This document shows, one piece after another, positions 1 to 53,894 of a DNA stretch of 53,894 nucleotides. The notes beneath the pieces are model-generated. The model was not told the DNA's origin. It worked only from the letters and a program-made list of their open reading frames with translations, and ran no database searches. The position numbers and the translations under genes were made by a program. How positions within the stretch are numbered: position 1 is the stretch's first letter; the number at the start of each line of letters is the position of its first letter. The stretch is from Octopus bimaculoides (lineage: Eukaryota): NCBI RefSeq assembly GCF_001194135.2, contig NC_068986.1, positions 73,670,292 to 73,724,185 on the forward strand. Reading direction: 5' to 3'.

Positions 1-260
1 TTTGACACAGAGAATCGGGAGCCCTTTTGGTCATTCTATTTTCCTTGCTGGAAGGGTTCCTAGCCCATGAGCAAAGAGGGGTTAGATGATGGCGGTGGTG
101 TTTTCAAAGGGATGGCATGTGTAACCTGATCACCTCTGCCGATCAAACTCTCAACCCATGCACTCCAGTTGCAACACTGATTCTGCCCAAATTTGACGTC
201 ATGTTACTTAGTTTGGTTTGAAATAAAGAACTTGATTAGCTTAATAATCCCAACTTAATC

Positions 261-288
261 CCCGGCAAAGCTGGGCTATACTGCTAGT
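261..288 (+). mobile_element. Helitron 3' terminus
   Basis: Hairpin CCCGG-caaag-CTGGG, 8 nt spacer, then CTAG followed by T. This is the canonical Helitron 3' end. Confidence 0.55.
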
Positions 289-339
289 ATATATATATAC
301 ACACACACACACACACATATATATAATCTGTGTGTGTAT

Positions 340-528
340 TTGTGTTTGTTTACATCCCCTGTAACTTAGCAATCTGGAAAAGAGACTAATAAAATAAGTA
401 TCAAGCCTTAAAAAGATAAGTACTGGGGTTGATTTGATTTGATTCACTAAAACTCTTGAAGGTGATGTTCAAGCATGGCTACAATTCAATGACTGAAACA
501 AATAAAAGATAAAAAATGAAGGATAAAA
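340..528 (+). mobile_element. SINE family A, 3' module
   Basis: Matches the 3' half of the full copies at 31572 and 47250 (ccctgtaacttag...aataagtactggggttgattt...catggct...atgactgaaaca). Confidence 0.8.
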
Positions 529-830
529 TGTTTTTTTTCTGATATATCTATGGAAAGTTGCGCAATGAAGTGCATGAGAGGGAAAAGATAAAAAGGGAAC
601 TCTAACTATCTCACTGTGTGAAAACAACGCTATCATGCAGTGAGTAAAAAGGAATTTTCTGTAGAGTGAAATCTTTAGTAATAAAAGAAATTCAAAACCA
701 CATTATGATGAAAATATAACAACATTAAAATTTTTTTAGATAGGAAAGACCTTAATAATTTCATTACTTTAGTAAAAGTTACATATTCCAAAGTAATTAA
801 CAAGCAGCTTCTTTTATTATACAGTGAGGT

Positions 831-1060
831 GCATGTAAATGTAACCCAAGATCTGTATCATTGTGTAAATACAAAAATAAATTTACAAATTTATACACAT
901 GAAAATGCATCCAGCCTTTTGTTTGCAAGTGTCATTGCGTTAATTTGACTGCAAAGGTAACCCAGGTTCCATAGCACAGATTAACTACAGGAAACGATTT
1001 ATACACATGAAAAAGCCCTCAGCCTTTCATTTACAAGTGTCATTGTATTATTTGGCTTGC
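831..1060 (+). repeat. Degenerate tandem duplication, unit about 110 bp
   Basis: atttatacacatgaaaa...cagccttt...caagtgtcattg occurs at about 890 and about 998. Confidence 0.7.
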
Positions 1061-1439
1061 TTGTAACTGCTGAACAAAGTTGGCACACAAGTCGACTTTT
1101 TTGCTATGTTATCTTCATTACATTAGTTGATTGTAAGATTGTATTGAATGAACATCTCCAGCCTTTTCTGCAAAATGATGTACTCTATAGTGGAAAGAGT
1201 GGAGATTGTGGAAGTGTATGTGAGAACAAGTTCTGTTAAGCAAACATGTGAAATTTCTGAAGTCAAATTTCCAGGTAAAGGCTTACCAGTAAAGTGAATA
1301 ATACAAATGTTGGTTAAGAAGTAGCACACGATAAGGGCAGTGTACAATGCCTGACCACCCACCCTAAAATAGAGAAAACCTATAGTTTGAAGGTGGGCAG
1401 TTGTTCGGGACATTTACCGAAGGATTACTCAAAGTCCAA

Positions 1440-1720
1440 AGAAGTCATGTAAATTGGCACAGCAGTCTCACATATGCAGGAGGTCATACAAACAGATGTT
1501 AGAATGTCTAAAGTTGAGGCCATATCATTTCACATGTGTACAGCAATTATGTGTGTGCCACCCTGTGGTATATATCAAGATGTATGCCACTTAGAACACT
1601 CAGAGGAGTATAACATTTTGTTTGGAAGTTATAGCTCTAACATACTGACAGGTTTAATGCCACTTGGTTTTTAGGCCCCTTTAGTGGGGGTTTACTCTGT
1701 TACAGGTTACAACTACCCAT
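1440..1720 (+). mobile_element. Possible L1/Tx1-like LINE ORF2 remnant (post-RT region)
   Basis: Broken frames give LTYAG, LWYISRCMP, FVWK and P..GGL. The order resembles the L1/Tx1 motifs LSxxGR..LWY..FLW..P..GGLG. Heavily decayed. Confidence 0.35.
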
Positions 1721-2554
1721 TCCCACTCACATTGTCGCTATAGAAATTGACCATCAGATGTTCAGGCTGGGATTCTGTTGGGCATGAAATCCTCTAGAGA
1801 TCATGAGTGACCGTTAGATGTTGAGGCTGCACATTAATCAAATCAATTTCATCAATCTTAGTTTCACAAAGTTTACACATATCCATTCACACTCTCACTC
1901 ACACATCCACACATCTTCTCAGTCAGCAATCCTGAAATTTCACCTCAAACAAGTTTCTACATGAATTCAATTAAAAAAATCTCTGCATGGTTACATGACC
2001 TGCTAGAAACAACAGTCACATGTTCTCACATCAAACACTACTATTTTTACTATAGAAGGAAACATGCAGGTTCTATATACTCTTAAAAAAGACATGATGA
2101 GTATGATTGATATAGATTTGATCATTTGCTTAATCATTCACTTACATGATCTGGTCTGATCTTGGGTTAGAGAACAACTATTTGACCAACTTCAGCTTAG
2201 GCTATCCAGTCATTTTATCAATCTGCCAATTCGTCTGTCCATCTATCTTGTCATCCATCCCAGCAACAAATCAATACTTACTCTAATCTGCCATTCATAC
2301 AATCTATACATTGACAGTAAAAAGTCCTTTCCAAAGGTGTTTAAATTTGCTAAAAGCACATCAGGCTTTCATTGAAATTACAATGGACATTTGTTATGGT
2401 GGTTAACTTGTTAAATGATGCAGTAAAGCCAACCAGCTGAACTGAGAACATTCAACTATTGCTTCTCAGAATATTCCTATCTTTCACATTTAATCACTGT
2501 CAATAGTTTAAACTAATTAGTCAACAGAAGCAATTAGCACTTGCTTGTCTAATT

Positions 2555-2900
2555 ATGTGCATATATATAAATATATCATTTTGTGTGTACAGTTATATAT
2601 ATATGCACTCACACACACTCTCACACATGCATACATACGTCCATACATACATATATAAACATACATGCATTCATACATATATATATATAGTTATGTACAC
2701 TTATATATATGAACACACACATTCTCATACATATACACACACATACATAAACATACATGCATTCATATATATATGTGCACTTATATATATGAACACACAC
2801 ACACTCATACATACATACATACACACACACACACATACATACATACATACATACATACACACACACACATACATGCATACATACATACATACATATATAT
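2555..2900. repeat. Compound TA/CA/TACA microsatellite region
   Basis: Directly visible. Explains the HTYI and YVCM ORFs. Confidence 0.95.
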
Positions 2901-2984
2901 TTCAAACCATGCCAAGTGAAATATAGACATTAAGTGATGATAATGATGATGATGATAGTCATAAAATTATATATGCATGTTCAT

Positions 2985-3308
2985 ACATCAGGAGTGGTTG
3001 TGTGGTAAGTAACTTGCTTACCAACCACATGGTTCTGGGTTTAGTCCCACTGTGTGGCACCTTGGGCAAGTGTCTTCTACTATAGCCTTGGGCTGACCAA
3101 AGCCTTGTGAGTGGATTTGGTAGATGGAAACTGAAAGAAGCCCATCATATATATATACATATATATATATGTATGTATGTGCGTGTATATGTTTGTGTGT
3201 CTGTCCTCCTCATCACCACTTGACAACCGACGCTGGTGTGTTTATGTCCCTGTAACTTAATGGTTCAGCAAAAATAAAAAAAAAAGAACAATAGAATAAG
3301 TACTAGGC
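2985..3308 (+). mobile_element. SINE family A (runs into a gap)
   Basis: tRNA-like head with A-box-like TGGTTGTGTGG and B-box-like GGGTTTAGTCCC, body ccttgggcaagtgtcttctactatagcc, internal TA/GT microsatellite, 3' module. Confidence 0.9.
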
Positions 3309-4100
3309 NNNNNNNNNNNNNNNNNNNNNNNNNNNNNNNNNNNNNNNNNNNNNNNNNNNNNNNNNNNNNNNNNNNNNNNNNNNNNNNNNNNNNNNNNNNN
3401 NNNNNNNNNNNNNNNNNNNNNNNNNNNNNNNNNNNNNNNNNNNNNNNNNNNNNNNNNNNNNNNNNNNNNNNNNNNNNNNNNNNNNNNNNNNNNNNNNNNN
3501 NNNNNNNNNNNNNNNNNNNNNNNNNNNNNNNNNNNNNNNNNNNNNNNNNNNNNNNNNNNNNNNNNNNNNNNNNNNNNNNNNNNNNNNNNNNNNNNNNNNN
3601 NNNNNNNNNNNNNNNNNNNNNNNNNNNNNNNNNNNNNNNNNNNNNNNNNNNNNNNNNNNNNNNNNNNNNNNNNNNNNNNNNNNNNNNNNNNNNNNNNNNN
3701 NNNNNNNNNNNNNNNNNNNNNNNNNNNNNNNNNNNNNNNNNNNNNNNNNNNNNNNNNNNNNNNNNNNNNNNNNNNNNNNNNNNNNNNNNNNNNNNNNNNN
3801 NNNNNNNNNNNNNNNNNNNNNNNNNNNNNNNNNNNNNNNNNNNNNNNNNNNNNNNNNNNNNNNNNNNNNNNNNNNNNNNNNNNNNNNNNNNNNNNNNNNN
3901 NNNNNNNNNNNNNNNNNNNNNNNNNNNNNNNNNNNNNNNNNNNNNNNNNNNNNNNNNNNNNNNNNNNNNNNNNNNNNNNNNNNNNNNNNNNNNNNNNNNN
4001 NNNNNNNNNNNNNNNNNNNNNNNNNNNNNNNNNNNNNNNNNNNNNNNNNNNNNNNNNNNNNNNNNNNNNNNNNNNNNNNNNNNNNNNNNNNNNNNNNNNN
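3309..4100. other. Assembly gap (largest of ten N-runs)
   Basis: Other N-runs: 15610-15653, 17738-17747, 20495-20504, 23505-23940, 28123-28348, 29133-29232, 33548-33982, 52118-52127, 52976-53277. Confidence 1.
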
Positions 4101-4151
<51 letters not shown>

Positions 4152-5660
4152 CTTGTGAACTTCTCTCCCCACCCAACCCCGTGTGTACAGTTATATATAT
4201 ATGCACTCACACACACTCTCACACATGCAAACCATTCCCACCCCCGACACACTTACAGACACACAGACAGCTTTTATCAAAGAATGATCAGAAGCCAAAT
4301 TCCACTTATTAATGGTAACCAAGTCAGCAGAAAGCTAAGAATCTGCAACTGTCTCAAATTGAAAGCCTTTTATCTCTTTTATTTCAACTGAATAAAGTTC
4401 TAGCAAGTGATTTGTGGAATTGCGGACAGCAGCAGTGTAGACAAGTTTATCCAGTTGCTATTTAAATAAATCATTGAAGGAAATATTTAAAATTTCAATC
4501 TTGAAGCTTCCTAATGAAAGCAGAGTCTTGTGTATGAAGAAATTAGTTATCTGCATCGTTAACGCCGCTTTATCATGGCGACACCATATGTTAAAGAGAT
4601 CGAACTGTCTGGGCAGTAATGTTGTCGTCATTCATTTATTTAAATCGGGTGTTACAAAGGAAGAAAGTGGTTGTAAGATACATTAATATTTATCTTTTTA
4701 TTGCTATAACTATGATTGTTGACGAAATACCTATTTACAAAGGCTTTCTTTTCACGGAAATACAATGTGGCAAGGCAAAAATATTTTTTTCCTTAGGAAA
4801 TATTTAATACAAATATCATTGCAAATCATCAAAAATCAATTTTTTATATTTATATTTCTTCATTTTTTTTCCATTGATGTTTTTAATTTATTTATTCATT
4901 TATTTTTGTCTCTAAATTTTTCAAACAAACAACTAACATTAGGATTTTTCTAAATGATTGAAAAAAAATCAATTTAACTCATTCATGATCCATTGAAAAA
5001 TTTTCCAGTGCTTATGTAAATATTGTAAATTTTTTCTTCTTTTTTTAAGAATTGGTTATAAGAATAGGAACTTTTCAAGTTTTATCAAAATACTTTAAAT
5101 GTAACATAAGTGGAATGGTAAAATAACTGATTCTTTGAAAGCTGTACAGAGTTCAGTTTCATTTCTGTTTGTGGCATTCAGTGTATATACAAATAAATAT
5201 TCCTTTTGAACGTCGAAAACATTGTTAAAGAATCAATGTCAATATTTATTTCAGTGTCATTCAAAACATTTATTTTCATTTTTTCCCTCTTTTGCATAGC
5301 AGTTTTCAGTGCAATCTGAATATAAGCCTTTTGTCTGAAAATGCATGTTTTTATTTCTAATATGCATTATTATTGATGTAGGATGTCTTAAAAACAGAAA
5401 TTGTTAAACGATTCTTAACCTTATCTCTTTTGCTTCTATTTACATTTCATTCTCATCAGTTTAACTTCTTATACTCTTCAAGTGTCAAGTTTCTATGTAA
5501 AATGTTTTAAAGAAGTTTTATTATCCAATCTTGTAAGACTGATATATATCTCCTGTGAGATATACCTCTTTCTTAGACTTTTCATGAGTAGTAAAAATTG
5601 AATGTGATAAGTAGAAGTGTTGTTTAGTATAATTTATTACAGTATTGTATATTATATAAC

Positions 5661-5832
5661 AGTGGACACAGGCATGGTGCAGGTGTGGCTGTATGTGGCA
5701 AGAAACTTGTTTCTGAATCATGTGGTCTTGGGTTCAGTCCCACTCTATGGCATCTAGAGCAAATGTCTTCTAGTATAGCTCCAGACCTACATAAGCCTTA
5801 TGAGCAGACAGAAACTGAAAAGAAGGCTGTTG

Positions 5833-5835
<3 letters not shown>
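5661..5835 (+). mobile_element. SINE family A, 5' module followed by (TA)n
   Basis: gcaggtgtggctgtatgtggcaagaaacttg...ggttcagtcccact...gaaactgaaaagaagg. Confidence 0.85.
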
Positions 5836-5878
<43 letters not shown>

Positions 5879-5934
5879 TGAGTGTATATGAATGTATGTA
5901 TGTATATGTATGTACATATGGGTTTGTTTGCATA

Positions 5935-6185
5935 GAAACACACATGTGTACCATGTCTAGATATCATATAACAGTCGTAAATGAGCATCACCATCATACA
6001 AGCAAGGTTGTTAATTTCCAATTTTCTTTTAGAAGCGTGTCTTCCTAAAGGAAAAAAATATTACCTTGCTTAGAAACAAGTGAGGATTTGTGACGGGAAG
6101 AGCATATGGCCATACTAAAATCTGCCTCAGTAATTTCCAGCTAACCCTTACAAGTATGGAAAAATGCACATTAAATGATAAAAGA
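5935..6185 (+). mobile_element. Family C variant (RTE-like LINE 3' tail repeat)
   Basis: taccttgcttagaaacaagtgagg...ggaagagcat...atggaaaaatgcacattaaatgat. Same family as the inverted copy at 40400-41000. Confidence 0.65.
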
Positions 6186-6434
6186 TTGTGATGTACTGCG
6201 GTTGTGAGGTTAAAAGTACTGAACTACTTATTCCACTGTTCTGAGTTCAATACTTACTACAACAGTTGTCTTCCATAGCATGCAAGAATACTGTGTATAC
6301 ACAAAGAATTTATGTTATAAAAATTAAAATCAGAATGTTCTGAAAACAGCTAATATATAATATTTATATGATCCTGTCATCATTACATTGGTAAATACAG
6401 TGGCATCTTTGCTTTACTGATGATATCACAGAAT

Positions 6435-6755
6435 AAATATGGTACTCTATTGGTTATGATGAGAGTTCCAGTTGATCTGGTCAACAGAACAGCCAGCTTG
6501 TGAAATTAATGTACAAGTGGTTGAGCACTCCACAGACACATCTACCCTTAATGTTGTTTTCAGGGAGTTTTAGCATGACACAGAATGTGACAAGGCTGGA
6601 ACTTTGAAATACAGATACTACTCATTTTTGCCAGCTGAGTGGGCTGGAGCAGCATGAAATAAAGTGTCTTGCTGAAGGACACAATGCATTGCTGGGAATT
6701 GAACTGACGACCTTACAATTGTGAGCCAAATACCATAACCACTAAGCCATGCATT
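6435..6755 (-). mobile_element. SINE family D (tRNA-derived)
   Basis: Reverse complement of the copies at 10045 and 40568 (gttccagttgatc...gagcactccacagacaca...ccagctgagtgggctggagc...ctaaccactaagcca). Confidence 0.9.
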
Positions 6756-7337
6756 TTCATGATATCACAGTAATGCTGACATCCAGATTTGTTTCCCATT
6801 CTTCACAAAAAATGTAAACAATATTAGTCAGTGATAAAGGTTTTTTTTTCCTCACCACATGTATTTCTTAACATTTAGTATTTTAAAAATGCTTATACTA
6901 GCTTAACAGTGGTCTTATATGAAAGCCTGATCTAGTGTAAAGTTTTGGGCTAGGAGCAGAGAGACTTTGATAGCCAGTTGTTTGGGGCAGTACAGTTAAT
7001 TCTATATACCATATTCCACCTGTTATGAAAAATTTGTGTTAAATTTTCTGGAAATATTACCTGCGATAAAGTAGTGTCCAGTCTGAGAGATTTGTGTCAT
7101 TTTCCTAATATCAACAAGATGGATCTTAAAGAGCTAACTCTGAGGAACTCTGTGGGATATCACAGAACGAACAGTTGATTATGTAGTCCTAGATATACTA
7201 CAGCTGAATTAGAGTTGGGATGGTTATGGTTGAAATGTGTCTGATCATTAATGAGATCTAGAGCTAAATGATGTCCACAACAACAAGGTCTGTAGGATTT
7301 AGTAGATATTGTTAAGCAAAGACAAATGAAGATGATA

Positions 7338-7560
7338 GAAGGCAGCGAGCTGGCAGAAACGTTAGCACAACGAGCGAAATGCTTAGCGGTATTTCGTCTG
7401 CCGTTATGTTCTGAGTTCAAATTTCGCCGAGGTCCACTTTGCCTTTCATCCTTTCGGGGTCGATAAATTAAGTACCAGTTACGCACTGGGGCCGATGTAA
7501 TCGTCTTAACCCCTTTGTTTGTCCCCTCTATGTTTAGCCCCTTGAGGGCAATAAAGAAAT
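7338..7560 (+). mobile_element. SINE family B, complete, with TSD
   Basis: Head ggcagcgagctggcagaaacg, B-box GAGTTCAAATT, 11-bp TSD TGAAGATGATA at 7327-7337 and 7561-7571. Confidence 0.92.
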
Positions 7561-7675
7561 TGAAGATGATAAAGTTTCTTTTAGTGACATCAGTATTGCC
7601 ATAATTTATCACTAGAGGGCAGTGGTGTTGTTGGTGGTGGCTGACTGTAAAACATGGGATTACTACTTGGTGCTC

Positions 7676-7830
7676 CAACCTGCAAGGAATAGCAATGAAA
7701 TCTCCCTCACATCATAAGACTACCATCTTAGGGAAAAATGAAAGAATACATTGTATTTTAGATACACCGTATCTAAAAAAAGTTACAATGGTCATGGCTG
7801 CAGTGCCTTTGATCATAGTTCAGCATTATT
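7676..7830 (+). repeat. Dispersed repeat family E
   Basis: cctgcaaggaatagc...aaatctccctcacatca...atggtcatggctg...ctttgatcatag. Related copies near 1990, 25630 (-), 32040 and 37935. Confidence 0.6.
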
Positions 7831-8694
7831 GAGCTGACCAAGGGCTAAACAATTACCATTTGTATGCAAGTGATGAGTTTTTAGAAAGTCATTGTCTTTA
7901 TTATTCTAACACCATCATCACTGTTGTATATTGGCAGCATAATTATGGGTTTCAATTTTACATTATGATTTCAAATCCACTTATAAACGACAATATAGAA
8001 ATGAAAATCTTGCTAATTGCTTTCTAAATAGTCACTTCATAACTAAATGCTATATGTAAGCTTTGTTATTCAGATATTTTTCCCCATGTCTTTTAATTAA
8101 ATTTCCATCTAGGAAACCAAATTTGCGAGCTGACTGATAATAATTATACATTTTATTTTATGAAACATCTCACTATATTGTTGTGTTCAAGATATGTTCT
8201 TCTATTAATGTTTTAAAAAAAATCAATTATCATGCTAAATGCAAGTTTTCTTGTGGCATAATATCTAAGTGATCCTCCCAGCATTTGTTGGTTTACTGAG
8301 TGACTTTGAAGACTGCATGATATGGAATAGAAAGAGAGACACACAACAATAATGGCAGACATTGGAGTTGACACTGTTGCTTGTGTAGGAAAGGTTTCTT
8401 TTAGAGTGGAATAAGAGAAGAGAAAATGTGTAGTCAAAGAGAAAATAAAATAAATAGTTTGATGGTGCTGGGAATCTTCCCTAATGAAAAGGAAAGCAAA
8501 AGTTGTCAGTGTGTGAAATGCTCTAAATTCAATTTAGGATAGTTTGCTGTTTAAATCAAAGATTGCGTAAAGAGATTTTGGAAAGGTATCAGTGTTCACA
8601 CTGATCAATATTTTCAACAGGTATCTAGACTGACAGAAGAAACTTTAGCTTCAGCATTCTGGACAAACATTTTGTAGGAAAAAGGAAAAAAAGG

Positions 8695-8729
<35 letters not shown>

Positions 8730-9479
8730 CGGAAAAAAAGTTTTAAAAAAATTGTTTTAACCTTAACCAACTAACTAACCATATTCCTGAACCAAGGAGA
8801 GAGGACTGATATGAATAAAATGACAAAAACTGCAAAAAAGAAAAAAAAAGCAGGCTTGAATAGCAGACTAATTACTTTTAAAAGCCTGAAATCTTGGTAA
8901 ATAATTCTTCTCCAACCAGCTAGAATCTCAGTTTCTAAAATTGAGCTTTATGTTTTTATAAATCTCATAATATTTTCCATTTCTGCAATGAAATTAGTTT
9001 TTAAACCTCATTCTTGCATGCTATAATGCTATCTACCATTATTTACATTGTTCCATTCATATGTTGATTTGTCTTCAGTGTTTTTTTTTCTTCTTTCCTC
9101 TTCATTTGTCCAACATTTTCTGCTTTGTCTTTCTTCTCTGCTTTATTTTCTCTCAGATTCTGCCCTCCCCTTCTTTCCTTTCCTCCCCTCTATTCACTGT
9201 ATTCTCTGGTTTTCCTATTTATATTCCTAATTTTTCCCTGTTTATTTATTCTTTACCATTTCCTTTTCTATCCTGCCTTCTCCTCCAACCTACCCCTCCT
9301 CCTCCCAGTCTACCTCTTCCTCCCACCACAAACCATCTTTCTTTGTTCTTCACTCTTCCTCCTTTCAACACAATCAATGAAAGGCATCTCTATATGGTTT
9401 CTCAGCTTGCTAGAAATAGCCAACGAATCTCCCTCCAACCACACTCTACCATCTTAAAAAAAAAAAGGAAGTACAAGTT

Positions 9480-10595
9480 GTATAATGTAGTCTTTGATTT
9501 TATTTATCAGTTTGGTTTGGAAGAAAGGGGCAATACCCATGACTATTGCATGTTCTTCATGATCGTTGATACTGAATGCCTTCAAGTTCTACTTAAACTG
9601 TTGCAAGTGAATAGCTGCAAGAAAGTTAGACTGGAGCCAGGGAGGGAGGTTAGCACATGATATGAGATATGAGGAAAAGAAGGCCTTATTCATGAGTGAT
9701 AGGAGTCAGGAGGCTGAATTGGATGATAAAATTACTGGTGCTGACACTGTAACATGCCAGCTTCAGTATTCAGTCCTCAGAAGAGGCGAAGTTAACTTAA
9801 AAAGCCAAACTTGCTATGTTCAGTTTGGTTTTTGTGTCTTTCCTCACCTATGGACATGAATGTAGGGTAATAATGACCAACAGAGTACCATTGCAAATTT
9901 AAGTGGCTGTAATGGGGTTCCACTGAAGGATCTCTAAGGTACAAAGCTTGGATGTCAGGGAGTCTATCCAGGTCAAGCTGTTACTTCTCTGCATTGAGGG
10001 GTCACAGCTCCAGTACTACAGATGTGTGATTAGAATGTGACAGTGAAGGCATGTGGTTTAGTGGTCAGGGTATTCGGCTTGAAATTGTAAGGTCATGGGT
10101 TTGATTCCCAGTGATGCATTGTGTCCTTCAGCAAGACATTTTATTTCATGTCACTTCAGTTCACTCAGCTGGCAAAAATGAGTTGTACCCGTATTTCAAA
10201 GAACCAAGCTTGTCACATTCTCTGTCATGCTGAATCTCCCTGAGAACTACATTAAGGATACATGTGTCTACAGACTGCTTGGCCACTTGCACGTTAAGTT
10301 CATGAGGATCAAGTGCACGTTAAATTCATGAGGATCAATAGGGTTGGATCAAATGGAAACCTCATTGTCATAACCAACGGAGATCTAGTTAGAGTGTGGC
10401 AATAAAAAATTGAAAGATGGATTATTTAAGCTGGCCCAAATGGCAGGAGAAGTAGAAGTAGACCAAAGAGCAAGATAGCTGGATAATATCTGTAGTCTCA
10501 GCTGGTCATGCTTGAGAATCCAGCAGAAAAGTGTAATGATGGTTGCTCCTGATAGGTAACAAAAGGTAAAGTTACAGTCTTGAGTCATACTGACT
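9480..10595 (+). mobile_element. RTE-clade (Expander/Rex3-like) LINE, RT C-terminal remnant, split by a SINE
   Basis: Translates to ALFMSDRSQEAELDDKI (cf. VLFTSDGRxxxEIDxRI), LTYGHECRV.MTNRV (cf. LTYGHExWVMTER), and after the SINE PNGRRSRSRPK...LDNICSLSWSCLRI (cf. GRRPRGRPRTRWxDxIxxLxWxRLGI). Many stops and frameshifts. Confidence 0.8.
10045..10388 (+). mobile_element. SINE family D nested in the RTE LINE
   Basis: A-box TGGTTTAGTGG, B-box GGGTTTGATTCCC. Degenerate TSD ttagaatgtgaca (10030) and ttagagtgtggca (10389). Confidence 0.9.
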
Positions 10596-10802
10596 CATAA
10601 GGGCCACTTTCCTGGTTTCATGGTGTATAGATCCTCCACCTGGGTGCAATGCCCGACTGTTACAAGATTACTCATATTTGCCAGTTGAGTGGACTGGAGC
10701 AATGTGAAATGAAGTGTTTTGCTTAAGAACACAATGCATCATTCAGTTCAGGAATCGAAACCACAATCTTACAATCATGAGTCCAACACCCTAACCACTA
10801 AT
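10596..10802 (-). mobile_element. SINE with D-type head and a different 3' part
   Basis: Reverse complement of the D head (ttagtggttagggtgttggactcatgattgtaagattgtggtttcgattcc) and of the cttaagcaaaacacttcatttcacattgctccagtccactc core. Confidence 0.75.
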
Positions 10803-11480
10803 TCTCCTACCTCCACGCTCTGGAGGTGGTGCCTAAGGACTCTACTCCCATTACCCTTCCAGGAATAGTGGATGGTGGAGGAGAAATGAATGAGTTAGAA
10901 GTGGCTAAATGGAAGAAACTCATCAAGTATGATGAGCAGAGGCCACTATTGTAGTAGCTGCAGGAAAGGCAGAGAGGGAGGACACAAATGTCTATGGCCA
11001 AATGGTTAAGGAGGTTTGAGAGTAATTTGATGTCGATCAGTCAGTTGGTGATTCTATCAATGCAATCTAAGATGTTTGTGTGTGAAGCAGTGGTACTATT
11101 CCAGCTGTAGGAAGCAGTACTCCATTGTAGGCAACACAAGCATAGCTAGAAGGTGGTGTAGGGGGAAGTCTGCTCTGGGCAACAATTTTATGGAGGTAGC
11201 ACCAATTTTGGGTCTGTTGTAGATAATATGTATTTTCTGTGAAGGCCCAAGGGAAACAAACTGATGGGCCACTCTGGGTGGCACACATTCTAGCTATGCT
11301 AGTGGTGGGTAACAAGCTTTGTAGAGGATTATAAATACATGGAAGCCTGAAGGCCAAGTTTTGAAAGACTGTATCAGATAGTAGCTGGAAGTTTTGATGG
11401 TAGTATTAATATTTGGTGGTGAGAATTTATATAGTGGCTATGTTGATGATGGTGGTCATGTCAATGTAGATGGTGTAGGT
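10803..11480 (-). mobile_element. CR1-clade LINE, RT C-terminal remnant
   Basis: Minus-strand fragments LLAMLVLPTMEYC, TASHTNILD, RLIDIKLLSNLL and YYNSGLCSS. These match the CR1 motif order LYKAQVRPxMEYCSHIW..LDRIQ..RLI..RRxVxSLCLFYRYYxGxCS. Confidence 0.7.
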
Positions 11481-11641
11481 TTATTGTAGGTTAGTCCTTC
11501 TTTATTCTGAATGAAAACAACAACTTCCTTCTACATGTTTAGTCTCGACCTCTGAGTTTTTTCTTTGTTTTATTCTTTAGAAAAAGTAGTTATTTATTAA
11601 CAGCTATATTTTTGAAGAATAAATATAATTGCTGATGATAG

Positions 11642-12084
11642 GTGACCAAGATCTTTGGCAATATGCTGTGCTTGAGAAAACTCATCAAGCCAAGTGAAAT
11701 CATATTTATGGCCCTTGCAGGTAGCATGATCTTTGAATGTTGGGCCTCACTGAGTCAACAACAAGTGACCAAGACCTTTGACAATGTGCGGTGCTTGAGA
11801 AGATTTGTCAAGCCAACCGAAAAAATAGTCATGACCGTTGTCAGTGTCAATTAAATGGCACTCATGAAGTCGAAGTCATAGCCATTGCTGGTGTTATGTA
11901 AATGGTACCGATGTTGGTGGCATGCAAAAATCACCCATTACACTCTTGGAGTGGTTGGTATTAGGAAGAACATCCAGCCATACACTGGATGGAACCTGGT
12001 GCAGCCCTCTGGCTTATCAGTTCCAGGCAGCCGTTTAACCCATGCCGGTAGACATTAAATGATGATGATGATGATGATGATGAT
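11642..12084 (+). mobile_element. Family C long copy: LINE 3' UTR with about 123-bp tandem unit and (GAT)n tail
   Basis: gtgaccaaga..tttg.caat..gc.gtgcttgagaa occurs at 11642 and 11765. Terminal motif gagtggttggtattaggaagaacatccagc...acattaaatgatgatgat. Confidence 0.8.
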
Positions 12085-12869
12085 TAGCAGAATTGGTAAA
12101 TACATGAAGGCTCTTTTCAGAAAATATTGGTTTTAGTCATACTTAGATTTTGTATTTTTCTAAATTCTTTGTAATTTTCTTTACAGTCATTTATTATTTT
12201 TTTATATTTTTATACCTAATATATTTTGAATTCTTACAAATCCTCACATTGAGCAAGAATTCTCACGTACCACATTAGTGTGTCACTCAGAGTTAGTTAA
12301 ATATCACTTGTTATATAAAATAGGTTGATTTCTGAATAGCATAGTTCTTTTGTGTGTGACCCTGTTGTTATAGGTTTTTAAATCTCTTTTCATGATAGCA
12401 AACTCCTTTCATCTGTTTTAACTGATGGGATTATTTTCATTGAAAAATTGTTTTACTTTCTCTGAATATTGATTTCCTACACAAAAACCTTAGAATGTGA
12501 GGGAGAATGGAAAATGAGATTGTGTGACATACATACGTTTTTCAAAGGTAATTGTAATATAACCACTTTTTTTTTGTTTTCTCTATACCATGCTCAGCAT
12601 TTCTTCTAAAATGTGCCATCAATTTGTAATAATTTTGAGAGAAGATTGTTCAAAAGTTTCTAAATATATCTATGATTGATTTTCTTTTTATCTTTCTATT
12701 ATTGTGATCCAGTGTTTCAATAGTATTAAAAATACCAATCATTTCCCCCCACAAATATCCATATTATCATAAAGTGTGTTTTAGTATCTAGCATATATTG
12801 CTGTGATTCAATAACGATGAGCTCCTAAAATATTTACTATATATTTATTCACATTGCACTAGCAATTAA

Positions 12870-13115
12870 ATTTGTGTGATCTTATAAAAAGAAAAATTGA
12901 TTGCCTTTAAAAATAGTTTTCAATTGGATGAGATATTGATTCAAGAAGCTTCTACTTCAAATTCCCTTATCACATTTCTGTATTTATAGTTCAGTAACAA
13001 TGAAATATTGTTTACTTTAGAAACGCAATGAAGCTTTTAAGTTGGTTGTAGTAACAAACATACACTGTCTGATATTGACCCAAAATTATTTTATGAGTTA
13101 AAACTTTTAAAACTT
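12870..13115 (+). mobile_element. Possible hAT transposase remnant
   Basis: Fragment SDIDPKLFYELKLLK resembles the hAT (ZMYM1-like) motif SDIDGxELxxELKLL. No other motif is clear. Confidence 0.3.
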
Positions 13116-13431
13116 AAATAACTGAATAATTATTTTCCAGATGATGGATATTAAAAAAAAAAAATTCCAGAATTATAAAAAGCAATCAAACTATGATATA
13201 AATTTTAATCTGTTTACCTGATCAATAGCATGGAAATTGAATCTGTTATTACTATTTTTTAAATAATTGTATTCTGTCTCAACATCCTTCTGTTTGTGCA
13301 GAAGTTGAAACTGGCTGCCAAATCTCACTCAAAGCACAGCTTACTTATGAATTTATGAGCAAATGAATGGTACCACTACTAGGTATCTCCAGTTGGGGAA
13401 AGAAACTTGGTCACATAATTTGACTAGCTTA

Positions 13432-13824
13432 TCCATTATAATAAATGTGAAATTTTATCTGTCTGTTTGTCCAGGACCCATGTAGCTCAGTCTACATTTG
13501 TTCTACATAGACATATTATACCTTTTTGGAATCAGGATGATCCTGGGATTGAAAATCTGCACTTCATTTGGTTCTTGAACATCCAGCATTGGGATCAGGT
13601 CTGGATGAGGATTTGTTATATGCTAACCGTTGAAAATTCAAATTTTAAAAGAACTCCAAAAATTTGTGAACTTACCAGTTTTTCATTAAAACTGAATTTA
13701 AAGTAATACCATGTTGGTCGGGGGTAATACCATATTTGGTAAGGTACCAATGAATGCTTTATTATTATTATTGCTCTCCTTAGTTTTAGGCTGCAGGCCC
13801 AATTAGTTCACTGCAGGAGTGTAG
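13432..13824 (+). mobile_element. Short non-autonomous Helitron, copy 1
   Basis: Starts A|TC, has a tctgtctg tract, and is homologous over about 380 bp to 31210-31560 (-). 3' end is degenerate. Confidence 0.65.
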
Positions 13825-14015
13825 CTTTTAAGCTAATATTCAAATACAAGGTGATGCTGTGTGTGTGTGTGTGTGTAAATGTGATCTTTCATTTTCTAAA
13901 AAAGTATTTGTTGGATTTTTTATTTTTAAATTGCATTACTTACTAAAATGTACAATTTACTAAATTTCTTTTGACCAGTCAAATCACTTGCTATCTTTTA
14001 CTGCATATGTGGAAA

Positions 14016-14180
14016 TAATATTGGTTTCAAATTTTGGCACAAAGCCAGCAATTTTGGTTGAAGGGGTTAAGTCAATTGCATCGCCCCCACCACACACACC
14101 ATGTTCAACTGGTAATTATTTCCTGGACCCCTAAAGGAACGAAAGGCAAAGTCGACCTCAATGGAAGTTGAACACAGAAG
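14016..14180 (-). mobile_element. SINE family B variant, partial
   Basis: aatattggtttcaaattttggcacaaagccagc...gaaaggcaaagtcgacctc. Related copies at 19675, 30962 and 43407. Confidence 0.8.
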
Positions 14181-15406
14181 GTTTGCATATATAAGGCAAT
14201 TCTATAAAAATGATTTGGGAAGATCCCTCAATTGATTACATGCAAAGAATGAAAAGTGACAGGGATTTAAATCACCCCTCCCCCATACACACTTCTCAGA
14301 CTTTAGTGCCAAATAGTTACATGGACACAATAGCAAGCAACCTTTGCTGAGAAAAGAATTTGCAGTTATCTCTACAGACCTTTAAAATTGCAGAGTAAAT
14401 AAGAGTCAGATCAGGTCAATGAATTTTTCTCCTGAGGAAAATATAAGCAATACAGATCATGGCTATTGGGATAACAATAAAACTGAGATGAACCCTCTGC
14501 CATTACATGAGCAAGCAGTTATCAATTATGATGAAAGAGAAGTAATGAGTTTAAAATGTAAACAACTGAAAGCACAATTAACAACAAAATTCAAATATTT
14601 ACACTAATAAAGAATTCCATGAGAGAACAATTTCCACACAAATTGATAGAAAACCTTCCATCATGGTGTCATCTGGGATGGATCGAGTAGCTAAGGAGAT
14701 CAAAATCCCATATTTTGGATATTGAATGCTCTTCTATTCTGTGCTGCAATTATCATTCACCAACAGATGTGAGTAACAAAGATAAATTTCCCTGGGTAAC
14801 ATGATGCTTATCCCTGGGTAGCAACTGCTGTTTCCTATTTGCTTACACCTAGAAAGCACAAAAAATGGTTAATACTTTCTTCAAGCGTTGCTCATGATCA
14901 AAGATGCACATATTGTCATCCACAAAGAGACATGCTCTGTGGTATTGAGAAGAATATTTGCTATAACGATATTTCTGCTTCAGCAACTCAGTGCTGAATC
15001 TGTCTGAAATGTAATGGAAAATAGGTCAGTTTGAAAACATTGATGTCCAGGTCACAAAAGCAAAGTTTGAAGGGAATAGTAGTCATTTCCTTTTATTTGT
15101 AGATAGAAGCAAATAGGAAATAACACTTACTGACCAAAAATAAAAAAAAACCAAAATAAATTAAAAATTTTGTTGCACAGTGTTATGAAAAGAAACAGTC
15201 AAAATGGATTAACTCTCTTCAGTAAAATATTGACAGACTCTGAAAAAATATTTGACAGCTAGACGCTATCATTAATTGCGAAGTAAATGATAAATTCATG
15301 AATACCCAGTCTAAAATCTATGGTAACTGTCAACACAAGACACTAATGGGAAAGCTAATCATGCTTAAACATTAACTGTGAGTAGTAAGTGAAAGTTTTT
15401 TAATTG

Positions 15407-15563
15407 GTGCAGGCGTAGCTGTGTGGTAAGAAGCTGGTTTTCCAACCACATGGTCCTGGGTTCAGTTCCACTGCATGACACCTTGGGCAGGTGTCTTCTA
15501 CTATAGCCTTTTGGCTAACTCAAGTGAGTAGATTTGGTAGACAAAAACTGGAAGAAGCCCACC

Positions 15564-15609
<46 letters not shown>

Positions 15610-15653
15610 NNNNNNNNNNNNNNNNNNNNNNNNNNNNNNNNNNNNNNNNNNNN

Positions 15654-15684
<31 letters not shown>

Positions 15685-16150
15685 ATGTGTGTGTGTGCAT
15701 GTGTGTGTGTGCCTGTGTGTGTCCTCGTTTGTATCCCACCACCACTTGACAACTGGTGCTAGTGTGTTTACATTCTCATAACATAGCCACTCAACAAAAG
15801 AGTCCAATAGAGTAAGTACCAGGAATTAACAAAAAAAAAACAAAAACAAAAAACAAAAAAGAAATATATATATATATACACTCTCTGAGTGGTTGGCGTT
15901 AGGAAGGGCATCCAGCTGTAGAAACTCTGCCAAATTTAGATTGGAGCCTGGTGTTGCCATCCGGTTTCACCAGTCCTCAGTCAAATCGTCCAACCCATGC
16001 TAGCATGGAAAGCAGACGTTAAACGATGATGATGATGATGATGATATATATATATAAGTACTGGGGTCGATACATTTGACTAAAAATTCTTAAAGGTAGT
16101 GCCCCAGCATGGCCACAATCTGATGACTGAAATATGTAAAATAAAAGAAA
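15407..16150 (+). mobile_element. SINE family A with a nested family C insertion
   Basis: A head at 15407, internal (TA)n/gap/(GT)n, 3' module interrupted between ...aaagaaata and taagtactggggtcg. Confidence 0.88.
15880..16046 (+). mobile_element. Family C short copy (RTE-like 3' tail, GAT repeats), well preserved
   Basis: ctctctgagtggttggcgttaggaagggcatccagctgtagaaac...gcatggaaagcagacgttaaacgatgatgat, flanked by (TA)n on both sides. Confidence 0.9.
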
Positions 16151-16289
16151 CAAAAGAAAAAATTGCAAAGACTACTGTGATTGATGACTTTGCACTGCAA
16201 AGCCATTGACTGCAAGTTTGCACTGAACCCACAAATGGTGTATTGGATCAAGGTCAGTCTTCCTTTGTCTTAAATGAAAGCTGTCAGGT

Positions 16290-16930
16290 TGTAAAAGCAC
16301 CTCGTCAGGATAATCTATAGTCGTTTTGCAGAGGAATCTGGAATGTGAACAAACAAGACAACTGTGATGTACTGTGGCTAGATGAGCCAGATTCCATTAC
16401 AGAGGATTATGCAGAACTATGTAAATGTCTGTCCTGAAACTTATAATATCAACAGTAAAATTTTCTAGATGGTTGCTGCAGAACTACCAAATGAGAGAAA
16501 TATGATAGTCAGTTATTGGTACATAAATATCACATCCTACGGTATAGCACTTGGTAATCTGTTGTAAATAGCAATAAGCAATAAAGGCGGAAATTGATGT
16601 ATCAAACTTATTGGTAGTTGCATATAAACACAAGGAGTTAAGATCCAGGAGATACATATGGCCTAAAACTACAGGCTCGTAGTGTTCTTGAATATGATGT
16701 ATATATGAATTATACATAAGTTGCTTGAATGCATTTCCCCAAGATCACAGTGAAATACATAATGAGATAATTGAAGAGCAGGCAGGAGGGAAGAACGTGG
16801 TTTAGGGTTGTGTTGGATAGTTCCTTCTTGACAAAGTTGTCCTTAAGGAAACAAAGCAACACTGCCAAATCTTCTGACTGTATGGCTTGACTACATGAAG
16901 CTGTTTGACTCTGTTCCTTACTCATGTAAA
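16290..16930 (+). mobile_element. R4/Dong-like non-LTR retrotransposon RT remnant
   Basis: Fragments GIWNVNKQDNCDVLWL, PKNYR..CLNMMY, and LLDKVVLKETKQ...WLDYMKLFDSVPYS (cf. R4-clade GCKDQLLIDK..AWIDYKKAFDSVPHSW). Confidence 0.65.
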
Positions 16931-17705
16931 ATAGAATTACTATGCTTTGCATGCATACATACAAAACCAAATGTGAAAGCCAACTTCAATGACTTTAAAA
17001 TAATATATTTGTATTTGCATTTTGTTAACAAATTTGATTTTAAATTTGATGATATAGAGTTTCAATTTATCACCTGAACTTAGAGGTTATTATGTAGTTG
17101 TATCACATATAAAATTGGATAGTAAGTTTCTATCTTCATGTCTTCTTAGGATGACAAATTGACACATTTCTATCAAATTTTACCTCTAAACTTGATTGCT
17201 GTTTGAGATTCTACCCCACCCCGCCCCATGGCTGCATATATTTGAGATTAACTACTATCACCTCTTGTAAAGGCTTGATATTTCTTATGCATGATATCCA
17301 TTAAAATTTCGGTATTTCTTATATGGGATATTCATAAAAATATTCACTGTTTCTGAAGATAAAATTCTATATACTCTTTGATCTTCCCTTCTTAAATAGT
17401 TTCCTGAAAGCAGAATGATCCTATAAACACACATCGAGCTTATCAGTTAGTACTGACCTCAATCACTTCTACTGAATGTCTTTACTTACATATTCAAACA
17501 CAAACTGTCTCTGATCAACACTGATAAAGAAAAAATCTACAAATAATATATTGATTTCTGTCAGTGTAAAATGTTTTAGTACCTACCAGCTAATACTGTA
17601 TGCCTGCCTGTATGGCACCAATCTTTCTAATCTAATGTTTCATCTAAAGTTGAGATGAAGCTCACGTGCTCTTTTTTGCACGCCACCTATTTTTTTGTAG
17701 ATCAC

Positions 17706-17737
<32 letters not shown>

Positions 17738-17749
17738 NNNNNNNNNNAC

Positions 17750-17789
<40 letters not shown>

Positions 17790-17792
<3 letters not shown>

Positions 17793-17975
17793 CATTAACA
17801 CTTAATGCCTATTTTCCATGTTGGCACGGATTGGACGGCTTGGCAAGACCAGCAAGGCCAGGGGCTGTACCAGGTTCCGTTGTCTGTTTTGGCTTGGTTT
17901 CTATAGCTGGATGCCCTTCCTAACACCAATCACTTTACCGAGTGCACTGGATGCTTTTTTATGTGGCACCAGCCT
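17790..17975 (-). mobile_element. Family C short copy
   Basis: ttttccatgttggcacggattggacgg...ctatagctggatgcccttcctaacaccaatcact. Confidence 0.85.
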
Positions 17976-18317
17976 CAAACATATATATGTATATTTAAAA
18001 TTCTTCTCTATCATTTCACCAATTCCACCAATACCAGTTATCAAATCGTTCCACTTTTATTTTATTGGTTCTTGGTACAGTTAAAGTTAATTAAACTTTG
18101 GCATTAAGTGACCTCTTAAATTGTCCTCAACATTATGTGAACTCTTACATTGTCCTTGACATAAAGTAAATTCTTAACAGTAAAGATTTCCTTACAGCTA
18201 TAAACCAGTTGACATTTGTATTGTTTTACATATTGAAAGTTTTATATGAATCATTTCATATATTTTCACTAATTGCTAATTTATATCTTTTCTCTTTCTT
18301 TTTTTTTTACATTACAG

Positions 18318-18357
18318 GTGAGTACTCACGTTTAGTGTAGTAGGTGTGCAGTTACAG
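18318..18357 (+). other. Candidate 40-nt non-coding (5'UTR or RS) exon beginning with a 5' splice site
   Basis: Branch-like GCTAAT at 18275-18280, AG-free pyrimidine tract, TTACAG|GTGAGT at 18317/18318, second donor CAG|GTAAAG at 18357/18358. Stop codons in all three frames. Confidence 0.6.
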
Positions 18358-18554
18358 GTAAAGTGTCAATTTATAAATAACTAACTACACTCATCATCAT
18401 CATCATCATCATTGTTGTTGTTGTTATCATCACTGCCATCATTGGCAACAACTGCAACATCATTTATAGCTTGATTTATTTTGAGTTCTTCGATTAAAAA
18501 TTAATTATTCCATATTGTCTTGGCGATTTTAAGTTCTTCTATGACATAACAGAC

Positions 18555-18717
18555 ATAGCTGTGTGGTAAGAAGCTTGCTTCCCAACCACATGGTTCTGGG
18601 TTTAGTCCCACTGTGTAACACCTTGGGCAAGTGTCTTTTACTATAGCCTTGGGCTGACCAAAGACTTGTGGGTGGATTTGGTAGGTGGAAAATAAAAGAA
18701 GCCTATATATTTATCTA

Positions 18718-18750
<33 letters not shown>

Positions 18751-18990
18751 TTATCTATGTGTGTGTATCTTTGGGTCTGTGTATGTCTCCCACCACTGCT
18801 TGACAGCCTGTGTTGGTTTGTTTACGTCCCTGTAACTTAACAGTTCAACAAAAAGAGACTAATAGAGTAAGTGTCAGGCTTGAAAAAAAAAAAAAACCTA
18901 AGTACTGGGGTTGATTTATTTGACTAAAAGTTCCTCAAAGCAATGCCACAATATGGTTACAGTCTTATGACTGAAACAGATAAAAGATAA
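18555..18990 (+). mobile_element. SINE family A, full length, internal (TCTG)n
   Basis: Head, body and 3' module all present. Confidence 0.9.
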
Positions 18991-19164
18991 CATACAATTC
19001 TTGCCAGTGAGAACAAACTTCTAAAATGAAATATTTTGGTCCAATGATAGAAAGTCTGTCGTGTTAACAGAAGATGAGGGTTTGTGTCCCACAAGCAGCT
19101 TTTGACTTTTCCTATCCAAAAGGGGTTTTTAACCCAATATTTATTACATGCTACTATTTATAGC

Positions 19165-19375
19165 TTTATCCATTCAGCTGGAAAAAATGAGTAGTGTCTG
19201 TAATTCAAAGGACCAGCCTTTTCCCACCCTGTGTCACACTAAATCTACCTGAGAACTACGTTAAGGGTACACATGTCTGTGGAATGCTCAGCCACTTGCA
19301 CATAAATTTCACAAGCTGGCTGTTCTGTTGATTGGATCAACTGGAACCCTCATCGTTGTGACTGACGGAGTGCTA
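19165..19375 (+). mobile_element. SINE family D, 3' part
   Basis: cattcagctggaaaaaatgagtag...gagaactacgttaagggtacacatgtctgtgg...gacggagtgcta. Confidence 0.85.
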
Positions 19376-19377
19376 AT

Positions 19378-19551
19378 TTCCTTATTTCTTTATTGCCCAC
19401 AAGGGGCTAAACATAGAGGGGACAAACAAGGACAGACAAAGGGATTGTCGATTAGATCAACCCCAGTGCGTAACTGGTACTTTATTTATCGACCCCGAAA
19501 GGATGAAAGGCAAAGTCTACCCCGGCGTGCTAACGTTTCTGCCAGCTCGTA
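19378..19551 (-). mobile_element. SINE family B with internal deletion
   Basis: Reverse complement of the 7338-7560 element, lacking part of the tRNA-like head. Confidence 0.85.
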
Positions 19552-19674
19552 GGAGTGCTAATTTCCACCTACCTTGATTTCTACTGTTAAAAATGAATTA
19601 TTTCACATTTTTTCAATGTTTCTGAATTCTTATGTATCCATCATCATTCTTATTATCTTATTGTGGTCATCACA

Positions 19675-19885
19675 TAAATTTGGTTTCAAATTTTGACACA
19701 AGGCCAGCAATTTTGAGAGAGAGGGTAAGTTGACTACAATGACCCCAGTGCTCAACTAGTACTTATTTTATTGATCTTGAAAGAACAAAAAGCAAAGTTG
19801 GCCTTGGAGGGAATTGAATTCAGGGCATAAAAACACGAAATGCTGGTAAACATTTTGTTTGCATGTTAACAATTCTACCAATCAT
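19675..19885 (-). mobile_element. SINE family B variant
   Basis: ttggtttcaaattttgacacaaggccagc...gaccccagtgctcaactagtacttatttt...tgttaacaattctacc. Confidence 0.8.
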
Positions 19886-20169
19886 CATGTGATTTTAATT
19901 TAAGTTAATAGATCTAAATGCAAAAAAGACTCTGACCTCAAAGACTTACTGGCAGTGGTTCGTCATTCTGGTTGATGAACTGTTGTTAGTGAAACTTTAA
20001 AGTTACTGTCACTTTAGATTTCTCTCTAATAAATTATTTAGACCCATCATTTCTGCTTGATAATTTATCTAAACCTTTCATTTGTAATAATTCTTTTCAA
20101 GATGAATGTTGTGTTAAAGAAGTTTTGGATCTATTTTAAAACGGAGGCCACAATTTTCATTAATGTTTT

Positions 20170-20530
20170 ACGTAGTGTTTTTGGTACGGAAAGACTTTCA
20201 AACTTCGTATATTTATCTATTTTGTGTTATAGAACAGAAAAATATTTTTGTATTCGAATTTATTTCATGTAAAAAATTGTCTTATTTCGATAATTTCAAC
20301 CAATCACTGACAAGTATTCAGTTGTTTACATTTACTCCTTTGGCTGATTAAGTGATGTAAAGCGTATTTAATCTCCATACCTTCGTTTTATTTGCTTTTT
20401 TCATTTTAAATTTGCTTTAACCCTAACCCTAACCCTAACCTTAGGGTTAGGGTTAATTGTTCAGTGATTGGTTGAAATTACAGAAATACGACAANNNNNN
20501 NNNNTCCGAAGTTTTTAATAACACTAACTT
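20170..20530. mobile_element. Foldback/MITE-like element containing TTAGGG repeats
   Basis: Inverted arms 20277-20313 and 20457-20494, palindromic (CCCTAA)n/(TTAGGG)n at 20417-20456, abuts a 10-N gap. Confidence 0.6.
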
Positions 20531-20538
20531 CAAATAAT

Positions 20539-20926
20539 GTTGTTGTTGTTGGCACTCCGTTGCTTACATCGAGAGTTCCAGTTGATCCAATCAACGGAAC
20601 AGCCTGCTTGTGAAATTAACGTGCAAGTGGCTGAGCACTCCACAGACATGTGTACCCTTAATATAGTTCTTGGGGATATTCAGTGTGACACAGTGTGACA
20701 AGGTTGAACCTTTGAATTACAGGCACAACAGAAACAGGAAGTAAGAGTGAGAGAAAGTTGTGGTGAAAGAGTACAGCAGGGTTCTCCACCATCCCCTGCC
20801 GGAGCCTCGTGGAGCTTTAGGTGTTTTTGCTCAATAAACACTCACAACACCCTGTCTGGGAATTGAAACCGCGATCCTATGACTGCGAGTTCGCTGCCCT
20901 AACCACTGGGCCATTGCACCTCCACC
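20539..20926 (-). mobile_element. SINE family D variant, complete, with TSD
   Basis: 13-bp TSD AACTTCAAATAAT at 20526-20538 and 20927-20939, (CAA)n tail, tRNA-like head. Confidence 0.92.
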
Positions 20927-21769
20927 AACTTCAAATAATAATGTTAATTGAATGATTCGGTGGTAACTGTGCTTAATGCATGTAAGTGAATCAAGGGTGC
21001 TGGAATAATGACCTTGTGAAATAAGGAACAGAAATCAAGCAGTTTGCATTAAGGCCTGTCCTCTTTATTTTCAGTCATTGCTTAAATTCCTCACTCAGTT
21101 TTGATGAAAGGTGATGTCTTCTCTTGATTAGAGAGCAGCTGTTTATAATAGTAAAATTAATGTTATTGTATTTGAAATGCTAATTGGATATAATCATCAA
21201 ATTAATATGATCACACAAAATAATGAGAGTCGAAGTAATAATGTATATATTCATTCTGAACACATTCTTCCAGACTTGATCGTGAATATAGCTTTTTTGT
21301 TGTTGTTCGATTAAGTTTTTAGAGATTGGCTTTTCCCCTTGGACAATGTATATAAACAGTATGATGCTTTGGTGATGTCAGTAGATTCTCTGACACCAAT
21401 GTTTTTACATAGTTGTGCCTCCTCTGTGATAGGCACTGTCAAGAGATCTCAAGCTAGATGAGAAAAACTGTTCTTGTTCATAACAACAATTTTGTTTGCT
21501 AAATTGCACACATCATCATACACAGAACAGTGAAAATCAAAACAATGATGTAAACAACACATTTGTTACAGATAGAAACAATTGTTCCCATCTGGCCCCA
21601 GAGTTCTGAGGAGGACAACCATATTGAAACACAGGTGTAAGAGTTTGCTGATGTGATGTAACTGGAGCAAATGTATTGTTTACACACATCATTTAAAAGG
21701 AGAAATCAGCAAAACACAGTTTACAATATACTTGCTGAGTTAGTGAAGAAGGAATCAGTAAATAAATAT

Positions 21770-22530
21770 AGGTGCATGCATGACTGGGATTAAGAAGCTT
21801 TTTTCCTCAAACATTTGATCTTGGATCAAATCCCACTGCATGGTAGCTTAGGCAAGTGTTTTTTACTATAGCCAAAAAGTGACCATAGCCTTGTGAGTAG
21901 GTTTGTTAGAAGGAAACTGAAAGAAGCCTGTTGTGTGTGTATGTGTATGTGTGTGTGCATGTGTGTATATATTTGCATGCTTCCTACAGCATTATGAGTA
22001 TTTTAACTCTTATTTCTAGCAATGTAGGTGTCTTGGCAGCCTTAGTCACATTTAGTGATGGCTGAATTTTTCCTTTATGGTATTGCATTGCACTTAACTG
22101 TTTATATGTGTGTGTGTGTGTGCATGTGTGTGTCTATTTATTGGTGTATTTATGTCCCTATAACTTCACAGTTCAGCAAAAGACACCGATAGAATTCTTT
22201 TATTCTTTTATTCTGTTACTAGCTTCAGCTAGAGGCTGGGGCCATGCTGCAGTATGGCCTTTCAAAAAAAAGTAAGTGATACCATTGCCTTGAACTCGAA
22301 CTCACAACTTCTGCTTATTTCCTGACTTGTGAATTAACACTAGGAGGATACTGTCTATAAGTATGGTGCGCTATCCTATTGGGCCACCGGGGCAGACTAC
22401 ATACCAGGTTTCAAAATAAGAAATAACTAAATATTGGGGCTGATTCATTTGATTGAAAAATTTCTTCAAGACAATGCCCCACCATAGTCTAATGACTGAA
22501 ACAAGGAAAAGATAAAAGATAAAAAAAGAA
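21770..22530 (+). mobile_element. Degenerate SINE family A with a nested pre-tRNA-derived insert
   Basis: A head at about 21770. The 3' module is split at accgatagaa | taccagg. Confidence 0.75.
22286..22393 (-). pseudogene. tRNA-Ile-TAT: Intron-containing tRNA-Ile(UAU) pseudogene
   Basis: Minus strand reads GCCCCGGTGGCCCAATAGGATAGCGCACCATACT-TAT-A, then a 39-nt intron starting GACAGTA, then AAGCAGAAGTTGTGAGTTCGAG..GGCA. It parallels metazoan Ile-TAT genes (GCTCCAGTGGCGCAATCGGTTAGCGCGCGGTACTTATA-intron-ATGCCGAGGTTGTGAGTTCGAG). The 3' T-arm and acceptor stem are partly deleted. Confidence 0.8.
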
Positions 22531-23229
22531 GAAATCCACAGTGAAGTTAGTGTTGCAGTGAGATTATTGTGATGTATTCAATATAAGGAATAGTAATTAT
22601 CTTAACCAGAAATTAACATGTGTAAAAATATTTGTTTTGACAACGCTAGCCAATGTTTGTAATTTGAAGCTCATTGCAGTCCCTGATAGCAAGGAAAGCA
22701 AGAAGGATAAGAAAGTGGTGGTGGTGGTGGTGGAAAGTAGGTGTGGAATATTAAACAACAAAAGCAACAACAACAACAACAACAATGACAACATGAATGG
22801 TGTATAGAAGGTAGAAAACTAAAGTAAACCATTGTCTTGAAATAATCTTTTCTGTCATTTACCAATATGAAACGGGGGGAAAAACTATTGGAGGGTAAAA
22901 CATCAGGAATATTTATGGAACATAATTGTAATAATAGAATATTCTTGTAACAATAGAATATTGCAAAAAATAGTAGATCTCTTGTCATCATCATCATAGT
23001 CATACTCATCATCATCATCATTGTTGTCATCAGTATCAACACATGATTTGAAGTTACAGGTTCAATGGTAAAGCATCTGTTTATGGTAAGTAAGAGGAGT
23101 AGAAAATTGCTGGAATACAATACTGTTGGATATGAAACACCATTATCGGAATAGCAGAAGATTTTCAGAGATTCCAAGGGAACTGAGCAAGATTTATCAG
23201 CCAGCTGAAGACGCTATTATAAGCACATT

Positions 23230-23430
23230 CTTTTCTTTTTATTCTTGCCTTTACTAGTTTCACTTACTGGTTAGTTTGTGGTCATACTGGAGCGCTGTCC
23301 TTTTATTTAATTGATTGAATCAAAGCCTGGTACTTATTTAAGTCTGTAACTTATTCCACCATACTCCCTTTTTGCTGAATTGGTAAGTTGCAGAGATATA
23401 AATAAACACACACAGACATACACATTTGTG
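23230..23430 (-). mobile_element. SINE family A, 3' module
   Basis: ttcttttctttttattcttg...ggtcatactggagc...ctggtacttattt...taagttgcagagatataaataaacac. Confidence 0.7.
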
Positions 23431-23469
23431 TGTGTGTGTGTGTGTGTGTCTATATATGTTATGTGTGTG

Positions 23470-23504
<35 letters not shown>

Positions 23505-23954
23505 NNNNNNNNNNNNNNNNNNNNNNNNNNNNNNNNNNNNNNNNNNNNNNNNNNNNNNNNNNNNNNNNNNNNNNNNNNNNNNNNNNNNNNNNNNNNNNNN
23601 NNNNNNNNNNNNNNNNNNNNNNNNNNNNNNNNNNNNNNNNNNNNNNNNNNNNNNNNNNNNNNNNNNNNNNNNNNNNNNNNNNNNNNNNNNNNNNNNNNNN
23701 NNNNNNNNNNNNNNNNNNNNNNNNNNNNNNNNNNNNNNNNNNNNNNNNNNNNNNNNNNNNNNNNNNNNNNNNNNNNNNNNNNNNNNNNNNNNNNNNNNNN
23801 NNNNNNNNNNNNNNNNNNNNNNNNNNNNNNNNNNNNNNNNNNNNNNNNNNNNNNNNNNNNNNNNNNNNNNNNNNNNNNNNNNNNNNNNNNNNNNNNNNNN
23901 NNNNNNNNNNNNNNNNNNNNNNNNNNNNNNNNNNNNNNNNTATATATATATATA

Positions 23955-24450
23955 CTAGCTGAATAGCTTGTCGTTGCCAGGCAATTTTTACAATAGAATG
24001 TCTTATATAAATTGTTATTTGTTCCATATCAGACCATGCCTTCCCTGACAGATAAACCTCTAAATCAGGACAGATTTGTGAAGTTTTTCTCCAAAAAACT
24101 TCGTTGAGGATTTATTTCCCTTTTAAATTATTTACATGTCTGTTCGACCATTTCACATGACTTTATTCATTAAGACTTCAGAAGTTCTTACAACTTTGGT
24201 TGTCGTAATGCTTTACATTTGTTTATGCAGAAAATGCCAGATTCCAAATCTTGTTTTCTGATTAAGTAAAATTGATTAAACTTTAAACCTTAGTAACATT
24301 TTCCTGGAACAAATAAATAAAAAAATCGAACGTAACGTGGAAAATTATTTCAATATACCAAATTTGAAAATGTTCATGTTATTTTAAAAATCTCATATGT
24401 CATAGCAACAGGGAAAACCCCAAAAAAGTAGAGAGACAGACAGTTATAGA
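23955..24450 (-). mobile_element. Short Helitron-like element
   Basis: Minus-strand 3' end cctggcaacgacaag-ctattcag-CTAG-T (CTAG at 23955-23958), the same style as 261-288. 5' region has tctataactgtctgtc. Confidence 0.5.
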
Positions 24451-24723
24451 ATATGACTCTCTCTCTCACACACACACACACACGCACGCACGCACGCACA
24501 TTTAGAAATGTACACAAATATAATCACGAGTTTAAAATGTGTATAGTAGACATATTCATGTATGTATGTATGTATATATAGGAATGTGTGTGTGTGTCTG
24601 TGTGTGTGTGTGCGTGTTTGTGTCTGTGTGTGTGTCTGTGTGTGAGTGTTTCTTTGCGATGGACAGCAGAAAAGCCACCTACCCCCTCTCTCCTTAAAGC
24701 TACATATTCCTCACACACACTTT

Positions 24724-24787
<64 letters not shown>

Positions 24788-25018
24788 TTATGTATTTATG
24801 AAAGAATGTATGCTGATTCACGTGTATATTACAGCTGTAGTAACATTATCATCCCATTTTCACCGCAGCTCTTGCTTTCGGTGATATAAGTTACCCTCTT
24901 TTTGTTCTACCTTTCTCTCAGACTAATACTGGGGTCGATTTACTTGACTAAAGGCAGTGCTCCAGCATGGCCGCAATCAAATGACTGAAACAAGTAAAAG
25001 AGTAAAAGTGTAAAAGAG

Positions 25019-25049
<31 letters not shown>

Positions 25050-25429
25050 TACAGAAGGCTTTTTTATAGTTTCTTTCAGCCAAATTCACTTACATGGCAT
25101 CGGTCAGGTCAGTCCTATAGTAGAAGACACTGGTCCAAGTTGCACTGGACACAAAGTCACATGGTTGCAAAGTGAACTTCTTTACTACACAGTCATGTAT
25201 GCACCGTCTGTTTGCCTGATTAAGAAAGAATACCGGCTGATTACTTATGTAACCTTGGATTGAAAGTATGTTGAAGTATGGCTGTGGATTGAAAGTATGA
25301 TTTGGTATTGAAATTCCAATCTCTGATGAGGGAGCTTCTATGTGATCATGTAAAGTGGGGTAATTAATTGTGTGTGTGTTTGAGAATGTATATTACTGTT
25401 GTAGCTTACGTCCTGATCAAGTAGACCTA

Positions 25430-25615
25430 TGAAGAGGTGCTGGAAAGTTTCTAGCTTCCGATAAAAGAAAATACATGAGGATCAGTTAATTATGATTTTA
25501 TTCAACACATTCCCCTCTCATTGCAGCAGTCCTTCAGTTTTTCTAAGCCCTGTGAAAGAATTCAGAAGAGTGGGCCTCCAACCAGGCCTTTCACAACACC
25601 CTTAAATCCTCCTTG
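25430..25615. mobile_element. Mariner-derived MITE with one TIR partly deleted
   Basis: Inverted homolog of 51345-51564, flanked by TA. Confidence 0.85.
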
Positions 25616-26502
25616 TACAATCAAAGACATCCGAGCCATGACCATTTCAACATTGCTCACTCAGTATATCTAAGAACACATAACCAAATATGTTATTCCT
25701 GGTTTAAGATGGTAGAATTTAACTTGAAGGAGATTCGGCTGCTATTTCTAGCAGATCAAAAGACTCTATAAAGATACCTGTACCTTTGTTGGCTCCTCCT
25801 GTGTAATTGAGCACAACACTGTTACCATGAGTAAACTAATGGAAGCATATATATATAAGTAACTTTTACTGTAAAAATAATGGAACAAAATAGATTTCTT
25901 CAGACATATCAACTTCCTCATCTGCCAAACATCAGATTTTCTCTTGCATGAAATATATTAACTCTGCAAACATTTCCCAGATTACAGATCCTGTATTTAT
26001 TTATTTTATTTTACCGTATTTTTTCTACTGTTATGTTAGACATAGTTGTTGTTGTTGTTGTTGTTAGTATTGTTGTTTTTGATGTTCCAAGAGATAGATG
26101 CAGTTGTTGCACTTGTTAGTCTGTTTTTTTAAATGTATTTTTTTTAAGGTTGTATGTATAAATTTAGTTTCACTTCCTCCTCCTCACTCCACCTCTTGTT
26201 CCATGACCACATGCCTTCCTCCTCAATGCATCAGAAATATTCCAGATAATTCTATCATCATTTCAAAGGAACTTAAAAGACCAAAATTATTGCATTTACT
26301 TTGATCACCAGACTTATGCTAGACAGCACAACACAAGTGAGAAATACAATGTAATATATATCGTGTGTGTGTGTGTGTGTGTGTGTGTACTTTGGATAGG
26401 AACTTTCCAGGTGCAGAAATCCATGCTCAGTCATGACCACACAAAGATCTATAATGTATTAGAATACATAAAATGATGTATTATGTATAAGATTTTATAT
26501 AG

Positions 26503-26625
26503 CAGGCATGGCTGTGTGGTAAGAAGCTTGCTTCCCAACCACATGGTTCTGGGTTCAGTCCCATTGCATGGCACCTTGGACAAGTGTCTTCCACTATAAC
26601 CTCTGACTGACCGAAGCCTTGTGAG
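26503..26625 (+). mobile_element. SINE family A, 5' module
   Basis: gcaggcatggctgtgtggtaagaagcttgcttcccaaccacatggttctgggttcagtccc...gccttgtgag. Confidence 0.9.
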
Positions 26626-26861
26626 TTTAACACAAAATTTCACATTAGCTTTTTGTTCCAACTTATTGTCCATGACAAAAATCGCAGACTACAGCATACA
26701 TGTGATCACAAAAACACAAATTTCATAACTTGTGAAGTAAACACAACAATGTCACTTGGCTCACTGCCTCATGAAGGTCACTGCTAGCTCACACTGCACA
26801 TGCAACTGTGTGCTGCCATCTGTTGTCATGCTACAAAAGTAGTCCAGGAACTTTTTGATAC
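26626..26861 (-). mobile_element. Mariner 5' fragment (TIR plus transposase N-terminus)
   Basis: TIR-like gtatcaaaaagttcctggact. Translates MDNKLEQKANVKFCVKL (cf. mariner EQRxNIKFCxKLGK). Confidence 0.8.
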
Positions 26862-26974
26862 AAGTACAGACACACAAATATGCACACACTCATACACATC
26901 ATTGTAATAGTTAGTATTTGGTTAAACATGCAGTATATGTATTTTAGACACACACAGATTTTCATACACTTTTT

Positions 26975-27295
26975 TTTTACTTGTTTCAGTCATTAGACTG
27001 AACTCTAGTCAAACAAATCAATCCAGTATTTGTTATTTTTAAGCCTGGTGCTTATTCTCTTGTTCCCTTTCACAGAACTGCTCAGTGACAGGAATGTAAA
27101 CAAACTAACACCGGTTATCAAAGCAGTGGTGCAGGACAAACACACACAATGAGCTTCTTTCAGTTTCTGTCTGCCAAATCCACTCACAAGGCTTTGGTCA
27201 GCCTGAGGCTATAGCAGAAGATACTTGTCCAAGGTGCCACTGAACCTTCAACCATATGGTTTGGAAGCAAGCTTCTTATCACATAGCCACACATA
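26975..27295 (-). mobile_element. SINE family A
   Basis: Reverse complement of the A head, body and tail. Confidence 0.88.
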
Positions 27296-27616
27296 TCTTT
27301 ATAGCTCTTTGGTATGGTTCATGGCCAGTTACATGATACATTTGTTCATTGTGCTTTTGACTATAAACAGCTGTTGCTTGGAAAGCAGGGCTTGGTTATG
27401 TGGTAGATTGATTCTACTGTACAACAGATGTTAGTTTCATTCTTACCAAGCAGAACCTTTCCAGTTTCAATAAACTTCCCTGGTACAAAAAAAAAAGCAA
27501 CAACAACAACAAAACAAAACAAAATAAATGAACAAACAAACATTTAAATACATAAATTCTGCCTATTGAAAATAAACATTACATACATTCACATGCCTTC
27601 AAGTAGATGTCTCTCT

Positions 27617-27648
<32 letters not shown>

Positions 27649-27785
27649 ATCATATTTGCACATAAGGGATAATTGATGTTAGTTGGTTTATTTATAGGAG
27701 GTAGGGGGAGAGAGAGAGAGTGGGGGAGAGGTGCTCTGTTATTCTATATTCTTCCTACCTTCCTTCATCTCTACCAGAATAATCT

Positions 27786-27866
27786 ATGTCTGATGTTGTC
27801 CAAATACTTTTAGTCAGAACACTAAGATTGATAACCTTGTGTATATTACAAATAACAGTGTCTTGT
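27786..27866 (+). CDS. Probable first coding exon of the host gene (secreted or membrane protein), MSDVVQILLVRTLRLITLCILQITVSC
   Basis: Exon 27778-27866. Long AG-free pyrimidine tract ending ctctaccag|, in-frame TAA 6 nt before the ATG, 27 open codons, phase-0 donor TGT|GTAAGT. The peptide has a basic n-region, a hydrophobic core and a V-x-C end like a signal peptide. Lies in repeat-poor DNA. Confidence 0.6.
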
Positions 27867-28395
27867 GTAAGTGGTTTCCTTCATGTTGATAGCTGAGGGC
27901 AATGTTTTTCAAAGGTATTGTCAGTGCATGCTTGTTAGGGTCCCACAGGTGTAAGATCATCAACGTTATAAGTGTATTATCTGATATTTAATGCTAACAC
28001 ATTATAAACTTAAAGCATCGATGGGATGAAAATATACTTCTGAGAGATCTGGAATATAAACTCACAATGATACAGATCATAATGCTTTATACATACATAT
28101 GTGTGTATGTATATATATATATNNNNNNNNNNNNNNNNNNNNNNNNNNNNNNNNNNNNNNNNNNNNNNNNNNNNNNNNNNNNNNNNNNNNNNNNNNNNNN
28201 NNNNNNNNNNNNNNNNNNNNNNNNNNNNNNNNNNNNNNNNNNNNNNNNNNNNNNNNNNNNNNNNNNNNNNNNNNNNNNNNNNNNNNNNNNNNNNNNNNNN
28301 NNNNNNNNNNNNNNNNNNNNNNNNNNNNNNNNNNNNNNNNNNNNNNNNATACATATGTGTGTATGTATATATATATATATATATATGCATTTCAA

Positions 28396-29232
28396 TAAAC
28401 ATATCTGTATATGTTTATTGAAAATAAATATTTAAAAGCCTCGAGCAAATGCATTAGATTGCTCATATATTGTTACGCCAAATTTTATTTCAATATAAAT
28501 TATATTTTGATATTACATAGTTTTGTTGTTATTGGTTTGTTGCATGCTAAAACATTTCCATGGAATTCATGAAAATTACATCTGAAGGCAACTGACTTTT
28601 AGTTTTCTCAGAGAAGATTTGGTTAGTCATAGATACAAGCTGCCCAGTGAGAATTCTGAACAGACATTTCAAGTTTTATCAATATATGACAAGAGACTCG
28701 ATTGTTTGTCTACAGCACTCAGAATGGCTTGCTGACCTTCGGACGATCAATTCAGTGGGGAGTTTATACAGCGCTTGGGAATTGAGTGTATGGGGAAGAG
28801 AAGTACTGTATGAATATGAAAGGAAATGTATCTAAGACACACACACACACACACACACATACAAGCACATCCACCCATATATACACACACAAATATATAT
28901 TTTGGCATATTAAAAACATGACTTTATTCAAGTTTTGGCTGCTTTTTTTATGGACCATATATGTATTTATATGTATACATATATAATATTCATTGTTTTA
29001 CATCCACTCCTCTGTATTGCCAATAACTGGGTGGGTTGTTTGAGGCAGTATTTTATGGTATATTGCTTTCTTGATGCCAACCCTTTTAGTTGCCTCTTAT
29101 GATATGAAAGGATATAGAATACTGCATATATTNNNNNNNNNNNNNNNNNNNNNNNNNNNNNNNNNNNNNNNNNNNNNNNNNNNNNNNNNNNNNNNNNNNN
29201 NNNNNNNNNNNNNNNNNNNNNNNNNNNNNNNN

Positions 29233-29268
<36 letters not shown>

Positions 29269-30330
29269 GTGCATGTGTGTGTATGAGAGAGAGAGAGAGG
29301 TGGGGGTTGTAAACTGAATTATGGTGGACACCGACTTTCATACTAAATTCATCAATTTATTCATTACTCTCATCTTGTTTACTGCATCTTAGTGGAACCC
29401 TCCCAAGTCATTCATCTACCCCAACCTTCCATAGCAACTATCAGGTTACAGAATTTGAGACTGTGTCAAAAGCCTTCTTGATTAAAAAACACTTTGTATA
29501 TAGTTACTTACATGTGTGGTTTTCCATACATCATCTTGTGATGCACCTGGATGCATCATAAGTGATGTTTCTTAGGATCAATGGGTGCTTTTCAACAATT
29601 AGATATCATTACTCAGGTGATTCATCTAGTGTTGATAAAGCTCTAGCTTGTGTACGGTTTGCACTGCCCCAGGTAATACTACTCATTCTAGGGTTTACAC
29701 TTCTTTATCTACAATTACTTTGAAGACACCTCTGGTGCCTCCATAGTTAACTATTTTATCTAGTTATTCCCATGATGCCCCACATCACAAGTCTAGGCCC
29801 TGCAGAGCAACTGGCATGCAAGCCCTCTGTACCCCACCTTGTTTGCTATTCATTGTTTTGGCATAACTCTACCAGTTTAATGTATGTTGTTCTCATCCTC
29901 TGCAGAGGCTTTATATATATATCCTTTTTTATTTATATTAAGGGCATTACTATACATAAATGCCTCACACTAGGAGGGACTCTTAAAGTCAAAACTACCA
30001 TAATAAATGGTAGTTTTGATTTTAAAAGTCCCTCCTAGCATGAGGCATTTATGTATAGTAATGCCCTTAATATGAATAAATATATTTATAGAGAATAATT
30101 AATAAATTTTTCCCTTGTGAGATTTTTCATGCTAACTACTTGATAAATTCTTATAAAGATTTTATCCTATATTTAAATTATATATATATAAACATATCTG
30201 TAAATAAACATATCTGTATGTGTTTATTGAAAATACATATTTTAAAGCCTAGAGCAAAGGCATTACATGGCTAATATATTGTTACACCAAATTTTATCTC
30301 AGTATAAATTATATTTTGATGTAACATAGT
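28396..30330 (+). repeat. Direct repeat pair of about 125 bp (28396-28521 and 30205-30330)
   Basis: taaacatatctgtat.tgtttattgaaaata.atattt.aaagcct.gagcaaa.gcatta...aattatattttgat.t.acatag in both copies. Confidence 0.85.
29928..30080. repeat. Near-perfect inverted repeat, 74-bp arms, 5-nt loop
   Basis: Arms 29928-30001 and 30007-30080 with 5 mismatches, all transitions. Confidence 0.97.
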
Positions 30331-30714
30331 ATAATCTTCTCAGACAATGGAGATCTCTAACAGAACCACTGGTTTAGATACTTCTTCATCATGTCTGGCC
30401 TTAGATATGTTGATGTAACAGTTTTTGGAAACTTCAGCTGCTTCTCCATATCAACTTTCAGCTCCTGGTCTTGTGCCATTACTAAGAAGTCCATGGAGGT
30501 GGACCAGCTAGCTGGTGTCATCTTCACACTATTCTTTCTGAAAGCGGTTGTCTTCTTTGGGCAGTGTTACTTACAATGGCAAAACCCTTTTGTCTTACTT
30601 TTTCTCCATTACAGAAAAGATAAAATAAGTACCAGACCCAAGCACTGGGATCAATATGATTGGGTAAAACCCTTAAAAGTGGTGCTCCATTCTGGTCACA
30701 AGTCAGTGACTTAA

Positions 30715-30937
30715 TCCTTTAGCATCCAGATTACTCTGTCAAATGTAATGCTTATTCAGTCACACTGTTTTGAATCAATCTTGCATTATCTCGTAGCTTT
30801 GAAATTTCAATGATGTGATTATTTATTTTTATAGTAACATTGTATGGTAGGTGTGAGGGGCTGGATCTGGCTGGTGTGAACATAAAACTATAGCTGAATA
30901 TTTTGGGCCTGAAATGGTTGGTCTAAATGCTAAAGGG
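30715..30937. mobile_element. piggyBac-like MITE
   Basis: TTAA|TCCTTTAGCAT ... ATGCTAAAGGG|ATAA. Confidence 0.75.
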
Positions 30938-30961
30938 ATAAACTAGCAAAATAAACTATTA

Positions 30962-31155
30962 TTAAATATTGGCTTCAAATTTTGACACAAGGCCAGCAAT
31001 ATCTAGGAAGTGGAGAAAGTCAATTACATCAACCCTAGTGCCAAAAGGATGAAAGGCAAAATCAGCTTCAGCAAAATTTGAACCCAGGAGGTAAAGATCG
31101 ACAAAATGCCACTAAGCATTTTGCCCAGCATGCTATCAAGTCTGCGAGCTTACCA
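30962..31155 (-). mobile_element. SINE family B variant
   Basis: Same family as the copies at 14016 and 19675. Confidence 0.8.
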
Positions 31156-31209
31156 CATTACCATTATTAAATACAAGCTTAAAAGCCACACTCCATGTGG
31201 ACTTTTAAA

Positions 31210-31560
31210 CTAGCTCCTGTGGTGGGCTAATTAGGCCTGTAGCCCAAAGCTAAAGAGAGCAATAATAATAAAGCATATATTGGTACCATTCCAATATGGT
31301 GTTATTTTAAATTCAGTTGAAATGAAAAACTTGTTAGTTCACAAATTTTAGGGGTTCTTTTAAAATTTGAATTTTCAACTGTTAGCATTTAACAAATCCT
31401 CATCCAGACCTGATCCCAATGCTGGATGTTCAAGAACCAAATGAAGGGCAGATTTTCAATCCTGAGATCATTCTGATTCCGAAAGGGTACAATATGTCTA
31501 TGTAGAGCAAATGTAGACTGAGCTACATGGGTCCTGGACAAAGAGACAGACAAAATTTTG
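31210..31560 (-). mobile_element. Short non-autonomous Helitron, copy 2
   Basis: Minus-strand 3' hairpin GGGCTA...TAGCCC, then 10 nt, then CTAG-T (31210-31213). 5' end abuts a SINE A. Confidence 0.72.
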
Positions 31561-31571
31561 TGTTTATTATT

Positions 31572-31960
31572 ATAGGCGCAGGAGTGGCTGTGTGGTAAGT
31601 AGCTTGCTTACAAACCACATGGTTCCAGGTTTGGGCAAGTGTCTTCTACTATAGCCTCGGGCTGACCAAAGCCTTGTGGGTGGATTTGGTAGACTGAAAC
31701 TGATAGAAGACCGTCGTATATATGTATATATATGTATATGTGTGTGTGTTTGTGTGTCTGTGTTTGTCCCCCTAGCATTGCTTGACAACCAATGCTGGTG
31801 TGTTTATGTCCCCGTAACTTAGTGGTTCGGCAAAAGAGACTGATAGAATAAGTACTAGGCTTACAAAGAATAAGTCCTAGGGTCGATTTGCTCGACTAAA
31901 GGTGGTGCTCCAGCATGGCCGCAGTCAAATGACTGAAACAAGTAAAAGAGTTAAGAGAGT
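31572..31960 (+). mobile_element. SINE family A, well-preserved copy
   Basis: ataggcgcaggagtggctgtgtggtaagtagc ... atgactgaaacaagtaaaagag. Confidence 0.93.
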
Positions 31961-33999
31961 ATAGATTAATCACAAGCTTTCATTACATTCGTACAGAATA
32001 CTCAGTATCTGCAAAGGAAATATTCTATAATATTGACTGAGATACCCTTAAAATGACAGGATGGTCTTAGATGGAATGTCTTTCATCATAGGTTAGCATG
32101 GCAATAGACTGACTAAAGACAAAATTAGTAACTTCTTAATTGATTAATTTTTAAAGATGGCCTGATAAAATCTGGATGTTTGTTTTGTTAAAAGAATTTT
32201 TCCATGAAACAGAATAGAATGTTGATTATAAGAGTTTCAAGTAATGAAGGTCACTACTTCTCTAATGACAAATGCATGTTCTTTGCTGAACAACTGATTC
32301 TCTCAAACGTTGATCAAGAACTTTGGAAGATCTACTTTTCTTTCTCCTCCTCATCATCATTACCATACACTTCTTCTTCTCCATCTTCTCCCTTCTCCAG
32401 CAATTGATTGATTGTTTATATTGAATGAAGACAGGGACAAATCAATATCTTATCCTTGCAATGTCCATCTACTTACCTACACATGCATATTTATTTATCT
32501 ATACACACACACACACACACATACACACACATGATATATATGTACACACACACAATATATATATGTATAAACACATACATATATATCTATATGAGCTTAG
32601 AAATGTATCTAAATATGTGTACATACAGACATATATATATGTGAGTGTGTGTGTGTGTTTGTGTGTCTGTGTCTGAGTATGCATGTGTTTATATACAATT
32701 AGAGTAAGTATGGGTATATAAACAAATTCATAGATTTATTCTCTTTCTTTCTCTTTCTCTCTCTCTGTCACACACAGACACACTCTCTCTCTCTCGTACA
32801 CAAACACACACACACACACACACAAACACAAACACACACTTTTGTTCTGTCTTTGAAGACGATGTCCTGGATTTAATACATTCGGTATATATTTGGTGAG
32901 TCTTCAGGAAAGGCACTGGTATTGTAGTGTTTACAAATTTCATGTAGGATTAAGGAAACACACAGCTAAATGAAGACTTGTGCACACAGTCAATGATGAT
33001 GATGACGACGATGACAGCATTGCCCTTTGAACAAGTTTAGTTGTTCTCTGTAACTATTAATGGCCTCGACTAAGCAAAGATGATTGGATTCACCCATAAA
33101 TGCATATCATTTGCTTTTGTTATTGTTGTTAGTTCTGTTGGTGATCTTACAACCATTGCCATCAATATTGTTATTGTTGTTAACTTGCTGTTTACCATTA
33201 TTATTATGATCAGTTCTGTTAAGCTATTTCTGATGTCTTTATTACTATTCACTCAATTCTACTATCCACTTGATTAAGTCTTTGCAGGATTTAGATTCTT
33301 CCATACTACTGATGGTGGAGAAAATACCATTTTATATGCTGCTTCATGGACAGGAAATCTTAGTTAAATAGAGAGTGGTGGTGGTGGTTGGGAGGAGGGA
33401 AGTAAGTGAGTAAGTGTGTGTGTGTTGTCATGTATTCTTTATTGTGTGTGTGTGTGTGTTTGTTGGTGTATATAAATTCTACATTGAAGTAATTCTGCCT
33501 ATCATCATCATCATCATCATCGTTTAACGTCCGCTTTCCATGCTAGCNNNNNNNNNNNNNNNNNNNNNNNNNNNNNNNNNNNNNNNNNNNNNNNNNNNNN
33601 NNNNNNNNNNNNNNNNNNNNNNNNNNNNNNNNNNNNNNNNNNNNNNNNNNNNNNNNNNNNNNNNNNNNNNNNNNNNNNNNNNNNNNNNNNNNNNNNNNNN
33701 NNNNNNNNNNNNNNNNNNNNNNNNNNNNNNNNNNNNNNNNNNNNNNNNNNNNNNNNNNNNNNNNNNNNNNNNNNNNNNNNNNNNNNNNNNNNNNNNNNNN
33801 NNNNNNNNNNNNNNNNNNNNNNNNNNNNNNNNNNNNNNNNNNNNNNNNNNNNNNNNNNNNNNNNNNNNNNNNNNNNNNNNNNNNNNNNNNNNNNNNNNNN
33901 NNNNNNNNNNNNNNNNNNNNNNNNNNNNNNNNNNNNNNNNNNNNNNNNNNNNNNNNNNNNNNNNNNNNNNNNNNNNNNNNNNATATATATATATATATA

Positions 34000-35253
34000 T
34001 ACTGAACTACAAAAGAAACGTCACACTGTAAAAGATTATATGTTTCAGACATGATCACATGATATTGAAATTATATGGATTTTATCACATTTCTAGGTAA
34101 TTTGACATCAGGAAGATGTCACTGATCCTCAACACCAATCTCTTTCAAAATCACAAGGATTGCATGTAGGGTTTGAACTTGCTCACATTTCATGAACATG
34201 GCAATGCTCACGAATACATCTTTATGAAAAGCATGATGCATATGCAAGAAGTTGTCTCATTGGGTATAAAAGACACCCAAATTTACCAGTCTGTCATTCA
34301 TTTCCCGAATGCAGCAAGCATTCCGAGACTGACGCAACATCAAAGGGAGCAAGCCATCGGATGTCTCCATGCTGGTCAATGTCCATTGGTCATTGCTAAT
34401 GATTTGAACCGCAGTATTTGAACATTTGAGAGTTACAATGGCCCGTCAAGATTGCCACTTGCACCGACAGCACTTGCAGGACTGATTGTGGAGGAGAATG
34501 GAATCAGCTAGGCAGACCATAGAGACTCACCACAGAGCCATTTGTGCAGAGACAGTTCGCCGCTGGCTGAGATCTTTCAATCTGTCTTGTCAATGTCTGG
34601 CTAGGGGCACCGTCCTCACAGATTGTCATTCATGGGCACATCTGCAGTGAGCTCAAAAATGTCAGAACTGGGGATACCAGCAGTGGAGGACTGTAGTCTT
34701 CTCTAACAAAAGTTGATATTGCATTTCTGTGGCAGATGGCAGAGCTAGGGTTTGGAGAAGGGGTGAACGTCAGGCTGATGGCTGTGTGGTGGATAGAGAC
34801 TCATGGGGAGGATAGAGCATCATGGTATGGGGCAGGATTGCACTCCACCAGAAACTTGGACCAGTGGTCTTTCAAAACATCAGCCAAGAGTGGGGCAATG
34901 GTGAAACCACTGCTCGCTACATTGACCAAGTGTTGAGACCTCACATTCTGCCATACTGTGCCTGTCATTGGAATCATGTGTTCCAACGCAATAATGCCCA
35001 TCCCCATACAGCCAGGTTGACAACAGACTTCCTCCAACAGCACGATATCCAGACACTGCCATGATCTGCCTTAAGTTCTGACTTGAACCTCATAGAGCAC
35101 CTGTGGGACAAAATCTGAAGAAACTAAATGACATCTGTCCAAGGCCGACAACTGAAGCATAACTCACGACAAGTTTTAACAGTGTGGCAGTCTGTTCATA
35201 AACACTGGTTTCTATTTAGTATGTGTGCAATGTTTCTTTTGTGGTTCAGTTTA
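34000..35253 (+). mobile_element. Full-length decayed Tc1 (DD34E-type) transposon
   Basis: TIRs actgaactacaaaagaaacg and tgtttcttttgtggttcagt. Transposase from about 34320 (ATT in place of ATG): PRLTQHQREQAIG, VFSNKS, IMVWG, FQRNNAHPHTA, SSDLNLIEHLWD. Stops and frameshifts present. Confidence 0.92.
34265..34271 (+). promoter_or_regulatory. TATA box of the Tc1 transposase promoter
   Basis: TATAAAA about 50 nt upstream of the degenerate start codon. Confidence 0.5.
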
Positions 35254-35265
35254 TACATGTATGTA

Positions 35266-35303
<38 letters not shown>

Positions 35304-36439
35304 GTGTGTATGTGTGTGTGTGTATGTGTGTGTGTGTATGTGTGTATATATATAATTCAAAAGAAAGTAAGAAAATGGAGATATGACATTTAATAAAAAT
35401 TTATTATCTGCAAAAATCTAACATGGTCCCTTACAACTGTTTTAATTAGGCCTAGCAGATTAAATTGTAATTGATAAAATCATGATATCATCCCTTAATG
35501 AAGCTAATTTAATCTCTAATTGAGTCTATATATATGTGTGTGTGTGTGCGTGCGTGTGCATGTATATATATAATATAATATAATATAATATAAAAAACGA
35601 AAAAGTAATTCTGTTTTGTCATATCTATGTATCATGTATCATACAGAATGGCTGTGAAAGTACTTGGTCTTGTGTGTATTAATGTGTGTTTGTGTGTGTG
35701 CATATATCTCTGTTAGTTTCGTCACTGTAGTACTATGAAACTGAGACAGGTTTGCATATGTATGGTATGTATGCATGTACATGTATGTATATGTATGTAT
35801 CTTTTTATGCTTTTCTTTAAATTTTTCCAATGTTCTTTTCCTTTAAACTTCTCAAGCTGGACACTAACAAAGTGGCAAGGGTCTTTTGTTTAAGTCAAGA
35901 CAGCTCTTGGTGGTTTGTGGGCATGTGAATAATTTAGTGCATGCATGTATGAATGCATAAATAAACTTGCATTCATGTTGTGGATGTGCAGATCATTTAA
36001 GTGCATAAATGTGTTAGATTACGTTACATTGCTATTTATGTACATGTATGTATGTATGTATGTATGTATGCATGTATGTATGTATGCTATACGCACATGT
36101 GATTGCGTGCATATGTTCATATCCCCCCAAAATCTAAAATAGATACAATTGAACATTTATAACCTGGATATAAAAACTGTAAGTTTCATATTACTTCTTC
36201 ATATGTTCTCCTTTTCCACAGTTTCTCTCAAAGATTCACCTCATTTGGGAAGCTTAACTCTACACCAAAGCATGGTCTATTGTGTTTGTATAGGGCTGCT
36301 GTTTCTATAGGAATTTTCCCCTTCGTCTTTCAACACGCTAGCATAAAGCCATCCCCCTCAATACTACACCCATTCTCAGTAGTGGGGCTCTTGTCCTGGA
36401 AAGGTTTATAGTGTCATTGACAAAAAAAAACACAAAAGC

Positions 36440-36610
36440 ATTATGTAAAGTGTTTGGCATTAGGAAGGGTGTCCTGCTATAGAAATCATGCTATAGACTT
36501 GGAGCTCAACACACTCTTCTATCCTACTGGATCCTGTCAAACCATCTTACCCATGCCAGCATGGAATATGGACACTAAATGAAAATGATGAAGATGATGA
36601 TGATGATGTA
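36440..36610 (+). mobile_element. Family C short copy
   Basis: gtttggcattaggaagggtgtcc...cccatgccagcatggaatatggacactaaatg...gatgatgat. Confidence 0.8.
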
Positions 36611-36639
36611 GTGTAGAAGATTTTGATGACAATGTTATG

Positions 36640-36970
36640 TTGGCTCACGGGGAAGCAGTATCCTGGTGACATCTTTGAGTAGTTAATGATATCAGTAAAA
36701 TCTGTCATACTGGCATAGCACAAATGACATTTTCTATCACAATGTGGAAATTTCAAGGCATCCCAATCTCCCTTGTTGATCAGATATCTAGCAGCTATCT
36801 TCTATTCTTCAATTCAACACTTCTCACCTGGAAAGCATAGACTTCTAGGTGAGATGTGATGTATCTGTCATACATCCAGAAGGGGCTACTATTCACGCCA
36901 ATGTTGGTATTCTCACATTCTCCCTTGTTGATCAGATATTTAGTAGCTATTTACTAATCTTGGACTCAGC
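36640..36970 (-). mobile_element. CR1-like LINE fragment (endonuclease-RT linker) with a 45-bp internal duplication
   Basis: Fragments TSHLEVYA, INKGDWDALK and FTDIIN. ctcccttgttgatcagatat is repeated at about 36768 and about 36920. Confidence 0.45.
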
Positions 36971-36979
36971 ACTTTATTT

Positions 36980-37222
36980 ATCTTTTACAGGGGTTTCAGT
37001 CATTGGACTGTGGCCATGCTGGCACCACCTTGAAGAGTTTAGTCAAACAAATTGATCCTAGTTCTCATCTTGTTTTTTAAATCTGGTACTTCTAGAGGTC
37101 TCTTTTCCCAAGCTGCACAATTACGGGAACATAAACAAACCAACACCAGTTGTTAAACGATGGTGGAGGACAAACACAACACAAGCCCAAAGATACCCAC
37201 AAAGATATATATGTACACGCAT

Positions 37223-37281
<59 letters not shown>

Positions 37282-37390
37282 ATGGGCTTCTTTCAGTTTC
37301 CGTCTTTTTGTAGAAGACACTTGTCCAAGGTGCCACACAGTAGGACTGAACCCCAAATTATATGGTTGGGAGGCAAGCTTTTTACCCACC
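36980..37390 (-). mobile_element. SINE family A with internal (CA)n
   Basis: Reverse complement of the A consensus. Confidence 0.88.
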
Positions 37391-38089
37391 AACATTTTCC
37401 TCTACTTTTTCACATAAAGAATTTCTTGTAGAGAAGATACAAAAGGTCAGTAAACCAGTGAAATTTGGAGGAAAATACCATTCTAATGTTCTGTAGAATA
37501 TGTTAGCTTGCTCAATAAGATTTACTCTTATCCATGTTGACAGTATTATCAACAGAACGAATTTCTGATTCATATGTTTCCCCCTTCATATAAGAAATTG
37601 ATCAGGTTTGCAGGATTCCATCAACATATTTACTGTTTTTGTCCATTTGCTGTTTAATCTAGATCTTCGTTTGGTCTGCTGTAGCACATTTCAGCTTTCC
37701 AGAGCTTACCTCTAGCTTATTTCTCACCATCTACCGATTTAATCCACTTATTATTGGCTACTAATCCATTCTAAGCCACTTAACCACTGACCATATTTCT
37801 ATGTGGTGCCTTTTCTCTTCTAACAAAGAATAGGAAATTTTTATCATATTTATTGACTTCAGTTACAATGGAAAGGTTACAAACCCTTCTATGTATCAGC
37901 AAACCATGTACACTTGTTGCCATTCTGGCATATAACTGGCTACCTAGAAATAGCTAAAACAAAAAAAGACACTGGCTGTAATCACTGGATGATGTAGTCC
38001 AAGATGCATTGTGCTTGAAAAACATAAAAAGAAAAAAAACTGACAAGATGGTCATGACTGAAATGCATTTGATCTATTGATCTGCATGA

Positions 38090-39320
38090 TTAGAGATGGA
38101 ACTGAGATTCAACAACATTCATTTTGAAAACTGCTACTGCTGCTGCTGCTACTAATACAACTACTACTACTACAACCACCACCACCACCACTTCCCCTAC
38201 CATCACACCAGAACACCCACATACAGCACCCCCATCACAGCACCCCCACCATGGCACCCTCATCACCTCACTATACCACACTGACCCCATCATCATCCCA
38301 CCACCATATCCTTCTTCCACCTTGATCCCCTGTGTCACACTTAGCAACCTCTTTCTGTAACACTCTAGTTCCGTATTATTATAAAGGCCAGTTTCATTCA
38401 CCAGTGACAATAATTTCCTCTCTTCTCCGGTCTCTTTCTCTTGCCTCAACAACTGTAAACAAGTAGCTGCGGATAAGGTCATGTCTTATACTACCATCAT
38501 TTTCCTTTGCATGTCACCACCATACCACCACCTTCCTCTATTAATGCCATCACTACAACCTTGCCCCTCCATCACTGCCCAGCAACACCATCACTAACAC
38601 CATCACTATATCATCATTATATTATCATTATCACCATAATCACACTCATTTCACTGTCTTTACTACCACCACCACCCTATCATCAGTTTTGGCACCACCA
38701 CCACCACCACCACTGCTATCATTACCACCTCCATTATTGCCAAAACTACCATACTACTTTCACTTTCTCATAAATAACGAAGTCATAATGATACAACAAC
38801 AACAACAACAATGTCAAAAATGTGAAGAACTAAGTTTCCAGTGCCTTCGTCTCTTAGAACTCTTCTTCTGCAATAAATTGGTTTGAATGATTCTGGAGAA
38901 TTCTTTCAAAACTTTGCCTTTTTTTAAAGAAAGAAATTCTGTAAGGATGAAATGGTTGGTGTTGGAGGTGGCGATATCATCCAAAATCATTTTATCTTAT
39001 TGACTGCAAAGACAAGATGGCACCAGCAGATTGTTAAGGCTCTAATCTCAGACATTCTGTCTAGAATATCAGTCATACCATTTTGCATTAATGATACCAT
39101 TTTTTGATTCATTCGATTGAAAACAATCTTACAGATTTCACTTTTAGCTTTCAGACACTCTTTCACCTCTTTCTTGTTTTCTTTATTTTTAGGTGGTGGT
39201 GGTGGTGGTGAGGGTGAAGAGAGGGTACTGGTTTGTTTGATTTGTGTAATAAACAACAACAGCAGCAACAGCAATGGCAAATATTTGAACAAAAGACAAA
39301 CAAAATAATGTAACGCTGTC
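38090..39320. repeat. Low-complexity (ACC/CAT/CAA/CTA)n region
   Basis: Directly visible. Explains the poly-T, poly-H and poly-P ORFs. Confidence 0.9.
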
Positions 39321-40399
39321 ATAATTTTTAGTCAGCCATGCACTGATTTATTTTTGCAAATTTTTGTCATCAATACTACAATTTTTGTTATTGTAATTCT
39401 TAGTTTTGATAATTAACATATATAAGGAATCTATCAGACAATTAAATGCTGTCACAACAGCAACAGCAATGACAACCATATTAAATACATATTAATTACA
39501 TTCTCTTGCAATGTTTGCTGATACCATGGTTACAATAACAACAACAAATATTCAAAGAAATTGTTTTTTCTTTTTTGCTTTTGTTTTTTTTAATAGAGAC
39601 AAAACAGAATGATACCATTTATTTATTTTGAGATTGTTTTCCAAGAATTTCGCCACCCAGGTTTTGGTTCTGATTTATTATTTTTACTGAATAGTTTGAG
39701 AATTACTGTTAGAGATTTGAAATAAATCAAAGAATTAAGATTATCATCAGATCACAGTTAAAGATATTGGTGTACACCATTGCAGTTTTTAGTTTTTTAG
39801 TTTTGTTTTACATATTTATATTTTACTATTTGAATATTCCTGCTGAAAGCAACTGATAAATCTTACACTACTTTTATTTTGACTTTTTTATTTTTATTTA
39901 TTTTTCCTCCTCTCTGCTGATTGTGAATCACTCTTATCTAAAGACATAGCTTATGTAATCTAACTTGACAATGTTCTCTTACTACATTAAACACCACAGA
40001 TATAATAGAAAAGTTGGTTTATTGACTCATCACATTCTCATTCATGTAGAGCTGTTTTCTAGTTTCAAGGAGTCAAAATTGCGGCTTAAATTTCACCCAC
40101 CCCTACCATCAAAAGCACCACCATCAGCTTCATCAGAGTTGGCACTAGGAAGAGCAGGGCCCAATTAGAGAATTGTCAGTTGGGCCCTCTACTTTACAAA
40201 AGCTGAAGATTGATGTTTCATGCTTCATGTAGTACACCAGTCTCAGCCAAAAAGCATTGAGAGCTTGAGACTCCATCATTAACCACAATGATATACTAAA
40301 AATTCATCATAGTATCCTCTGCTTGAGCATATGTGAGGGGCTCTCTCTCTTAGTGCAGGGCCCAATTTAAACAAATTTAATTGGCTTAAAACTGGCCTT

Positions 40400-41000
40400 G
40401 ATCATCATCATCATCATCGTTACCATCATTATTATCGTTTTAGCACCCATTTTCCCATATTCATAGAGTTGAATGAAATTTGTTGAGGTAGACTCTCTGT
40501 AGCTGGATGCCCCTTCTGTATGTAGCCAATCCTCACCTGTTTTCAAGTAAGCTAATATTTCCCCATAGTATAGGCAGTTGGCTTAGTGGTTAGGGTATTC
40601 AGCTCACGATTGTAAGGTCATGGGTTCAATTCAGTTCTTAGTGGTGCATTTTGCCCTTGAGCAAAACACTTTATTTCATTTTTGCTCCAATCTACTCAGC
40701 TGGTAAAAATGAGCAGTATCTGTATTTCAAAGGGCCAGTCTCATCATATTCTGTGTCATGCTGAATCTCTTTGAGAACTACATTTAGGGTGCATGTATCT
40801 GTGGAGTGCTCAGTCACTTGCATGTTAATTCTATGAGCAGGCTATTCTGTTGATAGGATCAACTGGAACTCTTGTCATTGTAACCAGCAGAGAACCAGTT
40901 ATTTCTCCATGACCAGACATGTTTTCATGGAAGATTGGAGACAAAGAATATGATTTGCATAATGGTGACTTCTTTACATTTATCACATGATGTCAAGGCT
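40400..41000 (-). mobile_element. Family C variant split by a SINE D (40568-40898, +)
   Basis: Degenerate TSD tatttccccata (40556) and tatttctccatg (40900) around the D copy. Confidence 0.8.
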
Positions 41001-41010
41001 AGGAAACAGC

Positions 41011-41044
<34 letters not shown>

Positions 41045-42014
41045 TATATATATATGAAGTTACTGTCTACTGAATTCCCTCACAGCCTGGGCCTATAGTA
41101 GAAGATGCTTGCCCAAAGTAACACACATTGGGACTGAACCCAGAACTAATTGGCAAACTTCTTCCTGTGCCTGTTTAAATTTACTTTATATAATCTGGAA
41201 TCCCTTTTAATTTTAACTTATATAATCTCTAACCCATACAACATTTTGTTGGCTTACTAAAGTAAACAGTCACATGTACAGCAAGCATATATCTGACTTA
41301 TCTCATATGTGTGATAATTATTTCATTGTTTATGACTGAATATATTTTAAAAAAGAAGGGGAGGAGCCAATTTGACTTTGATGTGAAAATAAATTAGTTT
41401 TATGACAGTTCTGCTTTAACCAAAGTTTTCTAAGAATTGCTTCATAATTCAGAATCAAAACCAACTTGTCAACTCAGCTCACTGGGGACTCACTATCAAT
41501 TCTATAATACCTGCCTTGACTATATCTTACTTAAATATCAAAACAACTTGTGTACAACTACGCTTGAGGAAGGACATTTATACAGTAATTATCTTCTGGT
41601 CTCTGCCTATCACCTTTGTTGTTTTATTACCTTTCAATCTTCTTCAGACACCTATCTTCCTCTTTATTTCTCATTCTTTCTCTCATCACTTTTACTCTTG
41701 TGTTATTCTCTCTCTTTCTCTCTATCTCTTTCCATAATCTCTTGGTTTTATTCCTCTATTTCTATATACTGAATCTTGTTTTTTTTTTTGGTAATTCTCT
41801 GTCCCTTTTTCATTCCTTGACTCATTTCTTGAAGAAATAGCTATTAGCATATATATGGTTAACCAATATATTGATGCTTTACTCAATTCCAGTAGCGTTA
41901 CTAGTTTCACAGCTAAGGATGTCTGTCAAAATATTCTGTCAAGGTCTTTGAATTGACCTGGCATCTCAGACTAAGCAGATGATTTCTACATCTTTATGTG
42001 TTTCAAAATCTCTG

Positions 42015-42430
42015 TCTATCTTTTATTTTTTACTTCTTCCATTCATTGCCCGCGGCTATGTTGGGGCCACCACCTTGAAGTGTTTAGTCAAACAAATCAA
42101 TCGCAGTACTTTTTTTTTCCTCAAATCTGGTACTGTTGGTATCCTTTGCTGAATTACTAATTCATGAGGATGTAAACAAACCAACTCCAGTTGTTAAGCA
42201 GCGATGGTCGATAAAGACAAAATACAAAGACACACGCACACACACACACACACGCACACGCGTGCGTGTGCGCACAGGCTTTTTGCCATTTTCATCTACC
42301 AGATTCACTCACAACACTTTGATTGGACTAAGGCTATAGTGGAAGACACTTGTACAAGGTGATACAGAGTAGGATTGAACTAGAACCATGTGGTTGAGAA
42401 GCAAACTTCTTATAACACAGCCATACTTGT
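42015..42430 (-). mobile_element. SINE family A
   Basis: Reverse complement of the A consensus. Confidence 0.88.
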
Positions 42431-42534
42431 GCCCATTTGTATTTTTTTTTTGTTTTTTGTTTTTTGTTTCTTTTTATACATCAAAAAACACATTTAAATG
42501 TTTACATAGCTTGTGTTCTTCTATGAATTCGGTA

Positions 42535-43090
42535 CATCATTATCATCACGATCATTAAAAGTCTGTTTTCAATGCTGGCATGAATTGGATGGTTTGATCA
42601 GAGCTGACAAGATGGGGAGCCTCACCAAGTCCCAATCTGATTTGGCTTGGTTTCTATGGCTGGATGCCCTTCCTAATACTAACCACTTTACAGGGTGTGC
42701 TGGGTGGTTTTAACATGTTAACATGGTCCTGGCACAAGTGCTATTTATGTAGCACTAGCTCAGGTGCTTTAACTCTTTTGTTACCATATTTCTGTTGAGA
42801 TGCTCTGTTTTTTTTTTTGTTTTTTTTTTCAGTTAATTTTAAATATAACAAAGAATTTAGTAAAATAAGTTAGAACATAAATTGCGACTAAGTTTTGGTG
42901 GAAAATCTTAATTCAGAAATTTTGAAAACAAGACATTTGTACTACAGAGCCAGAAGCATTTTCAGCCAGGTTGGTATCAAAAGGGTTAAACACAGTACCA
43001 GCACAGATACTGGTATGAGTGCCTGTTACATGGCACTAGCACAAGAGCTGTCTCTGTCGCACCAACACAGATGCTTTTTACATTCCACTG
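42535..43090 (-). mobile_element. Family C copy interrupted by a MITE
   Basis: catcattatcatcacgatcattaaaagtc...gctggatgcccttcctaatactaaccact...ggcactagcac. Confidence 0.75.
42773..42985. mobile_element. piggyBac-like MITE (second family)
   Basis: TTAA|CTCTTTTGTTACCA ... TGGTATCAAAAGGG|TTAA. Confidence 0.85.
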
Positions 43091-43406
43091 GCACATGGTG
43101 TTCTTGAATGACATGACTGTTATATATCAAAGATTTACTATTACTCAACTTGTTTCCATGTTCATGACTCCTCTTCATATGTTTTTACTCTCATATAATT
43201 TGAAACCAATTGCTGCTGAATCTTACTACTTGTTTTTACCATTCAATGAAATATTGGTTGAAAATTAAACATCTTGATAATGATATTATTGAACCCTCAG
43301 TTCCTTTATAACTAGTGCAAGTGGTTGTAGTGGGAAACACTGACTTATAACATCTTATCAAATACTCACAAGGGATCAACTTATACACTTCTTAACACTG
43401 AAGATC

Positions 43407-43625
43407 TCAGTAAGGCGGCGAGCTGGCAGAATCGTTAGCACACCAGGCAAAATCCTTCACAGTATTTCCTTCATCTTTATACTCTGAGTATTCTGATAAA
43501 ATCAACTCTAGTTTTTATCCTTTTGGGGTTGATAAAATAAGTATCAGTTGAGCACTGGGGTTGATGTAATCAACTTTCCCCCTCACATCAAACTTGCTGG
43601 ACTTGTGTCAAAATTTGAAACTAGT
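43407..43625 (+). mobile_element. SINE family B variant
   Basis: taaggcggcgagctggcagaatcgttagcac...gtgtcaaaatttgaaactagtatt. Confidence 0.85.
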
Positions 43626-43799
43626 ATTGAAGATCTTGGGCTCAGTTTCCTACAATAAATTCTACTGGCAAAAAACAAAAAATGTGTGTGTGGGGGGGGA
43701 TCTGATAACAACATACTATCAGGTTCCACTCCCCAATCATGATAAACTGCATTTCAAGCTGATAGAGACTTACTTCAGTTTACAAAATTGCCTTTGGTG

Positions 43800-45250
43800 T
43801 GTCTAAAGCAATGATGATTGCGTAGTTAGAGTGATGGATTGTATAATTTACGCACAAGGATATCAAAGGTGTTTGTGTGTATTCAGATGATGTCATTGTT
43901 AGCAAAACTATTGAGGAGTTATGATAGTGACTTCGTTCAATTATCTTCAGTTACTAAGAAACCCAACATTACGTTATACAATGACCAATCTCTTCACCGA
44001 TAAATATCCATTTGTTACCTAGGATACAAAATCAAAAATAATTATCTGCACCCTAACCAGAAAAATTGAAAAAACCTCATTAATTACTCAATGCCTAGCA
44101 ATGCACACTGATGAAGTGGAGATCTCATTGATATTTTAGAAGAAAAACCAAGGAATCATAAAATTCTTTGTTGGCACATTGAATTTCTACTTGACAACAA
44201 CTACTAGTTTCTTCATAATTAAATGGGTCTCTCTTATATCGGAACTCATTCAACTGCCACTAAATTCCTAAATGCTATTTATCTGTTTGAAACTTCAGTA
44301 GTCAATACCTCTCTGTCATCTATCTTACTTGAAGTTCCATTACATGTCAAAATTAATGCTTCAGGAACAGCAATCTTGGGGATCCTTTTACAGTGTAATA
44401 AAACTGTTCCTTGTTTTTCTCCAGAATTCTTTTTCGTCCTGTACCAAATCTCTCATCAATTGAAAGGAAGCTATGGCTATCATAGAAAGTGTTAGCAAAT
44501 GGTGAACACTTTTACTTTGAAGCTTTTTACATGACATTCTCATCAACAAGTGATCTTATTCATATTTAGTCATTAATGTAGTGAAAAAAAACAAACAAAC
44601 AAGGAAGAAAATTCTTAGTTGGCATGTAGACTTATTGTTCTACAATTATGCCGTCTGACACATTATAGCTGTTATTGATAATCTTACCAAATACTCCACT
44701 ATAACATTTTCTGGAATCATAGATTTATATAATGTTTTATGTCATCCTGATATGACTAGAGCATTGGCCCTCTAGAATTTTCTCGTGCTTATGTATTTCC
44801 TACAGAGGTTGATCCAACAGGTTAAGCACAACAATGATATCATTAGTCCCACTTTTCTCGGGGGCTAGAGATTGCAAATGTCACGAACACTGCCCTTCCT
44901 TGAGACTCAACGAGTAAATAAATAGAATATTCAGAGTCAAACTAACGTTATCTCAACTGAAGATATTGTTCCATCTGGAAGGCTAGGGTCCACAGGAAGA
45001 GGGTCAAATTCTAGTTCTACTAAAGAATGTTCCATTGATGATTGTCATACTGACATGCAAAGAATTTGGACCAAGCAATCTCTGGGTCCCATTAGGAATA
45101 TTCTGTTGGTGATTGCCAGTGGATTGCCAGGAAGTGGCTCTCAATATGCATATGAGCAGGAGCTGTCTGATATCCCAGAAAGACTCACTCGTTAAAGTCC
45201 TGGTGAATGCAGTGAAATCATTATTATTACTTCTGATCCAGGAGTTTCCT
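43800..45250 (+). mobile_element. Ty3/Gypsy pol remnant (RT, RNase H, start of integrase)
   Basis: RVMDCII, DDVIV, ICYLGYKI, PLHVKINASGTAILGILLQ (cf. TDASxxAIGAVLxQ), EAMAIIESV..W, LCHP.MTR. Degraded. Confidence 0.78.
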
Positions 45251-45605
45251 GATTACAGTGTCAACAAATACTAGGTGTAACATTAGGCATGTATATACTT
45301 GTGTCTCAAATGCTGAAACTGTCTGCCTGAGCTAAATGAAACAAGTTGATTTCTCAGTAATTTTTAATACAGTGATTATTTCATTGATTATTCTGTTGAT
45401 CGGTTGTAAGCAACAACATTATTTTGTTGATCATTTGTGATGTAAATTAAAAGGACAGTTATGTAGTGTGTGTGTCAAAGAGAAAGAGAATGGGTAGGAG
45501 AGAATTTTAGAAATGATTTGAACCAAAGATTCTATTACAGATGCATAGTCTTCTAGTTATATTGTGTATGAACTTGTCTTACTAATTAACCTTGTAAAGA
45601 TATCC

Positions 45606-45640
45606 ATTCCTCCTCCTCCTCCTCCTCCTCCTCCTCCTCC

Positions 45641-45684
<44 letters not shown>

Positions 45685-45790
45685 GTCGTCATCATCAACT
45701 GGTAAGCTAGAGAGCTGCACCAGATTCCAGTCTGATCTGCCATGGTTTCTATGGCTGGATGCCCTTCCTAATGCCAACCACTCTAAGAAT
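45606..45790 (-). mobile_element. (TCC)n(TCA)n tail plus family C fragment
   Basis: ggctggatgcccttcctaatgccaaccactc is present. Confidence 0.8.
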
Positions 45791-46459
45791 GGTTATATAC
45801 TTTAAAACGTTTTACATGGTGTGGTGTGTGTGTTTTGTAATGTCAGTGTACATTATTTGTGTCTTCATTAATTGTATACACATGTTAATTTATTTAGAAA
45901 TTTCTCTACAAACACACTTTGTCAGTACTTAATTTAATTCATGGTTATAAATGGTACTGATATGCAAATGAGCAAAATCAGTGTTGATCATATTCACAGT
46001 TGTTGTAAATTACTTCATTTCTCTTTTTGCTGATTGGATGTACTAAATATTCCTGATGAATTGATAATAATCATCAGAAACAATCATGTTTGTTCTTCAC
46101 TGCATTCAGCATGCATAGAAAGCCTTGTAATTTAATGGCTCTTGCAATAACTGTCTTGTTTTACAGACACATGCATATGTGTGTGTGTGCATATGTTTTT
46201 TGTGTATTTGTGTGTGTGTGTGCATATGAATGCGTGTTGATGTGTGTGTTTGTGCATATGTGTGTGTGTGTGTGCATATTGTGTGTGTGTGTGTTGTCAT
46301 GTTGAAATTTTGTATTATCTGTGCTTTGTGTTGAGTGCATTTTTCTTTACTCAAAGACTATATTCAGTACCACATTTCATCGAGTACCTACCACATCAAA
46401 ACAAAAGCTCTGAGTCTATTCTTTACCTGGAAAGAGATAATAAAGCAAAGATAGGAAAA

Positions 46460-48260
46460 ATTTTATAGGTAGCTCTGCATGGATTCTGAATGCTTCTGAA
46501 AGCAGTCTGGATTACACAATGCAAGAATTTGAGGTGAATTTTCCAGGTCTGATAAAAAAACTGCAGAAAAATTTAGAACAGAATTTCAAAAGCTTTACCT
46601 AAGAAGAAAGATATGATGATGACAGACAAGTCTTCAGTATAGATGAGACTGCTTTATTGTGGAAGCATTCAGTCACAAAGACTTTCATTGCTAAAGAAGA
46701 AGAAGAAAGTAAAAACTGCTTCTGGCTATAAAATGTTAAAAGACAGAATCACACTGAATTGTAAACAATCACCTTGAATTCTTACTTTGTACAGTCTAAA
46801 CTGCTTTTTGAGGCATTTAAAACACCCAGAGCAACATGATAGGAATTGCTGATGGTAATTTCAAACTAAAACCAATGGTAATGAATCATATACAAAAATC
46901 CAACCTCATTCAGAGGCTACAAGTAACAAAGAATATCAGTCATTTAGCATTCAAGTGAAAAAGTGTGGGTTGAAGAAGTTCTTTGTCAAAGATTTACCCT
47001 GTTGGGTAAATCTTTGACAATCAAATCTTTGTAATCAAAATAATCTAATTTCAATAATCTAGCTTGCTTCTGGATAATCTTTGCCTCTCTAGAATGGACT
47101 AGGTAGAGCAGGAGAAAACATGTGGATGAAAAGGGTCACTGAAGAGGTCACAAACGTGTGATGAAAGATTTCCAGACAATGGACATAAGATAGAATAAGA
47201 ACAATAATAAGTGAGTAAAGAACAAAAAGAAAAAAATATGTTCCAACATATAGGTGCAGGAGTGGCTGTGTGGTAAGTAGCTTGCTTACCGACCACATGG
47301 TTCCAGGTTCAGTCCCACTGCATGACACCTTGGGCAAGTGTCTTCTACTATAGCCTCGGGCTGACCAAAGCCTTGTGAATGAATTTGGTAGACGGAAACT
47401 GAAAGAAGCCTGTCGTATATATGTAAATATATATGTGTGTGTGTGTGTGTTTGTGTGTCTGTGTTTATCCCCCCACCATCGCTTGACAACCGATGCTGGT
47501 GTGTTTACGTCCACGTAACTTAGTGGTTTGGCAAAAAGGGACCAATAGAATAAGTACTAGGTTTACAAAGAATAAGTCCTGGGGTCGATTTGCTCGACTA
47601 AAGGCGGTGCTCCAGCATGGCCACAGTCAAATGACTGAAACAAGTAAAAGAGTAAAGAGTATATGATTTCACATCAGGAATATTGCAAAACAAATTCCTA
47701 AACGTATCTTTTGGATAATCGTTCTAGACATAATCCTGCTATAAGTGACTTGTGTAAAATTGTGTGAAGATTGTTTTTACTCCTTAATGCAATATCTACT
47801 TGGCAACCTATAAGTTCAGGATAATAGCAAAGTTCAAAACCAATTATGTGAAGATCACATCTGAATAAGCAATACAGGCTAATATGAGTGATAATTAGGC
47901 TTCAATGGCTGAGTTCTGGAGAAAATTCAAGCGTTTAAAATGTAATTAAAAGCATTTGAGAGTCTTGGCATTGAGTGATGTCAAATAACATGAGAGCTGT
48001 TTGAAACAAACCTTTGCTGCATTGTGTGAATGATTTGCCAGAATTTAGTCAAGAAATAGCTGCAATTATTGATAAGATTACTACCCTTGCAGATGAATTA
48101 GACTTCGATGAAATAGATTTGACAAATGCATAAGATTTATTGGATTTGCATCGTGAAGAGGTGAGTGATACTAGTCTCATCAGCTTTCATGAACAGTATG
48201 CAGACAAATGCAAAGTTGAATGTACAGAGGGAGAAATTGCAGCAAAAGAGAAATGAGAGT
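46460..48260 (+). mobile_element. Tigger/pogo (CENP-B-like) transposase remnant, split by a SINE A
   Basis: FIGSS.W, ADKKTAEKF, RQVFSIDETALLWK, KTFIAKEE, KDRITL, then KIVF.L.N.....QP, FWRKF, IIDKITTLADELDFDEID. Confidence 0.8.
47250..47660 (+). mobile_element. SINE family A, well-preserved full copy
   Basis: All modules present. Confidence 0.95.
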
Positions 48261-48427
48261 AGACTAGAACAACATGAAATGGAACACCTTGCTCAAGGGA
48301 ACAATGTGCTGGCTGGGGCAGGAATTGAACCCATGACATTATGATCATGAGGTAAACACCCTAACCGCTGGGCAAGGTATTCCATTTCATGTTGCTCCAG
48401 TCTACTTTCAAATTTATATCTCGAAAT

Positions 48428-48495
48428 GCTGCACTGAAGATGAGAAATAAGTAAGTAAATATAACTTTACTTTAATCTCGAAACGCGTGTGTAGC
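48428..48495 (+). ncRNA. Type I minimal hammerhead ribozyme fold (Penelope-like element type) with non-canonical GUG cleavage triplet
   Basis: Stem I GCUGCA/UGUAGC, core CUGAAGA plus an extra U, stem II GAGA/UCUC, GAAA, palindromic mini stem III ACGCGU, then G at position 17. Confidence 0.7.
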
Positions 48496-48765
48496 TAATC
48501 TGAGTCATGTGGATTCATTATTATTTCTCTTTGTCTACATAAAAAAGTGTGTTACTATCTGGGAGATCTTTATGGTAGCAGAAAAGGCATTTTAACTCCT
48601 ATTTCTAAATTCGGTGCGTGGTGAAGCAATTAGCTGACCCCTGATTATAATTATGTTTATAATTAGAGAATATTTGTATAATTTTACTTAAAAAGGTTAT
48701 TTTAACGTACCAAAGTACTTGGTAAAATTATTAATTATTAATTAACGAATTGACTAATTTTACCG

Positions 48766-48826
<61 letters not shown>

Positions 48827-48834
48827 ATTATTAT

Positions 48835-49250
48835 ATATATATAAATAAAACACAGGATGTGTGTATGTCTGTGTGTTTGTCATGTCATTATAACTTGAGA
48901 TCCACCCAACCGATTTTAATGAAATTTTACACATACATTACATAGGGTCCATGGAGTGTCATGGGCCCAAAGAAATTTCAACTTCTTGCCTAATGTGGGC
49001 TCATGGGCAGATAACCTGCATTTTTAAAGCTTTTTCACAGTATTAAAGCCCATAACTTGAAGGGTATCCAGCCACTTGCCTCCAAATTTGCAACAAATAT
49101 TAATCAGGCTCCTCGAATTGTTGTTGACTAAAAAAAATTTCTGACGCCGACTATGGGCCCCACAAAATGCAGATTAATTAGATTTGAGTATACTGCACTG
49201 GTTTTTATCTTTGTCTTAGACCATCTTCCGCTGGTAAAATATGCACACTA
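48835..49250 (+). mobile_element. Helitron-like non-autonomous element (5' half recognisable)
   Basis: tatatataaataaaa, gtgtgtatgtctgtgtgtttgtc and ccaaccgattttaatgaaattttacaca motifs. No clear hairpin-CTAG end. Confidence 0.4.
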
Positions 49251-49387
49251 CTAATGCATTATAAGTAGCATATAATATTTCATGGAAACCTTTTCGTTCA
49301 ATGTGGCAGAGGAAATGAGAAGAACATTAAAAGTTTTGTCAGCCGCCTGTTGATGTTTCATGATACCATCCTGCACACCACCGAACC

Positions 49388-49418
<31 letters not shown>

Positions 49419-49705
49419 ACTGGGTAAAGGCACAACAAGCCCATTCATCCATTCTCTAGAAGTGTCCTGTTTCACATTTTCAATCCTGTGCAACACAACA
49501 TGGCCCAGCAGCATGTCTGCTTTCTATGTCATCCATGTGTGAACTATATAATGCAAAAAGTTCATACAAAAATAAACAAACTGCTGTCGTGACTCACAGC
49601 CATTTGAGTTTGACCACATTATCACTTCCGGAAGCTACACTCGCCATCTGCAATTAGTCCATCCCCACCTGTATTCCCTCCCTCATTTACTCAGATGAGA
49701 AAATA

Positions 49706-50192
49706 CAGGGTGTTCCAGAATTAATGATGATTTGAGTGAAATTGGATGCATTTTTTATAAAAAAAACTCACTTTTATTTATGTTTATCATGTTTAATATG
49801 TTAAAAATGTATAAATTTTGAATTTTGTTTACAATTTTATTTTCATTTCTGTTGGACCCTTCTTATTTGTCTATGACAGTTTTTATCAATTTGGCAGCAA
49901 TAATTTTCTTTACCTCCATCCCCAAGATGGAGCAATCATCTAGCTGAGCTTAAAGAATACATTCAGTTAGCAGTGCATGAACTAACTCCTGAAATGCTTC
50001 AAAATGTGTTTCACAATGCTAAGTTGAGATTTGAAGTATGCAGGGATACAGACATGTTGAAAAATTTCAATAAAAGTTTAACATAAGATTTACAAATCTA
50101 TTTGTTTTGGTAATAGACATAAAATTCTGTCAGTTTTTTTTAAAAATTTGCTCAATTTCATTGAAACAGTTAATTAATTCTGGGACACTCTG
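49706..50192 (+). mobile_element. Internally deleted Tc1/mariner element with TIRs
   Basis: TA|CAGGGTGTTCCAGAATTAAT ... ATTAATTCTGGGACACTCTG. Carries the transposase C-terminus LAELKEYIQLAVHELTPEMLQNVFHNAKLRFEVC. Confidence 0.8.
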
Positions 50193-50264
50193 TGTGGTGT
50201 AGCATTGTTAGTTGTTGCGTTGCACAAGTAAATATTGAAATCAAATCTCTCTCTATATATATAT

Positions 50265-50680
50265 TCATTACTCTCTTTTACTTGTTTCAATCATTTGACT
50301 GCGGCCATGCTGGAGCACCACCTTTAGTCGAGCAAATCGACCCCAGGACTTATTCTTTGTAAGCCTAGTACTTATTCTATCGGTCTCTTTTGCCAAACCG
50401 CTAAATTACAGGGATATAAACACACCACCATCGGTTGTCAAGTGATGTTGGGGGGACAAACACAGACACACAAACACACAAACACACACATATATATATA
50501 CATATACATATATATGACGGGCTTCTTTCAGTTTCCATCTACCAAATCCACTCACAAGGCTTTGGTCGGCCTGAGGCTATAGTAAAAGACACTTCCCCAA
50601 GGTGCCATGCAGTGGGACTGAACCCGGAACCATGTGGCTGGTAAGCAAGCTACTTGCCACAAAGCCACTCCTGCACCTAT
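50265..50680 (-). mobile_element. SINE family A, well-preserved full copy
   Basis: 4 differences from the 47250 copy over about 100 nt of the 3' module. Confidence 0.95.
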
Positions 50681-50684
50681 ACAT

Positions 50685-51089
50685 ATATATCATAAAGTAA
50701 ATGGAGAGTTGAACAGAGCTTAATCAATTTATTTACATTCTGTCAATTATATAAGCCTACAATCGTTTTCATATCAATCTTCATTCAAATTGCAATTAAG
50801 ATTGCATTATGAAATAACAAGTGTAGATATTTCTTCAGGGCACACACATACATAAATAAACACATGCTGCTATTTTAGTCTGTTGATGAACGCTCAATCT
50901 ATTAGGATGTAAAAACAAATGTGTTGATTTTCACCCTGAAGAAATATCTACCATCGTTATTTCATAATGCAAGTTTAATTGTAATTTGAATGAAGATTGA
51001 TATAGAATGATCATAGGCTTATATAATTAACAAAATGTAAGTAAATTGATTAAGATCTGTTCAAACTCTCCATTTTCTTTATGATATAT
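50685..51089. mobile_element. Long-TIR MITE (arms about 156 bp, spacer 93 bp)
   Basis: Arms 50685-50840 and 50934-51089 (atatatcataaag.aaatggagag...gtagatatttcttcaggg). Confidence 0.88.
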
Positions 51090-51344
51090 TTCTATAGCTA
51101 TACCCACATACATTTTTCTAACTATTTGGGCACTCACCTTCCTATATATGTATATGTATATATATATGTATGCACGTATAAGTGCTACCACACAAAACTG
51201 TTGGCCCTTGAGTCACTCTGTTGCTTTTGCTAAATATCAATAAAAAATATACAAATACTCATATTTTGAGTTATATTTTTCCTGTTTGCATCACCATACC
51301 AATGAATGTGTGAGTGTGTGTATACACACACACACACACACATA

Positions 51345-51564
51345 TGGGGGGGGGGGCTGAAAAGTTCCTGGCTTTAAAGGTGTCACAAAAGGCCTGGTTG
51401 ATGGCCCAACCTTCCAAGGTCTTTTACAGGGCTTAGAAAAATTGAAGGACCACTGCAATATATATGTGAATCTGAGAGGGGAAATATGTTGAAGAAAATT
51501 ATAATTAACTGATCCTCTTGTATTTTCTTTTACCCAAAGCCAGGAACCTTTCAGCACCCCCTTG
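51345..51564. mobile_element. Mariner-derived MITE, complete
   Basis: TIRs gggggctgaaaagttcctggcttt and aaagccaggaacctttcagcacccc, TA on both sides. Confidence 0.9.
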
Positions 51565-51599
51565 TATGTATATATGTATGTTTATATACATTTATATAT

Positions 51600-51826
51600 G
51601 TTCTTTTATTCTTCTATTTGTCTCAGTATTTTTACTATGGTCATGCTAGAGCACCGCCTTAGAGGGATTTTTAGTTGAACAAATCAATCCTAGGACTTCT
51701 TTTTTTTAAGCCTAGTATTTATTCTATCGGTCTCTTTTGTTATGGGCTGCTAAGTTACGGACATATAAACACACCAGCACTGGTTGTCAAGTGATGGTTG
51801 GAGGGACAAACACAGACATAACGACA

Positions 51827-51868
<42 letters not shown>

Positions 51869-52045
51869 CATGCATACATACATACATACATATATACAAT
51901 GGCCTTCTTTCAGTCTCCATCTGCCAAATACACTCACAAAGCTTTGGTAGGACTGAGGCTATATTAGAAGACACTTGCCCAAGATGCCATGCAGTGAGAC
52001 TGAACCCGCACCAGGTGGTTGAGAAGCAAGCTTCTTGCCACACAC
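51600..52045 (-). mobile_element. SINE family A
   Basis: Reverse complement of the A consensus with an internal CA/TACA microsatellite. Confidence 0.9.
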
Positions 52046-52127
52046 AGCCACACACACACACACAGACACACACACACAGACAGACACACACACACACACA
52101 GCCACATACACACACACNNNNNNNNNN

Positions 52128-52186
<59 letters not shown>

Positions 52187-52854
52187 AACATTTATAATGT
52201 ATGTATTGAAAGAAGATCCACGTATCTGCATTCGAAAACAGGCTAAAGTTAATCCTTTTATTTATTCTCTTTGTTTAACTTCTGAAACTTCATTTGATAT
52301 GTGACAAAGAAAACTCCTCTGGAATTTATTTCTTGCCAACTTAGTTTTCACTCTCTTTATATGCAGTTTCATCTTTATGTGATTTTTATTGCCATTTCAC
52401 TCAGCGTCTTCATTTTCTCACTAAATACTTTTATCCATCTTTAATTACCTATGAAATTCTAGTATCGTTTCTTTTCATTCAAGTCTTCATTGTAAAAGTA
52501 TTTTCTGTTTTCTTTATTCCATCGTTGGCCATTATTCCAAAATTGTTACTTTATTTTTCTTCTCAGTTTGTCGTCCTCATGGGATTAATTTTTGATGAAA
52601 TGTTTCAGATAAATTGCTGAAAGAAGAGAAATATCACAATAGTTGTTGTTAAAAGTACCTATGAAATCTCCCCCATTTTTCTCCTTTTTTTTTTTACCTA
52701 ATTACATATTTACAAATGTTTGTGTCTGCAGCCACAAATATTTGTTTACATGCACACACATACAGTCACACATATGAATGTGTGTGTGTGTGTGTGCCTT
52801 TGTGTTTCTTCATGACATTAGTAATTACGATAATGATGGTAAATATTTAAATAG

Positions 52855-53288
52855 ACACAGGTGTGGTTGTATGGCATGAAGTTTGATTTTTTTATTTGCA
52901 TGTTTCAGGGTTCAGTACCCCTGCATGGCACCTTGGCAAGTTTCTTCTACTATAACCCCAGGCTATAGTGAATTCNNNNNNNNNNNNNNNNNNNNNNNNN
53001 NNNNNNNNNNNNNNNNNNNNNNNNNNNNNNNNNNNNNNNNNNNNNNNNNNNNNNNNNNNNNNNNNNNNNNNNNNNNNNNNNNNNNNNNNNNNNNNNNNNN
53101 NNNNNNNNNNNNNNNNNNNNNNNNNNNNNNNNNNNNNNNNNNNNNNNNNNNNNNNNNNNNNNNNNNNNNNNNNNNNNNNNNNNNNNNNNNNNNNNNNNNN
53201 NNNNNNNNNNNNNNNNNNNNNNNNNNNNNNNNNNNNNNNNNNNNNNNNNNNNNNNNNNNNNNNNNNNNNNNNNNNNNGAAAGAGAGTG

Positions 53289-53321
<33 letters not shown>

Positions 53322-53520
53322 ATGTGTGCGTGTGTGTGTGTATTTGTATTTGTCCCCCACCACTGCTTTACAACCATTGTTGGCTTGTTTAAATTCCTGT
53401 AACAGTGGCTCAAAAAAACTGATGGAATAAGTATCAGGTTTTAGAATAAGTGCTGGGGTCAATTTGTTCAACTAAATCCTTGAAGGTGGTGCCCCTGCAT
53501 GGTCGCAGTCCTTGAATTCA
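52855..53520 (+). mobile_element. SINE family A spanning a gap
   Basis: Head before the N-run and 3' module after it. Confidence 0.82.
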
Positions 53521-53846
53521 AGTCTTATAAAATGTCTATGTGTATGTATGTATGTATGTTTGTGTATGTGTATGTGTGCTAACCACTCATACTGTCAACA
53601 ACTGCTCTGTATTGTGTGGTTAAATGACTAACTGTTTTTAGTTCAACAGTGGCTGACAAGGTGACTAATCACTGAAATGTAGAGATATTCCATGAAGCGA
53701 CATGTAGTAAACATTATATGTTTTCTTTGTAGTCAAGGTCTATTTTCCCGTATTTATTTAATTCACATAGATATATAATCCTACCACTGTCTACCTGTTT
53801 GGTCTTTCTGTGTGTGTGTGTGTTTGTACAAGCACCCATCCCCCCC

Positions 53847-53894
<48 letters not shown>

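What the first reader, a model, noticed from the sequence alone, without database searches (positions are those of the whole stretch)
18267..18363. Candidate recursive splice site (ratchet point) with an RS-exon in a mollusc long intron
Seen: a branch-like motif, an AG-free pyrimidine tract of about 25 nt, then TTACAG|GTGAGT, so using the acceptor regenerates a strong donor at zero distance. A second donor CAG|GTAAAG lies 40 nt downstream, and the 40-mer has stops in all three frames. GTGAGTACTCAC (18318-18329) is also a perfect 12-bp palindrome covering the regenerated donor. Established: this geometry defines Drosophila ratchet points and vertebrate RS-exons, which occur in very long introns. 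Inference: this large + strand gene removes its 5' intron stepwise or toggles a UTR exon. I do not recall recursive splicing being characterised in cephalopods. The palindrome could modulate competition between the two donors.
Basis: partly seen in the sequence, partly recalled or inferred. Interest (0 to 1): 0.78.

Follow-up and report, generated by a model that had tools for sequence, protein, structure and literature searches.

The report
Unverified recursive-splice-like motif in non-coding DNA
A textbook-looking "ratchet point" (a splice acceptor fused to a splice donor, with a second donor 40 bases on) is really in the sequence and is rare for one window, but hundreds are expected per genome by chance, and nothing available here shows that the site is transcribed, conserved or used.

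Summary
On a generic splice-site matrix the donor is the best in the window on either strand, and the acceptor ranks 11th of 2,795 on the + strand.

Chance gives a site this strong in about 1% of such windows. That is roughly 500 per 2.7-Gb genome, or about 30 with the downstream donor as well.

The interpretation (recursive splicing in the 5' intron of a + strand gene) could not be tested:
- I found no exon, host gene, transcript or orthologous sequence.
- Strong splice-like motifs are equally common on both strands.

Indirect hints fit a + strand gene body but are weak: CpG o/e of 0.25, and AATAAA and T>A strand asymmetry.

My estimates are about 0.47 unused chance composite, 0.30 real recursive site and 0.13 ordinary small exon. 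If real, it would be a new member of a known kind. One strand-specific total-RNA-seq track would settle it.

The parts
18269..18280 (+). Two branch-point-like motifs, CTAAT (18269-18273) and CTAAT (18276-18280). They lie 45 and 38 nt upstream of the AG.
   Evidence: Read from the sequence. They match the metazoan yUnAy consensus (own knowledge).
18286..18308 (+). Uninterrupted 23-nt pyrimidine tract inside a 76-nt AG-free zone (18240-18315).
   Evidence: longest pyrimidine run 18286-18308, previous AG at 18238, and 81% pyrimidine over -40 to -4.
18312..18317 (+). Acceptor TTACAG, with T,T at -6/-5.
   Evidence: Acceptor matrix score 11.2 bits, rank 11 of 2,795 + strand AG sites. TT at -5/-6 is reported for 99.5% of Drosophila ratchet points.
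18318..18325 (+). Donor GTGAGTAC, immediately after the acceptor AG (the would-be regenerated 5' splice site).
   Evidence: Donor matrix score 13.4 bits, rank 1 of all GT sites on both strands.
18318..18357 (+). 40-nt segment between the two donors (the would-be cryptic RS-exon). It has stops in all three frames and its length is not a multiple of 3.
   Evidence: On its own it folds no better than shuffles (-6.6 kcal/mol, z +0.35).
18358..18363 (+). Second donor, CAG|GTAAAG.
   Evidence: Score 8.1 bits. A weaker one, tag|GTGTGC, lies at 18343|18344 (7.3 bits).
18307..18340 (.). Imperfect palindrome or hairpin centred on the perfect 12-mer GTGAGTACTCAC (18318-18329). It covers both the acceptor AG and the donor.
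   Evidence: arms 18308-18324 and 18323-18339, 82% complementary. RNA MFE -10.7 kcal/mol, z -2.5, with 2 of 200 shuffles as stable. On the minus strand the same palindrome gives aac|GTGAGTAC (7.7 bits, rank 57).

Best explanation
The composite is real as sequence, but it is most likely a fortuitous 'pseudo ratchet point'. A T-rich tract ending in CAG happens to be followed by GTGAGT in repeat-rich, CpG-poor non-coding DNA. The site is then either not transcribed in the + sense (intergenic, or antisense to a gene) or not productively used.

Shown: the motif and its strength, its chance frequency, and the absence of any recognisable exon or gene in the window.

Inferred: that it is unused. If the + strand does turn out to be intronic sense RNA, this explanation fails and rival 1 takes over, because a site of this strength would be hard for a spliceosome to ignore.
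For: - The core motif is at chance level.
- RS-like composites at looser thresholds occur at exactly the chance number, and on both strands. One example is ttccag|GTAAAG on the minus strand at 46426.
- Strong decoy splice motifs are abundant and strand-symmetric. Donors of at least 10 bits number 10 (+) against 13 (-). Acceptors of at least 10 bits number 22 against 18.
- An equally strong composite is expected about 0.009 times per window. That is about 500 times in a 2.7-Gb genome, or about 30 with the downstream donor. A genome scan will therefore turn such sites up without any function.
- No gene context was found. There was no Pfam domain in 129 ORF segments, no protein match to the presumed exon at 27786-27866, and no Rfam or tRNA hit.
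- Macchi et al. describe most of the O. bimaculoides genome as intergenic.
- 12-bp palindromes are commonplace.
Against: - For a single window the composite is unusual: p about 0.01, or about 6e-4 with the downstream donor.
- It matches, feature for feature, the a-priori definition of ratchet points and RS-exons. That includes TT at -5/-6, a cryptic exon near the ~50 nt typical of Drosophila RS-exons and out of frame, and a ratchet donor stronger than the RS-exon donor.
- CpG o/e of 0.25 with GpC o/e of 1.04 suggests germline methylation. In octopus, methylation is concentrated in gene bodies.
- AATAAA is the most strand-asymmetric frequent hexamer (57 on + against 98 on -), and T>A skew accumulates from about 9 kb onward. 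This is what sense-strand transcription of the + strand would give.
- My exon screens were insensitive. Pfam missed even the Tc1 remnant, and long chimeric protein queries demonstrably lose true hits.
Confidence: 0.47

Rival explanations
1. A genuine recursive splice site with a cryptic RS-exon. The + strand is the sense strand of a long intron.

Proposed steps (all inferred):
1. U2AF and U2 recognise the CTAAT branch points, the pyrimidine tract and the CAG.
2. The 40-nt segment is defined as an exon with help from the downstream donor CAG|GTAAAG.
3. The upstream exon is joined to 18318, which regenerates exon|GTGAGTAC.
4. That donor is much stronger than the downstream one, so it wins the competition. 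The 40 nt leave with the second lariat, and no trace remains in the mRNA.
For: - All cis features are met.
- T,T at -6/-5 as in 99.5% of fly ratchet points.
- The RS-exon length is close to the ~50 nt typical of flies, and it is out of frame with stops.
- The ratchet donor (13.4 bits) is stronger than the RS-exon donor (8.1 bits). In flies this relation predicts skipping.
- The composite is rare by chance.
- Hints of a + strand gene body.
Against: - No transcript, host gene, strand or conservation evidence of any kind.
- The presumed downstream exon is unsupported.
- Motif matches alone predict poorly where this has been studied in vertebrates (own knowledge of Sibley et al. 2015, not re-read here).
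- Hundreds of equally good chance sites are expected per genome.
- Recursive splicing is not documented in any mollusc in the searchable literature, so its density in this clade is unknown.
Confidence: 0.3
2. An ordinary small exon (18318-18357, 40 nt) that merely begins with GTGAGT. It could be a non-coding 5' UTR or lncRNA exon. It could also be a frame-shifting 'poison' cassette that is included in some transcripts through the donor at 18357|18358.
For: - Strong acceptor and a usable donor 40 nt apart.
- Stops in all frames fit a non-coding or NMD-targeting exon.
- Annotated exons that start with a 5' splice-site motif are known in hundreds in human (abstract of PMC6224609).
Against: - The internal GTGAGTAC donor outscores the exon's own donor by about 5 bits. 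In flies that relation drives skipping rather than inclusion.
- 40 nt is short for exon definition (own knowledge).
- No transcript evidence.
Confidence: 0.13
3. A DNA-level or repeat-derived feature rather than an RNA signal. The 32-34-nt imperfect palindrome could be a remnant of a mobile-element end or a protein-binding dyad. The pyrimidine tract could be the antisense tail of a retroposon, and the splice-like reading would then be incidental.
For: - The palindrome extends beyond the 12-mer.
- The site is flanked by SINE-like repeats about 360 bp upstream and 190 bp downstream.
- A weak 24-nt inverted repeat (71% complementary) brackets 18196-18471.
Against: - The 587-bp block 17959-18545 has no other copy in the window.
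- The flanking inverted repeat is weak enough to be chance.
- Palindromes of this size are common.
- No known motif was recognised.
Confidence: 0.06
4. The GTGAGT is the donor of a non-coding first exon that ends at 18317, with transcription starting a few hundred bases upstream on the + strand. The pyrimidine tract then lies inside that exon.
For: CAG|GTGAGTAC is the best donor in the window.
Against: - There is no promoter-like or CpG-rich sequence upstream: CpG o/e is 0.18-0.30 in the surrounding 1-kb bins.
- A branch point, pyrimidine tract and AG-free zone directly upstream fit an acceptor much better.
Confidence: 0.04

Closest known systems
Drosophila intronic ratchet points with cryptic RS-exons (Hatton 1998; Burnette 2005; Duff 2015; Joseph 2018, 2021)
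   Same: - Juxtaposed (Y)n-TTNCAG|GTRAGT.
- A prominent pyrimidine tract and TT at -5/-6.
- A short out-of-frame cryptic exon (about 50 nt in flies, 40 nt here) closed by a weaker downstream donor.
   Different: - There is no evidence of a host long intron, of RNA intermediates, or of the ultraconservation that marks fly ratchet points.
- The organism is a mollusc, where the phenomenon is undescribed.
Vertebrate RS-exons in long neuronal genes (Sibley 2015; Blazquez 2018, PMC6224609)
   Same: An AG|GURAGU site plus a downstream 5' splice site that defines an RS-exon, which would act as a poison exon if included.
   Different: - Vertebrate examples lie in very long introns, often first introns, of long genes. 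They were found from RNA data and conservation, not from motifs (own knowledge).
- Here the gene, the intron length and its expression are all unknown.
Pseudoexons and decoy splice sites in long introns (e.g. DMD pseudoexons, PMC7175933; decoy exons, PMC7373989)
   Same: Intronic or intergenic sequence with good-looking acceptor and donor pairs that is normally not included in mRNA. The window holds many such decoys on both strands.
   Different: This one has unusually strong sites and the zero-distance acceptor-donor arrangement.

Membership tests
Zero-nucleotide ratchet point (Drosophila type) | Juxtaposed strong 3' and 5' splice sites, (Y)n NCAG|GTRAGT | tested here: met
   TTACAG|GTGAGT at 18312-18323. 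Acceptor 11.2 bits (rank 11 of 2,795). Donor 13.4 bits (rank 1 on both strands).
Zero-nucleotide ratchet point (Drosophila type) | TT at positions -5/-6 and a prominent pyrimidine tract | tested here: met
   T,T at 18312-18313 and a 23-nt pyrimidine run.
Zero-nucleotide ratchet point (Drosophila type) | Lies on the sense strand inside a long intron of an expressed gene | tested here: inconclusive
   No exon or gene was found. The screens were insensitive, because both missed the Tc1 control. CpG o/e of 0.25 and AATAAA and T>A asymmetry weakly favour a + strand gene body.
Zero-nucleotide ratchet point (Drosophila type) | RNA intermediates: upstream-exon-to-site junction reads, lariats starting at the regenerated donor, saw-tooth coverage | not testable with these tools
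   No transcriptome or read data for this organism is reachable. Four ORFs around the site are not on record in the assembly index.
Zero-nucleotide ratchet point (Drosophila type) | Evolutionary conservation of the AG|GT core above its flanks | not testable with these tools
   No cephalopod genome is in the searchable DNA collections. An exact-match scan of the metagenome contigs for a 26-mer across the site found nothing.
RS-exon (vertebrate and fly exon-definition model) | A downstream 5' splice site within about 30-100 nt that defines a short exon | tested here: met
   CAG|GTAAAG at 18357|18358, 8.1 bits, 40 nt downstream. The chance of a donor this good in that interval is about 0.06.
RS-exon (vertebrate and fly exon-definition model) | Regenerated donor stronger than the RS-exon donor (predicts skipping); exon out of frame or with stops | tested here: met
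   13.4 against 8.1 bits with the genomic CAG context. Only the intronic part, GTGAGTAC, is certain, because positions -3 to -1 would come from the unknown upstream exon. The length of 40 is not divisible by 3, and there are stops in all frames.
Ordinary annotated exon | Present in a mature transcript or protein | tested here: inconclusive
   The 40-mer cannot encode protein. The neighbouring presumed coding exon 27786-27866 has no match among 5.8 billion proteins. Non-coding transcripts could not be searched.

The most novel reading that the evidence does not exclude
This is the first recursive splice site seen in a cephalopod, and in any lophotrochozoan. It would carry the fly-type signature (TTNCAG|GTRAGT plus a roughly 40-50-nt cryptic RS-exon), implying that exon-defined recursive splicing of long introns goes back to the bilaterian ancestor.

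A more speculative addition, about 0.04 on its own: the 34-nt hairpin that pairs the acceptor arm with the donor region gates the first step and is dismantled by it.
Probability: 0.3. Interest if true: 0.55.

Novelty: new member of a known kind. Interest (0 to 1): 0.3.

Why it matters
Recursive splicing is documented in flies and vertebrates. I found no paper characterising it in molluscs.

Cephalopods have large, repeat-rich genomes and large nervous systems (own knowledge). It would therefore be useful to know whether long introns are removed stepwise there, and with which signature (fly-like or vertebrate-like).

On its own, one unvalidated motif changes nothing. The null is substantial, at hundreds of equally good chance sites per genome.

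The novelty label applies only if the site is real. My single most likely reading is that it is not used.

Tried and rejected
1. Host gene from coding exons.
- ORF lists, a splice-site-flanked ORF scan and Pfam on 129 ORF segments gave nothing.
- Two long X-linked chimeric protein searches also gave nothing. These negatives are unreliable: one search contained the Tc1 segments that hit strongly once searched in a 365-aa query.

2. Other assemblies or transcripts of the locus.
- Exact-protein look-ups of four ORFs round the site found none on record.
- A scan of the metagenome contigs for a 26-mer across the site found 0.

3. Taxon check.
- The Tc1-like remnant's named relatives include Octopus bimaculoides (41% identity), Littorina and Haliotis.
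- The closest hits come from unnamed or metagenomic contigs, so the species is not established.

4. An RNA gene under the palindrome.
- Rfam gathering found 0 and tRNA search found 0.
- The only relaxed hit is snoR53Y at 21.5 bits against a 43-bit cut-off, E 0.43, which I rejected as chance.

5. Repeat origin.
- The 587-bp block has no second copy in the window.
- The weak inverted repeats round it were judged to be chance.

6. Strand inference.
- SINE orientation is 7 + against 4 - and uninformative.
- U1-type hexamers show no strand asymmetry.

7. The C/A-rich block at 38.1-38.75 kb with extreme GC skew was inspected as a possible promoter or exon. It is (CCA)n-like low complexity.

Full report
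OBSERVATION

The sequence is exactly as described. On the + strand, from 5' to 3':
- Two branch-point-like CTAAT motifs at 18269-18273 and 18276-18280.
- A 23-nt uninterrupted pyrimidine run at 18286-18308, with 81% pyrimidine over -40 to -4.
- No AG for 76 nt (18240-18315).
- The acceptor TTACAG ending at 18317, abutted by GTGAGTAC.
- A second donor, CAG|GTAAAG, at 18357|18358. The intervening 40 nt have stops in all three frames and a length not divisible by three.
- GTGAGTACTCAC (18318-18329), a perfect palindrome.

- The palindrome continues imperfectly to 18308-18339 (82% complementary).
- Positions -6/-5 are T,T. Duff et al. found this in 99.5% of Drosophila ratchet points against 44% of ordinary introns.

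IS IT MORE THAN CHANCE?

The nine-base core is not. CAGGTRAGT occurs once against 0.80 expected, and AGGTRAGT four times against 3.45.

The full composite is unusual for a single window.
- I scored sites with a generic metazoan position matrix. This is my own approximation from memory of human splice-site frequencies, not trained on this organism.
- The donor scores 13.4 bits, the best GT in the window on either strand.
- The acceptor scores 11.2 bits, rank 11 of 2,795 on the + strand.
- One of 600 order-1 Markov windows produced a site this strong.
- 100 Mb of order-4 Markov sequence trained on the window produced nine. That is about 0.009 per window counting both strands.
- A donor of at least 8 bits at 25-100 nt downstream adds a factor of about 0.06.

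Scaled to a genome of about 2.7 Gb, this gives roughly 500 equally strong chance sites, or about 30 with the full geometry. The genome size is my recollection for Octopus bimaculoides, and the species of this window is not established.

At looser thresholds the window holds exactly the chance number of acceptor-donor composites: 2 against 1.4, 3 against 3.0, and 11 against 11.3. They lie on both strands, for instance ttccag|GTAAAG on the minus strand at 46426.

Strong decoy splice motifs are abundant and strand-symmetric. Donors of at least 10 bits number 10 against 13, and acceptors of at least 10 bits number 22 against 18.

Perfect 12-bp palindromes are ordinary: 30 non-microsatellite examples against about 18 expected.

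SURROUNDINGS

The window is a draft assembly with ten N gaps. It has 36% G+C and is rich in microsatellites. 22% of it is repeated within itself.

The site sits in a 587-bp block (17959-18545) that has no second copy in the window. Repeats flank the block, and the downstream one belongs to a family of 11 SINE-like copies.

I found no coding exon:
- Long ORFs are microsatellite or gap artefacts.
- A scan for open frames flanked by good splice sites gave nothing that looks like protein.
- Pfam found nothing in 129 ORF segments.

These are weak negatives. Pfam missed the obvious Tc1-like transposase remnant at 34170-35061. Two long chimeric protein searches also returned nothing. Yet the same Tc1 segments gave hits down to E = 5e-51 when searched in a short query.

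It matched nothing, and its donor is poor (TGT|GTAAGT, 4.7 bits, rank 230). The 'exon at 27778' is therefore unsupported.

Named relatives of the Tc1 remnant include proteins from Octopus bimaculoides, Littorina and Haliotis. This fits a mollusc but does not prove one, because the closest hits are from unnamed or metagenomic contigs.

Rfam and tRNA scans were empty. The only relaxed hit is far below threshold.

IS THE + STRAND A TRANSCRIBED INTRON?

This is the crux, and it could only be approached indirectly.

CpG depletion.
- CpG observed/expected is 0.25 with GpC at 1.04. Unique 1-kb bins fall to 0.03-0.2, while SINE-bearing bins reach 0.4-0.66.
- Macchi et al. count 80.66 million CpGs (both strands) in O. 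bimaculoides. I convert this to a genome mean of about 0.5-0.6 using my own figures for size and composition.
- They report that fewer than 10% of CpGs are methylated. These cluster in the bodies of a set of highly expressed genes, while the mostly intergenic remainder is unmethylated.
- A window this depleted therefore looks like long-term germline-methylated DNA, that is, a gene body. This is an inference, not a measurement.

Strand asymmetry.
- AATAAA, which I tested as a pre-chosen hexamer, is the most strand-asymmetric of the 161 frequent hexamer pairs: 57 on + against 98 on -.
- Its ratio is 0.58 against 0.84 for all A-rich AT-only hexamers (p = 0.03 against that ratio). AAAAAA runs the other way.
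- T>A skew accumulates steadily from about 9 kb to the end of the window, but not in the first 9 kb.
- Depletion of the polyadenylation hexamer and T>A excess on the sense strand are known for mammalian transcription units (own knowledge). They would point to the + strand here.
- The signal is bumpy, overlaps (TTTA)n-like low complexity, is absent for ATTAAA, and is unvalidated in molluscs.

SINE orientation (7 against 4) and U1-type hexamers show no asymmetry.

I take these hints to raise the chance that the site lies in + sense intronic RNA to roughly one half, no more.

THE HAIRPIN

As RNA, 18307-18340 folds into a hairpin of -10.7 kcal/mol (z = -2.5; 2 of 200 shuffles as stable). It pairs the acceptor arm with the sequence just after the donor.

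The perfect 12-mer alone can give only a 4-bp stem. After a first splicing step the 5' arm would be gone. The 40-mer by itself folds no better than shuffles (-6.6 kcal/mol, z = +0.35).

So if the structure matters at all, it would affect recognition of the acceptor before the first step. A z of -2.5 in a 48-nt window is also expected many times over in 54 kb.

MECHANISM AND PROBABILITIES

If the + strand is intronic sense RNA, the anatomy predicts the fly-type pathway:
1. The 40-nt segment is defined as an exon, using the branch points, the pyrimidine tract, the CAG and the downstream donor.
2. The upstream exon is ligated to 18318.
3. The regenerated GTGAGTAC donor outcompetes the weaker CAG|GTAAAG, so the 40 nt are removed.

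In Drosophila, Joseph et al. showed in vivo at the Bx and kuz ratchet points that the stronger donor is the one used. [quoted passage not shown] All of that is matched here, but none of it has been observed for this locus.

Weighing the rarity of the composite and the weak context hints against the large genomic null and the total lack of RNA or conservation evidence, I put:
- About 0.47 on an unused chance composite.
- 0.30 on a real recursive site.
- 0.13 on an ordinary small non-coding or poison exon.
- 0.06 on a DNA-level or repeat-derived feature.
- 0.04 on a first-exon donor.

These numbers are soft. They move strongly with the unknown density of recursive sites in cephalopods.

COMPARISON WITH WHAT IS KNOWN, AND NOVELTY

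The closest known things are Drosophila ratchet points with cryptic RS-exons, vertebrate RS-exons, and plain pseudoexons. The sequence-level membership criteria are met. The criteria that actually define membership (sense-intron location, RNA intermediates, conservation) were inconclusive or untestable.

No paper in the searchable library treats recursive splicing in octopus, cephalopods or molluscs; the only co-mentions are incidental. A confirmed site would therefore be a new member of a known kind in a new phylum. That would be interesting to splicing and cephalopod genomics specialists, but it would not surprise them, since the mechanism is shared by flies and vertebrates.

VERDICT

It remains a motif-only candidate. 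One RNA-seq track or one multi-species alignment would settle it.

Noticed in passing
window 1-53894 (strongest from about 9000 onward): AATAAA is the most strand-asymmetric frequent hexamer: 57 on + against 98 on -. T>A skew accumulates steadily from about 9 kb to the end, but not in 1-9 kb. This could mark + strand transcription starting near 9 kb, or it could reflect (TTTA)n-like low complexity.
   Followed up: partly
window 1-53894: Strong CpG depletion: o/e is 0.25 overall, 0.03-0.2 in unique 1-kb bins and 0.4-0.66 in SINE-bearing bins, with a normal GpC o/e of 1.04. This looks like long-term germline methylation, which in octopus is reported mainly in gene bodies.
   Followed up: partly
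window 46400-46440, minus strand (first base after the AG = 46426): A second acceptor-donor composite lies on the opposite strand: ttgctttattatctctttccag|GTAAAG, with an acceptor of 12.2 bits. It shows that such juxtapositions occur on both strands of this window.
   Followed up: partly
window 34170-35061, + strand: A degenerate Tc1-like transposase (HTH_Tnp_Tc3_2 / DDE_3 relatives) is split over several reading frames. The best relatives are 60-71% identical over the DDE segment. Named ones come from Octopus bimaculoides, Littorina saxatilis and Haliotis cracherodii.
   Followed up: partly
window 2999-3139, 15410-15540, 18550-18700, 21791-21925, 26503-26626, 27155-27287, 31587-31708, 42289-42424, 47265-47407, 50523-50665, 51905-52044: A family of about 140-bp SINE-like repeats with 11 copies at 73-92% identity, 7 on + and 4 on -. 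Each is followed by microsatellite-rich tails, and one copy starts 190 bp downstream of the finding.
   Followed up: partly
window 13475-13598 (+) and 31410-31533 (-): A roughly 124-bp segment is present twice in inverted orientation about 18 kb apart. The translated frames are nearly identical (THVAQSTF...IQHWDQ). It is probably another dispersed repeat.
   Followed up: no
window 38100-38750: A C/A-rich, (CCA)n-like low-complexity block with extreme GC skew (-0.46). It accounts for the skew trough at 36-42 kb and shows no sign of an exon or promoter.
   Followed up: yes
window 9300-11500: The highest G+C in the window (0.41-0.43) with positive GC skew (0.18-0.25). It also holds a cluster of strong splice-like motifs on both strands, including the top-scoring exon-like candidate 10811-10957 on the minus strand. 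CpG is still depleted, and part of the stretch is a repeat also seen at 20528-20695.
   Followed up: no
window 18102-18159: A 29-nt tandem duplication (83% identity) lies about 160 nt upstream of the finding.
   Followed up: no
method: the search for homologous proteins returned nothing for a 4,915-aa X-linked chimeric query, although the query contained segments that hit at E = 5e-51 when searched in a 365-aa query. Negative results from long chimeras should not be trusted.
   Followed up: yes
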